From sequence record NC_133255.1: a stretch of DNA of 64,000 nucleotides; one strand, 5' to 3'. A program made the translations under genes and the position numbers. The notes beneath the pieces were generated by a model, which worked only from the letters and a program-made list of their open reading frames with translations, ran no database searches and was not told where the DNA came from. This document shows positions 1 through 64,000 of this stretch, piece after piece; position 1 is the first letter of the stretch; each line of letters begins with the position of its first letter. Source of the DNA: Escherichia phage vB_EcoS-26175I.

Positions 1-342
1 AAAAAGTTTTTATGCGGGAAAGTATTATTTTGAACCGACGTTAGAATAAAACGGCGACCGGATTTAACTTCCCATTGTTCAACGGTACTAGAAACAATTC
101 CCGCCGCTTCTGGACGATCATCATTTTTAATCGCCTTTTCAGCTTTTGCCGCTTTCGGTTTCGCTGGCTTATTTGCTTCCAGCCAGTCACAAATTGCGGT
201 CGAATGTTTCGGCGTATCATAAACAGCTTTTGAAATATCGTCGCAAACTTCCAATTTAGTAGCGCGTAAACGCTTACCATAGAAATTAAAATCAGCGGCC
301 ATTTTCAAAATTTGAGCTTGTTTTTCTGCGGAAATATTCATA
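1..342 (-). CDS. hypothetical protein, 3' end truncated by window edge (starts MNISAEKQAQILKMAADFNFYGKR)
   Basis: ATG at 342-340 preceded by AGGAG; open frame without stops to position 1; not in ORF track because no stop lies in the window. Confidence 0.45.
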
Positions 343-447
343 ACTAAATCAACTCCTATAAAGGGATAAATATTAATACTGGCAATATTGCCAAATATAA
401 TGCCTTGCCCGAAGTGGGGACTTTTAAAGGCATTATAATTTGCAACA

Positions 448-681
448 TTATTCCGATAAAATAAATTGCACTTGTTCAATTACCGAAAGAATAAGCGCGG
501 TAATAATAAAGAATCTAGCCAGCCATAAGGCGCTATTTTGAGACTGTAAAAGCCATTTAGTATTTGTAACACTAATTGCTTTATTAGCGTATTCAAGGCA
601 AAGTGAACCGAATTTATATTCTAGAGTATAGAATAATGCCGCCATGAAATAACAAGCTAGAACTATATAAATGTTAATCAC
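448..681 (-). CDS. small hydrophobic membrane protein
   Basis: 77-aa ORF with two hydrophobic segments. Confidence 0.4.
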   Translation of the reverse strand: MINIYIVLACYFMAALFYTLEYKFGSLCLEYANKAISVTNTKWLLQSQNSALWLARFFIITALILSVIEQVQFILSE

Positions 682-730
682 TAAATTCTCCTTTAAGGGA
701 TAGCGGGGAATAATCCCCGCTAATTAAAAT

Positions 731-1147
731 TTATTCACCTGCGGCCTGTTTTACTTCCTCCGCTACGCCTAACAATTGCGCTACGGCTTCCAGCGTTTCA
801 AGTTTTGCACTTTCCAAACTTGCCAGATCATCGGCATCTTTAATAACGCCAGCATCAATGGCATGTTTAGCCATAACGCGCACATAGTGAGCTTTACGGA
901 TTGAGCTACCGCCGCCAACTTTGCGAGGCTTGTCGCTTTTCTGATACGCTTTCGCGCTGGTCAGTTTAGAACGTACAGACACTGGACTAGCAGCGCCAAC
1001 GGCGGCGGCAATTTCTTTCAGGCCGTCACTGTTAGCAAATTCAATTCCGCTTTTAGCGACCATTTCAGAATACATAGAAACAGCTTTTTCGGTGTTTTCT
1101 TCGTTCCAAGAGAATTTTGCGGTTTTTTCGGTTTTAACGTTAGACAT
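731..1147 (-). CDS. hypothetical pre-early-region protein, Ala/Lys-rich
   Basis: 138-aa ORF; position in the pre-early-like segment. Confidence 0.5.
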   Translation of the reverse strand: MSNVKTEKTAKFSWNEENTEKAVSMYSEMVAKSGIEFANSDGLKEIAAAVGAASPVSVRSKLTSAKAYQKSDKPRKVGGGSSIRKAHYVRVMAKHAIDAGVIKDADDLASLESAKLETLEAVAQLLGVAEEVKQAAGE

Positions 1148-1454
1148 AGTTTAATACTCCATTCAATTATTAATTAAGGGATTATGATTAACTAAATGTT
1201 AATCGCTATATATTCTAATTAGATAATTAATATTACCGCTTTCGCTTAGACAATTAATTATTTAATACAGCTAGAATATATAACGGAAACATTTTATTTT
1301 TATTTCCTATTTAATGCCTTTTAGCGGCGACATTGTATATATACGCTGTCGATCTGATCACTATTACCCCATTCGACGGGAATCGTTAACGCTAGATTAT
1401 TCGAATCATCGTTATAGCCTGATTAAGCGTGATATGTTTAGTTACTACCGCTTA

Positions 1455-1706
1455 TTATGCGATAGCTTGCCATTTATCTTCCTTTTGAATGACCTTTACA
1501 ACGTCGCCAGATTTAACGCGAACGTTATAAATTGGCTTGCCGTTGTTACTGCGTTCCGTTTCAGCGTATACCGCTTCGATTTTATCGAAAGGAACAAGCG
1601 CCGCACCTTTAATACGTTCGGCTTTTCCGGTTAATTCATCCGTTTTAGTAACAAAAGGAATGAATACAGATTGACCTACTTTCGGCGCGGTAATAACGTT
1701 TTGCAT
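1455..1706 (-). CDS. hypothetical protein
   Basis: 83-aa ORF with a globular-looking sequence. Confidence 0.4.
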   Translation of the reverse strand: MQNVITAPKVGQSVFIPFVTKTDELTGKAERIKGAALVPFDKIEAVYAETERSNNGKPIYNVRVKSGDVVKVIQKEDKWQAIA

Positions 1707-1870
1707 TTTTAATACTCCGGTTTATTGGGGATTATTCCACAATAGCGCCTCGATACTTTGAAACGCTATTAGATTATAATCCGCTAGGAGTTAGCCTAAA
1801 CATTACCGTTATCCAAATTGTTAAAGAGCAGTTACTACGGGGAACATCTTAAAACCTATCGGCTAGCGTG

Positions 1871-2089
1871 TCAAGCGTTTTTTAAACTTTTTTCGATTTG
1901 ATGGGAGTTATATAAATCAATCATTATATTACGCCACACCATTTCCAGACCTTGCTGCTTGCCTTTCTTGTATTGCTTGAATCGGTATTTTACCGATCGT
2001 TGCGCTACTGTCAACAAATTTTTTGTTCTGCTATCTAATGCACTAGCAGGTTTCGCACTAATCACTAAAGCGTTTTTTGATTTGATCAT
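1871..2089 (-). CDS. small basic hypothetical protein
   Basis: 72-aa ORF with weak RBS. Confidence 0.3.
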   Translation of the reverse strand: MIKSKNALVISAKPASALDSRTKNLLTVAQRSVKYRFKQYKKGKQQGLEMVWRNIMIDLYNSHQIEKSLKNA

Positions 2090-2159
2090 TATCGTCGATT
2101 CCTTATATTATATAAGTTTACCGCCGATAGGCTTTAAGATGTTCCCTAGTTTTTAAAGA

Positions 2160-3160
2160 GCGCGGCGGTAAACTTTCCCGCCGTGTAGTTCGTCATTGCC
2201 GCCCTACGTGATAAATAATAGGAGAATACCGAGAAGGGCGCAACCTTATTTTTGTAAAGAAACGTAAAGACAAACGCCACTGCACCACGTCCAGCGGCGC
2301 ACTAAATTTAATGAAACGGGCGCGCGAATAACACCAAAACAACCATTTTAGCAAGTAATTTTCTCATTTATATTTGCTTTGCCCTACTTGACAAAATCTA
2401 AAATCCTCGTGGTGAGGTTTTCTCGGTGTACCCCTTATGATTGCCTATCTTTTCCTTTGAGGCGCTTAGAATGCGTTACAGAGCGTTTTAGACCCTGTTA
2501 ATAACTTATACAAAAAGCAAAAATGAAATTTAATGAGTTATCCACTTGATTTTTCAAAAAAGTATTTTCTGCTATTATTTTTCATTGACAAATAAGTTTA
2601 GACGTGCATTGATTGGTTAGCAGACTAACAATCGCTAGGATGATAATCACGCTGGTGGATTGTAACAGCTGAAACAGTTAGCAGACTATTAATACTCTAG
2701 AAACCTGTTAGCCAACTAACTATTTCATATTATATAATATACATATAAATTAATAAGAAATAATAACTATAAGAAACTATCAGCTAAGTGAGAACCACTA
2801 TCATTTAGGTTATTCACAAAGTTATCCACAGCACAAAATAACTTGACGCAATAGGCGACGTTTTGGCGACTTATCCACAGACTTATATACAGGTTATCCT
2901 ACTGTATAAATATACAGGGTAAATAGGTAGCAGTAACAACCGCAATCAAATTTAAGCGGCCTAGAACGCATTCTAAGCGATTTTCTCACTGCTACCCTTA
3001 TTATAATAAAGCCTTGTGTACGCTTACAGAGAGCTAGAAATAGAAAACGCGCGGTTATCATAAAAACAGGCAGTAGGCAAGGAATAAAAAACCTTTTCTT
3101 TTTTCTTGCCCCTAGCGAACAATTATCTATATCATTCACTCACCGATTAACGAGGGAGAC
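2160..3160. repeat. non-coding module A: DnaA-box-like sites (TTATCCACA near 2822-2830 and 2871-2879, TTATCCACT near 2538-2546), palindrome CTGTATAAATATACAG near 2901-2917, repeated GTTAGCAGACTA motifs, and a ~27-bp element TTAGAATGCGTTACAGAGCGTTTTAGA (about 2466-2492) with an inverted partial copy near 2966-2980
   Basis: Motifs read directly from the sequence; the same elements recur at 5800-5975. Confidence 0.6.
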
Positions 3161-3166
3161 AAAGAA

Positions 3167-4168
3167 ATGTCTACTGTAAGAATTGCAGTACCAGCAAACG
3201 CCACTATTATTAAGGGTAGTTTGCGCAACCTGCTAGACGGATCAAGTCCAGCAAGCCTACAACATACGGCGGCAATGGTTGAAAAGATTCACGATGATAT
3301 TTTAGATAATAATGATACTCATTATTGTTTAAGTGATTTCACACAACTACTAGACCCTACCCGCGTTCTAGTGCTTTACAACCGTGACTATCACATCATG
3401 CGAAATCAGCGGGGAAGCGATATTGATTTTATCATTGTAGGTCACGACGAAAAAAGCTATATTGCCCGTGGTTACAATGTACAAGAAAAGGAAATGGTTT
3501 TCGCTACTCGCGTAAATGGTATTAATTCCAGCGATGTAGAAGATTTACTATCTAGTATTTGGGGCGAATTGACAAGCGCCATTAAACGTGCTGATAGTGA
3601 CGCAATCGAAACAACTGGCGTATTGTGTTTTGAACGCGCTAGCGGTAACATGTTGATCCCTAACGATTATTTAGAGTATGGGAATGAATCAAACGTTGCA
3701 AACGCTGGATTTACACTTTTACCGCTTGACAATGTAACAAAACAGGCTGTAAGATCTAACACTCAAACTTCAAGCGCAAATGCGCAAACTACTGAAAATA
3801 AAGGAAATATTATGTCTAAAGTATCTTCTATCGTTGCTGCTAACAAATCTGCTGTTGTAAACGCTGCTAAACTGGAAGCGGGTAAAATTGCACTGACTCA
3901 AATCACAAAAGTAGCGGCGAAAAAAGCACCGTTTATGATTAAAGGGTATATTGATACGCCGATTGGTCGTGTAGTGATCGCTAACCTGCTGAGTGTAGCG
4001 GTTGACCAGTACGCCCCGACTAATGCGAAAGCGAAAGCGGTAGCAGGCGCGGCAATGGAAGCAGCAATGCTGGAAATGGTGCAGAGTTTCAATATTGCTG
4101 AAATGATCGATGAAATGGTAAAAGGCATTGACATTTCTACTTTTACCACTAACACCGAAAGCGAGTAA
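3167..4168 (+). CDS. hypothetical protein with Ala-rich C-terminal half
   Basis: 333-aa ORF with GAGGGAG RBS; followed by a hairpin plus T-run. Confidence 0.6.
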   Translation: MSTVRIAVPANATIIKGSLRNLLDGSSPASLQHTAAMVEKIHDDILDNNDTHYCLSDFTQLLDPTRVLVLYNRDYHIMRNQRGSDIDFIIVGHDEKSYIARGYNVQEKEMVFATRVNGINSSDVEDLLSSIWGELTSAIKRADSDAIETTGVLCFERASGNMLIPNDYLEYGNESNVANAGFTLLPLDNVTKQAVRSNTQTSSANAQTTENKGNIMSKVSSIVAANKSAVVNAAKLEAGKIALTQITKVAAKKAPFMIKGYIDTPIGRVVIANLLSVAVDQYAPTNAKAKAVAGAAMEAAMLEMVQSFNIAEMIDEMVKGIDISTFTTNTESE

Positions 4169-4195
4169 TAAATAGTCTAATGTAAAGTTTTGTAA

Positions 4196-4224
4196 AGGTC
4201 GCCCTAATCGGCGGCCTTTTTTGT
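4196..4224 (+). terminator. rho-independent terminator
   Basis: GC hairpin (GGTCGCC...GGCGGCC) followed by TTTTTT, just after the 4168 stop. Confidence 0.5.
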
Positions 4225-4287
4225 TATAATGCCTTTACACCGAAACGGTGGACTGAAAATTTTCCCTAATTTCTAGGAGGCGTTAAA

Positions 4288-4437
4288 ATGGTTATTTTTC
4301 GATCTATTCTGGCTAGTATCTTGGGCGCTATTTTATCCTTGTTTGTAATAGCTTTCGGCGTTCACGTGGTTATTATTGGAGCAGGTATCGCGGGGTTTTC
4401 TTACTTGTTAGGCTGTATGACTGGTAAAGGGGAATAA
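4288..4437 (+). CDS. 49-aa hydrophobic membrane peptide (MVIFRSILASILGAILSLFVIAFGVHVVIIGAGIAGFSYLLGCMTGKGE)
   Basis: Strong RBS TAGGAGG 8 nt upstream; frame checked codon by codon; below the ORF-track size cutoff. Confidence 0.5.
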   Translation: MVIFRSILASILGAILSLFVIAFGVHVVIIGAGIAGFSYLLGCMTGKGE

Positions 4438-4439
4438 AA

Positions 4440-4652
4440 ATGTTAAAGAATGTTTCCCTTGCCCGTTCCAAAGGTTTTAAGCTGGTGGATGTTAACACGT
4501 TCGAGCGTCCAGATTGTAAAATCGAATATGTAGCACGCAACAAAAACGCTTTCCGTGTTACAGAAAAGAAATTTGACAAGCGCGGCAATTTGGTAGCCGA
4601 AACGGTCAAACACTTTGCCACCTTTTACGCTGCATTTCGTGGGGTATTATAA
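4440..4652 (+). CDS. hypothetical protein
   Basis: 70-aa ORF with AAGGGG RBS, tightly packed after the previous gene. Confidence 0.5.
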   Translation: MLKNVSLARSKGFKLVDVNTFERPDCKIEYVARNKNAFRVTEKKFDKRGNLVAETVKHFATFYAAFRGVL

Positions 4653-4758
4653 TGGAAAGGGCAATTGTTAAAATGTTAACTTTTGTTTGTGGCGTGTCTA
4701 GTGCTACTCTGTTGATCACGCTAGTGATTATGATTATCCGTGACGCGAGGATCTTTTA

Positions 4759-5103
4759 ATGGTAATTTATGAGGGCAATCGTTTTGTTACTAATTGCCGT
4801 CCGGCATTATTAGCAAACTATTTAAATCAGCTTTCACCAGTTTATAAAGGCGTAGTTAATATCTATGAGGGCAAAGCACATTATAAGATTAATGCCATTG
4901 TTGCCCGTGAACTAGCGTTTCAATTTTTAACTTTCGGGTCTTGTGACGTTCAGGTTATGGGGGAAGCGTTAATAGCAGAAAATGAAAATGAATTTATCGA
5001 CATTTTCCGCAAAGTATATACAGAGCGCCTGATTATGAAAGGCGCGTATATTCAATCAACCGCTGAAAGTATCGAAACAGCGTTTCGAAAGGTGGCGCAA
5101 TGA
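4759..5103 (+). CDS. hypothetical protein
   Basis: 114-aa ORF with GAGG RBS. Confidence 0.55.
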   Translation: MVIYEGNRFVTNCRPALLANYLNQLSPVYKGVVNIYEGKAHYKINAIVARELAFQFLTFGSCDVQVMGEALIAENENEFIDIFRKVYTERLIMKGAYIQSTAESIETAFRKVAQ

Positions 5104-5285
5104 CTAGAAATGAAGCTGTTAAAGCTATGTTAGAAGGTAAAAAAGTAACTCATCGTTATTTTTCCATGCATGAATATTTATTCATGAAATATGAAGTGAT
5201 CACCACGGAGGATGGTTATAAATTTAATCATGAATTTTATAGCCGTGAAATGTTTAATGATGGCTGGCAGCTTTATTATGAATAG
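5100..5285 (+). CDS. hypothetical protein
   Basis: 61-aa ORF with ATGA start/stop overlap to the upstream gene. Confidence 0.45.
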   Translation: MTRNEAVKAMLEGKKVTHRYFSMHEYLFMKYEVITTEDGYKFNHEFYSREMFNDGWQLYYE

Positions 5286-5522
5286 CTGGTGGCGTAAAAC
5301 GCAAAGTCACAAATCTAATAATACCGCTGGGAATGTTTCCCAGCGTTTACGATTTGGTAATGGCTTTACAATGATATTGATAATCATTCTCATTCTAGGA
5401 GCGATGGCGTTATGAGACTATATATTTTCGTGGGTAATATTAAGCCTGCTAATGATCCCAACGGTGGCGACAATATCCGCCGCTATTTTCAACAATACAT
5501 CTATTAATAACGGGGCGTTACT

Positions 5523-5717
5523 ATGAGTGATAAAATTGTTATTCGTAAAACTAGTGTTACCGTGGATACATTCTATGTAGAAGATACAAAAGAAAACCGC
5601 GCAATTTGTGAGAATCAAGAGTATGACAAACTTATATATGATGAGTATGGTTACTACACTAATCTAGTAGATTCCTACGGTGAAAGCGTAGAGTTCTCCC
5701 ATCAAATACCGGACTAA
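5523..5717 (+). CDS. hypothetical protein
   Basis: 64-aa ORF followed by a terminator hairpin. Confidence 0.45.
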   Translation: MSDKIVIRKTSVTVDTFYVEDTKENRAICENQEYDKLIYDEYGYYTNLVDSYGESVEFSHQIPD

Positions 5718-5723
5718 TAATAA

Positions 5724-5756
5724 CGGGGCGCAACTATCGGCCCCGCCTTTTCTGGC
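5724..5756 (+). terminator. rho-independent terminator
   Basis: CGGGG...CCCCG stem followed by CCTTTTCT. Confidence 0.5.
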
Positions 5757-5799
5757 CTTCCTCAAATTTTCCCTTATTAAAATACCCCCTCCAAAAATA

Positions 5800-5975
5800 A
5801 ACGCGTTAGAATGCGTTACAGAGCGTTTTAGAGCTATATTAGAGTTATTCACCACGCAGGAATACTGTATAAATATACAGTAGAATAACCTGTTGATAAG
5901 TCTGTTGATAACGCCTCAAAATCGCTAGGATTTTGTCAAGTCAAATCGTGCTGTTAATAAACCTGTGGATAACTT
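5800..5975. repeat. non-coding module B: second copy of the 27-bp element (about 5806-5832), palindrome TACTGTATAAATATACAGTA (about 5863-5882), tandem TGTTGATAA DnaA-box-like sites (about 5891-5910) and a reverse DnaA box TGTGGATAA (about 5965-5973)
   Basis: Direct comparison with 2160-3160. Confidence 0.6.
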
Positions 5976-5999
5976 AAATAACAGTGTTTCTCACTTCCC

Positions 6000-6900
6000 T
6001 TTCTAAATGCAAATCATTCTCATTATGCGACTCATTCGCATTCAACTCTGTAAATGATAACCATTCTCATTCCGCTTTCTAAACGCGAATCATTCTCATT
6101 CGCATTCAACTTCTCAAATGCGAATCAATCTCATTATCATTCGCATTTCGGCAGGCAGGGCATTTTCATTTTTGCCCTGCGCTTTTGTGCAAATCCGACA
6201 TTTGCCCCCACGGATTACGTGCCAGCGTGCATGTGCGAATCCGACAATTTTTGGTAGTGTGCAAATCCGATGGGAAATATTTTTTATATGTGCGAATCCG
6301 ACAATGAATTTTCCTAAAAACTCCAGCAATCAACAACTGCGATGCAATCCAGCTGGATTTACTAGAATATGTGCAGATCCGACAAGTGTTAAGGTGTGCG
6401 AATCCGACAAGATTTTTGTGACTTCGATGAGAGGGTGTGTGATTGTGTGAGTTTGGGGAGAAGTGCGAATCCGATGAGATTTTGGGAGGAACTACGGAAG
6501 GAGCAGCGGTGTTGGTGCTTCAGCACCGGTTTGCTGCGTTTTTGGGGATAATGTGGGATGTTTTGGCTAGAATTGAGATTAGGGGAGATAAAGCGAAATT
6601 TTATTAGCAAAATGGGGCAGAATAGCTTGACAAGTGAAAATTCCTGTGGCTCTAAAAACTCAGGCAAATATGGGCCTTCGGCCCGAAATAATGCTGCTAT
6701 TTTCAGTGTTCCTAAAAACTTTGGAGACTCCTATCAATGTGCAAATCCGACCATAAATTTCTAGAAACATAATGTGCAAATCCGATAGCAATTTCCAGAA
6801 ATGTGTTTTGGAAAAATGTCTTCTAGAAATAACCGCCCTCCCTATAACCGCCCTCTATAGGAAACCGCCCTAGGATATGTAACGTTGGAGAGAAACTGCC
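6000..6900. repeat. injection-stop-like repeat locus: tandem CATTCTCATT / CATTCGCATTCAAC units (about 6005-6160); about 9 dispersed copies of GTGC(G/A)AATCCGA(C/T) (about 6186-6790); three to four AACCGCCCT units (about 6830-6900)
   Basis: Repeat families read from the sequence; only short junk-like ORFs; irregular spacing, not CRISPR. Confidence 0.6.
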
Positions 6901-7323
6901 CTAGAATGCGTGAGTTTTCCTAGAAACTTAGGAGTCTACTAGAAAGTGTTGTGCCATCCTAGCAGATGAGCGGCAACCGGTGTATCATCTTGAACGTTAA
7001 TTTATCTATTCAACAGTATTAGTTTTTATATAAGTATAAGATCCCCCAGGGTTCTCATATAGAGCTTTGCCCCCCGTCAGAAGGTCTCGTGATGTTTCTA
7101 GTAATCTTTACTAAATTACCTGTTGACTTGTCCTGTCGCTCCGTAACCTACGCTACAAGTCAGTAATTTAAGATTCCTGAACCACCACACCTTCTGTGTG
7201 GCAACTCTAAATGGTTAATTTTATTAACTCATAGAGTTATGATAACATACATTTAGTTATCTGTCAACGAGAGTTTGTATTTGAGTCTCGGTACAGGTAT
7301 TGTGCACCGAGACATGCAGGATC

Positions 7324-8211
7324 TTACAGTAACTCTTGGTATGCTTTTTGATACGCCTCAGTGTTAGTAGGTGTATCTTTTGCAATAGCTATTAATTCAT
7401 CTGTGATCTGAATATTTGTATTATAACGTGTGTGGAACTCGTCAGGAATTTCTAAATATCTATTGATGAATGCTGCAGCAAGCGGTGAAGCTATACCCAT
7501 TTCTAGAACCCATCCAACTTGTTTCTCAAACTTCAGATAAGGAGATTCTGTTTGAGTAGTAGAAGTTTTGGTTTCCTTGACTTCTTTAGTTGGTAGAATT
7601 GGATTTTCATAACGTGCTTCTTCTGGAATAGCAGATCTACGTTCTTTATAAATATAAGTTTCTAGATCCGATGCTTTAGACCCTGAGTACACTGCAAAGA
7701 CACTTGCTTTACCTTGTGATGCTCTAATTGGAAGATAACAATTTGGATAGCTTCTTAAGGCATCATGGAACGGGCTTCCAGAATATTGATAACGATCTCC
7801 ATATAAATCATCAATATTCATTCGTTCATCTTCAAAGATGTGGAATGCACTAAATGAAGGTAGCGTAAAATATTCTGTCTCTAGCGCACGAATTAAGAAA
7901 CGATGTGCATATGCACTAATCTTAATAACTGTGTAAGGTTTTTCTCCTTCTTTAAGAGCGTTACCCTTAGATGTAACTTGATAACGTTTCCCAAAGAACT
8001 CTACTAAACGTTTCTCATTTAACGAGAGCGTAGAGTATAAACGTCCATTCAGTCCTAGCAAAGTATCAAACATAAATGCTAGCTTATCTTTTTCTTCTTG
8101 GGTTAGTTCAGGGAACGGTAGGATCTTAGCATTTGGAATATTATTTGTTTCCTTAGCTTTTCCTTTGCCAGCATTTTGTCTCAGTTTGTCTTTAAAATTA
8201 TATGTACTCAT
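7324..8211 (-). CDS. hypothetical early protein
   Basis: 295-aa ORF. Confidence 0.6.
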   Translation of the reverse strand: MSTYNFKDKLRQNAGKGKAKETNNIPNAKILPFPELTQEEKDKLAFMFDTLLGLNGRLYSTLSLNEKRLVEFFGKRYQVTSKGNALKEGEKPYTVIKISAYAHRFLIRALETEYFTLPSFSAFHIFEDERMNIDDLYGDRYQYSGSPFHDALRSYPNCYLPIRASQGKASVFAVYSGSKASDLETYIYKERRSAIPEEARYENPILPTKEVKETKTSTTQTESPYLKFEKQVGWVLEMGIASPLAAAFINRYLEIPDEFHTRYNTNIQITDELIAIAKDTPTNTEAYQKAYQELL

Positions 8212-8280
8212 TGTGTTTCCTTTTTAAGGTCAGATGACCTGCTTTTTATTTTAAAGCCTCCGTAGAGGCTTGTGTATTAG

Positions 8281-8529
8281 TTACTTTTTATTACGTGGTA
8301 TTACATCTACGCATACTAAACCTAACTGTTTGATAAGACCTGCTAGATAACAGTGATGCAAGATCGCTTCTTTTGGTATTTTACTTATTAACTCAATAAT
8401 AGTACGTAGATCTTGTTGATTAGCAAAGAAAACATGCCTGATTTCTTCTTTTAAGTAAATACCGAACGTATCAGTATTAACAAGTTTTATACTAAAATCT
8501 TCATGTTCATAGGAGAGTAGTATATCCAT
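8281..8529 (-). CDS. hypothetical protein
   Basis: 82-aa ORF abutting the next gene. Confidence 0.45.
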   Translation of the reverse strand: MDILLSYEHEDFSIKLVNTDTFGIYLKEEIRHVFFANQQDLRTIIELISKIPKEAILHHCYLAGLIKQLGLVCVDVIPRNKK

Positions 8530-9140
8530 TAACGACCTCTAGCCTTATCTGCATCAATAGCTTCGAATACTTTCGTTAACATTTCTTCAAGCTCACCTTC
8601 TTTGCTAGGATTGCTCAAACGAATAGTATATGAGTTCCTAGAAACTCCGGAGTCTTCCTGTGCTCCGCGATCTTTAGCAAAGCTCATCATTGTAACGCCA
8701 GCTTTATTCCACTCGTCTACGCTAGACGCTTCCCCAAACTTATATGATTGCGTATTACTCACCACGCCACCACAAGGAATATTGTGCATATCCGACATTA
8801 ATCTTTTATCGGAGTTATTCAGCATTGCGATTGGTCCCGACTGCCACGGATCTCTAATAGTCACTGGAGTACTAGGGCGATTCACCTCAGTCTTCACGAG
8901 TTTGTACCCCGCATCGATCAGTGCATTAATCAGATTATCAGCCGGGATGCGAGCTGTGCCAAAGATAGCACGAGCATTCATGAGTTTAGCCTGAAATTCC
9001 TTGCAACCTTGAAGATCAGTGTGCAAAAACGACAGTTGCATAGATTTAAACTGTACTGTAGCAGTCAGATCTTTAAAGCTGTAATCCCATGTGTCGAGTT
9101 CATGATCTGCTACTACTTTAATGGTTTGTTGTGTAAACAT
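8529..9140 (-). CDS. hypothetical protein
   Basis: 203-aa ORF. Confidence 0.6.
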   Translation of the reverse strand: MFTQQTIKVVADHELDTWDYSFKDLTATVQFKSMQLSFLHTDLQGCKEFQAKLMNARAIFGTARIPADNLINALIDAGYKLVKTEVNRPSTPVTIRDPWQSGPIAMLNNSDKRLMSDMHNIPCGGVVSNTQSYKFGEASSVDEWNKAGVTMMSFAKDRGAQEDSGVSRNSYTIRLSNPSKEGELEEMLTKVFEAIDADKARGR

Positions 9141-9325
9141 TATTTATTCTCCAGTTTATCTAACAGCTTACGAGCTGCGATATTATGTTGTTTAAGTTCA
9201 CGATTGAGAATCTGGTTCTCACTAATTAATTCTAGATTCTTGGTATTAAGACTACTACAGCAAACCACTAATCCTAGAACTGCCACTAGAGACGCTACTA
9301 ATATAACGAGAAATAATATTTCCAT
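9140..9325 (-). CDS. small membrane protein
   Basis: 61-aa ORF with N-terminal transmembrane segment. Confidence 0.45.
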   Translation of the reverse strand: MEILFLVILVASLVAVLGLVVCCSSLNTKNLELISENQILNRELKQHNIAARKLLDKLENK

Positions 9326-9558
9326 TATTTAATTCCCATGTATCTTTTTAGGTATTCGATGAAGTCTTCAGCTTTATGCTCTTGACTGCCCTGAGCCACG
9401 AATAACTTTAGAACCTCACGCTGTTGTTTAAGAACAGAGACTTCTCTCCGCAATTTCACAGTATCGTCAATGATCTGGTTAGCATAACGAGTCTTGCGCA
9501 CAGCGGTATTGATAGCGAAGACTAGTGCGATTAGTAAAATAATTAATACATATTCCAT
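9325..9558 (-). CDS. small membrane protein
   Basis: 77-aa ORF with N-terminal transmembrane segment. Confidence 0.45.
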   Translation of the reverse strand: MEYVLIILLIALVFAINTAVRKTRYANQIIDDTVKLRREVSVLKQQREVLKLFVAQGSQEHKAEDFIEYLKRYMGIK

Positions 9559-9845
9559 CAGTTACTCCAGATTAGCATCCAGCTCTTGTCGAACGTGGCT
9601 GCTCTGTTAATTAATTCGCCCATAGAAACGTTATTGTTGTCTATGGCTTCTTGTACAAACTCTTTACCGAAATCATCTACTAGGTATTCTGTACCATTTA
9701 TAATAATCTTGTAGAGAGTTGGGACTAAAGGATGTTGATGATTAAGAGGACTCTCGTTAACAATTATCTCATTCCTTCCCCACGTCGTCTTGAACAGTTT
9801 GTGGGAGAGTAGAGCTAATGGGTTTGACCAGACTACGTACTCCAT
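9558..9845 (-). CDS. hypothetical protein (start uncertain)
   Basis: 95-aa ORF overlapping the upstream gene by about 77 nt. Confidence 0.35.
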   Translation of the reverse strand: MEYVVWSNPLALLSHKLFKTTWGRNEIIVNESPLNHQHPLVPTLYKIIINGTEYLVDDFGKEFVQEAIDNNNVSMGELINRAATFDKSWMLIWSN

Positions 9846-10311
9846 CTTTCTTTAACTCCTGCTTTAACTTTTGATCTTTATTATACCAAATTATATGCTC
9901 ACCGTCAACTACAAATTTGTGGAAAGGTGCTGGTACGGTGTACACTCCATATTCTGTTAAGCGTGTCACAACTTTATGAGCGCATAATCGGCAACCATGT
10001 CCTTCTAAGTGAGACCGTGCAGTTTGCAAGAAGTAACCATCGTGATCTGGGCAATAGATCTCAACCTGCTGCTGCATAGTTCTATACTTAACTCTCTCAT
10101 ACCCAAAGAACTTACCATGTGCTTCTACAGCTCTCCTAATAAAAATAAGATTAAGTGCGTCTTGCTGGAAGTCTGGATGAAGTTGTTTAAGTTTAGTTCT
10201 ATTAATAGATCCATCTGATTTAGTGAATCTATTTATGGGGAATTGTAATGATTCCTCATAAAGTAATTCGTTTATTTTATCTCTCATAGTATACACGAAA
10301 GGCCAGAACAA
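9769..10311 (-). CDS. hypothetical protein with Cys/His cluster (HLEGHGCRLCAH)
   Basis: 180-aa ORF. Confidence 0.5.
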   Translation of the reverse strand: MFWPFVYTMRDKINELLYEESLQFPINRFTKSDGSINRTKLKQLHPDFQQDALNLIFIRRAVEAHGKFFGYERVKYRTMQQQVEIYCPDHDGYFLQTARSHLEGHGCRLCAHKVVTRLTEYGVYTVPAPFHKFVVDGEHIIWYNKDQKLKQELKKDGVRSLVKPISSTLPQTVQDDVGKE

Positions 10312-10331
10312 TTAAGTCCTGGCCTCTAGGA

Positions 10332-10715
10332 TTAGTGAAGTTGCTTGCCGTTTAAGGCCATATCAGCAGTTTCCAGAAGAGATTCAGTAATCTCACGAGA
10401 AACTAGATATTCATCAATTGAGTGGCGGCGTTTATAGGCATAAGCATTAACAATCAGATCTAGAGCACCGAGAACATCATGAACAGTTACTTCTTCATCA
10501 TTATCTAGCTCTTCTTGGGTAATCTCGATTAACTGGCCAACTGCCATTAAAAGCCCAAGAATATCTGCTGTTTCACCTGCCACCAGCGGATTAGCACATC
10601 CTACTGTAAGATCGAAAGCATGATTGACAATTGACTGCCCATCAACGCTTCCTTCTTCAATCTGCTTCTCCAACTGCTTCATCTGCTCTAGCACTGGATT
10701 TTTCTTTTGTGTCAT
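10332..10715 (-). CDS. hypothetical acidic protein
   Basis: 127-aa ORF. Confidence 0.5.
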   Translation of the reverse strand: MTQKKNPVLEQMKQLEKQIEEGSVDGQSIVNHAFDLTVGCANPLVAGETADILGLLMAVGQLIEITQEELDNDEEVTVHDVLGALDLIVNAYAYKRRHSIDEYLVSREITESLLETADMALNGKQLH

Positions 10716-11124
10716 GGTAAAGATTTCCTGTATCAGTTGGAAGGAATGCCGACTGTGCCTTCGGCGGATGTTGTTTAGCGATCCAGTTGAAGATCAGTAC
10801 ACGGCTAGGAACGATATCAGTGTTATACCAGAAGTCATGAACCCAATGTCGTGCATCTTCGAACTTACCGAACTTATACGCTTTCTTAAACAGTTCAAAA
10901 CCAAAACAATCAGGTGCAAAATCTACATCACGATAAGGAATTACCTTAGAACCGGTGAGATCTTGAATCGCTGCATTAATCTCTGTATGCGAGAACTTCG
11001 TCTCATGGAAAGTATTAAAGAAGCGGTAATTAAAACGTCCGTTCGTTTCGACAAACAACTGGATGAATAAATCATTAAATTGGTCATCAAACCAGTAATT
11101 CTGTAATCTTTGCAGTGCTGTCAT
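10657..11124 (-). CDS. hypothetical protein
   Basis: 155-aa ORF. Confidence 0.5.
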   Translation of the reverse strand: MTALQRLQNYWFDDQFNDLFIQLFVETNGRFNYRFFNTFHETKFSHTEINAAIQDLTGSKVIPYRDVDFAPDCFGFELFKKAYKFGKFEDARHWVHDFWYNTDIVPSRVLIFNWIAKQHPPKAQSAFLPTDTGNLYHDTKEKSSARADEAVGEAD

Positions 11125-11321
11125 TTACGAACTCCATTAATTGCTGCGATAACGCCTTCATACATGAAAGGAAGAGTTTGTGAAATGTGGAAATCTTGAA
11201 CTGTCCAACCAGCTTCTTGATACATAATGTTAATGATTGCATAACTTAACGTAAAAGCTGGTAGAATTATAAAGTAATCCCACGTTGCTTTTTGCAAGTT
11301 AGGGTTATAAAAATTAATCAT
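11121..11321 (-). CDS. small membrane protein
   Basis: 66-aa ORF. Confidence 0.4.
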   Translation of the reverse strand: MINFYNPNLQKATWDYFIILPAFTLSYAIINIMYQEAGWTVQDFHISQTLPFMYEGVIAAINGVRK

Positions 11322-11422
11322 CTATTTTTTAAGTCTCCGTATTACTTTGGCCTGCTCAACGATTATGAAAACGGCAACCACTAAACCGAAGATTAGGATT
11401 GCCGTAACAGTTGTTAAATCAA

Positions 11423-11755
11423 TCAAGGTAGACGCCAGACGTAATCTTTAGTCCACAATGGTTCAGGTTCATCATCATGTTCTAACAGTACAAACTCTGG
11501 AGAGTAGCTAGAGGCCAGTTCACGACGAACCATCTCACGTTCTTCACCAGATTGAATATTTTTAACAATCACTTTCATATTAAGAGGAGTTAACTCAGAA
11601 AGCGGTCGCCATAAGTCTTCCAGATCTATTTTAGTTTTATTCTGGATAGATTGAAGGACTTCTAGTGTCTGGTGGTCTACGTTAATAAATCCACGTTCAG
11701 TAACAAAACCTAGAAACTCGTCCAGCAGGGTTAATTCACTAAAATTAAGCTTCAT
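11423..11755 (-). CDS. hypothetical protein
   Basis: 110-aa ORF. Confidence 0.5.
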   Translation of the reverse strand: MKLNFSELTLLDEFLGFVTERGFINVDHQTLEVLQSIQNKTKIDLEDLWRPLSELTPLNMKVIVKNIQSGEEREMVRRELASSYSPEFVLLEHDDEPEPLWTKDYVWRLP

Positions 11756-11990
11756 CTTTCAGAATATCCTCGATCAGGTCAGAAGATTGCTGTAGTTCGT
11801 CTACAATGCGTTTAACGTCGGTTTTTGTTACTTTACCTGCCAACATCGTGAACAGCATAGCAACGATGATGATAGGAACTGGCAGAACAAACAGTGCTAC
11901 TTTACCAATGTTCTTCGGAGTCCATGTATGATACTTAGTAACCAGAATACCAACAATAACCAGATAAAAAGCTAAGATAATTAACATCAT
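11745..11990 (-). CDS. membrane protein
   Basis: 81-aa ORF with two transmembrane segments. Confidence 0.45.
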   Translation of the reverse strand: MMLIILAFYLVIVGILVTKYHTWTPKNIGKVALFVLPVPIIIVAMLFTMLAGKVTKTDVKRIVDELQQSSDLIEDILKDEA

Positions 11991-12283
11991 TTCTTAATCT
12001 CCGTGATTACCTGAGCGCGCAGGACTTTAATAGGAAGTTTAGTATTACCAACAAGAGCTTCAACATTCTTTAGCTTTTCTTTAAGAAGATCTGAACGTCT
12101 TTGTGTATCCTCGATATCTTTTTCAGCAGCTATATATTTTTCCCAAAGCGCATTGTTGGTAGCCTTCATTGCTTCCATATTTTTACTAGCATTAAGAATG
12201 CCAATGATTCCTCCAATTGCTGCTAAAGTAGTAAGAACCAGCAATCCAATTAAAATTTCTGTAATCATTAAGTGCTCCTGCAT
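11987..12283 (-). CDS. membrane / coiled-coil protein
   Basis: 98-aa ORF. Confidence 0.45.
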   Translation of the reverse strand: MQEHLMITEILIGLLVLTTLAAIGGIIGILNASKNMEAMKATNNALWEKYIAAEKDIEDTQRRSDLLKEKLKNVEALVGNTKLPIKVLRAQVITEIKK

Positions 12284-12428
12284 TTTTCATTATCTGGGAT
12301 ATTTTTGCACATTTCTACTTTTAATTCCTTCACTGAATCCTCTAAATGGGACACTTTACCATGAATAAATCCTAATACCATTGCTTGGAAAGCTAGTACT
12401 ACTACTAATATAGCTAGTTTAGCTTCCA

Positions 12429-12698
12429 TTATTTCTTACCTTTCAGTTGCTTAACTTCACGCTCAAAAGATGCTGCACGACGTTCGGCAGTTGCCTGATG
12501 CTCTTTCGCAAAACGTGCTTCCTGTTTTGCTAGGTTGAATGCCATAGCATTCTTGTTCAGAGAATCATACATCTTTTTCATTGCCGGAATAGACATCTTC
12601 ATGAGCTGACCTTCAAACCCTTGCATGTCCAGCAGGATAGCCAATACGTTTGCCATTTCAGTTTTAGTCATGTTTTCCATTTGAACTTCCTCTCTCAT
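12429..12698 (-). CDS. hypothetical protein
   Basis: 89-aa ORF directly downstream of an early promoter. Confidence 0.5.
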   Translation of the reverse strand: MREEVQMENMTKTEMANVLAILLDMQGFEGQLMKMSIPAMKKMYDSLNKNAMAFNLAKQEARFAKEHQATAERRAASFEREVKQLKGKK

Positions 12699-12712
12699 TA
12701 ATTTATAATTAT

Positions 12713-12741
12713 ATTATATAAGATTTCTGGACATTTAGCAA
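12713..12741 (-). promoter_or_regulatory. early sigma70 promoter (-35 TTGCTA, 17-bp spacer, -10 TATAAT)
   Basis: Plus-strand TAGCAA and ATTATA; conserved leader and RBS toward the gene. Confidence 0.6.
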
Positions 12742-12754
12742 GTAAATTATTTAT

Positions 12755-13186
12755 TTACCAATCGTTAACGAAACCTGAGAACTCCGAAGCAAATACTAAC
12801 TCAAATTTCTCAGCAATTTCAGGATAATCCTTACAGATCAGTTCGATGCACTTCTCAGGTTCCATACCGTCTTCTTCAGGATCACCGTAATACTTGTCCC
12901 AAAGATCATCTGGAATAACTTGCTCGGCTATATCTTGGAAGTTCACTAACTGATAGCGTGGAGTATCTTCATTAATAAAGATCTCCTGCAATTCCTCAGA
13001 TACTTCTCCCCTATAATCGGAAATTAGCAGAGCATTGCAAGTAAAACATTCCCACATCATCAAACGCTCAGAAATCGGGTTCGATCTGTCTTGAACATAG
13101 GACTGAAAGACTGCCTTAAAAGTAGCTTTAACTTGCTCAAACTTATCTGCTGTTGCGATTAAAAGTGCTTTATCAATCTTTTGCAT
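12755..13186 (-). CDS. hypothetical acidic protein
   Basis: 143-aa ORF. Confidence 0.55.
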   Translation of the reverse strand: MQKIDKALLIATADKFEQVKATFKAVFQSYVQDRSNPISERLMMWECFTCNALLISDYRGEVSEELQEIFINEDTPRYQLVNFQDIAEQVIPDDLWDKYYGDPEEDGMEPEKCIELICKDYPEIAEKFELVFASEFSGFVNDW

Positions 13187-13216
13187 TTTGATTCCTTCTC
13201 ATCAATTTATAAAGTA

Positions 13217-13245
13217 ATTATACAGAAAACTAAGCATTTTAGCAA
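13217..13245 (-). promoter_or_regulatory. early sigma70 promoter (TTGCTA / TATAAT)
   Basis: Same module architecture. Confidence 0.6.
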
Positions 13246-13255
13246 ATGAAGTTTT

Positions 13256-13285
13256 AAAATAAAAGGCCTAAGCCTAGGCCCGTAA
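13256..13285 (-). terminator. rho-independent terminator (GGCCTA..TAGGCC hairpin plus T-run)
   Basis: Palindrome followed by T-run on the minus strand. Confidence 0.45.
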
Positions 13286-13347
13286 AGAAAGAGATAAGAA
13301 CTACTATCCCTATTGCTATAAATATCTCACGAGCCATGCCATCAAAA

Positions 13348-13938
13348 TCAAACATTAATATCTCCCCTTAATACTGCTGCCACATCTTCACCGATTTGGA
13401 GTACTTCACCAGTAGTGCAGTTAACCACTTTATCATAGCTTGTGAACTTGCCAGACACAATATCTTCTAGAGGAATAGGAGTCTTACTCATCTCAAAAGA
13501 GACGTTGATATAATGTGGGTCACGCACAGAATTGGTGTGCACATGTCCGTGAATATTTAGCTTACCACGAAGTTCTGCTTCGTGCAATGGACAGTGTGAC
13601 AGCCAAAACTTCTTGCCACCACCTGTTTGCTTACCTAGAGCCTGAATATCATCATAAACGTCTACAAGATCTTTAATACGCAGACCCTGACGTTCAGCAT
13701 CGTGGTTGCCCATGATTAACTGGTTAGGCACATTGTGGATAACCGACTTTAATTTAGCCAACCCTTCACGCCCCACGGCAATATCCCCTAGCAAGACGAG
13801 CTTAGTACGCTTGCCAATGTGCTTGGACAAAGTATCTAGGATATATTCATCATGTTCTTTCATGTTCTTAAACCACGGACGGAAGCGAAGAGTTCCAGGG
13901 TGGTCTAAGTGCAAATCCGACCAGAATTTAACTTTCAT
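13348..13938 (-). CDS. calcineurin-like metallophosphoesterase
   Basis: Motifs DLHLDH, LGDIAVG, GNHD in the 196-aa product. Confidence 0.65.
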   Translation of the reverse strand: MKVKFWSDLHLDHPGTLRFRPWFKNMKEHDEYILDTLSKHIGKRTKLVLLGDIAVGREGLAKLKSVIHNVPNQLIMGNHDAERQGLRIKDLVDVYDDIQALGKQTGGGKKFWLSHCPLHEAELRGKLNIHGHVHTNSVRDPHYINVSFEMSKTPIPLEDIVSGKFTSYDKVVNCTTGEVLQIGEDVAAVLRGDINV

Positions 13939-14144
13939 TATTTATTCCTTACACATGTGGATGTAATAGTATAACTATCGTAGAATATACCTTTTGTGAG
14001 TCCAATTTGAATACTGGAATAATCTAGCTCACCTCCAGCTACATCACATAAGTGTTTTGTATCTTCTGCAGTAAATCTCATATTATCATCGTAGGAATCA
14101 CATCCAGCTAGTATTAGTACTGATAATAGTAGTAATCTCTTCAT
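13938..14144 (-). CDS. small lipoprotein (lipobox LAGC)
   Basis: 68-aa ORF with signal peptide plus Cys. Confidence 0.45.
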   Translation of the reverse strand: MKRLLLLSVLILAGCDSYDDNMRFTAEDTKHLCDVAGGELDYSSIQIGLTKGIFYDSYTITSTCVRNK

Positions 14145-14511
14145 TACAGAACTTCCTCCGCATATTTATTCCAACCCTGACAATAACTACTAATACCACG
14201 AAGTTTGAATATTTCATCATGAATCTCATGATGTTCTTTTTGCTTCTTGATATCCTTTGTCAAGTTCTTCTTGTCGTGCTTGCTCAAAATCAACACGATT
14301 CTCTAGCATTTTCCAGACTTCTTCATACTCTGGCCAGTCATGCTCTACCACAACGGTTTTGAGATCCTTTTTCCACGTTGTGCTCGACTATACCAGAGCT
14401 TAGTTAGTATATGTTCCAAACTAACTATAGTACTATCACTGATATGCCCTAATTCTAGGGCTTTCTCAATATCAGACAACTTTATTACTACATAACGTTC
14501 TTCACGTTCCA

Positions 14512-15390
14512 TTATAGAATCCTCTGTACACCACAGCTATCATTTTTATCTGTGGTAAATGTCAAGATCTTACCAGCTTCATCATTAACTTGCGCAACCG
14601 TCAACTGCCCATTGAAAACACCGCCAGTATCGAGATAAACACGGTTCTTGTACAGAATTGGGTAAGGAACACCAGTGTGACCATGGAATACGAAATCTAC
14701 ACTTTCAACTTCTGGCACTTCCACAGTCAGTTCATCTTTAAATCCTGCATAACGCTGGAAATAGGGGTGCTCTGCACCTTGCTTAGACAGATGAAAACCA
14801 ATTTCCTGAATTACATCACGATCCCATAGATATGGCTCAATGTAATAACTAGGATGATCATTAGGATCATTTTCACTTGCAGCGATATGATCAATAATAT
14901 CATCCCAATTAGGTGTATGTACATCGAATCCCGCATCTTTATATTGGAATGGTATTCCACCATGAACAACACCATATTTCTTGCCACGATGGAGTACAGT
15001 CATGAATACTGGCATTTTAACTGCCATATCTTCTGCGATACCTTTAATTGTATCGGTATCTAGATCATTCATTGCCCACATTCCACCATTATACATCCAG
15101 TTGGCGTAGTCACCAGCAATCATAAACTGATCATGGTTGCCACGAACGCTGCGGAAGCGTGGGTTATATAAGAATTTGGCTAGAACCTGTAAGTTCTGCG
15201 GGCCACGGTCGATCAGGTCTCCAACACAGACAACATAGTCACGCTTTTCTTTATACCCTGCTAGTTTAAGAGCATCTTCCAACATATCATTACAGCCGTG
15301 AATATCTCCTACGAAGAACAGGTTAACATCATCTGGTACTACTAACATTTCATGCAGGTTAACTTCTTTTTTCATTATCGAGTCATCCAA
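14512..15390 (-). CDS. Ser/Thr protein phosphatase (PPP family)
   Basis: GDIHGC, GDLIDRG, GNHD motifs; 292 aa. Confidence 0.8.
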   Translation of the reverse strand: MDDSIMKKEVNLHEMLVVPDDVNLFFVGDIHGCNDMLEDALKLAGYKEKRDYVVCVGDLIDRGPQNLQVLAKFLYNPRFRSVRGNHDQFMIAGDYANWMYNGGMWAMNDLDTDTIKGIAEDMAVKMPVFMTVLHRGKKYGVVHGGIPFQYKDAGFDVHTPNWDDIIDHIAASENDPNDHPSYYIEPYLWDRDVIQEIGFHLSKQGAEHPYFQRYAGFKDELTVEVPEVESVDFVFHGHTGVPYPILYKNRVYLDTGGVFNGQLTVAQVNDEAGKILTFTTDKNDSCGVQRIL

Positions 15391-15755
15391 TTAGTGTGTT
15401 TTTCAGCTTCTGTATCATTTGGCTCAAAGACAACATGACAGTCTACTACTTCCCAGAAGCATTCACGGATAATAGCATTTTGCTCTGCAATATCCAGCTC
15501 TTCCCACTCTTCCATTGTTTCTAGGTCAGTATCAACTTCGGTATCAGCCCCAACCAAGCCCAAAGTAACAACAATAGTAACGCTACCTTCACGTTCTTCG
15601 GGATAAGCTTCAGCATATTCCCAAGCAGCTTGTTCAACATAATATTCTTGTTCCTTTTCAGTCAGTGACTTATACTTTTCTTCTGTGATCCCCATTTCTA
15701 CAGCACGAGTACCACAGACCACGTTGTTATGTATTATAAGATATGCGTAATTCAA
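15375..15755 (-). CDS. hypothetical acidic protein
   Basis: 126-aa ORF. Confidence 0.5.
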   Translation of the reverse strand: MNYAYLIIHNNVVCGTRAVEMGITEEKYKSLTEKEQEYYVEQAAWEYAEAYPEEREGSVTIVVTLGLVGADTEVDTDLETMEEWEELDIAEQNAIIRECFWEVVDCHVVFEPNDTEAEKHTNWMTR

Positions 15756-15786
15756 TGTGATACTCCTCTCATCAATTTATACATAT

Positions 15787-15815
15787 ATTATATCAAAATT
15801 TTTAGCAGAAAGCAA
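15787..15815 (-). promoter_or_regulatory. early sigma70 promoter (TTGCTT / TATAAT)
   Basis: Same module. Confidence 0.55.
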
Positions 15816-15825
15816 GTAATAAAAA

Positions 15826-15852
15826 AGCCTAGTCAGCTAAGACTAGGCTTTG
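15826..15852 (-). terminator. rho-independent terminator
   Basis: GCCTAGTC...GACTAGGC hairpin flanked by A-run and T-run. Confidence 0.5.
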
Positions 15853-15856
15853 GGTG

Positions 15857-16147
15857 TTAATCCCTTGGATTATCTTCCAAGAAGTTTTTGATTGCATCGT
15901 GCATAGTTTCTTTACGAAGTTGACGACCAATCAGAATGTGGTTGGCTTCCACACGACCATTAGGGAGACGATCGGCTAAAACTACTACAGGTACTTGTCT
16001 AACACCGAACTTCTGCATAAGTTCTGTGTTATCAGTCTCTTTATGAACTTCTAGACTGTAGTCCTGTACTACTTTATCAAATACAGGCTCGAAAAGTTTA
16101 CAAGGATTGCAGGTAGATCCCTTCAGTAGATATACTAATTTACTCAT
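15857..16147 (-). CDS. thioredoxin/glutaredoxin-like protein (CNPC)
   Basis: CxxC near the N-terminus; 96 aa. Confidence 0.55.
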   Translation of the reverse strand: MSKLVYLLKGSTCNPCKLFEPVFDKVVQDYSLEVHKETDNTELMQKFGVRQVPVVVLADRLPNGRVEANHILIGRQLRKETMHDAIKNFLEDNPRD

Positions 16148-16550
16148 GTTTATTAATGGCCTCCAAAAATGCCTTCATCACTTTAACAGTTGCAGTGCTA
16201 AGATCTAATGTAACACCTAAGCACTCGGATACAGCAGCTTGATAAGGGGCTTTTAGCCTGCCTTCCGGTACTTGTACTTTCTTATAGGTTTTCTTCTTGA
16301 CTTTATCCAGCATCGTTTCAAGAACATTGAGAGGCAACTTCTGACCTTCAATATTCACGCCAAGCTCTTCCATTAGCATGGTATTTAAGTCAATACGAGT
16401 AAGTTTCTTGCCCTTGCTAGACATACGAATTCCCGCCTTTTTCTCAAGTTTTGCACGCTCTGGTGAATCGAGGTCACGTAATGCGATGTTCAATTCATAC
16501 GGAGCCATATTGTAATGGTTAGCCATCTGAGTATAGTAACGATCTGACAT
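16140..16550 (-). CDS. hypothetical protein
   Basis: 136-aa ORF. Confidence 0.5.
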   Translation of the reverse strand: MSDRYYTQMANHYNMAPYELNIALRDLDSPERAKLEKKAGIRMSSKGKKLTRIDLNTMLMEELGVNIEGQKLPLNVLETMLDKVKKKTYKKVQVPEGRLKAPYQAAVSECLGVTLDLSTATVKVMKAFLEAINKHE

Positions 16551-16582
16551 TTGTGAAACTCCTCTGATTCAATTTATACAAA

Positions 16583-16611
16583 TATTATATAAAAATTTCA
16601 GCGGAAAGTCA
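16583..16611 (-). promoter_or_regulatory. early sigma70 promoter (TTGACT / TATAAT)
   Basis: Same module. Confidence 0.55.
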
Positions 16612-16625
16612 ATTACTTTTTTATA

Positions 16626-17042
16626 TTAATGTGCTTGATGTGGGAATCTCTTCCTAACTAAGTACATAGTTATTGGATATACTGAATACATAAGTATAGG
16701 GGAGAAAAGGGTGAAATAAGCCGTGACTCCCCCAGCTAACATTAGTGGTATCAATGCTAGAGTAAGGGCCATAAGAATCATACCGAATGAGACAGCCAGG
16801 GCTACTGTGATGCAGTTTTCTAACTCCATCCAAAGCCAACAATATTTCGTATTTCTCTGGCAGTTGCATTTGCAAACGCCGAATGTGCCCATAATTATAT
16901 ACTCTAGCCCATGAATGACTTTCTTTAATGTATCATTTTGGGTAGCTAGTGCGACAACAGTGAGAATTATCATTAAGATGAAAACTACTAGGCTTATTTT
17001 CCATATTCCTAGTAATATCATGGTGAATAGTTCTGCAAACAT
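16626..17042 (-). CDS. polytopic membrane protein
   Basis: 138-aa ORF with several transmembrane segments. Confidence 0.5.
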   Translation of the reverse strand: MFAELFTMILLGIWKISLVVFILMIILTVVALATQNDTLKKVIHGLEYIIMGTFGVCKCNCQRNTKYCWLWMELENCITVALAVSFGMILMALTLALIPLMLAGGVTAYFTLFSPILMYSVYPITMYLVRKRFPHQAH

Positions 17043-17080
17043 GGCTTTCTCCTATCATTAAGTTTTTAAAGCCCCCTTTT

Positions 17081-17105
17081 GCTTTAAAAGGCGGGGTAAC
17101 TCCCG
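17081..17105 (-). terminator. rho-independent terminator
   Basis: GGCGGG...CCCGCC hairpin then T-run on the minus strand. Confidence 0.45.
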
Positions 17106-17118
17106 CCTTGATTTATTA

Positions 17119-17532
17119 TCAGGCTAATTCTACGTGACCACCGTCGTAAGTACCACGATCGATCTCATCATGATAATCACCAGAACTATTCCAGTCGGCA
17201 CCAAAACGAAGTTTGATACCAAGTTCCTTACCAGCTTGTTCAAAAGCCTTCTTAACAGCCCAAAATGCTTCCAGATCTTTCCAATCAATCTTACCATTAA
17301 TATATGGTGCAAAATCTATAGCATCTCCAGTTACATGCTTACTTTTGCTAGGGTCTTTCAAGAATGAAGTACCATTAGCAATATTTTGGGCACTTTGTGC
17401 TACTGTACGAATACCTTGTACGATTGTGAAATCGTATGGGGATAGTTCTAAAGCCCTACGAGCTACCTTTTGTAGCTCGGGCTTAACAGTTGCTAATTGT
17501 TTTTCACTATTTTTACCAAATTTAAAACTCAT
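17119..17532 (-). CDS. lys: endolysin, L-alanyl-D-glutamate peptidase (M15 family, T5 Lys-like)
   Basis: 137 aa; zinc-ligand motifs HVTGDAID and DGGH; size and position match the T5 endolysin. Confidence 0.8.
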   Translation of the reverse strand: MSFKFGKNSEKQLATVKPELQKVARRALELSPYDFTIVQGIRTVAQSAQNIANGTSFLKDPSKSKHVTGDAIDFAPYINGKIDWKDLEAFWAVKKAFEQAGKELGIKLRFGADWNSSGDYHDEIDRGTYDGGHVELA

Positions 17533-18185
17533 ATAGATCTACCTAATGATCTCCGTTGTGGGGAACAGAGCTTTGCTAAGTACTCATTAAATTGTTCCGA
17601 ATCAGCTGTATCTACGGGTTTATCCTTCCATGCAATACCTATGTATCCAGCATAGATATTATTTAGGTTGAAATATGGACAAGTGTAGACGTAATTAAAA
17701 GTAATGTTCTTAAATGCTGGTATATTTGACCCCGTATACTTATTTACTTTTACACTTAAATCCGCAGCGTAGTTAAAGCCTTCCAGGTGACGTCTATAAA
17801 GTTCAGACGTCTTATTTACTGCTTTATCGGCCAAGTCAGCCCTATCCAATTGCGCATTGCTTTCCCATGCAATAATGTTTGAATAATCATTTATAGCATC
17901 TGGTTTATACTTTACTACAAAAACGGCATCCGCACCAGTCTGGGAGAAAAGAACCATACTCTTTTCTCGTGCTACATTAGGAAAGTTATCTATCCTTTGG
18001 GTTTGAACATCCTGTAAAACCGAAGACGTGGAGAAAGTCTTTAAAAATGACATCACCTCGCTAGTGTTACTTACAAACAAGAAAATAATGACAGCAACTA
18101 AGATAGTTAGCAGACGTTTTAGTAGCGAAGCTGGATCTTTCGCTTCTTGTAGCAGTATCGTTAATAGTTGTATAAACTTTTCCAC
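17529..18185 (-). CDS. hol: holin (T5-type)
   Basis: 218 aa with N-terminal transmembrane segment, immediately upstream of and overlapping the endolysin gene. Confidence 0.6.
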   Translation of the reverse strand: MEKFIQLLTILLQEAKDPASLLKRLLTILVAVIIFLFVSNTSEVMSFLKTFSTSSVLQDVQTQRIDNFPNVAREKSMVLFSQTGADAVFVVKYKPDAINDYSNIIAWESNAQLDRADLADKAVNKTSELYRRHLEGFNYAADLSVKVNKYTGSNIPAFKNITFNYVYTCPYFNLNNIYAGYIGIAWKDKPVDTADSEQFNEYLAKLCSPQRRSLGRSI

Positions 18186-18310
18186 TTGTAACCTCCTCTA
18201 ACCACTACCATTATACTAATTCTAGAGTAAAATTACAATGTGTTTTTTAAGATCACTTCTGGAGCACAATTTTTTGTCGTTGTCAAGAAGAATTTTAGGC
18301 AAAAGAAAAG

Positions 18311-18334
18311 CCAGAGTCGTTAAACTCTGGCTTA
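18311..18334 (-). terminator. rho-independent terminator
   Basis: GCCAGAGT...ACTCTGGC hairpin with T-run. Confidence 0.5.
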
Positions 18335-18341
18335 AAACTAC

Positions 18342-18941
18342 TTACACTTCTCCATGTTCTTCTGGATGCGGGGCTTGAGCTTTACTACACTGCTCTTTAC
18401 GATAATTCGCCAAAATTTCAATACGCTTATTGATTTCTTTGCTGTTGAGATAGATATTCTTATTCTCTTTTACCATGTCCTCGATTTCGTCGACAGAGAA
18501 GAACGGAAAGTAAATATCTAGCATCATATCTTCTACAAACTGGTTGTAGGATTCATAGGCTTTCTTGATTTCTTGACCTTTCTCGCAGAATCCGCCAGAG
18601 AACGTATGTCCCATAAGCGTAGCATGTGGATGTACAACCCAACCGTGGCAAGATAGGAAGATTGTGCAGTAAGCAGAAGCACTAGGACCGAGCAGGTGCC
18701 CAATAACCGTTCCACGACAGTTAGCTATTAGGTTAGATAGCTGTGCAGCAGTATCAACGTAACCACCAGGCCCATTAATCATCAGATTAATTTCATCATC
18801 TTCACTAGCCTGCATCAGTATCATTGATAGATCACGATACTCATCCGGTGAGCCTAACTCTTCGTCAAAGAAAAAGGTATACTCATTAGATTGGCGAACA
18901 GTGTGAAACAGGTTAGTCTTTTCTTCTTTCTTATTAGTCAT
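18342..18941 (-). CDS. ClpP-like serine peptidase (S14 fold)
   Basis: INGPGGYV and GPSASA motifs; 199 aa. Confidence 0.55.
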   Translation of the reverse strand: MTNKKEEKTNLFHTVRQSNEYTFFFDEELGSPDEYRDLSMILMQASEDDEINLMINGPGGYVDTAAQLSNLIANCRGTVIGHLLGPSASAYCTIFLSCHGWVVHPHATLMGHTFSGGFCEKGQEIKKAYESYNQFVEDMMLDIYFPFFSVDEIEDMVKENKNIYLNSKEINKRIEILANYRKEQCSKAQAPHPEEHGEV

Positions 18942-18953
18942 AGTGATCCTTAA

Positions 18954-19706
18954 TTATCCAACTAGTGGTTCTAGCTCTAAGTCACAGAAGTGGTACACAT
19001 CGGTACGAAGTGCATCAAGTCCATTGAAGGTATTCTCAAATTTATGAGAAATGTATTTTTCAGGAATACCGCTTTCAGACGGATGATCTGTCTCGATGCG
19101 ATACTTATTAGTAATACCAGATTCAACCTTAATAAGTATGGAATCCATATCTAGAGTATTGGTTTCCATGATTAGCTCTCCCTCATTGGGAAAACGCACA
19201 TCGGTAACGATTGCGACGTCTGGGTCGTCTTTATCGATGGATTGCTCCAGAATTATGAGCCAAATGCGTTCATGCACCAGCTGCCTTCCTAACTCAGTAC
19301 CTACAAGCTGTAGCATTTTTCTTGGGGAGATAAATACGCTATACAGCGCATCATCAGCTTGCCCAATTAACTGCTGAGGATCAAGGTATTTTCCTTCAAA
19401 AATCGGCCAAACGTACGAGAAGTCCTCAAACTTATCGATACCATACTTAAACCATACGTCTCTAGCTCGCTCCAATTGAGATTGTGTGACCGTAAACCAT
19501 TGGTCAATCTCTTTTCCCCTGCGCTCTCCCAGAAACTCTGGAGTTACCCCGAGGATTACGGATGCAAGTTCGTAAACGGGTTTAGCAAAACTGTAACGAC
19601 GAGATAAACACGTTGGGAACGTGTCATTACACCAATCAATCATTAATTCTGCAACGGTATCTTTTCCCGCACCAGCCTCACCATGTAAACCGACTAATAC
19701 TGACAT
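18954..19706 (-). CDS. dnk: deoxynucleoside monophosphate kinase
   Basis: P-loop GEAGAGKDT at the N-terminus; 250 aa as in T5 dNMP kinase. Confidence 0.7.
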   Translation of the reverse strand: MSVLVGLHGEAGAGKDTVAELMIDWCNDTFPTCLSRRYSFAKPVYELASVILGVTPEFLGERRGKEIDQWFTVTQSQLERARDVWFKYGIDKFEDFSYVWPIFEGKYLDPQQLIGQADDALYSVFISPRKMLQLVGTELGRQLVHERIWLIILEQSIDKDDPDVAIVTDVRFPNEGELIMETNTLDMDSILIKVESGITNKYRIETDHPSESGIPEKYISHKFENTFNGLDALRTDVYHFCDLELEPLVG

Positions 19707-20059
19707 TAATCTTTCCTATTTGTAATGGGTGGATAATAAACTAAGCAACGTTTTTCTTGTAAATCTTGACGATAGAAGCAAACCATACCGGTCAGTCGTG
19801 AAATGTAAGAGTAAACTGCTTCCTCGCATTTTGCTTTTGCATTCCAATCTTTGTAAGGTACAACAACTACTACGCCATCTTCACCATTTGTAGCTAATTT
19901 CTTTTCGAATTTGAAATCAAAGCTACACGGCTGAAGTCCTTTAGGCCAATCTATATGAGCTTGCTTTAACTCATGGGATGGCTCCGGTTTTATTTCTTCT
20001 GCACAGCCTGTGATTGTGATTGCGGCTGCGAGCAGTACTCCAAGTTTCCAGTTAAACAC
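19706..20059 (-). CDS. lipoprotein (lipobox ITGC)
   Basis: 117-aa ORF with signal peptide. Confidence 0.5.
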   Translation of the reverse strand: MFNWKLGVLLAAAITITGCAEEIKPEPSHELKQAHIDWPKGLQPCSFDFKFEKKLATNGEDGVVVVVPYKDWNAKAKCEEAVYSYISRLTGMVCFYRQDLQEKRCLVYYPPITNRKD

Positions 20060-20439
20060 GCTAATCTTTCCTCGAACTCTTTATTCTGCTTTTTAGCAAT
20101 TAATGTTACCAATCCAGGCTTTGCAGCGATAACATCTTGACGACTAAGAGCTTTATCTAACTGCTTAATCTTTTTGTCTAGATCTGCTTGCGAAATATTA
20201 TTCATTGTGAAATACTGGTTCATTCGAGTCTCACGAAGTTCACTCTCAGTTTTCACTTTATTAAGAGAAGTCTCTAGAGTGGAGATCTTTTTAGTCGCAA
20301 CTGCAAGATCACCTGCTAGAGTCTCAACCTTATTAACTAAGTGATAAGCACCGAACCCGATGCCTATCGCTAGACCTGCTCCCAGGATATACCACTTACC
20401 TTGCCATATTCCTGAAAGAAGTTTTTGTATCAAATCCAT
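19990..20439 (-). CDS. membrane-anchored coiled-coil protein
   Basis: 149-aa ORF with N-terminal transmembrane segment. Confidence 0.45.
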   Translation of the reverse strand: MDLIQKLLSGIWQGKWYILGAGLAIGIGFGAYHLVNKVETLAGDLAVATKKISTLETSLNKVKTESELRETRMNQYFTMNNISQADLDKKIKQLDKALSRQDVIAAKPGLVTLIAKKQNKEFEERLACLTGNLEYCSQPQSQSQAVQKK

Positions 20440-21094
20440 GTGCTGCTAACCTGTCTTTATCTGATACGGTAATCATATCAGGCTCACCAGTTCCTAGTAC
20501 ACCGAAGATATACTGTTCGAGAACTTGGTGTAAACGGTATAAGTTACTTTCAATTTCCTGCCACGGAATACCTGACTGGTGGAAACGAATGTTTGTCTGA
20601 ATTACGAAGTTACGAACATCATCGTTATCGTTCTTCTTAATACCTTTCACATATGCAATTGGTACGCGCAGTTCAGATAAGATACGTTCTGCTTTAGGTT
20701 TTGCTTCAACCAACATATCTCGCATGGTTTCACGAACATCACCACGATTCTTGTCTAGTAAGTAAGAACGGGCATGTAATCCCATTTCTTCCATTTTATC
20801 AAATACAGCATCGATGTTGAACGTTTTGAAACTGAATGCCGGATGCCAGCAGGACAGCTCATGTAACCAGTAAACTTCACCTGCAATAAACAGCGGATTT
20901 ACTGAGTATTCGAAATCACCACGGAAGGATAAGGAACCTTCACGAAACACCTGACGATTATGAACAATATTCTTTTCTACATCGTCGGTTACTTTTACTA
21001 GCAGCTCTTCAGTTTTACGCTCCCAGACACGATCTGGATCAAATAAACTATTCTGCAAATCGTATACATCATTGAACTTTGAAATGATTCTCAT
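20396..21094 (-). CDS. hypothetical protein
   Basis: 232-aa ORF. Confidence 0.6.
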   Translation of the reverse strand: MRIISKFNDVYDLQNSLFDPDRVWERKTEELLVKVTDDVEKNIVHNRQVFREGSLSFRGDFEYSVNPLFIAGEVYWLHELSCWHPAFSFKTFNIDAVFDKMEEMGLHARSYLLDKNRGDVRETMRDMLVEAKPKAERILSELRVPIAYVKGIKKNDNDDVRNFVIQTNIRFHQSGIPWQEIESNLYRLHQVLEQYIFGVLGTGEPDMITVSDKDRLAAHGFDTKTSFRNMAR

Positions 21095-21125
21095 AAATTA
21101 TCCTTTTGCCTCAATCTATAAACAT

Positions 21126-21154
21126 ATTATACAATACTTGTGGCATCTGAGCAA
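21126..21154 (-). promoter_or_regulatory. early sigma70 promoter (TTGCTC / TATAAT)
   Basis: Same module. Confidence 0.5.
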
Positions 21155-21175
21155 CTGAAATTTTATTACAAAAAT

Positions 21176-21206
21176 AGCCCAGTCGCAAAATTGCAGGCTG
21201 GGCTTT
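21176..21206 (-). terminator. rho-independent terminator
   Basis: AGCCCAG...CTGGGCT hairpin with T-run. Confidence 0.5.
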
Positions 21207-21239
21207 GTCATTATTATTCTTGCTAGGAGGTGATTATCA

Positions 21240-21629
21240 TCACTCTTGTTTACTTAATTCTCTAGCACGACGTAGCGATCCAGCGGTTCTCCATAGTTTA
21301 ATGTCGTCAACAACTTCTTTGTAGGGAGCAATAGTAAGACCTAGCGGCCCCGCTACCAACAGTCCAAAGAAACCAATTACACGCATGTAAAGCAAGCATT
21401 CTTTGGGAGTCATTGACTGGACAGCCTGTCTTTCCTCAGCACTGTCGAACTCGTGTTCTTGATCGTCTAAACGTAGGTACTTAATAAACCATTCAGCAGA
21501 ATATTCATCCAGATGACGAATAACTGCAATAGCATAGCCTAAACCAATAATAAACCATGCTGCTACAATGAATAAAATAAAGCTCATGATATCTCCAGTT
21601 AAAGTTGAGGTCAGCGACCAACTCACCAC
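21240..21629 (-). CDS. membrane protein
   Basis: 129-aa ORF with transmembrane segments. Confidence 0.5.
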   Translation of the reverse strand: MVSWSLTSTLTGDIMSFILFIVAAWFIIGLGYAIAVIRHLDEYSAEWFIKYLRLDDQEHEFDSAEERQAVQSMTPKECLLYMRVIGFFGLLVAGPLGLTIAPYKEVVDDIKLWRTAGSLRRARELSKQE

Positions 21630-21703
21630 TTACCGCACTAAGGGGCACGACTCCCTTATCCGTAACAGTTGCAGGTGACGCAACTCGGTCCTACGCGAGT
21701 TCT

Positions 21704-21988
21704 TTACTTGCTCTGCATTTCAGCACGGAACTTTTTCATCTTACGAGTTTTACGGAAGAAGAAATAAGTAGCTACTGGCCCGAACAAGGTGTCCATAATA
21801 AGCATACCTGACATAATGAATTTGAACATCTTTTCATCGTCAAATTCTGCTAATTCTGGCGGACGATATTTGTTTATAACATAAAGAATAACATCTTTAT
21901 TTTTAGAGATATACAGATCATCAATCAGACTGTAAATCGCGACAACTGCACCAATAACAAACCACAAAGCAAATGGAGAGATAATCAT
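21704..21988 (-). CDS. membrane protein
   Basis: 94-aa ORF. Confidence 0.45.
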   Translation of the reverse strand: MIISPFALWFVIGAVVAIYSLIDDLYISKNKDVILYVINKYRPPELAEFDDEKMFKFIMSGMLIMDTLFGPVATYFFFRKTRKMKKFRAEMQSK

Positions 21989-22278
21989 TTAAGATCCTTT
22001 TCGTCAATTAGAATAGTAACAAACAATGGTATACAACCTGGGCACAAATATTTACCAAACTTTTCCATCACATCCCAAAGTGGTAAAGTAATCAGACCAT
22101 TCTTAACTCTAGGATCTGTATACTCAGCTATTCGTTTATTTGCAAAATCAGTAGCTAAATCTGAGTTATGCTCGTAGCTATAATCAGTCCAGAATTTAAC
22201 ATGATCCTTTCTAAGATATTCTAGTACAGCATCAGTTGCTGGAATCTGTACTAGACTGTTGAGATTTAGCTCTTTCAC
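21985..22278 (-). CDS. hypothetical protein
   Basis: 97-aa ORF. Confidence 0.45.
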   Translation of the reverse strand: MKELNLNSLVQIPATDAVLEYLRKDHVKFWTDYSYEHNSDLATDFANKRIAEYTDPRVKNGLITLPLWDVMEKFGKYLCPGCIPLFVTILIDEKDLK

Positions 22279-22729
22279 GTTCTTCTCTCCGACGTTTGCG
22301 TTCTTTCATCATGTAAGCTGCTACAACTTCATGGTAGTAGTCGTTAATGTTACCTTCAGGTAAGAAATGCTTAATCGTTTCTAGCTGGCAGACAACACGG
22401 TAAAGATGTTTATTTGGTAAACATAATTTCATGCCCATAACAAATCCAGAGAAGCCTGGAACACTGAACATGGGTTGGGCTTCTACGTTGCCCTCTGGGT
22501 TGATACTAAGTTCAATCGAGATGCCCATTTTCATGCTATAAAGCTGACAGCCTTCACCATTGCCAAATCTTGACCAAACAGTGAAGTCCTCATCTATCTG
22601 ATCTTGGATTTCTTCGACTGCATGTTTAATTCTAGGGTCTAAATTACTCATCTTCACCTTCAAAGCCGCAGTCATAACGGCAAGTAAAAGAATCAGAACT
22701 ATTAGTACGTTGAGTAGTGATTTCACCAC
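22232..22729 (-). CDS. hypothetical protein with N-terminal transmembrane segment
   Basis: 165-aa ORF. Confidence 0.5.
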   Translation of the reverse strand: MVKSLLNVLIVLILLLAVMTAALKVKMSNLDPRIKHAVEEIQDQIDEDFTVWSRFGNGEGCQLYSMKMGISIELSINPEGNVEAQPMFSVPGFSGFVMGMKLCLPNKHLYRVVCQLETIKHFLPEGNINDYYHEVVAAYMMKERKRRREERERAKSQQSSTDSSN

Positions 22730-23009
22730 GTTTACTAACAGTAATAGCCGGAGTAGAGAAGTTTTTATTAGTATAGATTTCTACTTTGCCATTACGTTCT
22801 TTAACATCACGTACTTTACCATATTCGGTGGTAATGCCGTTCTGCTGAACTTTAACATTACCATTTTTCATAGAAACTTTGGTAGATGCCAGAGAACCGA
22901 AACTAACTGCTGAGATTACTAGAGCAATAATAAACTTATTCATCTTCATCGTCCTCTTCACAGTCACGGCATACATCATAATCATTGAAAGAATGTTCGT
23001 GAGCTTCAC
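22644..23009 (-). CDS. secreted protein (signal peptide)
   Basis: 121-aa ORF; start uncertain because of overlap. Confidence 0.4.
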   Translation of the reverse strand: MKLTNILSMIMMYAVTVKRTMKMNKFIIALVISAVSFGSLASTKVSMKNGNVKVQQNGITTEYGKVRDVKERNGKVEIYTNKNFSTPAITVSKRGEITTQRTNSSDSFTCRYDCGFEGEDE

Positions 23010-23217
23010 ACCACCAAGAACAAGAATCGCACAAGAAAATTTCTGTTTTCTCTATTGCCTGTCCAAGCAGTTCGTCTGCTTCATCTTCGGTGATTTTCAA
23101 ACTACAAACATCAGCAACACGTTTAACAATCATTTTACCTGCTTCATGATAAGACATACAAGTCCCAACAACATCATGCTCAAGTACGTGAACAGCACAG
23201 TCTAGGCGAGTTTTCAT
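22936..23217 (-). CDS. Cys-rich acidic protein (putative zinc ribbon)
   Basis: CDSCSWWC and CRDC motifs; 93 aa. Confidence 0.5.
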   Translation of the reverse strand: MKTRLDCAVHVLEHDVVGTCMSYHEAGKMIVKRVADVCSLKITEDEADELLGQAIEKTEIFLCDSCSWWCEAHEHSFNDYDVCRDCEEDDEDE

Positions 23218-23247
23218 TTCAAAGCCCTCTCATCAATTTATATAAAT

Positions 23248-23276
23248 ATTATATCAAAAGGAGAGGGTTTTAGCAA
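23248..23276 (-). promoter_or_regulatory. early sigma70 promoter (TTGCTA / TATAAT)
   Basis: Same module. Confidence 0.6.
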
Positions 23277-23293
23277 ATGAATTATTTACGAAA

Positions 23294-23689
23294 TTAGTCG
23301 TAGCACCACCATAACCCACGCTTACGCAGATCATGATCGCGATTATAGTCGTAATTTTCTGGATCTTTCATCACACGATGAAGTTCGCGACGGTTTCCCT
23401 GACGAACCATTTTGTTAGAATGCCACTTAACATTCCTACTAACAGAATCCCACCAGTGCCCATCTTTCTTCTCGTTACGGATGATATTTTCCTGAATCTC
23501 CTTCTCAATTTCATCCCAAGTTTTAGCCCATGCTTCATTGGATCGAACTTGATAATACTTCCACTGCTTACCATCCCTATCCGTGTAGATATACGGAATA
23601 CGGATATTAGTGCTATGAAAATTATAAGTAGAACGATGTGCATCACGCCAGTGACGATCACCAGATTGTTTACGATATGTACGGCTCAT
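23294..23689 (-). CDS. hypothetical basic Trp-rich protein
   Basis: 131-aa ORF. Confidence 0.5.
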   Translation of the reverse strand: MSRTYRKQSGDRHWRDAHRSTYNFHSTNIRIPYIYTDRDGKQWKYYQVRSNEAWAKTWDEIEKEIQENIIRNEKKDGHWWDSVSRNVKWHSNKMVRQGNRRELHRVMKDPENYDYNRDHDLRKRGLWWCYD

Positions 23690-23747
23690 ATTACCTCCAT
23701 TAAGTCTTTTAAATTAACTTAATGTGGGCGAACTTCAAAATATAACA

Positions 23748-23933
23748 TCAGTAATCTCCGTTGTCGTTGTATACTACCCCACTGCTCGGGAGTTCTTCTA
23801 CTGTCACATCCTCGAATTCTATAGAACTTCTATGGTTTCTAGCCAGTTCGATTGCTTCTTCTGCAGTTTCTGCAACGACAATAGCTGTACCACCTAACCA
23901 CAGGCCGCTATAGTTCACTTTAAAAATTTTCAT
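23748..23933 (-). CDS. small hypothetical protein
   Basis: 61-aa ORF. Confidence 0.4.
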   Translation of the reverse strand: MKIFKVNYSGLWLGGTAIVVAETAEEAIELARNHRSSIEFEDVTVEELPSSGVVYNDNGDY

Positions 23934-23947
23934 TTCGAAAATCCTAC

Positions 23948-23985
23948 ATACAAGAAAACCCCAGACTACCTATTCAATAGCTGGG
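23948..23985 (-). terminator. rho-independent terminator (bidirectional hairpin)
   Basis: AACCCCAG...CTGGGGTT stem. Confidence 0.45.
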
Positions 23986-23997
23986 GTTTATTATTAA

Positions 23998-24297
23998 TTA
24001 GATAATTTCGACAATATCCTGAGTTACAAAACCGTCGAATTCATCAGAGATACCACCTGTAAAGGTGATGCCCATAATCATTGCATCCATCTTTTTAATC
24101 TCCGAGATTTTCATACCTGCTTTACTATTCTTATAGTATTTGCGAGGATTCCCACACATCCAACAAGAACAGATGCAAGGAGTGGTAGTGATAATGCCTA
24201 ACCGCTTAGGACTTTCTTCATGTGGGAAGACTGTCCAATACTTTTTGCGATTGTTTTTCACACGTTGCCGGTGATGGCGTCTTAATGCTCGATCCAC
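23998..24297 (-). CDS. mini radical-SAM protein, NrdG-like glycyl-radical activase candidate
   Basis: C-x3-C-x2-C (CICSCWMC) and Gly-rich ITFTGGISD resembling NrdG SLSGGDP; only 99 aa. Confidence 0.4.
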   Translation of the reverse strand: MDRALRRHHRQRVKNNRKKYWTVFPHEESPKRLGIITTTPCICSCWMCGNPRKYYKNSKAGMKISEIKKMDAMIMGITFTGGISDEFDGFVTQDIVEII

Positions 24298-24378
24298 ACA
24301 TTTCTCCTAAAACTTGGGAGATAAATGGAGTTTGCTCGACTACCTTGCGTAGCTGGGAGAAATCGTATCCAAATCCCA

Positions 24379-24747
24379 TTATATCGCCTGAGTAAATGTA
24401 CGACTAATAACGTCGTTCTGTTGTTCACGCGTCAATGCGTTAAATCGAACAGCATAGCCAGAGACACGGATGGTCAACTGAGGATATTTTTCAGGATGTT
24501 TCTGTGCATCCAAAAGCTGATCACGGCTTAACACATTGACATTTAGGTGCTGACCACCCTCGACTTGAGGAACCACTTCCACATCTACAATGCGAAAGGC
24601 CTCAGGGTCAAAGTGAGGTGTGATACCTTCTAGATCTTCGACTAGAACTTTCTGTTTAAGTTCACCATCTTTAGAATATAGTTGAATGATCTGATTGTTA
24701 TGAACAATGTTAATTACGCCAGACTTAAGACTTTGATATGCTTTCAT
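24379..24747 (-). CDS. grcA: autonomous glycyl radical cofactor, GrcA/YfiD-like
   Basis: C-terminal region almost identical in pattern to E. coli GrcA ([10 protein letters not shown]...[28 protein letters not shown]); glycyl-radical motif RVSGY. Confidence 0.75.
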
Positions 24748-25111
24748 TAGATCTCCCTGATGTTAGAATTTGGCTCAGCTTTTTGTTAACCCAGAAGCAA
24801 GATAAAAACTGGAAGGCAGGCTTGCTTATTAAGTGAATACCCGATAATCGCTCGTAGTCCGGCTTGTGGATTGATAGTCCCATTCAGTTTAATAAGCACA
24901 GGAGCTTTGATTTTAACGTTGCGATCTCCTGGTCTGTTGCAACTACGTGATTGCTCACGCTAAGACAATGGCTATCTAAAGTCCTAGCTTCTACATTTAT
25001 ACTCCTGGATAGCATGGAGTTGCAGTCTACTTCCTGCTGTCACGCCCGGCCATTTATAGAATGTGGACTCTCTTCTCAGCAGGATCTGGTACAAAGACCT
25101 GATCCTCTGTT

Positions 25112-25187
25112 TGGTAGTTAGTAGTGGATTTGAACCACTGTAGTCGCCCCGTATGAAGGAGGTGCATAACCACTCTGCCAACTAACT
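25112..25187 (-). tRNA. tRNA-Met/Ile2 (anticodon CAU), CCA encoded
   Basis: Hand-folded cloverleaf: acceptor AGTTAGT/ACTAACT, T-arm AGTGG-TTCAAAT-CCACT, loop TTCATAC. Confidence 0.5.
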
Positions 25188-25193
25188 ATAATT

Positions 25194-25269
25194 TGGTACT
25201 CCGAGTTGGAATCGAACCAACGTTTGACGATTATCGGTCGCCCGTTCTAACCTATTGAACTATCAGAGC
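25194..25269 (-). tRNA. tRNA-Ile (anticodon GAU), loop CCGATAA with C at position 33
   Basis: Hand-folded: D-stem GTTC/GAAC, T-arm GTTGG-TTCGATT-CCAAC. Confidence 0.5.
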
Positions 25270-25270
25270 A

Positions 25271-25537
25271 TTAATACGGGTACTTGGCTCTTTTCACTGC
25301 TCTTTCAAATTCTCTAATATGTTCTCTAGAGAGTGCAGATAAATCAAAGGCACAAGATACTAAACGTTCTTTCTTGAAGAATCCTAAATAAAAGGAGGCT
25401 GTTATACATTGCGTAGGTCTAGCAAAGATCTTGTAAACTCCGGATTTAGGGATTCCCATACCCTTTTGATAATTACTGCCATTTGTAGGCCCAGCCATTA
25501 AGTTTTTGGGTACTAAGTCAAAACGTATTTTAATCAT
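25271..25537 (-). CDS. hypothetical protein
   Basis: 88-aa ORF. Confidence 0.45.
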   Translation of the reverse strand: MIKIRFDLVPKNLMAGPTNGSNYQKGMGIPKSGVYKIFARPTQCITASFYLGFFKKERLVSCAFDLSALSREHIREFERAVKRAKYPY

Positions 25538-25827
25538 CGCATAATATCCAAATAAGATTCATAACGATAGTCTGTTAGGCCTTCCTCCGTCACCGTAACC
25601 TTCACTGGAGGTACCCGACGAACTAAACCATGAATCATCTTGTACTGAATAGACTTAGATGGTTCGTGATCTTTTGGAAATACTTGTTTAACCGTTACTA
25701 CTTTGAAGCCTTCACGAGGTGTTAGCACAACAACTTGATCACCTTCTTTTATTTTCCAAGACTCAGGAAATTCGTAAGTATAGCGTTGACCACCAGTTTG
25801 GAACACGACAGAAAGATAACGTTTCAT
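25534..25827 (-). CDS. hypothetical protein
   Basis: 97-aa ORF downstream of an early promoter. Confidence 0.5.
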   Translation of the reverse strand: MKRYLSVVFQTGGQRYTYEFPESWKIKEGDQVVVLTPREGFKVVTVKQVFPKDHEPSKSIQYKMIHGLVRRVPPVKVTVTEEGLTDYRYESYLDIMR

Positions 25828-25857
25828 TTGGTTTCCCTCTCATTAATTTATATAAAT

Positions 25858-25886
25858 ATTATAACAAGAAATAAGAGAGAAGGCAA
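25858..25886 (-). promoter_or_regulatory. early sigma70 promoter (TTGCCT / TATAAT)
   Basis: Same module. Confidence 0.5.
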
Positions 25887-25905
25887 ATGAATTTTTTAAA
25901 TTTGA

Positions 25906-25977
25906 TGCTCCCACCAGGAATCGAACCCAGTTCAGATGCTTACAAGGCAACTGCATCGCCAGCAATGCTTTAGGAGC
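25906..25977 (-). tRNA. tRNA-Thr (anticodon UGU)
   Basis: Hand-folded: loop CTTGTAA, T-arm CTGGG-TTCGATT-CCTGG. Confidence 0.5.
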
Positions 25978-26143
25978 ATTAACCCGTTATTTCAACGGGA
26001 TTTCTTTTTCATATACAGGAGACTTATCAGACATTACTGTCCTAGCCAACTGCTGTAGAAATTCGAAGGAGAGTTTTAAACGTTCTTCACCCAACTCAAC
26101 CTCAACGCACTTCATTTGTTTATCAACCTTTAGCTTTAGATTA

Positions 26144-26365
26144 TCAGCCATCTTCGGATTCTCTTTGCTCAGCTATTGCTAGCCAGTTTGGTAAAAGAAA
26201 CTTCGTACGAAATTCTTCATATGTTTCTTCTGGATGAAAGCTATAACCTTGCTTTTCATCATTTAATAAAACCGAACCGTCTTCCTGTTCATAAGCTCGG
26301 TATGTTTCACCAATAATTAAAACTCGTCTATTAGGATTTTTATTACGAAACTCAAAAACGTGCAT
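26144..26365 (-). CDS. hypothetical protein
   Basis: 73-aa ORF. Confidence 0.45.
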   Translation of the reverse strand: MHVFEFRNKNPNRRVLIIGETYRAYEQEDGSVLLNDEKQGYSFHPEETYEEFRTKFLLPNWLAIAEQRESEDG

Positions 26366-26380
26366 AACGTTTCCTTAAAT

Positions 26381-26455
26381 TGGTGCGGGATACGAGAGTC
26401 GAACTCGTGTCTACTGGTTGGAAGCCAGTTATTCTAGCCACTGAACTAATCACGC
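26381..26455 (-). tRNA. tRNA-Gly (anticodon UCC)
   Basis: Hand-folded: anticodon stem ACTGG/CCAGT, loop CTTCCAA. Confidence 0.55.
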
Positions 26456-26461
26456 ATGAAT

Positions 26462-26537
26462 TGGCTGGAGAAGGAGGAATCGAACCTACCATTAACGGAG
26501 TCAAAGGCCGTTGTGCTAACCGTTACACTACTCTCCA
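26462..26537 (-). tRNA. tRNA-Gln (anticodon UUG)
   Basis: Hand-folded: loop CTTTGAC. Confidence 0.45.
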
Positions 26538-26543
26538 AGTATT

Positions 26544-26619
26544 TGGCTGGGATGCCACGGATCGAACGTGGAACCTTCGGAGTCAGAGGCCGACGATCTG
26601 CCAATTGATCTACATCCCA
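26544..26619 (-). tRNA. tRNA-Gln (anticodon CUG)
   Basis: Hand-folded: loop CTCTGAC, D-stem GATC/GATC. Confidence 0.45.
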
Positions 26620-26627
26620 ATAATTTT

Positions 26628-26828
26628 TTATTCTACAGGAACCGTGGCGATTGGATCAGGTTCTTCTAGACGTTTACCATTATGATCAACACGAATAATA
26701 CCACAACCCTCACAGATTACAACAGCACCATAGCCTTCTTTAACTTCGGCTTCTGTAATCAGCCCAGAAAGATCACCAGTATCTTTTCCCCACATATCAA
26801 TGGAACATTCTTTGCAGAAATCAGCCAT
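26628..26828 (-). CDS. small zinc-ribbon protein (CKEC...CEGC)
   Basis: 66-aa ORF with two CxxC pairs. Confidence 0.45.
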   Translation of the reverse strand: MADFCKECSIDMWGKDTGDLSGLITEAEVKEGYGAVVICEGCGIIRVDHNGKRLEEPDPIATVPVE

Positions 26829-26851
26829 ATTTTATTTCCCGTTTAAGTTAG

Positions 26852-26927
26852 TTGGTGCATCCTCAGGGAATCGAACCCCGATCGTAAAGTTCGTAGCTTT
26901 ACATTCTTTCCATTGAAATAAGGACGC
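26852..26927 (-). tRNA. tRNA-Arg (anticodon ACG)
   Basis: Hand-folded: perfect anticodon stem TAAAG/CTTTA, loop CTACGAA. Confidence 0.6.
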
Positions 26928-26933
26928 AATATT

Positions 26934-27010
26934 TGGGGTGACTAGTGGAATTCGAATCCACATAGGCCTGATTCACAATCAGGATCATTAACCAATTATG
27001 ATATAGCCAC
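26934..27010 (-). tRNA. tRNA-His (anticodon GUG), discriminator C
   Basis: Hand-folded: anticodon stem CCTGA/TCAGG, loop TTGTGAA. Confidence 0.6.
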
Positions 27011-27188
27011 AATTGAAATCTCTAGTTATCCCTTTCGTAGGGGCTAAAGGGCGATACCCATCCTAAAGACTTCAATTGTGGCGGCTCTCCGAAACTCATC
27101 ACACTAACAACTAGTTGATTACTTCTGGATTCTCGCCCAGAAAATTCTCTAGAAAGGTGCACCGTTACTCTTTGAGCCATTGAATATC

Positions 27189-27320
27189 AAGAAGTAGAAG
27201 GACTCGAACCTTCACGAGATAGACCATTTATCTCAGCCTCGTTTTCGGGTATCTTATGAGGAGTGGATGTTCCCCTTACGCCCTTTAGGAAGCCCCGTCT
27301 ACCGATTCCGGCATACTTCA
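27189..27320 (-). ncRNA. tRNA-like element with canonical T-arm (GAAGG-TTCGAGT-CCTTC) but no cloverleaf I could complete
   Basis: T-arm at 27197-27213; no 5' acceptor partner within normal tRNA length. Confidence 0.25.
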
Positions 27321-27325
27321 AGATT

Positions 27326-27413
27326 TGGCAGAAGATAATGGAGTCGAACCATCACCGTATCACTACAGCGGGCCGGTTTTCAAGACCGGTTACGTACCAC
27401 TACGTCCTATCTT
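27326..27413 (-). tRNA. tRNA-Ser (anticodon UGA), class II with long variable arm
   Basis: Hand-folded: anticodon stem CCGGT/ACCGG, loop CTTGAAA; 88 nt; acceptor AGAAGAT/ATCTTCT. Confidence 0.6.
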
Positions 27414-27770
27414 CTATTGTTCGTATATTACAAAGTTTACAGATTCAGAGTAATAACCATTACTAGAACCATGCCATTTAACGGTTACACAGCCTTTAGC
27501 TGTGGCAAACTTATACCATGTATGGGTTACTGAATCCCAATCTTCTGTAGCGTGTGTGATTACTTCCTCTGCTTCTATGATTGGATAACCTAAAAGGTCA
27601 TGTAAATCACCAATAATATCATCTATATGAACATCTTCACAGCAGTCCTGCTCATGATAAAACTTATAGTTCTTACCATCAGTACAAATGAAGATAAGAG
27701 TATCTTGGTCTTGGCATACATTAGTAAAAATTTTGCCAAGCATTTCATTATAGATTGTCACTTCTGACAT
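27414..27770 (-). CDS. hypothetical acidic protein
   Basis: 118-aa ORF. Confidence 0.5.
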   Translation of the reverse strand: MSEVTIYNEMLGKIFTNVCQDQDTLIFICTDGKNYKFYHEQDCCEDVHIDDIIGDLHDLLGYPIIEAEEVITHATEDWDSVTHTWYKFATAKGCVTVKWHGSSNGYYSESVNFVIYEQ

Positions 27771-27792
27771 ATTAGTTTCCTAGTAAGTTGTT

Positions 27793-27882
27793 TGGCGGAA
27801 GAAGAGAGATTCGAACTCTCAAGCCGTTTTACCAGTCAGCCACTTTCCAAGCGGTTTTCGTCACCTATCGATTTGCTCTTCC
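27793..27882 (-). tRNA. tRNA-Ser (anticodon GGA), class II
   Basis: Hand-folded: loop TTGGAAA; 90 nt; acceptor GGAAGAG/TTCTTCC. Confidence 0.5.
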
Positions 27883-28057
27883 GTAGATCTCAGGATTAAA
27901 TCATAAACTTCATTAGCGGATACTGGAAGTATGAGATTATACATCTTTTGGTCATACCTCTGACCATACTCTATAAACACATACTCTTTAGTTAATGTAT
28001 TAACAGCTAACCAGATATCAGTTATAGGAGTTTTCATCATGAGTTAATCCAATGTTT

Positions 28058-28138
28058 GGTAGGGATGGAGGGACTCGAACCCACACCCGAAGACTAGAAC
28101 CTAAATCTAGCGCGTCTGCCAATTTCGCCACATCCCCA
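28058..28138 (-). tRNA. tRNA-Leu (anticodon UAG)
   Basis: Hand-folded: anticodon stem CTAGA/TCTAG, loop TTTAGGT; 81 nt. Confidence 0.45.
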
Positions 28139-28144
28139 TTTTAT

Positions 28145-28363
28145 TTAGTTAGAAATAAATAATAATCCCGCAACAATAGAACCTACGCCACTGAATACCA
28201 TTATCAGCATAGCTTCTAAGCTGATAAAGCGGACAGTATATGGAGCGCCCCAAGAATAATCAGTAAAGAAAGTTTTCTTTTCTTTAGCTAAATCTTTAAT
28301 AGTTCTAAAATAGATAGCTAGTGCTAAAGCTGCAAGAACTACAGAGGCTGCTAAGAATACCAT
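28145..28363 (-). CDS. small membrane protein
   Basis: 72-aa ORF with two transmembrane segments. Confidence 0.45.
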   Translation of the reverse strand: MVFLAASVVLAALALAIYFRTIKDLAKEKKTFFTDYSWGAPYTVRFISLEAMLIMVFSGVGSIVAGLLFISN

Positions 28364-28382
28364 ATTATTTCCTTAATTTGTT

Positions 28383-28458
28383 TGGTGGAGTCACTCAGAA
28401 TTGAACTGAGTTCCACTGCTTGCAAGGCAGTAAGTTTAACCAAATAACCTATGACCCC
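28383..28458 (-). tRNA. tRNA-Ala (anticodon UGC) with G3:U70
   Basis: Hand-folded: anticodon stem ACTGC/GCAGT, loop CTTGCAA; acceptor GGGGTCA with G3-U70 identity pair. Confidence 0.6.
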
Positions 28459-28463
28459 GAATT

Positions 28464-28542
28464 TGGTGGAGAATAAGAGATTCGAACTCTTCTGATATCC
28501 TCGGTGCAAGCGAGGTGTCCACTCCAAGCAGACCCATTCCCC
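28464..28542 (-). tRNA. second UGC-anticodon tRNA (Ala-like, G3:U70, 11-nt D-loop, 7-nt variable region)
   Basis: Hand-folded: anticodon stem CCTCG/CGAGG, loop CTTGCAC. Confidence 0.4.
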
Positions 28543-28551
28543 AAAATTTAT

Positions 28552-28815
28552 TTATTCTCTATACATATCGAGAACAGTTGCTACAATCTGAGCTTCTAGC
28601 CTAGCAATATCTTTATTCACTATATCAGATTCTACTACTAAGTGATTATATATTGCTTCAGTTTTAGCAAGATCTATATCAGATAGTTTATTAAGACTAT
28701 TATAATACTTAGCATTATTGCAACGTTTCTTCATATCGGAAACTCGTTTATGGAGGGTTCTTTGTTGATAACGTTGCGACATTAGTTTCTTAGCCATATC
28801 TTTAAGATCAAACAT
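28552..28815 (-). CDS. hypothetical protein
   Basis: 87-aa ORF. Confidence 0.45.
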   Translation of the reverse strand: MFDLKDMAKKLMSQRYQQRTLHKRVSDMKKRCNNAKYYNSLNKLSDIDLAKTEAIYNHLVVESDIVNKDIARLEAQIVATVLDMYRE

Positions 28816-29080
28816 AGATATTCCTTCTAGTTTACTAAGGCTATTAGCTCGGTGTGCGTATTACCCTCAGACATTAGCCAGTAGAGGATAACCGCTCTTC
28901 ACAAACCCGATACACTATTCAGTTGCCGCTGAATCTAGTGGACTAATCTAGAACTTATTGCAAAGTATCCCCTGCCATTAGGGGTCTAATTGCAATTGTG
29001 CTTTTTGGCAGCCAGTCCTAGGTCGAGCTAATACCTTAGTGAACTTTGATGAGGATTTCTCCTCATCAATTTATATAAAT

Positions 29081-29109
29081 ATTATAACAAGAAATTAAGC
29101 ATCAAGCAA
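29081..29109 (-). promoter_or_regulatory. early sigma70 promoter (TTGCTT / TATAAT)
   Basis: Same module; followed by about 265 bp without an ORF. Confidence 0.55.
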
Positions 29110-29461
29110 GTACATTTTTAGCGATTTCTTGTAGTTCCTTAACGTCGCTAACGAAAAGGTAATCAGAGCTTCCAGAGTGCATACTCTGCATAACCACACC
29201 ATCCTCTGGTGCATCTTCCTTCAAAGTAAGTCCTAACCAGAACTTGGCAAAACCAGGTGTTACCTCACCTTGACTTGCCTTGAACACATCGCCTTCTGTG
29301 ATCTCTTGACCAGTAGAGAGTCCCATGTATGGTACGTTCAGATCAATATCTTTGTAGAACTCAGCTAGATCTTGCTCGAAATCCCAACCTTTAGAGATAG
29401 CGAACTCCATTGTTACATGACCGAAATAGCCTTGAACCTTGCTTGATAATTGCATTTGCAA
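29102..29461 (-). CDS. hypothetical protein
   Basis: 119-aa ORF. Confidence 0.55.
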   Translation of the reverse strand: MQMQLSSKVQGYFGHVTMEFAISKGWDFEQDLAEFYKDIDLNVPYMGLSTGQEITEGDVFKASQGEVTPGFAKFWLGLTLKEDAPEDGVVMQSMHSGSSDYLFVSDVKELQEIAKNVLA

Positions 29462-29480
29462 TTCCTTATTTTGAGTTAAT

Positions 29481-29554
29481 TGGTACTCGGTGATAGAATC
29501 GAACTATCGCAACCGCCGTGTAAAGACGGGGTTCTCCCATTAAACTAACCGAGT
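29481..29554 (-). tRNA. tRNA-Val (anticodon UAC)
   Basis: Hand-folded: loop TTTACAC, T-arm GATAG-TTCGATT-CTATC. Confidence 0.55.
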
Positions 29555-29558
29555 AATT

Positions 29559-29635
29559 TGGTGGATTGCCTGGGATTCGAACCCAGAACTGACGGATTAA
29601 AGGTCCGCTACTCTTATCCAGTTGAGCTAGCAATC
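29559..29635 (-). tRNA. tRNA-Lys (anticodon UUU), loop CCTTTAA with C at position 33
   Basis: Aligns arm by arm with E. coli tRNA-Lys except C33 in place of U33. Confidence 0.6.
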
Positions 29636-30100
29636 CAATTTTTCTACTAATAATTTAAAAGCATCTAGTACAGGTACTTCAAACCATTCTCCAGATACTC
29701 TATAATCTTTAAGAAGATTATGTAATTCTTTCTCTGTACGTCTTTTATCAGACGAAAATCTGAAATGGTATAGCTTGTAGTCTCTATTAGGTGAATAAGT
29801 TTGATAACTTGCTAACCTCTCATTCACATCTATAGTCATACCTATTTTATACATGCCTGGCCATGCTGGATTACCAATTACATATACAAAACCTTCCGTT
29901 ATAGGTATTTTATGCTCCCTTTTATACTTTAAGAGATTTAAGGCTGCCATTCGATAACAGAATCTAAACTCTGAAGTTTTTAACTTACCTTCTTTACCCG
30001 AAATTTCGTTATATTTGCTCATATAAGCTCTTATGAGCTTATCATCTATAATGAAGTTATCAGGAAGGTTTAAGGCAGCTAAAACTTTATTAATTAGCAT
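29627..30100 (-). CDS. T5orf172-domain protein (GIY-YIG-like putative homing endonuclease)
   Basis: GFVYVIGNPAWPGMYKIGMT...RL motif typical of the T5orf172 / MUG113 family. Confidence 0.6.
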   Translation of the reverse strand: MLINKVLAALNLPDNFIIDDKLIRAYMSKYNEISGKEGKLKTSEFRFCYRMAALNLLKYKREHKIPITEGFVYVIGNPAWPGMYKIGMTIDVNERLASYQTYSPNRDYKLYHFRFSSDKRRTEKELHNLLKDYRVSGEWFEVPVLDAFKLLVEKLDC

Positions 30101-30277
30101 AGACTTCCTTAATAGAATAAACTTTTAAGTAAGGGTGATTAATACCAAATTCCGCCATCACTTCGTTTTCATCTTTACCGTAATGGGCTAGTGGATACTT
30201 CTTACGATCTTTGCTAGAACGTAGATCACTTACTTTTAAACGAAATAATTTCATTTCGAAATCCTTCTATTAAATTG

Positions 30278-30354
30278 GAAGCGGGTGCAGGAATCGAACC
30301 TACCTCTTTCTAGCTTATGAGACTAGCGATCTCTACCAGAGATCTAACCCGCAA
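30278..30354 (-). tRNA. tRNA-Met/Ile2 (anticodon CAU)
   Basis: Hand-folded: loop CTCATAA; 1:72 mismatch. Confidence 0.45.
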
Positions 30355-30359
30355 TTGTT

Positions 30360-30437
30360 TGGTCTCCGTGGGAGGATTTGAACCCCCGACCCTACCGCCC
30401 CAAACGGAACGCTCTGGCCAAACTGAGCTACACGGAG
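30360..30437 (-). tRNA. tRNA-Pro (anticodon UGG)
   Basis: Hand-folded: loop TTTGGGG, acceptor CTCCGTG/CACGGAG. Confidence 0.55.
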
Positions 30438-30469
30438 AATATTCTTTGTTAACTCACTTTATAAAATAT

Positions 30470-30498
30470 ATTATACAGATATTTAAGCATAATAGCAA
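30470..30498 (-). promoter_or_regulatory. early sigma70 promoter (TTGCTA / TATAAT) driving a tRNA operon
   Basis: Same module, directly upstream of tRNA genes. Confidence 0.55.
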
Positions 30499-30744
30499 AT
30501 GAGTTTTTAATAAATTTACTTATTGCGTAGGCCACCTCACGCTTCAAACGCTCTGCTGACAAAGAAGTTTGCGAGACTTCTCTTAAATGCCAGAATAGAC
30601 CCGCCGATCTATCGGAACCTACTCAATAAGTAAACTTTCGTTTACCTACACCTACCTGGTCGGGAGGATTTTCAGCGACTAGAACCGGCCGGAAACTCAT
30701 CGCCTTGTTTATCTAGGAGTCCGTTCTCTAGGAAGCAGAAACCT

Positions 30745-30818
30745 AAATTTGGTGCGGTCGGAGGGAATCGAACCCTCAACTTCTGGTTGGCAACCAAAAA
30801 TTATACCTTTTAACTACG
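30745..30818 (-). tRNA. tRNA-Gly (anticodon GCC)
   Basis: Hand-folded: loop TTGCCAA, T-arm GAGGG-TTCGATT-CCCTC. Confidence 0.55.
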
Positions 30819-30825
30819 AACGCAT

Positions 30826-30955
30826 AATAAGTCAATCTAGGCAGGACTTGAACCTGCTATCACTTGTGCGGATTTACGAGAACCATTCTTTCACTCGAAT
30901 CGAACGAGCTTCTACCCTCGGCAAGCTGGTGTCCCCTCTCCACCACGCTAGAATG
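30826..30955 (-). ncRNA. two tRNA-like T-arm elements without complete cloverleaves (pseudo-tRNAs or small RNAs)
   Basis: GCAGG-ACTTGAA-CCTGC at 30836-30852 and ACTCG-AATCGAA-CGAGC at 30888-30904; no matching acceptor stems. Confidence 0.25.
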
Positions 30956-30956
30956 T

Positions 30957-31034
30957 TTAATTGGTACACCTGCTGAGATTCAAACTCAGGATCTTCCGAT
31001 TAAGAGTCGGTTGCTTTAAGTCAACTAAGCTACA
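30957..31034 (-). tRNA. tRNA with loop CTCTTAA (anticodon CUU, Lys)
   Basis: Hand-folded: D-stem GCTT/AAGC, T-arm CTGAG-TTTGAAT-CTCAG. Confidence 0.45.
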
Positions 31035-31579
31035 GATGCATTTATATCTTTATAGGACTTACCAGCCAGTCTTGTATAGCGTTTTCGCAAACCATTATCT
31101 GACATGCCCAATTCTCTAGAAGCTCTAGACCATGAGTAATTTTTAACCCAGTACTCTATTTGTTCTACAGTAATTTCTTGTGGATTTTGACAGTGCTGTT
31201 TGCAGTAACTAGCTCTTTTAGCTATTTCTTTGTTGCAAATAGGACAGAAATTTTTATCTGAACTTAATCCACGTTCTTCTATAGTTTTGAGAATATGATC
31301 AGCTTTACTTCGTACAATCAGATTTTCAAGAGAGAAATTTAGTTTATTTGTATCATCATGATCTACTTCTAAGTCAGAACTCAAAGATGGTAGATCTTTG
31401 TATACTCTCGCTAATACTCTGTGTAATAGAAGATGTTTTGATTTTCCATTATGTTGAACAGTAAAGAAAGGATACCCAGAAGTATTAATCTGTATTGAAA
31501 GTATACGATTAACTTTAGTACTAAATACTTCCCCAGTCTCACTTATTAAGTATTCTGGATATTCGGGTATTTCTTTCAT
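31025..31579 (-). CDS. HNH homing endonuclease
   Basis: HRVLARVY...EVDHDDTNKLNFSLENL HNH core; 184 aa; inserted among tRNA genes. Confidence 0.7.
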   Translation of the reverse strand: MKEIPEYPEYLISETGEVFSTKVNRILSIQINTSGYPFFTVQHNGKSKHLLLHRVLARVYKDLPSLSSDLEVDHDDTNKLNFSLENLIVRSKADHILKTIEERGLSSDKNFCPICNKEIAKRASYCKQHCQNPQEITVEQIEYWVKNYSWSRASRELGMSDNGLRKRYTRLAGKSYKDINASVA

Positions 31580-31595
31580 TACTGTTCCTTATAAT

Positions 31596-31672
31596 TTGGC
31601 GCGACCGATGGGATTCGAACCCACATTCTCTCCCGTGACAGGGGAGTACCATTACCAAGCCAGCCCCGATCG
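31596..31672 (-). tRNA. tRNA-Asp (anticodon GUC)
   Basis: Hand-folded: perfect anticodon stem CTCCC/GGGAG, loop CTGTCAC. Confidence 0.6.
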
Positions 31673-31682
31673 CATAATTTGT

Positions 31683-31868
31683 TTACTCAGCTTTGAGTTT
31701 TTCGATAGCTTCCTCAACCTCTTTTAGAGCTTCACGACGCTCTACTTGACCTTGAAGTTCTTCAAGAAGTTCAGCTTTCAGAGCCTTAATAATATTACCA
31801 CGAACCTTAATATTATTAATCAGATTATCACGATCAGCTTCTAGTCGAGCAATTGCACGAGTTGTCAT
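31683..31868 (-). CDS. small coiled-coil protein
   Basis: 61-aa ORF. Confidence 0.4.
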   Translation of the reverse strand: MTTRAIARLEADRDNLINNIKVRGNIIKALKAELLEELQGQVERREALKEVEEAIEKLKAE

Positions 31869-31895
31869 ATCTATTTCCTCAGTTGTTAGTGAAAT

Positions 31896-31981
31896 TGGCG
31901 GGCCGTGTAGGAGTTGAACCTACTTTATCCTTGCGGATACGGATTAACAGTCCGGCGCTTAAACCGTTCAGCCAACGGCCC
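31896..31981 (-). tRNA. class II (long variable arm, Tyr-like body) tRNA with anticodon loop CTGTTAA (GUU)
   Basis: 86 nt; acceptor GGGCCGT/ACGGCCC; 3-bp D-stem; loop differs from the Tyr loop CTGTAAA at one position. Confidence 0.4.
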
Positions 31982-31988
31982 TAAAATT

Positions 31989-32064
31989 TGGACGACCGCA
32001 TGAGATTCGAACTCACATAAGGAGGTTTTGCAGGCCTCCGCCTAAGCCATTCAGCCAACGGTCG
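31989..32064 (-). tRNA. tRNA-Cys (anticodon GCA), discriminator U
   Basis: Hand-folded: loop CTGCAAA. Confidence 0.55.
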
Positions 32065-32242
32065 ATTTATCTTGTTTTTCGAGATTAGTAAATTCTAAGT
32101 CTTTGGAATGCCCTATAGATCTAGCATAATAACCATCTCCAGCATCGTAGCCTGATTTACCACACTCACACATCTTAAACTCCCGATAACGAGTGAATAT
32201 ATGCTCAGAACCACAACACTTAAATTTAACTAACATTTTCAT
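32051..32242 (-). CDS. small Cys-rich protein
   Basis: 63-aa ORF; its 3' end overlaps the tRNA-Cys call. Confidence 0.35.
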   Translation of the reverse strand: MKMLVKFKCCGSEHIFTRYREFKMCECGKSGYDAGDGYYARSIGHSKDLEFTNLEKQDKSTVG

Positions 32243-32481
32243 GAAACACGCTCCGGTAGATCTTCTAATTTATACTCAGTAGCTACATTAGTAGCGTCTA
32301 GTAATAAACCCATATGTTTAAGGATTTTAGTAATAGATTCGCCTTCAGCTTCTTCTACAAAAGTGCGTAGTTGAATGAAGTCAATACCACCATCCATACC
32401 AGAGAAAATGTTTAGTAAGCGAAGCATTACCAGCTTACGTTCTTTTAATTCTTGTTCTGTCATGTTGCTTCTCCAGTTCAA
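32239..32481 (-). CDS. hypothetical protein
   Basis: 80-aa ORF. Confidence 0.45.
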   Translation of the reverse strand: MNWRSNMTEQELKERKLVMLRLLNIFSGMDGGIDFIQLRTFVEEAEGESITKILKHMGLLLDATNVATEYKLEDLPERVS

Positions 32482-32493
32482 TTTATGTAATAA

Positions 32494-32521
32494 TTATACA
32501 GAACTTTAAGGATTTAAGCAA
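32494..32521 (-). promoter_or_regulatory. early sigma70 promoter (TTGCTT / TATAAT)
   Basis: Same module. Confidence 0.5.
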
Positions 32522-32801
32522 CTACATTTTTCAGAAATTTGATGCCTTTCTTTTTCTTCTTATATTTCCACGTTAACGGGTTCTGTCGATTATGAACGCT
32601 TGAGATCTTTGTCTCGTCAAAGTTCTTCAATACCATGTAATCACATGCCAACTGCTCTAGTGGAATGGTTTCTCCATCAAAAGCATAAACATAAGGCTGT
32701 TGACTAGCACGATAATGATAGACTTTGTTAATTCTACATTTCAGCGACTTATCCGCGCAGTAAATAAAGAAGTTTTCAGGATGCATCAGCATCTCCTTCA
32801 A
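32514..32801 (-). CDS. hypothetical protein
   Basis: 95-aa ORF. Confidence 0.45.
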   Translation of the reverse strand: MKEMLMHPENFFIYCADKSLKCRINKVYHYRASQQPYVYAFDGETIPLEQLACDYMVLKNFDETKISSVHNRQNPLTWKYKKKKKGIKFLKNVVA

Positions 32802-32803
32802 AT

Positions 32804-32878
32804 TGGTGCACCCTGTTCGTATCGAACGAACCTCTCAAGCTCTTCAGGCAAGCGCTAATCCATCTCAGCTAAAGGTGC
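32804..32878 (-). tRNA. tRNA, possibly Phe (anticodon GAA) with a weak anticodon stem
   Basis: T-arm GTTCG-TTCGATA-CGAAC, acceptor GCACCTT/AGGGTGC; loop CTGAAGA. Confidence 0.35.
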
Positions 32879-32884
32879 AAATAT

Positions 32885-32962
32885 TGGCAAACCTACTAGG
32901 ACTCGAACCTAGACCGTACGGTTTTGGAGACCGACATGCTGTCCAGTAACACTCTAGGAATG
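32885..32962 (-). tRNA. tRNA-Trp (anticodon CCA), acceptor stem imperfect
   Basis: Anticodon arm CGGT-CTCCAAA-ACCG, T-arm CTAGG-TTCGAGT-CCTAG. Confidence 0.4.
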
Positions 32963-32969
32963 CAGAAAT

Positions 32970-33046
32970 TGGCGTCCTGTGCGGGGATCGAACCCGCAAA
33001 TCCTACCTTGAAAGGGTAGTGACTTTACCAGTTTGTCTAACAGGAC
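32970..33046 (-). tRNA. tRNA-Glu (anticodon UUC)
   Basis: Perfect acceptor GTCCTGT/ACAGGAC; anticodon stem CTACC/GGTAG, loop CTTTCAA. Confidence 0.65.
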
Positions 33047-33053
33047 TTAAATT

Positions 33054-33134
33054 TGGTGGGGGATGGAGGACTCGAACCTCCGCGTGGTATACCCGGTCTA
33101 CAGCCAGGCGCCGTCGCCACTGAGCCAATCCCCC
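33054..33134 (-). tRNA. tRNA-Tyr (anticodon GUA)
   Basis: Acceptor GGGGGAT/ATCCCCC; anticodon arm CCTGG-CTGTAGA-CCGGG; 81 nt. Confidence 0.5.
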
Positions 33135-33260
33135 CCTATTTGAATGAAAAGTAAGTCGGTTAAACTCAAGGTGGAATATTTCAGGATTTCCTGACTTTAC
33201 CCCTAAAAGTCAACTCGCTTAATTACTTCTCATTCAGATATGTTTCCAAATTAGATAACT

Positions 33261-33289
33261 ATTATATCAAGTTTTATGGCACTGAGCAA
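33261..33289 (-). promoter_or_regulatory. early sigma70 promoter (TTGCTC / TATAAT) upstream of a tRNA operon
   Basis: Same module; -35 lies inside a 12-bp perfect inverted repeat. Confidence 0.5.
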
Positions 33290-33318
33290 GTCAAATTTTA
33301 AAGAACTTGCTCAGTGCT
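33278..33318. promoter_or_regulatory. 12-bp perfect inverted repeat GCACTGAGCAAG...CTTGCTCAGTGC overlapping the promoter -35 (candidate operator)
   Basis: Read from sequence; 17-nt spacer; no T-run, so not a typical terminator. Confidence 0.4.
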
Positions 33319-33325
33319 GTATTAG

Positions 33326-33601
33326 TTAGTCGAACTTAGGAGTGACAGTTAAGGAGAACGGAAGTTCAAAAACTTCTTCACCCTCATCACTAACAGTGAT
33401 TACACGACCTTTAAGTTCAGACATTGAAATATCAATATCAGCTTTTGCATCTGGAGCCATGCCAGCTTCAACACATTTAGCTTTAATTTCCGGCAGAAGT
33501 TCTACATCATAGAAATAAAGCCATTCAATCTCACCTTCCCAGCCTTCCCAGGATTTACAGATTGCACTTTCAATACCAGTTGTTATAACACGATTTTGCA
33601 T
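33326..33601 (-). CDS. hypothetical protein
   Basis: 91-aa ORF. Confidence 0.5.
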   Translation of the reverse strand: MQNRVITTGIESAICKSWEGWEGEIEWLYFYDVELLPEIKAKCVEAGMAPDAKADIDISMSELKGRVITVSDEGEEVFELPFSLTVTPKFD

Positions 33602-33631
33602 TCGTTAACTCCTTCATCAATTTATATAACT

Positions 33632-33661
33632 ATTATACCAGAAATTTAAAGCAAAAGGCAA
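33632..33661 (-). promoter_or_regulatory. early sigma70 promoter
   Basis: Same module; -35 TTGCCT-like. Confidence 0.45.
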
Positions 33662-33691
33662 GTACATTTTTAAAAATTCTGTTTGGAGGAG

Positions 33692-33898
33692 CTAAACTCC
33701 AGATTCTTCAGCCAGATCAAGCCCAACCAATGTGATTGCCATAATAGCCGCGCCATGTTCTTTCTCTCCTAGCTCTTTGGCTTGAGTGAGAATATTTAGG
33801 AACTGCTTGTGGAAATCTTCCACTTCTTCTGTCATGCCTGCTTCAGAAATAATACCTTTCAGCATAAAGCGCTGTGCAGTAATTTCAGGATTAGCCAT
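33692..33898 (-). CDS. hypothetical protein
   Basis: 68-aa ORF. Confidence 0.4.
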   Translation of the reverse strand: MANPEITAQRFMLKGIISEAGMTEEVEDFHKQFLNILTQAKELGEKEHGAAIMAITLVGLDLAEESGV

Positions 33899-34049
33899 TT
33901 ATTATCTCCAGTTATTTAGAATGTAAGCCAAACTTAGGATCATAGCGATCATAAGTCGTACCATTAGTTGAAGTCTTGATGCTATGAAAACGACAGTACA
34001 TAAATTTACGTAGTGCTTTCTTAATAGCTTTCATTTTATTTCCTTAATT

Positions 34050-34126
34050 TGGTAGGGGTGGTGGGATTCGAACCCACAAAACCTGAATTTTAAGTCCAGT
34101 ACCTATGCCAATTCGATTACACCCCC
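34050..34126 (-). tRNA. class I tRNA with anticodon loop CTTAAAA (UAA, Leu-type anticodon on a short-variable-arm body)
   Basis: Acceptor GGGGGTG/CACCCCT, T-arm GTGGG-TTCGAAT-CCCAC, anticodon stem CTGGA/TTCAG. Confidence 0.4.
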
Positions 34127-34135
34127 ATGTAATCT

Positions 34136-34483
34136 TTAGAGTTCGTAACCCTGAATATATCGAGCAAAACCAGTAATCTCGAACTGAATTGCCCATGCTA
34201 CTTCCATATGCTCAATCTTACTAAAATGAGCGTCAGACTGTTCTAGGAAATAACGAGAGATTATAGGGAACTCAATGTCAAAATCTTCCTTATCCATACC
34301 ATAGAAGAAGTTTCCAGAAATATTACGAACTTCACGAAAGAAATCCTCAATCTGAAAATCCATCAGAGGATAAGTATATTCCTCTTTGCTATCATCCGTT
34401 TGGAAGAAGCGGAAATGCACAAGGCAAGAGCCAATCAGATTTACTGCTGGAGTAGTGTAAATATCCATGTTAACCTCGATCAA
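34136..34483 (-). CDS. hypothetical protein
   Basis: 115-aa ORF. Confidence 0.5.
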   Translation of the reverse strand: MIEVNMDIYTTPAVNLIGSCLVHFRFFQTDDSKEEYTYPLMDFQIEDFFREVRNISGNFFYGMDKEDFDIEFPIISRYFLEQSDAHFSKIEHMEVAWAIQFEITGFARYIQGYEL

Positions 34484-34655
34484 TATCTAGAGAAATTCCA
34501 AATTCTGGATTAATACCAGAACCATTACATGCTGCGCATTCCCACTCTTCAAAACGCATATCGCCAGGTTCAGCATCATTAATAGTACCTGTTCCATGGC
34601 AGTGAGTACACATGCACTCTTCTAGTTCTTGTTTAAGCTCTTGAAACTTAGACAT
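34470..34655 (-). CDS. small zinc-finger protein (CxxCxGxG repeats, DnaJ-like)
   Basis: CTHCHGTG and CAACNGSG motifs; 61 aa. Confidence 0.5.
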   Translation of the reverse strand: MSKFQELKQELEECMCTHCHGTGTINDAEPGDMRFEEWECAACNGSGINPEFGISLDIDRG

Positions 34656-34672
34656 ATAGTCTCCTAGTTAAT

Positions 34673-34750
34673 TGGTGGCTCCCGGAGGATTCGAACCTAC
34701 CTACCTTTCGCTTATGAGGCGACGGCTCATACCAAATGAGCTTGAGAACC
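34673..34750 (-). tRNA. tRNA-Met/Ile2 (anticodon CAU)
   Basis: D-stem GCTC/GAGC, loop CTCATAA, T-arm GTAGG-TTCGAAT-CCTCC. Confidence 0.5.
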
Positions 34751-34755
34751 AAATT

Positions 34756-34844
34756 TGGAGGAAGAAGTGGGAATCGAACCCACAAGGCTATGTTTCAAAC
34801 CGACAGATTAGCAATCTGCTGCAATACCGTTATGCTATTCTTCC
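34756..34844 (-). tRNA. tRNA-Ser (anticodon GCU), class II
   Basis: 89 nt; perfect acceptor GGAAGAA/TTCTTCC; loop TTGCTAA; long variable arm. Confidence 0.55.
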
Positions 34845-35354
34845 TTAATTATTTCGGGCATATTCCCCATGAAGTTTCTCTCTCAGTTGAATTAGAGCTT
34901 CATTTGCTGCTTCAGGAGTACTGTGCAGCCCTGCGGAGTATGACTTACCTTTAAACATTATTCTATCCTGCCACTGACCAGATGCTTTGTGGTAGGATAC
35001 TCCCTTAAATCCGCTAGTATTCCTAGAAGATTTACTAGCATTATGAGTATTAGTGGTACTATCCGCTGCTCTTAAATTTAAAGGATGTATGTTTAACTTA
35101 TTGCAGTCTTTATGATCAATCATTTCCGGCCTATACCCATAATATAGTATAAATACTATGATATGAGCTAAGTAATCTTGGTGATCAACGTTAACTCTGA
35201 TATACCCAGAGCTTTTGTGCAAAGATCCCGCAGGTTTATTGGCAAACTTAGTATTAAATATCTTCTCCTCTCTGGAGTTTCCGGAGAGCGGATTCCACAC
35301 CAGTACACCATCTTCTAAACGGAATCTATAAAGTATAGACTCATAGTCTAGCAT
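34845..35354 (-). CDS. HNH-AP2 homing endonuclease
   Basis: HNH core IDHKDCNKLNIHPLNLR plus AP2-type DNA-binding segment GVSYHKASGQWQ; 169 aa. Confidence 0.7.
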   Translation of the reverse strand: MLDYESILYRFRLEDGVLVWNPLSGNSREEKIFNTKFANKPAGSLHKSSGYIRVNVDHQDYLAHIIVFILYYGYRPEMIDHKDCNKLNIHPLNLRAADSTTNTHNASKSSRNTSGFKGVSYHKASGQWQDRIMFKGKSYSAGLHSTPEAANEALIQLREKLHGEYARNN

Positions 35355-35387
35355 AAATAGTTCCTAATCTTACAAATTTATGAATAT

Positions 35388-35416
35388 ATTATACAGAAAA
35401 TTTCGGCATTAAGCAA
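35388..35416 (-). promoter_or_regulatory. early sigma70 promoter (TTGCTT / TATAAT)
   Basis: Same module. Confidence 0.55.
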
Positions 35417-35424
35417 GTGAAATT

Positions 35425-35739
35425 TTACTGAACATTGCACTGATATACCTGTTTGATACGTGTCACTGACTTCTTAGTTGGGTTGATAGAAGAACCCTGC
35501 CACCAACGTGATTCTGAGCTGAGAACAGCACCAGGAACAGCTTGTTCTTTTGGCAGAACAATATCAAAACACTGTTCACCCATATTATCTTTAATGTGCG
35601 ACCAAATGTCTAGAGTAAATCGTTCTAGCTTATTACAAACTTGAACTTGACAAAGTTCCTGTTGTGGAGCAGCAAATACAGAAGTAGATACTAGAGTCAA
35701 TGCAAGTACAATGCGTTTCATATTTGATTCCTCTCTCAA
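35425..35739 (-). CDS. secreted Cys-containing protein (signal peptide)
   Basis: 104-aa ORF with N-terminal signal sequence. Confidence 0.5.
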   Translation of the reverse strand: MREESNMKRIVLALTLVSTSVFAAPQQELCQVQVCNKLERFTLDIWSHIKDNMGEQCFDIVLPKEQAVPGAVLSSESRWWQGSSINPTKKSVTRIKQVYQCNVQ

Positions 35740-35751
35740 ATTTATAAATAT

Positions 35752-35780
35752 ATTATACAGAAATTTTCTATATTAAGCAA
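35752..35780 (-). promoter_or_regulatory. early sigma70 promoter (TTGCTT / TATAAT)
   Basis: Same module. Confidence 0.55.
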
Positions 35781-35793
35781 GTGAAAATTTCTG

Positions 35794-35820
35794 TATAATA
35801 GCCCTCGCTTAGAGGGCTAT
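35794..35820 (-). terminator. hairpin TAGCCCTC..GAGGGCTA within a conserved TATAATAGCC-hairpin element
   Basis: Just downstream of the pnuC stop; the same element recurs at 47315-47336. Confidence 0.4.
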
Positions 35821-35827
35821 AGCTACT

Positions 35828-36520
35828 TTATTTGTTAACGCGTACAAAGTATCCTTTATAGGCTCCCATAATAGAGTTACCTAAGAATACTAGCCACATT
35901 GCTAGGATTGCATAAGATGCACCTGTAGATTGAGTAGTTACAAGCCAAATGTACACAGTACCAATGTTAATAGCAATCCAGATCAGCCACTGCTCGGCAT
36001 ACTGCTTAACCATAAGCCACATAGCGATCACACTACCTACCGCAGTAAATGCATCCAACATTGGGAATGGATCAGCCGTAGTAGCTAAGAAACTACCATA
36101 CCCTAACGTGGCTACTGCTAGAATCCCTAGAGTCAGCAGAGCTTGGACTTTAGTCAGAATCTTAGTTGGAACATCTGGCAGATTACTTGGCTTATTTTTA
36201 TGCCATAAGTACATTCCATAAAACTGCATAGGAACGTAGTATAGCAGGTTTAGTGCAGCGTTACCATAAAGATCTGCGTTTAAAGCTGTAATACCATAGG
36301 TAAGAACACCAACTAAGCCCCAAATATAGTTAGAAACACGTCCTTTAGCAACCAAAATAACACAAACTACGTTGGTTATCGCAGTAGCCCAATCTAGAGC
36401 TGTACCATTATAGTTTGCTAAACTAATAAAGGCGACTGCCATAAACAGCCACAGATATTCCAAAGGTTTCCAGTTTTTAAAGTCATTTACAAGATAGTTA
36501 GTCATATTAAAACTCTCCAA
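35828..36520 (-). CDS. pnuC: nicotinamide riboside transporter PnuC
   Basis: 230-aa polytopic membrane protein with PnuC-like Trp/Gly-rich helices; overlaps nadR. Confidence 0.7.
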   Translation of the reverse strand: MESFNMTNYLVNDFKNWKPLEYLWLFMAVAFISLANYNGTALDWATAITNVVCVILVAKGRVSNYIWGLVGVLTYGITALNADLYGNAALNLLYYVPMQFYGMYLWHKNKPSNLPDVPTKILTKVQALLTLGILAVATLGYGSFLATTADPFPMLDAFTAVGSVIAMWLMVKQYAEQWLIWIAINIGTVYIWLVTTQSTGASYAILAMWLVFLGNSIMGAYKGYFVRVNK

Positions 36521-37613
36521 CGTTAAAGTGATGAATCAGCCAGTCTACTGCGTTTACTGCTTCGTCCATACGAACTTTGTAGTCCGGGGAGTCGATGTAA
36601 ACAGTACGTCCTTCAGGGAACTGATTTGGAAATTCTTTCTTCATCTGCTCGAACAGTTCAGAAGTAATTGAACGATCGGAGTTAATACGTAAACCATCAT
36701 CTACCCACTTGACAGTAGGCGCTAGAACAATTACTAAATCGTAATGTTCTTCTTTTGCAATTGCTGTAACCACAGGATTCTTACGATGTTCATAAAGTCT
36801 GTGGTAGAACTCAGTAATAAAAGCATTTGTATCCACAAACATGATCTTATTTGCAGTACGTTCTGCTTCAAACTCTAGCTCTTTGTGTCTGAACGCAATT
36901 TTACTATAATCTTCGCTGGTAAGCAGATTTTCGTTACCAACTAGATCAACTTCACAATACGTTCGACCATATTCTTCTACCCACGAAGTGTTGTATAGCT
37001 TCGCAAGGTATTTTGTTAAAGTAGTCTTTCCCGAGCTTTCAGTCCCAATGAGTACAACCTTACGCACGTAATCTTTACGAACTACGCTAGGAAGAAACTC
37101 CCAATACTTCATAAGATCATTACGAATCATTGTAGCTGAGATTGGAACACGAGTCCGATCAGAATCTACAATATAATGACCAAACTTCGGCAGATATTTC
37201 TTATATTCTGCATCATAGTCTAGTTCGCTAGAGAAAATGGTGATCTCAGGCAAATGTCCATAATTTTCATTAAGGATTCTAGCATATTCCGGCCAACCAT
37301 TCGGATATTCAGGAATATCATCTTCAATAATGTACTCTACCGAAACGTGCTCAATATCCGCGTAAGTTTGTTCTAACCAACGAAGACGATTCTTTAACTG
37401 TAATACTTCCTGATCACGTGTGTTCTGCTTATCCAGCCAACGATTATCATGACTAACTACAATAATAACTCGTTCACACATAGTTGCTGCTGTGTTTATT
37501 AGGTTAATATGACCACGCGTTAATGGTGCGAACTTACCAATTACTAGACCAGTCTTAATCATGTTTGATTCCTCTCTCAAATTTATAAATATATTATACA
37601 GAGAATTTAGCAT
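36507..37613 (-). CDS. nadR: bifunctional NadR-like NMN adenylyltransferase / ribosylnicotinamide kinase (no HTH domain)
   Basis: N-terminal GKFAPLTRGH nucleotidyltransferase motif and C-terminal Walker A GTESSGKTT; 368 aa. Confidence 0.8.
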   Translation of the reverse strand: MLNSLYNIFINLREESNMIKTGLVIGKFAPLTRGHINLINTAATMCERVIIVVSHDNRWLDKQNTRDQEVLQLKNRLRWLEQTYADIEHVSVEYIIEDDIPEYPNGWPEYARILNENYGHLPEITIFSSELDYDAEYKKYLPKFGHYIVDSDRTRVPISATMIRNDLMKYWEFLPSVVRKDYVRKVVLIGTESSGKTTLTKYLAKLYNTSWVEEYGRTYCEVDLVGNENLLTSEDYSKIAFRHKELEFEAERTANKIMFVDTNAFITEFYHRLYEHRKNPVVTAIAKEEHYDLVIVLAPTVKWVDDGLRINSDRSITSELFEQMKKEFPNQFPEGRTVYIDSPDYKVRMDEAVNAVDWLIHHFNVGEF

Positions 37614-37621
37614 TCAAGCAA
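37593..37621 (-). promoter_or_regulatory. early sigma70 promoter (TTGCTT / TATAAT) for nadR-pnuC
   Basis: Same module. Confidence 0.6.
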
Positions 37622-37825
37622 TCGAATTTTTAAACTTTTTAGTGGAAAAATCTCAAGGCATTTAGTGGTAGCACGTTGTTGCTGCAATAATAGTATATGA
37701 TTCTAAAGAATTAAATACTAAAGACCTTAGTTGAATAACTTATGGGATTTTCTTTTACCTTAAATACAGAAAAGCCCGCGCTCTCGGAGGAAACGCGGGC
37801 TTGTTTCGAAGATTACGTGGAACTA

Positions 37826-38770
37826 TTACTTATTACGCATATCCATAATCATTTGACCATCGTAGCCAGTACCGACAACAGTCTGCGGTACACCACCTTG
37901 GTATTTTTCAGCACGAAGCATTTCAACTTCCAGCTGCTTCCAACGAATCATTTCAGGAGTAATGGTACGTTGCAGAGCGGCGTTAGCTTCAGCTTCTTTC
38001 TTAGCTGCGTACAGTTTAGCATCTGCGTCACGTTCGTTAGCTACTGCCATGTTTTCACGAGCGGAACGATCTGCCTCAGCTTGCTTAACTTTCTGCTGTG
38101 CTTCTTGTTCAACACGAGCCAGTTCAGCTTTTGCAGCGTTAACTTGTTCTTCACGAACTTTAGTGTTCTGTACCTGTTCCATGATTACCGGTGGCAGAGT
38201 AATATCCTGAAGGAATACTTGCTTAACCGTGTAACCATAAGGACGCGCGTACTCTTCTACCTCTTGCTGAATAGCAGTTTGCAGTTGAGCCTGAATCTTA
38301 GCGTCGAACAGATCTTGTGCTTTTGGTACGGACTTACCAAACTCACGAATCGTAGACAGCATCTTCTCTTCAACGTATTTGTTCAGAGCCTGATCCTGAG
38401 TACCTGCGTTAACACGGTTCATAGGAGCTTTAGCACCATCAAACTGCAACATAACGGTAATGTCAACAGTAGACTTAAACTTATCCTGGCTAGGAACCTG
38501 AAGTTTATCCAGTTTCATGGAAATATCTTTCGTACTAAAAGTATCAAAAGAAGCAAATGGGTTAACAATATGGAAGCCTGGCAATACAGGATTAGGGCTA
38601 ACTTTACCCAGGAAGGTTTGAGTCTTAACAGTACCATCCTGAACAACTGTATAGGAATTGAGAGCCAGAATAAGAGCACCAAGACCAACAGCAGCACCAA
38701 CACCCCAACGTTTAATAGTACGAATTACTTTTTGCTCAGAAGTCAGTTCTTTAGTGTTTTTAGTAAACAT
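37826..38770 (-). CDS. SPFH / band-7 (prohibitin / HflC-like) membrane protein
   Basis: N-terminal transmembrane segment, SPFH-like core, Ala/Glu-rich coiled coil; 314 aa. Confidence 0.6.
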   Translation of the reverse strand: MFTKNTKELTSEQKVIRTIKRWGVGAAVGLGALILALNSYTVVQDGTVKTQTFLGKVSPNPVLPGFHIVNPFASFDTFSTKDISMKLDKLQVPSQDKFKSTVDITVMLQFDGAKAPMNRVNAGTQDQALNKYVEEKMLSTIREFGKSVPKAQDLFDAKIQAQLQTAIQQEVEEYARPYGYTVKQVFLQDITLPPVIMEQVQNTKVREEQVNAAKAELARVEQEAQQKVKQAEADRSARENMAVANERDADAKLYAAKKEAEANAALQRTITPEMIRWKQLEVEMLRAEKYQGGVPQTVVGTGYDGQMIMDMRNK

Positions 38771-38781
38771 ATATTTCCTTA

Positions 38782-38982
38782 TTATTTAGAAGAGTTATCT
38801 ACTACAGTTACTTTAGTTGCAGAAATAAATAGGCTAGCATCCACAGCAAATTCAGGAGCTTTGATATCTCCATTATGAAATATGACTATACCGGAGACTA
38901 CTTCAAATGCTAGTGCTGTAACATCGGTGGTCTTTAGTTGTGAATGTTCACCTACTACTTTTACTATATATCGTGTTTTCAC
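38782..38982 (-). CDS. hypothetical protein
   Basis: 66-aa ORF. Confidence 0.4.
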   Translation of the reverse strand: MKTRYIVKVVGEHSQLKTTDVTALAFEVVSGIVIFHNGDIKAPEFAVDASLFISATKVTVVDNSSK

Positions 38983-39008
38983 TTTATTTTCCTAGCAGTT
39001 AATAAAAT

Positions 39009-39083
39009 TGGCCGAGGTGACAGGATTCGAACCTGCATAAAGGAATTTAGAAGACTCCTGCCTATCCCTTAGACTACACCCCG
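39009..39083 (-). tRNA. tRNA-Arg (anticodon UCU)
   Basis: Acceptor CGGGGTG/CACCTCG, loop CTTCTAA, T-arm GCAGG-TTCGAAT-CCTGT. Confidence 0.55.
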
Positions 39084-39091
39084 AGAATAAA

Positions 39092-39601
39092 TTACTTAAT
39101 GATTTCGTTCAGTTTGGTTTGGCTTTCTAGCGCTGCTTTAGCTGATTTCTCAGCATCCCTAGCAGCACGTCGTGCTTTAGAGTCAATCAATAGCTTGTCA
39201 TACTTGATATTAACGAACTCTTTAATATCATGGTAGAAACGTTGATGTGCCATGTATTCTTGTGCATCTGCATCGTAACAGCGCATATAGAAGTAATCAC
39301 TAGGCTCTCCACGAAGTGTACGCTCTAGAATCTGAGGTCGATAACGACGTAATGTATCTTTCGCCATTTTTATTTCATCAGTTTCTTCACCAAGCTGAAC
39401 TAGGTGATAAAGACGAGTATTGTCGATGTAATCCAAAGCTACGCTAAAGTATTCACCTTCTCGAAGATTGTATCCTGTAATCTCACTCATTTTCTCACGA
39501 GCTTGATCAAGTGTCAGGCGTTCTGGAAAATGTGCTATATGCAGAATACGAGGGCAACACATTTCTTGATGATCAAAGATACAAGTTGTTCCTAGATTCA
39601 T
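39092..39601 (-). CDS. hypothetical protein
   Basis: 169-aa ORF. Confidence 0.55.
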   Translation of the reverse strand: MNLGTTCIFDHQEMCCPRILHIAHFPERLTLDQAREKMSEITGYNLREGEYFSVALDYIDNTRLYHLVQLGEETDEIKMAKDTLRRYRPQILERTLRGEPSDYFYMRCYDADAQEYMAHQRFYHDIKEFVNIKYDKLLIDSKARRAARDAEKSAKAALESQTKLNEIIK

Positions 39602-40560
39602 ATTGATTCCTTTTGTTAGGTATTTTTAAGAACTCTCGTAAAAGTCCTTAAAGATACCCGGCGGTAGGTAGGGTCAGCCCCCTCAGATTAAGCTCTGCAG
39701 CCCTTCCGTCAGACAATATCTTCCAGTTTAAGTCAGGGTGACTTTGTGGTTATTCAGCTAAGGCTGATCGGCAGCTCTTAGGTCATGACTCCTCGTCGCT
39801 CTTTACTCACCGGCTAGGAAGTTATCTCGAGTTCTTCCTAGCTCTTTAGTCGTGCCATTAAGGTGCCTTCTAAGAGACTTACCTTTTCCCACTTTCGATT
39901 TGGGCATGTATCAGGTAAGGGTAGCCAAATCAGCATCCTAGTCCTACGGGGTCTCATCAAATTACATACCACCGCTTTTCGATATGTAATGCCCATGTCT
40001 ATACGGGAGAAGAAAATGGGCATCTTTCTCTTCGTCTGATAGCTTGAAAAACGACTCCTCATGGAGGAAAAACTTCACTATCTAGGCTAAAGCCTAAAGT
40101 TCTTCTTTAATCCGGCAAAGCAAAACCGTAGTATATACTTTTCAGGAATGGTTGGTTAGTCTGGAACCAACTACCGCGTGGTTTTGGCAGTGCACAGCTG
40201 CCTGCGATTGCTTCGCCATTAGAAGCACCAGTTATCCAACTCTTTCCGACCGTGGGACTCGAACCCACATCTTCAGGCGGTGAAGCCCTAATAATACCTA
40301 TTATACTAGGACGGCAGTGTTGTTACATAAGTGGTTTCGGCACCCCACTAACATAAACTAGAGAAGAGTTTACGAGATTTCGGGACAGCTCCCGAGTTTT
40401 CCGCAGATTTTCAGTTCCCTATCAATAGCAATAAGCGTTAGCTCGTAGCCTCTCTCAGAGTACTTACTAGTCTCCAACTCACCGACTCTATTCAGTGGAA
40501 TAGCTATCCTAGTAGGAGTCACTAAACTCACTCAGCGTAATCGGCTCGCTGTTCTCTAAT
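39602..40560 (-). ncRNA. about 1 kb promoter-driven ORF-poor, relatively GC-rich stretch containing a tRNA-like 3' element (T-arm GTGGG-TTCGAGT-CCCAC at 40252-40268); candidate structured non-coding RNA
   Basis: Early promoter immediately upstream; only a junk-like 74-aa ORF inside. Confidence 0.3.
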
Positions 40561-40570
40561 TTATGAATCT

Positions 40571-40599
40571 ATTATACAGAATTTTGAAGCGTTTAGCAA
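40571..40599 (-). promoter_or_regulatory. early sigma70 promoter (TTGCTA / TATAAT)
   Basis: Same module; reads into the ORF-poor region. Confidence 0.55.
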
Positions 40600-40607
40600 A
40601 TCAATTT

Positions 40608-41042
40608 TTAATTAAATTCGCCAGCAACCTGAGCAGCAACTTTACCCTCGTAACGACCAGGAAACTCTTCCTTAATCGCTTTCATTAGCTGGCCTTTAGT
40701 GATTCCAGAATTTAATTTAACCAGTTCGGCAAAGTAATTACGAATCTGTACTTCTGATAACTGCTCTAACGCGTATTCGTATTCTAGACCCGCTAACAGA
40801 TCGAGATATTCAGCATCCGGAGTATATTCAATGTTTGCCTTTTCAGCAGCCGCCTGAGTATTTTCGATTGCTTTGAACTGCGATTTAATCCAGTTAGTAA
40901 ATTCTAACTTAGTTACGCAGTCCTTATCAATACGCTGCAAGTCACCTAAAATCGTACTTAGGTGCTTAACCGACACAGTGTCACCACGTTTGCGAGCAGC
41001 TTCAATCAACTCTCGCAGTACACGAATCATATTCGTACCCAT
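40608..41042 (-). CDS. hypothetical protein
   Basis: 144-aa ORF. Confidence 0.55.
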   Translation of the reverse strand: MGTNMIRVLRELIEAARKRGDTVSVKHLSTILGDLQRIDKDCVTKLEFTNWIKSQFKAIENTQAAAEKANIEYTPDAEYLDLLAGLEYEYALEQLSEVQIRNYFAELVKLNSGITKGQLMKAIKEEFPGRYEGKVAAQVAGEFN

Positions 41043-41233
41043 TATTTTATTCCTAATGCTTGGTTAAAAGATTGTTCTGTCATAACTGCTGAGACTTTGG
41101 CGAAATCAAACTTCTTAGGATTTGTAGTAATTTCAGCAACGTTAGTAGTTTTAACTGTTTTCGTAGTACGAATACCGTGAGTGTTAACACCAATAATTAC
41201 AACTGATTTCATATTTCGCTTTCCTCTCATCAA
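41042..41233 (-). CDS. small hypothetical protein
   Basis: 63-aa ORF. Confidence 0.4.
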   Translation of the reverse strand: MMRGKRNMKSVVIIGVNTHGIRTTKTVKTTNVAEITTNPKKFDFAKVSAVMTEQSFNQALGIK

Positions 41234-41244
41234 TTTATACAGTT

Positions 41245-41273
41245 ATTATACAGAAATTTAAGGCTTTAAGCAA
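41245..41273 (-). promoter_or_regulatory. early sigma70 promoter (TTGCTT / TATAAT)
   Basis: Same module. Confidence 0.55.
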
Positions 41274-41281
41274 TCGAATTT

Positions 41282-41749
41282 TTAAGTTTTCTTAACCACA
41301 GGCTTGTAGAACGTATGGCCTTGAATCTTCGTTGTTTTCTTAAACTTCTTTGTCCAGTACGGTTTATCTTTACCACTATGGAAGTATAACGCTCCATGTG
41401 TTGGATCTTGTGGTAAATCAACGTAGTATATCACTCTAGCTAAATTCTTAGCAACTTGCCAAGCCTCATCGGTTTTATCAACTTTTGGTCTCTTGGCCAC
41501 CCAAGAGAACTGGTTAGACTGATATACTACTTTACAGTAAGAATCAGGAAAAGTACCAGAGTTAACACGGTTTTTAGTAACCTGTGCAACTGCGATCATT
41601 CCTTTAGTGCCCTCACCTCGTGCTTCGAAGTAGATATTTTTTGCAATGCAATCAATCTGCTTTGAGTCGTAGGTCGCATGACTATTGAAGCTATAGGTTA
41701 GGGCAGCTATTAAAAGCAAAGCTGCCTTCATTTTATTTACTCCGGCCAA
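41282..41749 (-). CDS. SleB-like cell wall hydrolase with signal peptide
   Basis: Signal peptide plus NIYFEARGE...AVAQV..NR motif of the SleB / Hydrolase_2 family; 155 aa. Confidence 0.6.
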   Translation of the reverse strand: MAGVNKMKAALLLIAALTYSFNSHATYDSKQIDCIAKNIYFEARGEGTKGMIAVAQVTKNRVNSGTFPDSYCKVVYQSNQFSWVAKRPKVDKTDEAWQVAKNLARVIYYVDLPQDPTHGALYFHSGKDKPYWTKKFKKTTKIQGHTFYKPVVKKT

Positions 41750-42054
41750 TCGTACTCAATACGATTAGGGCTTTCTTGATACCCTTCGTCAAGCAAATCA
41801 TTGCGCATGTTCTGCTTAGCTACAGGGTTCGAGGTTACTAGTACCACTTTCTTGGGTCTCTGACCAAATTCTAGGAGTAAACGAAGAATTTGATAACCTT
41901 CCATACCATCTACAGCCAGATCGTTATCCATATAAACGAAATGACCCGTGGTATCGGTTGTATTCAGAAACTCAATAGCGGCTTCGGGGGTTCGAATGAT
42001 AATGTCCATTCCATGGAGGTTACGCACATCATCAATCAGAATATGAAAAATCAT
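41737..42054 (-). CDS. hypothetical protein
   Basis: 105-aa ORF. Confidence 0.5.
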   Translation of the reverse strand: MIFHILIDDVRNLHGMDIIIRTPEAAIEFLNTTDTTGHFVYMDNDLAVDGMEGYQILRLLLEFGQRPKKVVLVTSNPVAKQNMRNDLLDEGYQESPNRIEYDWPE

Positions 42055-42084
42055 AATAGCCTCGTCTCATCAATTTAAAAATAT

Positions 42085-42113
42085 ATTATACAGATAATTA
42101 AACTGTTTTGCAA
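42085..42113 (-). promoter_or_regulatory. early sigma70 promoter (TTGCAA / TATAAT)
   Basis: Same module. Confidence 0.5.
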
Positions 42114-42494
42114 ATACATTTTTAGATTGAGAGAACTAGTAAACCGATAAACAGCCTAGAGGCGCCACAGGCCATATCTTATGAGCCATGTACCTTTGAT
42201 CTAGGGTTTGAATCATCAACGAATACTTTGCATCTTTTAGCTTTAGAAGGTTAGAAGTTTGAGTGCTTTTAACTTTTCAGCTTTCATACTTGAGCGTTGA
42301 TCTTTGAAGTTGTGTTGGTACTACCAACGACCGTTTTTACAGTTCAGCTTAAGAGGCTGGTGTAATAAACATAATCTCCAATAGATTATACTTTATAGTA
42401 TGGTCAGCGGTCTTATTTAACCTCGTATTTCAACCGCTGCTGCGAGGTAAGATGCTTGGGCTTTCGTCTACCGATTTACTAGTCTTTTAAATTA

Positions 42495-43133
42495 TTACTC
42501 TACTTCGATAAAAGTAGAGGCGTTGGACTCAGACAGAACAAAGTCAACGTTGGTTGCAAAGTCCTGGTATTCTTCGTCGTGTTGCTTGATCAGCTTTTCC
42601 AGCTCCAGTGGATCGATCAGGAACGGAGTGTTCTTGAGTTCCAGCAGGTTAAGCTGCATCTTAACTTCATCCTCGGAAGTCTTCTTGTCGCGGGTAGCCA
42701 TGGTATCCTGCAAACGCTCATACTTAGCATCAAACTGAGCTTTCTGAGTGTTAAACTTAACAGTAGCAGCATGGAACTGCTTACGCATGTTAGCCAGCAA
42801 CTGAGCTTTGAGTTCCATAGAACGCTTAGCTTCGATTGCTTCCGCAACAGTCATAGAGCGCGAACCGATCTCTACAACAGTTTCAGCATTGCTCTTGATC
42901 AGCGCAGCTTTCAGACGATCACGCTGGGACATCATATCCAGCAGAGACTGGAAATCAGTCTTAATACGGGTAGACAGAGCATCTACTTCGATTGCAGCGC
43001 CAACGACAACTTGGTTCTTGTCCTTACCTTCACCAACAGCGATCAAAAGCTGTTGTTCAGTAGCTTTACGGATTTTAGCTTCCAGAGACTTGATAGTTGC
43101 CAGAGCACGAGTTTTAGAGATACGAGTAGTCAT
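42495..43133 (-). CDS. coiled-coil protein
   Basis: 212-aa ORF. Confidence 0.6.
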   Translation of the reverse strand: MTTRISKTRALATIKSLEAKIRKATEQQLLIAVGEGKDKNQVVVGAAIEVDALSTRIKTDFQSLLDMMSQRDRLKAALIKSNAETVVEIGSRSMTVAEAIEAKRSMELKAQLLANMRKQFHAATVKFNTQKAQFDAKYERLQDTMATRDKKTSEDEVKMQLNLLELKNTPFLIDPLELEKLIKQHDEEYQDFATNVDFVLSESNASTFIEVE

Positions 43134-43187
43134 TATTTGCTTCCTTATATGAAGTTTGAGATTTGAATTTGTTTTAAAAACGGTCTA

Positions 43188-43370
43188 TTACAGACCGATT
43201 GCCAGCATAGTGCGCAGAACAGTATCAGAACTGTTATCAATATTCGGATTGGCGCGATTCAGTACGTTAAAGATTTTCTGGATGCCGGACTGACGTTCAG
43301 CCATACGACGCAGACCCAGGTTACGTTTTGCTACTTTACCATTTTTACGGACGTTTTTAGATACTGGCAT
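43188..43370 (-). CDS. small basic protein
   Basis: 60-aa ORF. Confidence 0.45.
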   Translation of the reverse strand: MPVSKNVRKNGKVAKRNLGLRRMAERQSGIQKIFNVLNRANPNIDNSSDTVLRTMLAIGL

Positions 43371-43410
43371 AATTATTTTCCTTTTGTTGTTCTCTCAAAT
43401 TTATGAATAT

Positions 43411-43439
43411 ATTATACAGAATTTTGGAGCTGAAAGCAA
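43411..43439 (-). promoter_or_regulatory. early sigma70 promoter (TTGCTT / TATAAT)
   Basis: Same module. Confidence 0.55.
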
Positions 43440-43440
43440 A

Positions 43441-44142
43441 TCAAATTTTGATTTTTTCGATCATGACGGCTACACAATAACTTTCAACTAAAGCATCGAA
43501 TGCTGGATCATGCTTCACAGGATAGATTCCATAACGAATGGTGTCCATCTTTTCCATTTTAGCTTTTGCCCAGCTAGCACCTTCGGCTTCTAGATCTTTA
43601 TAGCTATAACCAGCTTGCATCCACTGATTACGGAAAGATCGAACGTTACCTAAGTTCCAGAATTTCCACGGAACTATTTCTTCATGAGTTCCGGCATGGA
43701 ACGTATTTGCAGAGTAGATTGTCATATCAAACTCTGGGCCATTGCCGTAATACAGAGCATTATCTCCTAGAGACAATTCCATAATGTTCTGAGCCATAGA
43801 GAAGGCAGCATAATTAGAGCCTACGTCATTAGTGCAGTGATGCTTACCATCACGGAAGGCAATCAGTTTAGGATTACGATCATTTAGAGCCTCCATAATA
43901 TGGAGCGCAGATGGACTGTTTTTAGCTTGATCCATCCAGAATGCAATAGTAGAGGCAGTTACCTTAGCACCCGCATTAAGCTGATCTTGAACGTCTAGAG
44001 TAACGAATACCAGATCAGGATCTTTATCAATTCCGTGCATCGCTACAAAAGCGAAAGAAGGCATTGCAATATGAGTAGTACCGCAATTTCCTGGAGTACC
44101 TAGAGATTCAATGTCCAGCATACCAAAGGGCTTGAATTTCAT
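43441..44142 (-). CDS. DEDDh-family 3'-5' exonuclease
   Basis: Exo I LDIESLG, Exo II YGNGPEFD, Exo III H..FDAL motifs; 233 aa. Confidence 0.6.
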   Translation of the reverse strand: MKFKPFGMLDIESLGTPGNCGTTHIAMPSFAFVAMHGIDKDPDLVFVTLDVQDQLNAGAKVTASTIAFWMDQAKNSPSALHIMEALNDRNPKLIAFRDGKHHCTNDVGSNYAAFSMAQNIMELSLGDNALYYGNGPEFDMTIYSANTFHAGTHEEIVPWKFWNLGNVRSFRNQWMQAGYSYKDLEAEGASWAKAKMEKMDTIRYGIYPVKHDPAFDALVESYCVAVMIEKIKI

Positions 44143-44172
44143 AATTATGTCCTTTATTGTTGTAGAAAACTA

Positions 44173-44427
44173 TTAAAGAGCTGTCTCTTTAATAGACTCC
44201 CACTGTTTGGGGTCTTTCAGAGGAAGTTCCTCTTCTTCAAACAGGTCTATTCCACTTTCGTTAACATCCCAATTTTCTTCCATGATCTCTTCTAGAAGCT
44301 CATGTTTAGAAAGACGAGTGTAGTCTCTAGCAGATTTATGAGTGCTAGCACGGTTAAAATCATTCTTTGCAACGAAGTTACGCATAGTTTCTCCAAATAA
44401 GAGGGGCTTTCGCCCCCTGCATATCAA
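44173..44427 (-). CDS. hypothetical protein
   Basis: 84-aa ORF. Confidence 0.45.
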   Translation of the reverse strand: MICRGRKPLLFGETMRNFVAKNDFNRASTHKSARDYTRLSKHELLEEIMEENWDVNESGIDLFEEEELPLKDPKQWESIKETAL

Positions 44428-44741
44428 AGATAAGTTCTACAGTAGTGCTCTAAAGCACTCTGAGCTTCTCCAGGCGTAACGAAGTATCCCTCGCTAAACT
44501 GTTCACACTCATCAGAGTATTCATACCAAGTAAATGTTTGGTTGTACAAAGAATCTGGATCATCTGATATCCGAAACTCTAGTTTCCAGATATTTGGAAA
44601 TTCAGTTTTGTACGCTTTTACTGCACCATCGTAGAACAGGCGTTGCAGCATACCTGACATAATACGAGCGTTATTTTCTCTCATATTACTTGCCCAGCAG
44701 TTTAAGGATGTTTTCCTTAATAGTTTGAGCAGATTTTTCAC
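44424..44741 (-). CDS. hypothetical protein
   Basis: 105-aa ORF. Confidence 0.5.
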   Translation of the reverse strand: MKNLLKLLRKTSLNCWASNMRENNARIMSGMLQRLFYDGAVKAYKTEFPNIWKLEFRISDDPDSLYNQTFTWYEYSDECEQFSEGYFVTPGEAQSALEHYCRTYL

Positions 44742-44901
44742 TCTTATTGGTTTCAGCCAGTTTCAGAGCGAGTTCTTCCTGCTGTTTCTGAATATCAGCA
44801 GCAGTTTTCTGGTCCGCTTCAATACGAGCTTGAAGTTCATCAGTAATAATGGTAAAGGAAGCAACGATTTCAGTAACGGAACGTGGTTTCTTAGAGAACA
44901 T
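44686..44901 (-). CDS. small coiled-coil protein
   Basis: 71-aa ORF. Confidence 0.4.
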   Translation of the reverse strand: MFSKKPRSVTEIVASFTIITDELQARIEADQKTAADIQKQQEELALKLAETNKSEKSAQTIKENILKLLGK

Positions 44902-44962
44902 AAAGATATCCTTAATTAGTCAGAGAAAGAGTTAGTATATGGGGCTTTCGCCCCATCAATCA

Positions 44963-45478
44963 TTACTTCGCTTTACGCTTACGAGTAGGTTTAGCGGATT
45001 TACGATCGGAAGCACCAGTAAACTTAATACCGATACCGTAGCACAGAGCGCGAACGTTGTCACGGCTATACTCTACACCGAAAATATTCGGTTTAACGGA
45101 GCCAAACTGTCCACGGGATTCACGCATTACGTCAGCCATTGGCTTACGCTTCTGATTGACTGCTTTTTCGTAGTCTTTCAGAGCCATACCGTTGCGGGCG
45201 AACATCTCAGCACCGCCGTTAAAGCTCAGAGTTACCGGTACAGACTTATGACCTTCACCCTTGATGAACACAACCTGCTTAGCAGTTGCGCGAGTAGAGT
45301 TCTTGGCCTTCGGCTTCTGGCGAACCGGAGCCGGAGACTTCAGGGCAGTCTGAGCCTGAGCATCAGTAGGATGCTTACGCAGATGACGTTCCAGACGAGC
45401 CTTACGATTGGCTTCGGTCTGGGCGAAAGTTTTAACTGCCGGAGCTGCCTGAGTTTTTGCGTTTTTCTGCTTAGCCAT
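44963..45478 (-). CDS. highly basic Lys/Ala/Arg-rich protein (possible nucleic-acid-binding)
   Basis: 171-aa ORF. Confidence 0.55.
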   Translation of the reverse strand: MAKQKNAKTQAAPAVKTFAQTEANRKARLERHLRKHPTDAQAQTALKSPAPVRQKPKAKNSTRATAKQVVFIKGEGHKSVPVTLSFNGGAEMFARNGMALKDYEKAVNQKRKPMADVMRESRGQFGSVKPNIFGVEYSRDNVRALCYGIGIKFTGASDRKSAKPTRKRKAK

Positions 45479-45516
45479 TATTTGTTTTCCTTTTTGTTGA
45501 TCAATTTATGAGATAT

Positions 45517-45545
45517 ATTATACGAAATTTTGAAGCGTTTAGCAA
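45517..45545 (-). promoter_or_regulatory. early sigma70 promoter (TTGCTA / TATAAT)
   Basis: Same module. Confidence 0.55.
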
Positions 45546-45561
45546 ATGAATTTTTTAAAAA

Positions 45562-45840
45562 TTATCTGCCGATCATCTTAGCTTGTTCCTCACTGGAAAC
45601 GTACTGATAACCACCCTTGTTATATGCAGGAGCAGTACACAGTTTCTTGCGCTCAATTTCTTCTTGAGCTTTGCGTTCCCTTTCGGCTAATTCTTCATCT
45701 AGATAAACTAGACGCTGCTCCGGAGGTGGTGGAAGCCTAGTTTCTGGCTCACCAATATTTGCCTTTCTGATCTGACGCGGAGATTGTGCGCGTTTTCTCA
45801 ACGGTTTAAATCCTAATGAATTTGAGTTGTAAATTCGCAT
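45562..45840 (-). CDS. hypothetical protein
   Basis: 92-aa ORF. Confidence 0.5.
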   Translation of the reverse strand: MRIYNSNSLGFKPLRKRAQSPRQIRKANIGEPETRLPPPPEQRLVYLDEELAERERKAQEEIERKKLCTAPAYNKGGYQYVSSEEQAKMIGR

Positions 45841-45867
45841 AAAGCCCTCCTCACTTTCAATACGAAT

Positions 45868-45896
45868 ATTATACTAAATTCTAGGGCTTTAAGCAA
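45868..45896 (-). promoter_or_regulatory. early sigma70 promoter (TTGCTT / TATAAT)
   Basis: Same module. Confidence 0.55.
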
Positions 45897-45916
45897 GTGA
45901 ATTTTTAAATTATTTA

Positions 45917-46405
45917 TTACATCTCAGCAAGTTCTTGCTCAGTAATTACAGTATTGCATAGAGCATCAACTTCTTCATTACCACGAATACCTGAGTGACC
46001 TTTAACCTTAACAAAGGTTGGATTGGTATCATGGAAGTTAATATACTGTTGAGTTAGTTTAAATGCTTCTTGCCAGAGTTCTAGATTGAGAGGAGTTTCA
46101 CCATCTCCCTTCTTCCAGCCTTTCTTCTGCCAAGACCACATCCAGCTTTCCATACCATTTTTACAGTAAGCAGAATCAGTGTAGATAATTACTGGACGAT
46201 TATCTTTCTTAGTAGACCAACGAAGAACTTCAACAATTGCAGTAAGTTCCATTTCGTTATTAGTAGTTTTAGGGCTGAAGCCAGATTTAGAGCCAATACG
46301 ATCATCATTATCATTATAGACAACGAATCCCCACGCACCTAAACCAGGATTGCCTTTACATGCACCATCTGTATATATGTGGAAAACCGACATTATTTGC
46401 TCCAA
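45917..46405 (-). CDS. rnhA: ribonuclease H (RNase HI-like)
   Basis: TDGAC...GNPG, YTDS, GH.G..GNE.D catalytic motifs; 162 aa. Confidence 0.8.
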   Translation of the reverse strand: MEQIMSVFHIYTDGACKGNPGLGAWGFVVYNDNDDRIGSKSGFSPKTTNNEMELTAIVEVLRWSTKKDNRPVIIYTDSAYCKNGMESWMWSWQKKGWKKGDGETPLNLELWQEAFKLTQQYINFHDTNPTFVKVKGHSGIRGNEEVDALCNTVITEQELAEM

Positions 46406-46662
46406 TCAATTTCAAGCCAAAAACCTTCACGCTGTTCATACTTAGCTTCTACAACATAACCTAGTTTGCTAAGTTTTTGCATGACGCTATTTCTAGCGTT
46501 TTCTGAGTATTCAGTTAATCCCTGGATGTGACAGTTAAATTCTTTATCTTTAATAGCTTTGTCAATCTCTACGGCAATAAGTGATTCTAGGTCAATTACT
46601 TCCTTTTTAATGCTAGCAATAGTATTTTGTTTTGCTTCTAAAGCAGATAAAAGAATAGACAT
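46393..46662 (-). CDS. hypothetical protein
   Basis: 89-aa ORF. Confidence 0.45.
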   Translation of the reverse strand: MSILLSALEAKQNTIASIKKEVIDLESLIAVEIDKAIKDKEFNCHIQGLTEYSENARNSVMQKLSKLGYVVEAKYEQREGFWLEIDWSK

Positions 46663-46664
46663 AT

Positions 46665-47243
46665 TTATTCTCCAATTACTAAAACATCATGTTGAGAAGA
46701 TACACCACACATATAATCTGCACAATGCGTAAAAGCCAGATCAATGATTTCAAATATATCATCTACATCTAAATCTGTGGCTCGACAATCCGCAATAGCT
46801 AAACCTGTACGAATACTGGAAAGTACATCTTCTCCTCCACAGCCTACACCGGCATATTCAACTTCTAGAATAGAAGCATTAGATTGGAAAATAAAGATTC
46901 TTCCTTTGTAGAGCATAATAAATTGTCCCAGATTAGGTTCAGCATATTTTTCATTTTTCTTTTCGCCAAAATCTTTCTGGTTAAACATATCACGTAATTT
47001 AGGTACTATTTCCGTATATAAATATTTATCATCGGAAATATCCGCTAAACGTGGTGGTACAGTAAAGCTATGCTCTAGTAATTGTCCCATGTAGAAGGAA
47101 CTAGTGTATCCGAAGTACAAATCATCAGAGATTTTGAATACTTTCGGATTTTTAACCAGCAGTTTCGTATAGCCATTAGAACCCATACGATCACCAGCTA
47201 AGTATACTTTATCTTTATATTTAAATGCTACTATGGCTGTCAT
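46665..47243 (-). CDS. hypothetical protein with an HslV / proteasome-beta-like N-terminus (MTAIVAF..VYLAGD)
   Basis: 192-aa ORF; weak resemblance only. Confidence 0.3.
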   Translation of the reverse strand: MTAIVAFKYKDKVYLAGDRMGSNGYTKLLVKNPKVFKISDDLYFGYTSSFYMGQLLEHSFTVPPRLADISDDKYLYTEIVPKLRDMFNQKDFGEKKNEKYAEPNLGQFIMLYKGRIFIFQSNASILEVEYAGVGCGGEDVLSSIRTGLAIADCRATDLDVDDIFEIIDLAFTHCADYMCGVSSQHDVLVIGE

Positions 47244-47273
47244 TATTAAATCCTTCTGTCAAATTAGAAGTAT

Positions 47274-47302
47274 ATTATATTTGAATTTCACTCAGTAAGC
47301 AA
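47274..47302 (-). promoter_or_regulatory. early sigma70 promoter (TTGCTT / TATAAT)
   Basis: Same module. Confidence 0.55.
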
Positions 47303-47314
47303 ATGAAATTTAAG

Positions 47315-47336
47315 TATAATAGCCCCGAAGGGCTAT
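47315..47336 (-). terminator. hairpin TAGCCCC-GAA-GGGGCTA within a conserved TATAATAGCC-hairpin element
   Basis: Directly downstream of the 47342 gene stop. Confidence 0.4.
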
Positions 47337-47341
47337 TTGAA

Positions 47342-47695
47342 TTAGATTATAATCAAGATTATTAGGGCGTATGTCAGATAATGCAGTAACTGATCAAATC
47401 CTAAAGCTATCCAAAACTTAGCGTCGCTTATAGCGTATTTACAGCGTTGTGCTTTCCAATAATCTATAATAAAGTGTAGAATTAATTCCATAATAGCTAA
47501 AGCTATAGACATTCCTAGTGATGTGAATAGGATTAGAATTGCAAATGTTAATCCAGCATGTACTAGCGAATGGGTTAATAATGGAAGTTTCCACCCTATT
47601 TTATGCGTCTTTCTTAGCATATATGGTGTTTGGAGGGGATAATCGGCCATAAAATGTTTTAGAAAGAATATGACAAATAATAGTATAATTAACAT
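47342..47695 (-). CDS. polytopic membrane protein
   Basis: 117-aa ORF. Confidence 0.5.
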   Translation of the reverse strand: MLIILLFVIFFLKHFMADYPLQTPYMLRKTHKIGWKLPLLTHSLVHAGLTFAILILFTSLGMSIALAIMELILHFIIDYWKAQRCKYAISDAKFWIALGFDQLLHYLTYALIILIII

Positions 47696-47698
47696 ATG

Positions 47699-48553
47699 TT
47701 ACACCGTAAATGGATATGCAATAGCAGGATGGTGTTCATAGCCACGAACAGTAAAATCATCCTTACTTACCCACGTTAATACATCATCCAAAGTTCTAAT
47801 ATTTGGATTGATTTCTAAAGTAGGGGGTGCAAAAGGTTCACGATCGAATTGCTTGTGCTCCATCAGAACATTATACTGATCTTCATAGATATGAAGATTA
47901 ATAATCTTTTGACGAGCAATACCTGGCTTAAGACCTGTAATCTGTGCCATAATAGCTAGAAGTGCATAGCATTGCACCATATTAAATACTTGGCCCAGCA
48001 AGAAATCATTAGACCTCTGGAAAGAGTTTAGGTATAGTGTATCACCTAAAATAGAGAATTGATGGGTATGCATACACGGACGTAGGCATCCTTTACGAAA
48101 TTCCCCAGGGTTCCAAAAAGTTAAAATTTCTCCACGATCGTCAATCCCTCTTTTCAAATTATGATAGACTTTGGCTAACTGATCAAATACCATACCATCA
48201 GAATTAGTCCAATGACGTCCTTGAACACCATAGACTCGTCCCATATCATCCTCGCCTTTACGGAATGGATTACCTAGCCAGGCAATATTTTCATTTGCAT
48301 TAGCATTCCATGTATTAACACCAATAGCGCGGAATTGTGCTGCTGAGTCGTACCCACGGAGATATCCGATCATTTCCATTATTGCTTGTTTAGCAAATGC
48401 TTTACGAGTAGTTACTAGCGGCAGTTCTCCTGCTCCTACGTTAAAGGTAAAGTCTGCATCAATAATAGTTAGGCAACGAATCCCTGTTCTAGGATTCGTT
48501 ACCCATACACCCTCTTCAAGAATACGTTTTCCAGTTTCAATATATTGGCGCAT
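47699..48553 (-). CDS. thyA: thymidylate synthase
   Basis: Active-site [10 protein letters not shown]; 284 aa; adjacent to DHFR. Confidence 0.85.
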
Positions 48554-49080
48554 TAATAAGTCACCAGTTCTTGTACAAAAGATAAACTTTTGTCTGCATT
48601 ATGCCCTACTGCATAGTCCATCCTAGTTGCTGTTGAATTAGTCATAGTAATATGATGGTGAAGATGTACATCAGCAGATAATGGTGTGGCTGAATTAATA
48701 GTAGATACATACGCCATATCTAGATGATTATTGACGTACATTTCAAGAAGCAGAGTTGCTCCTCCTAATACTACAGTTACTTCTTCCTTGAGGAAATCAG
48801 GCAGACTGTATCCAATATTACTTATGCGTGTGGCTGATCCTACAGAGTTAGGTAGTGGTCTATTTGCATAAATAAATAGGTCAGAATCTCCTAGTATTCT
48901 TTTTTGCAGAGTCTCAGGGAAGGCTAACCAAGTCCCTGCTCCTACAATAATATTATCAGGTGCTAGAGAATCCAAAGTAGCGTAGAAGATATCTAGTTCT
49001 TCTTTGAAAGAACCCCAAGGGAGTTTACCGTTGAGGCCGAACTCCCCATTCGGCCCAGTTGCATAGATTGCTGCTATCAT
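48553..49080 (-). CDS. folA: dihydrofolate reductase
   Basis: N-terminal [22 protein letters not shown]; 175 aa. Confidence 0.8.
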
Positions 49081-50225
49081 TAGAACATACCCTCAAATTC
49101 GTTGCCAAGATCTTTCAGAGTATCAGCAGAGGTTTCTGTGACTTGACCTACGCGGTAGGCTGCACCAATCTGAATCTCTTGCGGAGCAGGTTGTAGAGAA
49201 GTAGTATCCAACCAGTTCATGATCCACGGAATCGGATTCTTAGTAATTACAGGTAAGTGGCTTGGCCATTCTACACCAATGTGCATAAATGCGTTACGTC
49301 CTACAAAGTAAAGGTATTCTTCAAGCAGTTCTGCGTTCAAACCAATCAGACTACGGCCTTTAAAGATAAAGTGACCCCATTCAATCTCAGTTTTCAGAGT
49401 TTTTAGGAGTTGTGCTGGTGCTTTAGCTAATGCTTCATCTACCAGATCTTTATCAAACTGCTGGAACATAATCTGGATGATAGCTTTAGACATTTGAGTA
49501 TGTAGAGCTTCATCTTTAGCGATTAATTGCAGGTTCTTAGCAATACCTTGCAGAATATCGTTCTCTGCTAGAGCAAAGGTACATGCAAAGGATGCGTAGA
49601 ACTGCATTGCTTCCAGACCGTAGATTGCAAAGTAAGCATCTAACAGCTTAGCCTGAGTTTCACGTTTAACTTCAGGGAACTCAGTTTCTGGATAAGTATT
49701 ATCACCACGATGATCACGTACTGCAAGGAAATACTGACCTAACAGATACAATTCATCAAACAGTTCAACAGAATCTGCGATACGTGCAAATGCTTCTTGG
49801 TTTTTAGTTACAGAATCAATAAATTCTGCTGGATCAGTCAGAACGTTACGAATAATGTTACTATATGCACGGCTATGCAGATCTTCGAAGTAGCTCCACT
49901 GCTTGAGCATACCCTCCAATTCAGGACGGCTTACAAGCGGCATAATAGCTGCTTCAGGAGCACGGCTAATGAAAGAATCTGTTTGAGTCTGCCATGCTAA
50001 GTTCAGGAGAGTAATTTCCTGAATATCACGCGGGAGGTTTGGCCATTGTTTCTTATCGGCTTCCAGACTGATTTCAGTTTCAGTCCAGAATTGAGAGCGA
50101 GCTAATAACGCCAGCCTTTCTAGCTCTGGATGAGCTACTCGTACATAATCTGCAATACCAAGAGAATCACCGAGAAATAGATCTTTATTGGTATGATCCC
50201 AGTTTAAGTTAAGTAAAGTTGTCAT
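49080..50225 (-). CDS. nrdB: ribonucleotide reductase small subunit (class Ia beta)
   Basis: Ferritin-like E..H ligand motifs (KDEALH); 381 aa. Confidence 0.8.
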   Translation of the reverse strand: MTTLLNLNWDHTNKDLFLGDSLGIADYVRVAHPELERLALLARSQFWTETEISLEADKKQWPNLPRDIQEITLLNLAWQTQTDSFISRAPEAAIMPLVSRPELEGMLKQWSYFEDLHSRAYSNIIRNVLTDPAEFIDSVTKNQEAFARIADSVELFDELYLLGQYFLAVRDHRGDNTYPETEFPEVKRETQAKLLDAYFAIYGLEAMQFYASFACTFALAENDILQGIAKNLQLIAKDEALHTQMSKAIIQIMFQQFDKDLVDEALAKAPAQLLKTLKTEIEWGHFIFKGRSLIGLNAELLEEYLYFVGRNAFMHIGVEWPSHLPVITKNPIPWIMNWLDTTSLQPAPQEIQIGAAYRVGQVTETSADTLKDLGNEFEGMF

Positions 50226-50233
50226 TAGTTCTC

Positions 50234-50749
50234 CTATTTATCTGTGTTTCTAAGTAGTGTTGGGTCTTTGGTTATAGAGAGGATTAAAGAATCTCGATAC
50301 TCTATCGCCTCTTCGAGAGTTGGAAGAGTTTTCACGTATTCTTTTCCGTTAATGGATTTTCTAACTTGAAATCCAGACCCTTTCTTCCGAATATTCTTAG
50401 TACCCAATATATTATTTTTACTGGTTTTTCTGTTTTGACTATTTAACTGCCAGTCTGCTTCTCTTAGATTAGTCCACTTATAGTTTAGTGAATCTCCATC
50501 TATATGATCAACCATAACTTTAGGTAAGTTTCCTGTCATGTACAGGAAAGCAATATTTTGTGCAGGATATTTCTTACCATTGATTTGTATTACTAAGTCT
50601 TTTCGGTTAGGATCTACTGAGTGGGGTTTTAAACAACCAGCAGGTAGTCCTCTTACTTTATTGTGTACTTCTTGGTTATTTAACCAAGTAAATGTTCCTT
50701 CATCTGGATTATACTCCAGAATCCTTTTTAATTCATCTTGTGTTATCAA
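50234..50749 (-). CDS. HNH homing endonuclease with AP2-like domain, inserted between nrdB and nrdA
   Basis: VDHIDGDSLNYKWTNLR HNH core plus GFQVRKSINGKEY segment; 171 aa. Confidence 0.65.
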   Translation of the reverse strand: MITQDELKRILEYNPDEGTFTWLNNQEVHNKVRGLPAGCLKPHSVDPNRKDLVIQINGKKYPAQNIAFLYMTGNLPKVMVDHIDGDSLNYKWTNLREADWQLNSQNRKTSKNNILGTKNIRKKGSGFQVRKSINGKEYVKTLPTLEEAIEYRDSLILSITKDPTLLRNTDK

Positions 50750-50774
50750 AACTAATCTCCTTAACTAATGGAGA

Positions 50775-50803
50775 TATTATAGCAAATCTGGTAGCAATTA
50801 GCA
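50775..50803 (-). promoter_or_regulatory. early sigma70 promoter (TTGCTA / TATAAT)
   Basis: Same module. Confidence 0.5.
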
Positions 50804-50825
50804 AGTAAAATTTCAAAGAAAAAGG

Positions 50826-50848
50826 AGACCCGAAGATCTCCTTGTTTT
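50826..50848 (-). terminator. rho-independent terminator after nrdA
   Basis: AGGAGATC..GGTCTCCT hairpin plus T-run. Confidence 0.5.
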
Positions 50849-50850
50849 TA

Positions 50851-53241
50851 TTACAGGTTACAACCGCCTGATGCACAACCTGCTGCTTCTTCACCAGCTC
50901 CACCACCATTTTCAGTGTTGAAGTTAGCGTAGTACCAAGTTTTCCAACCGTACTTAACAGCAGTCATAAAGTCACGAACTACTACTGGGCCAGGAATTAC
51001 CTCATTCTCAAACTTAGTATAGTCATAGTACATATTCGTACTGATAGACTGGCTAAAGAATTTCTGCATAGTTGCTACCCATTTGATCCACTCGATACGA
51101 TCTACATCATAAGCCAGTTTATAGCTCATTAATGTATCCCAATCGGTTGCACCTGGAGCAATTGCAATTACTTTATTCACTGCACTACCCTTGATAGATA
51201 CAATCTTACGAGGTGGTTCAATAGAGTTAGTAACACCTAGCAGTACAGAGGAACTTTCACCCGGCATCTGAGCAGTCAGAACAGAGTTGCGCATACCATA
51301 TTTCAGAATATCTGCACGCAGAGATTCCCAATCCATTTCTAGACCTACAGTTACCAGTTCATCAACAGTTTTCTTGTACGTGTCGATTACCAGAGTTCCT
51401 TGCGAAGGCTTAGTACGATTAAACCAGTCACATGCACCTTGTTCTTTAGCCAGACGTACAGAGGCTTTATGCAGGAAGTAGGACAGCTTTTCAGCTTCAC
51501 GGTGAATCCAGTTACGAGCTTCAACACCTTCGTAAGCCAAACCTTCTGCTGCCATTGCGCCTGCTGCGTTCATCAGACCAATACCAACGTTACGACGTTT
51601 CTTAGCCGTGTACTCCATAGTTGGGAATGGGTAATCCTGAATCTCGATGATTGTATCAACGAATTTCAGAAGAATGTAGCAAGTTTTCTCCCATTCAGCC
51701 AGAGATTCCATGCGACCTAGCACAACACCACCTAAGTTACACAGAGATACTTCACCAATATCTTCTGGACGCATATCATCTAACTGATCTTGGGTCTTAT
51801 ACAGTTCCGTAATATGGTGGAATGGGCGAGTTGGCTGAGTAATTTCAACACAAAGGTTGGTCATACGAATCGGGTCAAGGAAGTTACCATGACGGTTAGA
51901 TTCACCAATGTGATGAGCATACATACGCCCTGTTTCCATACGGATACGTAACCAAGTATCTAGGATTTCTTTTGCAGAGATTCTAGGAGCTGCTGGAATT
52001 GTTTTTCCTTCATGGTCGATCTTTGTAAGAGATGCCACACGTTTCTCCGCTGCCACGTAGATTTCTTCAAACTTAGCCTCATCTTCGCCATAAAACGCTT
52101 CATGAACTTCTGGTGCGTAGAAGTAGGACATTAGCGTAATATCTTCGTTTTTCAGGTAACGTTTTAACAGAAGGTTGTTAAAGCTCAGAGAGTAATCCAT
52201 CTTATCGATTTTATTCTCGTCTGTAGCACGTTGTTGTTTAACCTGCATCAACTGAATGATTTCAGGATCGAAGTATGGATAAGACACAGTAGCAGAACCG
52301 CCACGGGTTTGCTGAGTGTTAGCTTTTACTGATCGGTCAATGTGTCGATAATATGGCAGTTTTCCGGAATGCGGGAATGCCCCATTTCGCACCGGATCAG
52401 CAATTGATCGGCTTTCAAGATGATACCCGATTCCCGCTCTGGCTGCGACCATTTTGAAGACGATGTGCTCGGCTGTGTCGATTGAATCGAGCGTGTCAGT
52501 GGAATCCACGAGGCAGCAACTAGCAAATCCACGGTCACTAGAGCGCAGGCCAACCAGTGGCGGCGTAGGAACGTTGATTTTGTGGAGTGACATTGCATTG
52601 TAGAGGTCGATTGCATCTAGAATTGTCCAGTTAGGTTGAGATAACATCGCCATTGCCATACCCATGTAGGCAAACTGCGGGGTTTCATAAATTTCACCAG
52701 TTGCAATATTACGACGAGAATACTTGTCGAAGAACTGTTTCAGTCCACCACTAGTGAATAAACGATCGCGATCATGATCAATAACTTGGTTCAGAGCGTC
52801 AAACTGATCATCGCTAATCCATGCACTCATATTTTCCCAAGCGCCAACACGAACCATATGATCGTGGAAGAAACGCAGAGAAGGTGGTTCGAAGGAATCA
52901 TATAGGCGTTTACGCATCTGCGCAAGACGTAATTCCTTCGCTACAGTATCATATGCTGGATTGTCTTTGATAAGACCTTCAGCAGCTTTAATTAACACAT
53001 CTTGGAGTGTATCGGAGTCTACAACACCTTTGGGTAGATTTTTCAGGGCAGCCATAACTACGGCAGACCAACTTACGTCAGTATCTTTACATGCCCATGC
53101 AGCCCAATCATTGAGTTTTTCAGGAGCAAAGTCCTGAACAGTACCGTCACGTTTAATTACTTTTTCTATGCGATGGCTCATTTGGCTTTCCTTTTTGTAG
53201 TTATCAGGATTTAAATAGTATTCTACTTTATTCTCAGTCAT
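50851..53241 (-). CDS. nrdA: ribonucleotide reductase large subunit (class Ia alpha)
   Basis: 796 aa; active-site NLCVEI and C-terminal Cys pair. Confidence 0.9.
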   Translation of the reverse strand: MTENKVEYYLNPDNYKKESQMSHRIEKVIKRDGTVQDFAPEKLNDWAAWACKDTDVSWSAVVMAALKNLPKGVVDSDTLQDVLIKAAEGLIKDNPAYDTVAKELRLAQMRKRLYDSFEPPSLRFFHDHMVRVGAWENMSAWISDDQFDALNQVIDHDRDRLFTSGGLKQFFDKYSRRNIATGEIYETPQFAYMGMAMAMLSQPNWTILDAIDLYNAMSLHKINVPTPPLVGLRSSDRGFASCCLVDSTDTLDSIDTAEHIVFKMVAARAGIGYHLESRSIADPVRNGAFPHSGKLPYYRHIDRSVKANTQQTRGGSATVSYPYFDPEIIQLMQVKQQRATDENKIDKMDYSLSFNNLLLKRYLKNEDITLMSYFYAPEVHEAFYGEDEAKFEEIYVAAEKRVASLTKIDHEGKTIPAAPRISAKEILDTWLRIRMETGRMYAHHIGESNRHGNFLDPIRMTNLCVEITQPTRPFHHITELYKTQDQLDDMRPEDIGEVSLCNLGGVVLGRMESLAEWEKTCYILLKFVDTIIEIQDYPFPTMEYTAKKRRNVGIGLMNAAGAMAAEGLAYEGVEARNWIHREAEKLSYFLHKASVRLAKEQGACDWFNRTKPSQGTLVIDTYKKTVDELVTVGLEMDWESLRADILKYGMRNSVLTAQMPGESSSVLLGVTNSIEPPRKIVSIKGSAVNKVIAIAPGATDWDTLMSYKLAYDVDRIEWIKWVATMQKFFSQSISTNMYYDYTKFENEVIPGPVVVRDFMTAVKYGWKTWYYANFNTENGGGAGEEAAGCASGGCNL

Positions 53242-53303
53242 TTAGCAAGTACAATTTTTCTGATAGAAAAGGCCCGAGTATTTTCATACCCAGGCCTTCT
53301 ATA

Positions 53304-53546
53304 TTACCAGTCTAGTTTTTCGGCTTGATTAATTACTTTTGCTTTCGCATTCGCCCTCAGAAGAATATCTACTGATGTTGAAAGTTCATTATAATTAAAA
53401 GGCCGATTTGGATTAGAGGCTACAATTTTCCATGCTAGGGTAGTCTTAGGACTTTCTTCCCCTTCCTTACGTGTAATCATATTAGCAGCACTCAATGAAG
53501 TACGGTGGATCTTAGTTTTGCGGTGCAGATGTACGACGTTTCCCAT
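53304..53546 (-). CDS. hypothetical protein
   Basis: 80-aa ORF. Confidence 0.45.
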   Translation of the reverse strand: MGNVVHLHRKTKIHRTSLSAANMITRKEGEESPKTTLAWKIVASNPNRPFNYNELSTSVDILLRANAKAKVINQAEKLDW

Positions 53547-53547
53547 A

Positions 53548-54309
53548 CTACACCTTCCCCATATCCTTAAAGATATCGTAGAATGCTTTAGACTCTGGTG
53601 AGCGAACGTTGTCGATCAGTTCGATCATAGAGAAAGGAGAGTTTTCGTACTTCTCATAGACTTCCATAAGAAGTGCTAGACCTGAATCACCCTTGATGTC
53701 TTTCTGAGCTATATCCCCACAGATAATTAAACGACAATCTTGTCCTACACGAGTCAGGAGACAGATCATTGCTTCAACGGAGATATTCTGAGCTTCATCG
53801 ACAATTACATAGGAGTTGTTGAAAGTTCGGCCACGGGCATGTTCGATAGCCAGGAATTTGATTTTCTGACGTTCGACATATCCTTTGTAGGCGTGATCAC
53901 CGATTGCCCATTTCATGCCATCGGCTATTGGTTCCAACCAAGGTTCTAGCTTTTCTGCTAGATCACCTGGGAGCATACCAAGAGATTTACCTAGAGGTTC
54001 GTTCGGACGCACGAGGATCACTTGCTCAATATCTGAGTGAATGTCTACGAGTTCCTGAGCTGCAAGAACGGACGGAATAAAGGTTTTACCAGTACCTGGT
54101 TCACCGATACCCACAGTCACTGTGTTGTTCTTGATCATATTGATATATGATTTTTGCTCACGGTTTTTACCAACTAGGGATTTAGCAACTGGATTGGCGT
54201 AATCACCAGAGAAATCTGCTTGAATTACGTTACTCTCGTACTTGTTGCCACGCTTTCTTGAACCATTGCGGTTCTCTCTTTTTTGACGTGCTTTTCCCAT
54301 AAATAACAC
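53548..54309 (-). CDS. phoH: PhoH-like ATPase
   Basis: Walker A GEPGTGKTF; 253 aa. Confidence 0.8.
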   Translation of the reverse strand: MLFMGKARQKRENRNGSRKRGNKYESNVIQADFSGDYANPVAKSLVGKNREQKSYINMIKNNTVTVGIGEPGTGKTFIPSVLAAQELVDIHSDIEQVILVRPNEPLGKSLGMLPGDLAEKLEPWLEPIADGMKWAIGDHAYKGYVERQKIKFLAIEHARGRTFNNSYVIVDEAQNISVEAMICLLTRVGQDCRLIICGDIAQKDIKGDSGLALLMEVYEKYENSPFSMIELIDNVRSPESKAFYDIFKDMGKV

Positions 54310-54373
54310 TCCTATAGTGTACTTCGCTAACAGAGGATCAACAAAAAGATCTTGTTTATCAACTTACAAATAT

Positions 54374-54402
54374 ATTATACCAATATATACGGGAGAAAGC
54401 AA
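54374..54402 (-). promoter_or_regulatory. early sigma70 promoter (TTGCTT / TATAAT) for phoH
   Basis: Same module. Confidence 0.55.
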
Positions 54403-54594
54403 CTACAATTTTAAATAAGCCTATGATATTGCATTTAAATAAAAAATTTGCTTGCTTTTATTGGGAAATGTATGGTACTAGATAATCATTTTATATCGCG
54501 TACACGGGTGCGTGATTATACTATTTTTAGTAGAGGTTGGCAAATAAAATTTTTTGACTCAGATCAATTTACAGAATGTTATAGTAAAATATTG

Positions 54595-54623
54595 TTGACA
54601 TCCGCCTTCGAATGAGTTATAAT
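54595..54623 (+). promoter_or_regulatory. sigma70 promoter for nrdD (TTGACA, 17-bp spacer, TATAAT)
   Basis: Consensus hexamers read from sequence; RBS GAAGGAGAG follows. Confidence 0.65.
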
Positions 54624-54652
54624 AGTAGTCTTAGTTAGAGAAGGAGAGTATA

Positions 54653-56527
54653 ATGAATCGCAATGAAGAACTAAAGTATAAAGGAATGCAGTCCTTGATT
54701 CGAAACTGCAAAGAAATTATCGAAGGTTCAGCAGATGAAGAGCTGCTGTTTAATAATGCCAATAAGCCCTCAGAACGTTTCCCTACACAAAGGGATATGC
54801 TTGCAGGGGAATTGAGTAAATATCTGATTCTGGAAGAAATGCCAATCCAGATTCGAAATGCTCACATGATTGGTGATATTCACTTCCATGATGCTGATTA
54901 CGCTGCGTTAGGTATGACTAACTGTTGCCTGGTTGCTTTGGAAGATATGTTGAAGAATGGTATGAAGGTTGGTAATGCTGAAATCAGTACACCAAACTCT
55001 ATTACTACTGCGGCTGCTATCACAGCTCAGATTATCACTCAGGTTAGTTCACATCAATATGGTGGTACTTCTGTAGACCGATTAGATGAAGTACTGGCTC
55101 CTTATGTTCGTAAGTCTTATGATAAGAATCATGCGTTTGCAAAACGTTGGACTAAGGATGAAGCCAAAGCATCTGTAATGGCTACGGAAATGACTGAGAA
55201 AGAAGTTTACGATGCCTGTCAGGGCCTGGAGTATGAAATCAATACGATGTTCAACTCTAATGGTCAGAGTCCATTTATTACCTTTGGTTTTGGTCTAGGA
55301 ACTTCCTGGGAAGCACGTCTTGTACAGAAAGCAATCTTAGAAGTGCGTATGGATGGTTTGGGTATCAATAAACGTACAGCTATCTTCCCTAAACTGGTAT
55401 TTGTTTTGCGTGATGGCGTAAACATGAAACCTGGTGATGTTAACTATGATATCAAGAAGTTAGCTATGAAATGTACTGCCGAACGTATGTACCCCGACTA
55501 TATCAGTTATGATAAGGTTGTAGAAGTTACTGGTGACTATAAAGTCTCTATGGGTTGTCGTTCATTCCTGGCTGCTGCGGAAGATGGTGAAACTTCTGGT
55601 CGTAACAACTTAGGCGTTGTTTCCGTAAACCTTCCTCGAATCGCTATCGAAGCAGAAGGAAATATTGATCTATTCTTCGATCTGCTTGAGCTGCGTGTGG
55701 ATACCGCGTTAAAAGCATTGGAGTGGAGGGTTGATCGCTTAAAATACATTCAAGCTAAAGCTGCGCCCATCCTCTATATGTCAGGAGCCTTTGGATTACG
55801 TCTGGGACCCGATGAATATGTATTTGATCATTTCTACAAGCGTGCTTCTGTATCTCTAGGATATATTGGTTGCCACGAAATGTTGCAGCTCATGTTTGGT
55901 AAAGATGTAGATACAATGTCTGAGTCTTGTATCAAGTTCGTTCAACGTGTGCTACAATATATGCGTGATCGTGCTGATCAGAAGAAGGAAGAGACTCAGT
56001 TAGGTTATAGTCTGTATGCTACACCATCTGAATCTCTGTGTGATCGCTTCTGTCGTCTAGACCGTGAGTACTTCCCAGAGCATGAGGATATTCTGGCTAA
56101 AGGATACTACACTAACTCCCATCACCTTGATGTAGAACGTAAGGTTGCTCCAAATGTGAAATTTGATTATGAGTCTAACTTTACTCCTATTGCTTCTGGT
56201 GGGTGCATTTCCTACGTGGAATTACCTGACATGAAGAAATTCCCAGATGCCCTAGAATGGGTAATTAACTATGCTGCAAGTAAAGTTCACTACTTTGGTA
56301 TTAATACTCCAGTTGATTCTTGTGGTGAGTGTGGATTCTTAGGCGAAACAATTGCTTCTGAAGATGGATTTAAATGCCCAATTTGTGGCAACCATGATCC
56401 TGAGACTCTTGAGGTAACACGTCGTGTTTGTGGGTACCTTGGTAATCCAGGTGCACGCCCATTTAACCCAGGTAAACAGCATGAGGTTATGGGACGAATC
56501 AAGCATGCAGATGTAAGAGCTAAATAA
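54653..56527 (+). CDS. nrdD: anaerobic ribonucleoside-triphosphate reductase
   Basis: 624 aa; C-terminal Zn ribbon CPICGNHD and glycyl-radical motif RRVCGYLG. Confidence 0.85.
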   Translation: MNRNEELKYKGMQSLIRNCKEIIEGSADEELLFNNANKPSERFPTQRDMLAGELSKYLILEEMPIQIRNAHMIGDIHFHDADYAALGMTNCCLVALEDMLKNGMKVGNAEISTPNSITTAAAITAQIITQVSSHQYGGTSVDRLDEVLAPYVRKSYDKNHAFAKRWTKDEAKASVMATEMTEKEVYDACQGLEYEINTMFNSNGQSPFITFGFGLGTSWEARLVQKAILEVRMDGLGINKRTAIFPKLVFVLRDGVNMKPGDVNYDIKKLAMKCTAERMYPDYISYDKVVEVTGDYKVSMGCRSFLAAAEDGETSGRNNLGVVSVNLPRIAIEAEGNIDLFFDLLELRVDTALKALEWRVDRLKYIQAKAAPILYMSGAFGLRLGPDEYVFDHFYKRASVSLGYIGCHEMLQLMFGKDVDTMSESCIKFVQRVLQYMRDRADQKKEETQLGYSLYATPSESLCDRFCRLDREYFPEHEDILAKGYYTNSHHLDVERKVAPNVKFDYESNFTPIASGGCISYVELPDMKKFPDALEWVINYAASKVHYFGINTPVDSCGECGFLGETIASEDGFKCPICGNHDPETLEVTRRVCGYLGNPGARPFNPGKQHEVMGRIKHADVRAK

Positions 56528-56568
56528 TGAATCAGCCAGGTCGCTAGTCGATCTGGCTTTTATTTTAC

Positions 56569-56597
56569 TTGCTTTCTAGCTAAAACTTATGTATAAT
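56569..56597 (+). promoter_or_regulatory. sigma70 promoter (TTGCTT / TATAAT)
   Basis: Same module in plus orientation. Confidence 0.55.
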
Positions 56598-56626
56598 TGA
56601 TTTATAAATTTGAGAGGAGAAAACGA

Positions 56627-56845
56627 ATGGCAAAAGTACCACAAGAATTTACGGATGGAATTAAGGCAGATCTAGATGTAATGCTAATGGCCCAATGGGA
56701 GTCTGGCTTCCGAGATGGAATTGATTGTTGTGTGGCCGTGCTCGATACTATTAGTTGGCAGCTTATTCAATCTGGAAATGATGCAGAAGGCAACCTTCTA
56801 GCTAACCTTTCTAAACAAATTAGGGAAATGAAATGCGCAGATTAA
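56627..56845 (+). CDS. hypothetical protein (MAKVPQEF...)
   Basis: Start moved to the ATG with GAGAGGAG RBS; the ORF-track start at 56597 is TTG inside the -10. Confidence 0.5.
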   Translation: MAKVPQEFTDGIKADLDVMLMAQWESGFRDGIDCCVAVLDTISWQLIQSGNDAEGNLLANLSKQIREMKCAD

Positions 56846-57684
56846 TTATTGTTAGTGGTGCAGGTTTGAGTGTAGACAGTGGTGTTCGTGCTTTCCGTAC
56901 TGATACTTCTAGTGGAAAATCTTTGTGGGATGAGTACGATCTAGAGGAAGTATGTAGCTTGCCTAACTTTGAAGCTGGCTTCCGTCGCTTCTGTGGTGAA
57001 GATGATCCTAACTACTTCAGTGCTCGTTTCCCTGGCATTGATGAAGATGGTAACGATCTGTATCTCAAGACTCATGAGTTCTACAACATGCGTCGTCAGG
57101 AATTACAGACTGTTGAGCCTAACATTGCCCATCTGCGAATTGCAGAATGGTTCCAGCGTTATGGTGCGGATAGCGTGAAGAACTTCACTACTAACGTTGA
57201 TGACCTTCTGGAACGTGCTGGTATCCCTCGTGATGAAATCATCCATGCTCACGGATACTTGAAAGAGGTGATCTATCGTCGGGGTCGCAATCAAATCATC
57301 GAAGATGTTGGATACACTGCAATTGTTCCTGAAGATTACGAATGGGTAAAACCAAACGTGGTGTTCTTTGGTGAGACAGCTCCGTGGTACATGGGTCAAA
57401 TCAACCTGTTTGATACTCTTACTAGCAATGACATGGTTATTGTGGTGGGTTGTAGTAACCAAGTTATCAACTTCAACTGGGAATTATTTCCTGCTGTATG
57501 TCGTGGAACTAAGATGATGGTTGTTAACCCACAAGTTCGTTATGACGAGCAGCTTGAGTATGAGAAACGTGGTGTTACTGTATGGCGTGCTGGAGCTGCC
57601 GAAGTTTTTGGTAACAAGCATTTCATTGATCAAGTTGAAGCCTTTATGGAAGGAACTATTTATGCACCAGAAAAACATAGGTGA
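56833..57684 (+). CDS. Sir2-like NAD-dependent deacylase / ADP-ribosyltransferase
   Basis: N-terminal GAGLSVDSGVRAFR sirtuin NAD-binding motif; 283 aa. Confidence 0.65.
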   Translation: MRRLIIVSGAGLSVDSGVRAFRTDTSSGKSLWDEYDLEEVCSLPNFEAGFRRFCGEDDPNYFSARFPGIDEDGNDLYLKTHEFYNMRRQELQTVEPNIAHLRIAEWFQRYGADSVKNFTTNVDDLLERAGIPRDEIIHAHGYLKEVIYRRGRNQIIEDVGYTAIVPEDYEWVKPNVVFFGETAPWYMGQINLFDTLTSNDMVIVVGCSNQVINFNWELFPAVCRGTKMMVVNPQVRYDEQLEYEKRGVTVWRAGAAEVFGNKHFIDQVEAFMEGTIYAPEKHR

Positions 57685-57844
57685 TCTTTTAGTATGGCCG
57701 GATGGTAGTTGGTGCTACCGTTTCGAATTTGCTACCGATGACTTCTCATGGAAGAGTGATGATTTCTGCGTTATCTACGAAGATACAGCGGAATGGAAAG
57801 AATTCCTGATTAAGGAGGGAGAATATGGTGAAGAAGATTTTTAA
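57662..57844 (+). CDS. small hypothetical protein
   Basis: Internal ATG with GGAAGGA RBS; the longer ORF-track form overlaps Sir2. Confidence 0.35.
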   Translation: MHQKNIGDLLVWPDGSWCYRFEFATDDFSWKSDDFCVIYEDTAEWKEFLIKEGEYGEEDF

Positions 57845-58010
57845 GGGTATCTGGAAAGGTCTAGTATGGTTTGTCAACCTAATTGGTATGATTACCATTT
57901 ATTCTCTGTTCCTATCTGTTATGTGGGGTAAAGGTGAACTGAAGGTTCCGGTTCCTTTTACTAATGAAGTTAAAGTCTGGACGTGGGATGCTACTGGTGG
58001 AAATAAGTAA
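57825..58010 (+). CDS. small membrane protein
   Basis: 61-aa ORF with AGGAGGGAG RBS and one transmembrane segment. Confidence 0.5.
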   Translation: MVKKIFKGIWKGLVWFVNLIGMITIYSLFLSVMWGKGELKVPVPFTNEVKVWTWDATGGNK

Positions 58011-58503
58011 TACTCCTGTGATTTTCCTGGATATTGATGGGGTGCTCAATTCGAGCATCTCTCACCATCATGCTCCAGATAATGAAAAGCTGTTCTTTGG
58101 CAGTGATTGGGTTTATAAACCGTTACTCCAGGCTTTTCAGAACTTCCTTAAACCTTCTCCAATAATGATTGTTGGGGTATCTTCATGGTTTTCTGTACGA
58201 AACGAGATGGAGAACGTTCAGATTATGACCGGGCTCGGTTTGATCGATCGTTTTCTTGGTACAACAGATTTTACTGGTGGCGGTTTATCTCGTGGTAATT
58301 CTGTCTTACGTTTCGTAGAAAAACATAAGCTCAAGCATTGGTGCGTCCTAGATGATGCTGGTGCTATGATGTATCAATTTCCTACTGTTATTGTAAATGG
58401 CAGGACTGGAATAAACTTTCAAGATTTAAATGCTATCAGCTATACGCTGGAATTTAGTCCAGATCTTGAAATGTGTAAGGCTCTTCAGAAACTCAAGGTG
58501 TAG
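57988..58503 (+). CDS. HAD-superfamily phosphatase-like protein (start uncertain)
   Basis: VIFLDIDGVLN motif near the N-terminus. Confidence 0.4.
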   Translation: MLLVEISNTPVIFLDIDGVLNSSISHHHAPDNEKLFFGSDWVYKPLLQAFQNFLKPSPIMIVGVSSWFSVRNEMENVQIMTGLGLIDRFLGTTDFTGGGLSRGNSVLRFVEKHKLKHWCVLDDAGAMMYQFPTVIVNGRTGINFQDLNAISYTLEFSPDLEMCKALQKLKV

Positions 58504-58505
58504 AT

Positions 58506-58934
58506 ATGTTCGATAATCTTTTCATGAAAGAGGTAAACCCTATGCTTCTCAACTTCTGGCGTTCTCTCCCTAATGGTATGTACAATGAAACCATCAATCT
58601 GCTTAAGATTTGGTGTGAGAATAACGATATCTTCTTATCCTTTAAAGGCCCACTAGAGGAAGCTCCGTGTATTGGAGTTAGTGTGGATTTAGGGGAGGGA
58701 GTAGAAGAAATTGTGGACTGGAAAGAACTCGATGAAATGGGTCTGGTTTTTGCCTTGAACCATAAGCTGTTTATGCCTGCAAATCACCGTCTTATTGTAA
58801 ATTATCGCACTGGTGAAGCTCCTGCTTTCCAGGTAAATGAACGTGAGGGCTGGTCATATTCGCCCGAGGAAGTAAATGAGGGGATTCAGAAACTTCGTCG
58901 TTTCGGGTATATGATCCCAGGTTTAACTGCTTAA
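58506..58934 (+). CDS. hypothetical protein, paralog 1
   Basis: 142 aa; shares W.EL..MGL..ALN...F.P......R..TGE.P...QV...W.Y...PGL with the next gene. Confidence 0.6.
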   Translation: MFDNLFMKEVNPMLLNFWRSLPNGMYNETINLLKIWCENNDIFLSFKGPLEEAPCIGVSVDLGEGVEEIVDWKELDEMGLVFALNHKLFMPANHRLIVNYRTGEAPAFQVNEREGWSYSPEEVNEGIQKLRRFGYMIPGLTA

Positions 58935-58943
58935 GGAGGCAGA

Positions 58944-59339
58944 ATGGAACAAGTATTTTGGCGTCAGATAGATCCTAGTTTGGTAGAGCGTGCTGAAGGG
59001 CTCCTTGCACGTTGGTTGGGGGTTGACAAGGTTAGTGTAACATTTCCGTTTACTTCTGTAACAGACCCTAGTGTAGGTGTCTTTGTGGACGAAGATGAAG
59101 ATGATGGTTGGGAAGCTGACTGGAATGAATTGTCCAGCATGGGCTTGATTGTTGCCCTCAACTTCTCTATATTCCATCCACGTGGCTTAGCCATTACACG
59201 TGACCCCGAGACTGGTGAATCCCCTTATCTTTTGCAAGTAGAAGATGATATTTGGGAGTACACCGAAGATATTCTCGAAGAAGCTAAAGGTCAATTAAAT
59301 CTCATTGGAATCTATGTCCCAGGCCTAAATGTTGATTGA
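58944..59339 (+). CDS. hypothetical protein, paralog 2
   Basis: 131 aa; tandem divergent duplicate of the previous gene. Confidence 0.6.
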   Translation: MEQVFWRQIDPSLVERAEGLLARWLGVDKVSVTFPFTSVTDPSVGVFVDEDEDDGWEADWNELSSMGLIVALNFSIFHPRGLAITRDPETGESPYLLQVEDDIWEYTEDILEEAKGQLNLIGIYVPGLNVD

Positions 59340-59430
59340 TTTTCATTAGTTCAATCCTGATTACCGAGTCATTTTGGCTCGGTTTTCTCCGTGCTCAAAG
59401 ACACTGATAGCACCTTCGGAAAAATTTTAC

Positions 59431-59459
59431 TTGCAGGATGCTCAAAATCTTGGTATAAT
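59431..59459 (+). promoter_or_regulatory. sigma70 promoter (TTGCAG, 17-bp spacer, TGGTATAAT)
   Basis: Hexamers read from sequence; followed by a long leader of about 590 nt. Confidence 0.5.
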
Positions 59460-60051
59460 ATTTATATTGAATTGAGAGACATTAGTAAAAATTGATTTTG
59501 CTAATTTTTCTTAATGAAGCTGACAATGGATTTACGGCGAGAGCGATCGATGACCCGTAAATAGCTGCATAAGGTACGTTGCTAGAGCTTTATGAAAAAG
59601 TTTTTCTTGTTTACAATCCGCAATACGGAACAGTTAGGCTGCCCCATTAAAGGTTGTTTTAACTATTACTAGTGTTTATACTGCATTAGTTAATTATCAA
59701 TTAAGTGATCTGCGTACCCTGAATTCGGAAAGGTAAATCCAAACCGTGCATATTTAGCTCGTTATATAGGCAGAGCTTTATATGGGGGTGCGAACGAAAA
59801 GAGCAGCGAATGGTGACACGTCCAGTAGCCACCTACCAATAGGATAGTGAGGGCAATCAGAATCGGCTTAGCGGCCAATGACCTAGGTTCTGATCTGGAT
59901 AAGAGTTAAGAGAGCGCAGCACTGAGGTATGATAACTTATTCATACTGCTTGATGATGATTAATGTTTGTGTAAATGGTAGTAATAGTTGTTCTATTCTT
60001 TTGAATAGTCCTAAAGAAAGATATCCGAATAACCAACATAGGAGTATTGTT

Positions 60052-62841
60052 GTGTTCTCAATCCTACAAGGTCACGCAGGATTTTCCAGAGATAAAGCCA
60101 CTGGCATCTGGAAAGAGATCAAAGTGGAAGATTACACCTTTGCAAAGCGATTCTCTAAAGAGCATCCAGAAGGTAAACCAGCTTCCATGCCCTTCAAATT
60201 TGACGTACTTGAAGAACTTGACCCGCAAAACCTTGCTGAAATGTTACCTATCATGCGTCGTCTTACCAAAGATCCGCATATTGTAGCTATTCGTGGTAAA
60301 TGTCTAGCTCCAAAAGATAATGTGCGTCGTACCAGAGGAAACTTTAACGTATCCAATCCTAGTCATATTATTGCTATGGACGTGGATGGTATTGTAGATA
60401 CTGGTGGCTATGACAAGTTTAATCTTGTTGGCATGGCACGTCATATTATTAAGATGTTGAATAGTATTAGTGAGGATATGTTTCCTCTTGATGCAGGGTT
60501 TATTGCCCATGCATCGTCTTCGGCTGGATTAAAACCAGGTATCCGAATGCACTTAATGCTAGAATCTAATGTCAAGGTAACGCAGGGACAGTTAAAGTTC
60601 TTATTTACATCTATCAATGATAGTAGTAAGCAAAAGTACGGCTTTGATATTGCTGACTTAGCTTATTATTCTTCTGTTCAGCTTCACTATTTCGCAGATC
60701 CCTTATTTGATGATGGTATAGTCGATCCGTTTAAAGCGGAGAATAAACCACGTCTTGTGTATGTTAAGGGTTCGAAGGTGAATCTACCTAATAACCTAGT
60801 TGACTTTGAGACAACTAGAGGTGAGTTTAAAGAAGAATTCTATTCCTTACTTGACCAAATTAAAGGCAAGAAGGCTGCATCTGATAAAGTGGAAGAAACC
60901 ATCAGCGAACTAGAAGAAGCTGAGGATGGAGTGTACCTGCGTATTATCCCAAAGCTGTATCACAGAGCATTGGAAGATGGTGTGGACTTCGCATGGTTAG
61001 AAAAGGAGATTAAACCAGCCTTATCTGAGTATATTGCAACTAAGGATAATAGTCGTAACATTCAAGATTACTTTAATAACGGTCGTAAGCAGGCTCTCAA
61101 AGCCTTTGTAAATAACTCCAAACGTGAGATTCCACCAAACTTAAAAGGTGTACCATTAAAACGTCTAGATACAGATTCACCACCAGAAGTTCCATACCTG
61201 AAAATTAACATTGTACCACCAAAAGGACATTTAACATTTGTTAAGGCAAGTCTTGGTACGGGTAAAACTACAGCAGTAACTAAGTGGCTAGATGCAGGTG
61301 TTCTTCCAGGAAACTTTATTGCAATCACGAATACTAGGGCACTTGTATCTTCAAACGCGAAGAAATTCAGTGCTGGCCAGTATGATAAGTCAGTTGATAT
61401 GCTAAACTTCAAACGTGGTGCTATTGATCGTATGTCTTCAACTATTCACTCTATCCATAAGTTCAAGAGCTTTGTGGGTCAGATTGATACGATCTTTATT
61501 GATGAATGTGATGCAGTAATGAATGATCTGTTATTCGCTCCGGTTGTTAAAAACCGTCGTGAATGTATTCAGGTTCTTCGTGATATCCTTATTACTGCTA
61601 AAACTGTTATCTTATCTGATGGTGATATCAGTGCAGAAACGATTGAAGCCTATGGTTCTTTGATTGATTTTGATAAACCAGTTGCATTCTATAATCATCA
61701 CCGTAAAATGCTGGCGAAAGCTCACGCTTATGAATTCCCTGACGAATCCAGTATTTGGGTTGCACTTCAAACATCTCTAGAGATGGGGGAGAAGTCAATC
61801 CTAGTATCTGACTGTGGACCGGATGAACTGAATGAAAAGGGAATGGCGTTACGTCGTAATACTGGTGCGTTAGTTAAAGAAATTCACTCAAACTCTACAT
61901 CTGATGTAGATATCCGACGTATTCTGGATTATACAACTAATGAGCTAATTGATCAACAGATTGATTGTTTGTTATGTAGTCCATCTGTAACGAGTGGTGT
62001 TGACTTTAACTATTTTGATAACGTATTCGTAATCACTAGAACCTCAAACCAAGCGCCAAACATGCGTTTCCAAGCAATCAGGCGCGACCGTGGTGCTCAG
62101 AATATCTATTACTTCATTGATAAGTCTACAAGTGGATTTTCTGCGGGTTCCGAGCAGTATAATATTGATGAAGGTTGGATTGAGTTAGCCCAACAACTGT
62201 ACGCACGTCGTCGTGAGCTGGAATCTAAAAACTATACTAGTACTTTGCGTTATTATCTACTTGATCAGGGTGCAACTATTGATATTTTCAGTGAAAGCTG
62301 GGGAACTATCGAAGGTGCAGGCAAAGAGTATACAGAAGAGCGAATCAAAGCTATTTTGTACTCAACTCCTGAATATTGCGCACCACGTCATGCAGATGCC
62401 TATGAAGCCAAGATACTTCTGGTTCGCTATTATCATCTGGATTCTATTAAAGATGTAACAGTGGAACACGTTGAACAGTATATCAAGGATAAACCGAATG
62501 ATCGAGCTGCATTTTTCCATAAGATGCACGAGATGTTCTGGGAAGATATTAAAAAGTGTTCAAACGTAACAATCAAACCGTTTATCGAAGCTCTTAAGAA
62601 TAAGAAGAAGGATTTCTTCCTTAAGACAGGTCAGAGCGCTAACCCAAAATATGCTCGTATGTATCTTGGCATGATGGGTATCGGTAAAGATCTGGATACG
62701 GAAAAGATTGTGGACTGGTACAGAACTTACTGTAAGATCGAATGTATGCCGATTCCAGTTAAGTTTATGACAGATGAAGAACGTCAGATGCATGAGGAAG
62801 CTCTTGCTGAATTGGGAGCTAGAAATGACAGTGAAGAATAA
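60052..62841 (+). CDS. P-loop NTPase, putative helicase / replication origin-binding-type protein
   Basis: Walker A GTGKTT and Walker B FIDECDAV; start placed at GTG 60052 after AGGAG (in-frame ATG at 59929 lacks an RBS). Confidence 0.6.
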   Translation: MFSILQGHAGFSRDKATGIWKEIKVEDYTFAKRFSKEHPEGKPASMPFKFDVLEELDPQNLAEMLPIMRRLTKDPHIVAIRGKCLAPKDNVRRTRGNFNVSNPSHIIAMDVDGIVDTGGYDKFNLVGMARHIIKMLNSISEDMFPLDAGFIAHASSSAGLKPGIRMHLMLESNVKVTQGQLKFLFTSINDSSKQKYGFDIADLAYYSSVQLHYFADPLFDDGIVDPFKAENKPRLVYVKGSKVNLPNNLVDFETTRGEFKEEFYSLLDQIKGKKAASDKVEETISELEEAEDGVYLRIIPKLYHRALEDGVDFAWLEKEIKPALSEYIATKDNSRNIQDYFNNGRKQALKAFVNNSKREIPPNLKGVPLKRLDTDSPPEVPYLKINIVPPKGHLTFVKASLGTGKTTAVTKWLDAGVLPGNFIAITNTRALVSSNAKKFSAGQYDKSVDMLNFKRGAIDRMSSTIHSIHKFKSFVGQIDTIFIDECDAVMNDLLFAPVVKNRRECIQVLRDILITAKTVILSDGDISAETIEAYGSLIDFDKPVAFYNHHRKMLAKAHAYEFPDESSIWVALQTSLEMGEKSILVSDCGPDELNEKGMALRRNTGALVKEIHSNSTSDVDIRRILDYTTNELIDQQIDCLLCSPSVTSGVDFNYFDNVFVITRTSNQAPNMRFQAIRRDRGAQNIYYFIDKSTSGFSAGSEQYNIDEGWIELAQQLYARRRELESKNYTSTLRYYLLDQGATIDIFSESWGTIEGAGKEYTEERIKAILYSTPEYCAPRHADAYEAKILLVRYYHLDSIKDVTVEHVEQYIKDKPNDRAAFFHKMHEMFWEDIKKCSNVTIKPFIEALKNKKKDFFLKTGQSANPKYARMYLGMMGIGKDLDTEKIVDWYRTYCKIECMPIPVKFMTDEERQMHEEALAELGARNDSEE

Positions 62842-63058
62842 AAAGTGGGAAACAAGGAAGTTTCCAGTAAAAGAACGTAAAACTTCTGTTTACGATACCG
62901 CGGAGAAACTATGTAGGGTTGTACCACCTCGTCTCGCTGGCATCCCTAACGTCTCCATATGGTTACTTAAACAACGGAAGACTCGTGTGTCTCTTCGCAT
63001 TGGCTTTGAGTTAGATAAAGTCTATGCTGAACTTGCTTCTTTGCTCAAAGAATCATAA
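62825..63058 (+). CDS. small hypothetical protein
   Basis: Internal ATG with RBS; overlaps the upstream stop by 17 nt. Confidence 0.4.
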   Translation: MTVKNKKWETRKFPVKERKTSVYDTAEKLCRVVPPRLAGIPNVSIWLLKQRKTRVSLRIGFELDKVYAELASLLKES

Positions 63059-63066
63059 AAATTTAT

Positions 63067-63095
63067 TTGCTTTCAGGAAAAATTTTCTGTATAAT
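63067..63095 (+). promoter_or_regulatory. sigma70 promoter (TTGCTT / TATAAT) with conserved leader
   Basis: Same module in plus orientation. Confidence 0.6.
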
Positions 63096-63126
63096 AGATT
63101 CATAAATTTGAGAGAGGAGTTTAAAT

Positions 63127-63831
63127 ATGGCTGGTTCTCGTAGAAAGAAACTTATCCATGAAATCCCTGATGAAACCTTTAAAAAGGTTATTGAACATCT
63201 GGAGAATGGTGGTACTAAGAAAGCAGCATGTGAAATGCTCGGTGTTTCTTCTAACCCAACTATGGAACGAATGATCGAAGAATGGAGAGATCGTCAGGTT
63301 CAGGTTGCGGAAATGAAAAAGAAGAAGCGCGGAACACTGATTGAAGGTGTTGAGCTTGCAAACGTAATTGAACAGTATCTTTCTGGTGATTCTTTTGAAG
63401 AAATTGCTGATCGTAACTATCGTTCTGTAGCGATGATTAAATCTGTTCTGGAACGTTATGGTGCTCTGCTTCGTTTAAACGATATTGTTGATCCATTGAA
63501 TCCTCCATTGATTCCTGATGATGCGATGGCAGAAGAATTTGAAGTTGGTGAACTTGTTTGGGTTCCTGGATATCAGTGTATTGGTGAAATCAAGAAAGCA
63601 ATGACTAATCCAGTTGGTTGCTATCGTGTTTGGTTGTTATCAGAAGGTAAACAACAGAACGTTCACTATATGCACTACGAATTAGCTTCTGTTAAACATC
63701 TGGAAAAGCTGGGTGTTGATGTTAAGGCTCTGGGCTTTAAGTGGAGTCGTGAAGAAGTTATCACGTTGGTTAATGAAGCTGTTAAAGCTGCCTTGAAACT
63801 CGATAAAGAGAAAGGAAAACGCCGTGAGTAA
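63127..63831 (+). CDS. hypothetical protein with putative helix-turn-helix
   Basis: 234-aa ORF with GAGAGGAG RBS. Confidence 0.6.
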   Translation: MAGSRRKKLIHEIPDETFKKVIEHLENGGTKKAACEMLGVSSNPTMERMIEEWRDRQVQVAEMKKKKRGTLIEGVELANVIEQYLSGDSFEEIADRNYRSVAMIKSVLERYGALLRLNDIVDPLNPPLIPDDAMAEEFEVGELVWVPGYQCIGEIKKAMTNPVGCYRVWLLSEGKQQNVHYMHYELASVKHLEKLGVDVKALGFKWSREEVITLVNEAVKAALKLDKEKGKRRE

Positions 63832-64000
63832 ACTAACTGATCTGTTAAAAGCTGGAGACGTAAAATATCTCCAGCGAGATAGTTGGGTTAACTGGGATGT
63901 TCGTAGCTGCTACTCTACCATTATAAAGGTAGATGTTGATAATAATGATATTATCGAATTTACTTGGTGGCCTGATGTAGATGGATATACTAATCTCTCT
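63826..64000 (+). CDS. hypothetical protein, 3' end truncated by window edge
   Basis: GTG start with AGGAAA RBS; open to the end of the window. Confidence 0.3.

Follow-up and report, generated by a model that had tools for sequence, protein, structure and literature searches.

The Epseptimavirus (T5-like) phage vB_EcoS-26175I has, within its early region of nucleotide-metabolism and replication genes, a dispensable accessory operon of seven closely packed plus-strand genes. Among their products are a protein whose sequence suggests a class III sirtuin derived from CobB, with its Cys4 zinc site lost (here Sir2), and a short phosphatase of the HAD_SAK_2 family (here HAD). The gene neighbourhoods point to RNA-end processing, with CobB-like deacylation as the rival, and we tentatively favour, for the Sir2/HAD operon, an NAD+-dependent function in cleaning up damaged RNA ends, such as those of tRNAs cut by host anticodon nucleases. 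Both the Sir2-HAD block of T5-like phages and its RNA-repair idea are already known, the latter as a published prediction; the novelty would be its demonstration.

Layout of the block

With nrdD on one side and the replication genes on the other, the block adjoins nrdA, nrdB, frd and td, and has a terminator-like hairpin at either end (positions are those of the window, the whole stretch of 64,000 nucleotides analysed; all features are on the plus strand unless indicated). The upstream hairpin (56534..56558), immediately 3' of the nrdD stop codon, appeared in a terminator scan as a 10-bp stem followed by TTTTATTTT, and folds with -15.6 kcal/mol (z=-4.7 versus shuffles); the downstream hairpin (59363..59389), read from the sequence 3' of the last gene, is followed by a U-run and folds with -15.4 kcal/mol (z=-4.6). 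Direct reading also identifies a promoter-like element at 56569..56597 (TTGCTT, 17 nt, TATAAT), followed by a ribosome binding site for the first gene: it is a candidate promoter of the block, and is unlisted by the consensus scan because its -35 hexamer matches in three of six positions only. The sequence-only reading had placed the sirtuin gene directly after nrdD; the block is indeed 3' of nrdD, but the hairpin, the promoter-like -10 and a gene for a 72-aa protein intervene.

This first gene (56627..56845) encodes an acidic protein with no assigned function (phrog_5827, E=1e-27; a CDS in the annotation of relatives), overlaps the start of Sir2 by 13 nt and occupies a slot that differs among T5-like phages. 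Sir2 (56833..57684; 283 aa) is followed by a very acidic 60-aa protein (57662..57844; pI 4.05; phrog_5116, E=1e-27), a basic 61-aa protein with a single predicted transmembrane helix (57825..58010; pI 9.9; phrog_11166, E=3e-43), HAD (57988..58503; 171 aa; alternative upstream ATG at 57964) and the two DUF7415 paralogs a (58506..58934; 142 aa, pI 4.7; Pfam PF24187 E=9e-37; phrog_2502) and b (58944..59339; 131 aa, pI 4.05; PF24187 E=4e-28). All junctions are overlaps or gaps of at most 9 nt. The Sir2-like, membrane protein, HAD and paralog reading frames described before are thus all in place and the tight linkage of the small genes is confirmed, with one omission, the acidic 60-aa gene between Sir2 and the membrane protein. 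Since a DNA-level search finds the block in 470 phage records and the junctions are tight, the reading frames are real genes rather than chance. Neither the block nor the ORF-free region downstream of it gave a match in Rfam and tRNA scans.

The 60-aa gene is conserved beside Sir2 in T5-like phages and in Sugarlandvirus (co-occurrence table). The gene for the 61-aa membrane protein, with its one hydrophobic helix at about residues 14-36 (Kyte-Doolittle maximum 1.93, residues 14-32), is variably present in T5-like phages and missing from most Tequintavirus loci. In phage DT57C, natural deletions have destroyed Sir2 and HAD and spared the DUF7415 pair; DT57C is viable and Sir2 and HAD are therefore dispensable.

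The Sir2 and HAD proteins

The sirtuin fold proposed earlier is borne out by homology and structure prediction: Sir2 has the GAGxS, (T)xNxD and catalytic His-Gly motifs and the predicted Rossmann fold that define the sirtuin superfamily. Residues 9-22 read GAGLSVDSGVRAFR. The protein matches Pfam SIR2 (E=7.9e-22, 78.5 bits, cut-off 24) and phrog_2162 (E=6e-108), and its best sequence match in the PDB is E. coli CobB (1s5p, E=2e-16). CobB is also the best Foldseek match of the AF2 model (pLDDT 86.6), with a TM of 0.84 normalised to the target; the Foldseek probability is 1.00 for CobB, Sir2Af and SIRT5, and each of the 50 best matches is a protein deacylase (CobB, Sir2Af, Sir2Tm, SIRT5, Hst2). 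The sequence-only reading had made its case dependent on the catalytic residues, and these are retained: G9, A10, G11, S13, F21, R22, Y84, R87, N121, D123, H140, G141, F179, E181, S208 and N232 do not vary among 31 homologs. Sir2, which has thus kept every catalytic and NAD+-binding residue, looks like an active, genuine sirtuin-fold enzyme.

With CobB and SIRT5, Sir2 shares the Rossmann sirtuin fold, the GAGxS, FR, NxD, catalytic HG and FGE motifs and the Tyr-x-x-Arg pair of class III (FYNMRR aligned to FYNARR of CobB; Y84 and R87 in all 31 homologs), which in CobB/SIRT5 binds the succinyl carboxylate. It differs by the lack of the Cys4 zinc site of class III sirtuins: there are no cysteines in the aligned residues ~141-172, where the AF2 model has a β-hairpin, and no conserved cysteine in the zinc-module region across the 31 homologs. 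Further differences are an invariant TTNVD in place of TQNID, a variable insertion of ~27 residues at residues 48-76, and the context: the gene is carried by a phage, and its counterparts in sister phage groups stand amid RNA-end-processing genes. CobB-type models are the sole matches in NCBIfam, all far under cut-off, and the CobB equivalogs are missed (NF040867, 74 bits versus 320; NF001753, 91 versus 243). The label 'NAD-dependent deacetylase' on close homologs reportedly dates from the T5 genome in 2005.

HAD scores 69 bits against Pfam PF18143 (HAD_SAK_2; cut-off 27.5; E=7e-19). All four HAD motifs are present, I (DxDxV, within FLDIDGVLN), II (S/T), III (K/R) and IV (DD), and D15, D17, S65/S66, R102, D122 and D123 are invariant in six divergent homologs from T5-like, Erwinia, Aeromonas and Proteus phages; the phosphatase is thus predicted to be active. 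A sequence search against the PDB gave no meaningful match. The SAK HADs are said to have been defined in the RNA-repair paper of Burroughs & Aravind 2016. RefSeq wrongly labels HAD as 'Sir2', via phrog_18062.

Neighbourhoods and a possible role in RNA-end repair

Close Sir2 homologs are present in 982 of 50,697 deposited phage genomes. The Sir2-HAD arrangement, here with a gap of 304 nt on the same strand, was present at every Epseptimavirus and Tequintavirus locus examined, bar the natural deletion mutant DT57C. In Erwinia phage KEY the order is HAD, a 118-aa gene, Sir2, and on a distant unclassified contig, with a Sir2 that is 38% identical, HAD_SAK_2 is found 2.4 kb downstream. The adjacent Sir2-HAD pairs found (gap ≤1 kb) all belong to T5-like phages or ~105-125-kb relatives, and common ancestry therefore accounts for part of the linkage.

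Sir2 orthologs with 46-56% identity are present in rV5-like and related myophages. Their clusters encode, on the same strand, a calcineurin-like phosphoesterase, an Rnl1-type RNA ligase, cREC (cyclic-phosphate processing), a P-loop kinase and then Sir2; RNA ligase/cREC/kinase/Sir2 clusters were found at 12 loci (11 of them from IMG/VR) in several differing arrangements. The type 2 neighbourhood described for rV5 by Iyer, Burroughs, Anantharaman & Aravind 2022 (Viruses 14:1977, PMC9503650), with phosphoesterase, RNA ligase, cREC and kinase, is thereby reproduced independently. This gene set corresponds to the enzymes of a yeast Trl1+Tpt1-type pathway, which is expected to include a step that uses NAD+.

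For the T5-like block, the gene structure, the families, the conservation of catalytic residues, the neighbourhoods and the dispensability are shown by the analysis; which substrate and pathway it serves, at what time, and whether it counters host defences is inferred. Sir2 would act on an RNA 2'-phosphate instead of an acyl-lysine, as an analogue of Tpt1/KptA, with the phosphate held in the anion pocket of the invariant Tyr84 and Arg87. By normal sirtuin chemistry, a substrate oxygen would attack C1' of NAD+, nicotinamide would depart and the 2'-OH, activated by the histidine, would resolve the adduct. HAD may dephosphorylate the RNA termini, or the ADP-ribose phosphate left as a by-product, and the separate NARP3 module described below could buffer the NAD+ supply for Sir2. 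The likeness to Tpt1/KptA would consist in the NAD+-dependent removal of an RNA 2'-phosphate with nicotinamide release, and in the rV5-like company of ligase, kinase and cyclic phosphodiesterase-like genes. It is an analogy and not family membership: Sir2 has the Rossmann fold and Tpt1, with its catalytic tetrad Arg-His-Arg-Arg, an unrelated ADP-ribosyltransferase-like fold, and Tpt1/KptA did not match Sir2 in Pfam, NCBIfam, PDB sequence or fold searches. For Tpt1 the mechanism is established, as is the fact that certain enzymes of this type take off terminal 2'/3'-phosphates in an NAD+-dependent manner (PMC6573784).

We favour RNA-end repair because of the clusters in rV5-like and related myophages; because the partner of the T5-like Sir2 is a HAD_SAK_2 protein with intact motifs, from a family defined in RNA-repair proteins; because the Sir2-HAD linkage outlasts rearrangement, as in phage KEY and the distant contig; because catalytic His, NAD+ motifs and Y-x-x-R pocket do not vary across the 31 homologs; and because the same prediction was made independently for Escherichia phage SP15, whose type 3 sirtuin neighbourhood was proposed to serve Tpt1-like RNA repair (PMC9503650). 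The SP15 type is a phage-clade sirtuin with an adjoining HAD_SAK-type phosphatase in a T5-like phage, which is what is found here, with no essential difference; its RNA-end repair, with 2'-phosphate removal by Sir2 and phosphate removal by HAD, is a computational prediction. The same DUF7415 gene is present in SP15 too. Where that paper treats sirtuins and RNA repair, it makes no mention of the two DUF7415 proteins, the small acidic and membrane proteins, the missing zinc cysteines or the co-deletion in DT57C. The loss of Sir2 and HAD by the same pair of deletions in a viable phage fits an accessory or counter-defence function, and a counter-defence role of the block is plausible, by another route than that of the sequence-only reading.

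Several observations speak against RNA repair. All hallmarks of protein deacylases are kept in Sir2, among them the acyl-lysine tunnel motifs FGE and V-N-P, and CobB and SIRT5 are its best matches in sequence and fold. More distant Sir2 proteins occur in other contexts (in KVP40-like phages beside NAMPT and likewise not far from nrdD, in a jumbo phage with a deoxyribosyltransferase-like gene as neighbour), Sugarlandvirus has kept Sir2 without HAD, and HAD homologs of T4-like phages have no consistent RNA-repair context. Homologs of the ligase, kinase, cREC and calcineurin-type proteins are absent from the 64-kb window, and there is no T5-like (~110-kb) record among the sampled Rnl1-type ligase matches across phages; with these sealing and kinase partners missing, a full heal-and-seal pathway would need host enzymes. 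No sirtuin is known to act on RNA, and the literature searched contained no experimental test of such an activity. The T4-like contexts of HAD and DUF7415 were considered as independent support for RNA repair and set aside: Aeromonas phage PX29 alone (td, HAD homolog, two genes, rnlA, then a DUF7415 protein) is suggestive, and RB43, Aeromonas phage 25 and Proteus PM2 are uninformative.

It is possible, if somewhat doubtful, that the phage Sir2 clade is the first nucleic-acid-acting sirtuin and, in convergence with Tpt1, uses NAD+ as an RNA 2'-phosphotransferase or terminal phosphomonoesterase; in T5-like phages it would then work with HAD_SAK_2 and a host ligase to undo the cleavage of tRNAs by the anticodon nucleases of host defence, with NARP3 sustaining NAD+. 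Removal of RNA 2'-phosphates by Sir2 would extend sirtuin chemistry to nucleic acids, and RNA repair, if true, would be a widespread phage counter-measure to tRNA-cutting defences, tied to the NAD+ arms race between host NADases and NARP1-3. DT57C and DT571/2 offer a natural comparison, and the closely related BASEL phage Bas30 is a working experimental system.

Rival functions, NAD+ salvage and the DUF7415 pair

Sir2 may instead be a phage CobB-like lysine deacylase (deacetylase, desuccinylase or lipoamidase) that resets host or phage protein acylation early, amid unrelated early genes. We regard this as doubtful, although a serious contender: the PDB and NCBIfam matches to CobB, the best fold matches (CobB, Sir2Af1, SIRT5), the invariant class III Tyr/Arg pair, catalytic His, FGE and VNP, and the NAMPT neighbour in KVP40-like phages, a classic sirtuin/nicotinamide-recycling pair, all argue for it. 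Deacylation is also the standard annotation, and was proposed for the Vibrio phage homologs (PMC5107563). However, the NCBIfam scores are far under the cut-offs, E. coli has its own CobB, and both the RNA ligase/cREC/kinase operons of close orthologs and the link to HAD_SAK_2 stay unexplained. A further point against a deacylase is the lost Cys4 module, which canonical sirtuins need for deacetylase activity. A plain deacylase would mean that phages reprogram host protein acylation.

It is improbable that the block serves phage nucleotide metabolism, with HAD as a nucleotidase or nucleotide phosphatase, the DUF7415 proteins as regulators or adaptors of nucleotide-pool enzymes and Sir2 regulating, for example, ribonucleotide reductases by deacylation. 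The genes around the block, the position of Sir2 near nrdD in KVP40-like phages too, that of the PX29 HAD homolog between td and nrdA.1, and the few DUF7415 fusions to nucleotide enzymes (see below) would agree with it, but a place among the early genes counts for little in phages, HAD is specifically a member of HAD_SAK_2, a family associated with RNA repair, the fusions also include ASCH/DUF3850, and DT57C has lost Sir2 and HAD with no obvious failure of replication.

The sequence-only reading had linked Sir2 to the NAD+-consuming Sir2 effectors of bacterial defence, and this link did not hold up. Sir2 shares with the defence NADases (ThsA, DSR1/2, Sir2-HerA, SIR2-APAZ) the superfamily, the substrate NAD+ and the missing zinc cysteines, which many defence Sir2 domains lack. 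It differs in being phage-encoded, in its deacylase structural neighbours, with no ThsA/DSR/Sir2-HerA-type protein among the best 50 fold matches, and in its surroundings: PADLOC profiles matched none of the seven block proteins at E≤0.01, and Pfam and PHROG searches found no sensor or partner module (SLOG, HerA, pAgo or others) in the block. A defence-type Sir2 NADase was therefore rejected. A broader NAD+-consuming effector for host takeover or counter-defence, acting as free NADase or as ADP-ribosyltransferase on host proteins or immune signals, with NARP3 compensating, is improbable. Sir2 chemistry frees nicotinamide from NAD+, NARP3 is present in the same phage, the block is dispensable and ADP-ribosylation of host proteins by phages is exemplified by T4 Alt and Mod; such NAD+-dependent modification is described in PMC9503650. 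However, an unregulated NADase would oppose both NARP3 and the phage NAD+-dependent DNA ligase (seen in the close relative S113), there is no macrodomain or other ADP-ribose-reversal partner nearby, and the Y-x-x-R pocket and acyl-lysine tunnel motifs favour a specific anionic substrate over water.

The NAD+ salvage genes invoked in the sequence-only reading are real, but are located 19 kb from the Sir2 block on the opposite strand, outside the operon. They are a PnuC-like gene (35828-36520, minus strand; Pfam NMN_transporter E=1e-42; 98% identical to Bas30_87) and a NadR-like gene (36507-37613, minus strand; CTP_transf_like and AAA_28; 99% identical to Bas30_86), and their predicted products, an adjacent PnuC-like NR transporter and HTH-less NadR-like NMNAT/RNK, correspond to NARP3. 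NARP3 of Escherichia phage TrudiRoth/Bas30, with the same gene adjacency, was characterised experimentally and restores host-depleted NAD+ (Sci Adv 2026, PMC13464706); these genes thus already have an explanation of their own, the countering of host NADases. TrudiRoth also carries the same Sir2 block, to which the accessible part of that paper makes no link.

The last two genes are, as first described, divergent paralogs: both belong to DUF7415 (125.5 and 98 bits against PF24187, cut-off 27) and are 31% identical over their full length (mutual tblastn E=4e-16). Relatives are rare, with only 219 among 1.84 billion representative proteins, and paralog b has a confidently predicted α/β fold with no solved relative. 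DUF7415 is fused to a MazG-like dATP/dGTP pyrophosphohydrolase in two proteins and to thymidylate kinase in one, and also to ASCH/DUF3850, which we take to be a predicted RNA-binding domain. The two acidic proteins may be non-enzymatic accessory proteins with a role independent of Sir2 and HAD; that they represent a new fold with a nucleotide- or RNA-linked accessory or anti-defence function is conceivable, with the same reserve as for a nucleic-acid-acting sirtuin. Regarding an internal duplication, Pfam gives two matched stretches per protein and hhalign of the N- versus the C-terminal half gives a probability of 24%.

Layout and relatives of the Sir2-HAD-DUF7415 block

The block consists of seven plus-strand genes that follow nrdD: a 72-aa protein (56627-56845), Sir2 (56833-57684; SIR2, E=8e-22), an acidic 60-aa protein (57662-57844), a 61-aa protein with a pI of 9.9 and one hydrophobic helix (57825-58010), the HAD phosphatase (57988-58503; HAD_SAK_2, E=7e-19) and the DUF7415 paralogs a (58506-58934; E=9e-37) and b (58944-59339; E=4e-28). 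All seven proteins are assigned to PHROG families. The open reading frames of the sequence-only reading are present at the coordinates it gave; the Sir2-HAD feature is real and its earlier description accurate.

Four of the six gene junctions are overlaps of 13-23 nt; at the remaining two, the genes are separated by 2 and 9 nt. Most genes are, by eye, preceded by a Shine-Dalgarno-like sequence. A stable hairpin followed by a U-run marks each end: one (56534-56558) comes after nrdD, the other (59363-59383) closes the block. The folding energy of each is about -15.5 kcal/mol (z near -4.6). A TTGCTT-17-TATAAT element is found at 56569-56597. Because of the tight junctions, the bracketing hairpins and this element, we interpret the block as a single operon that lies among the early genes for nucleotide metabolism and replication; its own timing would be early.

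Over 56500-59900, identity is 100% to Escherichia phages vB_EcoS-26175 II-V and 96-98% to many Epseptimavirus genomes (Demerecviridae, T5-like) from Salmonella and Escherichia phages; DNA-level matches occur in 470 phage records. Annotated relatives are arranged in the same way: phoH is encoded on the opposite strand, and then come nrdD, Sir2 with small genes before and after it, two hypotheticals and the D1 origin-binding helicase. In T5, the genes of the block are T5.101 to T5.107. Its Sir2 was already mentioned when the genome was sequenced, and Vibrio phage homologues have been discussed as CobB-like deacetylases (PMC5107563). Exactly these sirtuin neighbourhoods are described by Iyer et al. 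2022 (PMC9503650). The block is a module of T5-like phages that has been annotated and discussed before.

Further features lie on both sides of the block. Upstream, the 340-nt divergent intergenic region between nrdD and phoH contains two near-perfect, back-to-back sigma-70 consensus promoters (54515-54623), matching at 12/12 positions on the plus strand (nrdD) and 11/12 on the minus strand (phoH). Downstream, about 540 nt free of open reading frames (59390-59928) extend from the terminator hairpin of the block to the D1/origin-binding helicase gene, with a near-consensus promoter (TTGCAG-17-TATAAT, ~59432-59460); inverted repeats of 14 nt (59480-59516) and 21 nt (a pair spanning 59661-59989) also lie downstream of the block. 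T5 and Salmonella phage S113 have a comparable gap before the helicase gene. Rfam and tRNA scans of 59390-59928 returned no match; the stretch may serve as a long leader, encode a small RNA or be related to an origin.

A zinc-less, class III-like sirtuin

Among proteins of solved structure, E. coli CobB is closest to the phage Sir2 in sequence (1s5p, E=2e-16); archaeal Sir2 and SIRT5 come next. In an alignment of 31 phage homologues, the NAD+-loop residues G9, A10, G11, S13, F21 and R22 are invariant, as are T119-T120-N121-V122-D123, the catalytic H140-G141, F179/E181 of the FGE motif, S208 and N232. The same holds for Y84/R87, the class III pair, which lines up with FYNARR of CobB. No conserved cysteine is present at the expected zinc ribbon position in this alignment; the confident AF2 model (pLDDT 86.6, pTM 0.85) has a β-hairpin there. 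A Foldseek search of the PDB with this model placed CobB at the top (TM 0.84), followed by Sir2Af1, SIRT5 and Sir2Tm. The CobB models of NCBIfam match the protein far under their cut-offs. We conclude from sequence and model that the protein is probably an active, divergent, zinc-less class III-like sirtuin.

The suggested connection to the Sir2 domains of bacterial defence systems was not supported: PADLOC models gave no match to the protein and there is no defence-type Sir2 among the 50 best Foldseek matches in the PDB. As far as sequence and predicted fold tell, it is not a defence-type NADase.

Gene neighbourhoods of Sir2, HAD and DUF7415

A tblastn search with Sir2 matched 982 of 50,697 phage records, with identities of ~97% in Epseptimavirus, ~63% in Sugarlandvirus, ~60% in phAPEC8/Justusliebigvirus, ~52% in Tequintavirus, ~47% in rV5-like phages and 28-36% in KVP40-like and jumbo phages. 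The cassette proteins were compared with up to 73 loci by tblastn and HMMs. T5-like phages have the order Sir2, 60-aa gene, membrane gene (variable), HAD and two DUF7415 genes. Sugarlandvirus has kept Sir2 and the DUF7415 pair and has no HAD, Erwinia phage KEY has the order HAD, 118-aa gene, Sir2 without DUF7415, and one distant contig (Sir2 38% identical) has a HAD_SAK_2 gene in the same orientation 2.4 kb downstream.

In 12 loci of rV5-like and related myophages, which show several arrangements, Sir2 closes a cluster, in most as the last gene of a same-strand run, and its partners are a calcineurin-like phosphoesterase, an Rnl1-type RNA ligase, a cREC cyclic-phosphate-processing domain and a P-loop kinase (Pfam-confirmed). 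In phAPEC8/Justusliebigvirus, two conserved proteins of ~203-219 aa and 163 aa (4793-5989 in locus L010, 5225-5884 in loci L004-L006) invariably come before Sir2; they have no Pfam match and could be alternative partners in place of HAD and DUF7415. A KVP40-like contig (L067, 6057-11758) has the order NAMPT (a NARP2 component), Sir2, endoVII, nrdD, nrdG, and in a jumbo-phage contig (L069, 8001-9198) the gene after Sir2 is nucleoside 2-deoxyribosyltransferase-like. Sir2 is close to nrdD in T5-like and KVP40-like phages alike.

HAD has no relative in the PDB by sequence; its motifs I-IV are kept across divergent homologues. Compared along their whole length, the DUF7415 paralogs have 31% identity. 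This family is rare: among 1.84 billion representative proteins, a profile search found only 219 relatives, most of them small proteins with a common core of ~55 residues. A set of 44 of the longer matches includes fusions to a MazG-like dATP/dGTP pyrophosphohydrolase (two), DUF3850/ASCH (two) and thymidylate kinase (one). Aeromonas phage PX29 has a single-domain DUF7415 protein directly after RNA ligase A (locus L011, 7296-7535) and a HAD_SAK_2 gene 1.8 kb upstream; other T4-like contexts of HAD and DUF7415 were uninformative.

Several public records carry wrong names. The HAD_SAK_2 gene is called 'Sir2 (NAD-dependent deacetylase)' in the S113 RefSeq entry and elsewhere, a label caused by the misnamed phrog_18062; DUF7415 proteins appear as 'tail tube protein' or 'exonuclease', some Sir2 homologues as 'tail assembly protein' and the 80-aa gene after phoH as 'tail length tape measure protein'.

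A natural deletion exists in the viable T5-like phage DT57C: its 'defective sir2' (locus L076, 2968-3240) is a chimeric open reading frame of Sir2 residues ~197-250 and the last 41 residues of HAD, indicating that Sir2, the small genes and HAD were destroyed by the same deletions. Both DUF7415 genes are intact. DT57C can serve as a natural deletion mutant in experiments, with its sibling DT571/2 as comparison partner.

Possible functions and the NAD+ salvage pair

Iyer et al. 2022 propose that the phage sirtuin clade removes RNA 2'-phosphates in the manner of KptA/Tpt1 (PMC9503650); literature searches found no experimental test of this proposal. RNA-end repair is the best-supported model for Sir2-HAD, and we favour it tentatively. 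In this model, the Tyr/Arg anion pocket of the sirtuin would hold an RNA 2'-phosphate, on which the enzyme would carry out its usual NAD+ chemistry; HAD would take off terminal phosphates or act on the by-product, ADP-ribose-phosphate. The model is suggested by the strong RNA-repair context of close Sir2 orthologues and by the HAD_SAK_2 partner. It is weakened by the near confinement of the Sir2-HAD linkage to one phage family and by the lack of a ligase or kinase partner in T5-like phages (in the 64-kb window and among sampled Rnl1-type ligase matches). The full deacylase signature of Sir2 also speaks against it and favours a plain CobB-like protein deacylase, which is nearly as likely. A free NADase or ADP-ribosylating effector is less supported and improbable, and a role in nucleotide metabolism ranks equally low.

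The NAD+ salvage genes to which the sequence-only reading had linked Sir2 are real: a PnuC-like NR transporter and an HTH-less NadR-like NMNAT/RNK are encoded at 35828-37613 on the minus strand. The former shares 98% identity with Bas30_87 and the latter 99% with Bas30_86 of the BASEL phage Bas30, indicating that the phage carries the NAD+ reconstitution system NARP3. According to a study of August 2026 (PMC13464706), NARP3 of Bas30 restores NAD+ depleted by Sir2-HerA. Bas30 has the same Sir2 block. The NARP3 pair is flanked by a homing-endonuclease-like HNH/AP2 gene (34845-35354) and an SPFH/Band 7 gene (37826-38770).
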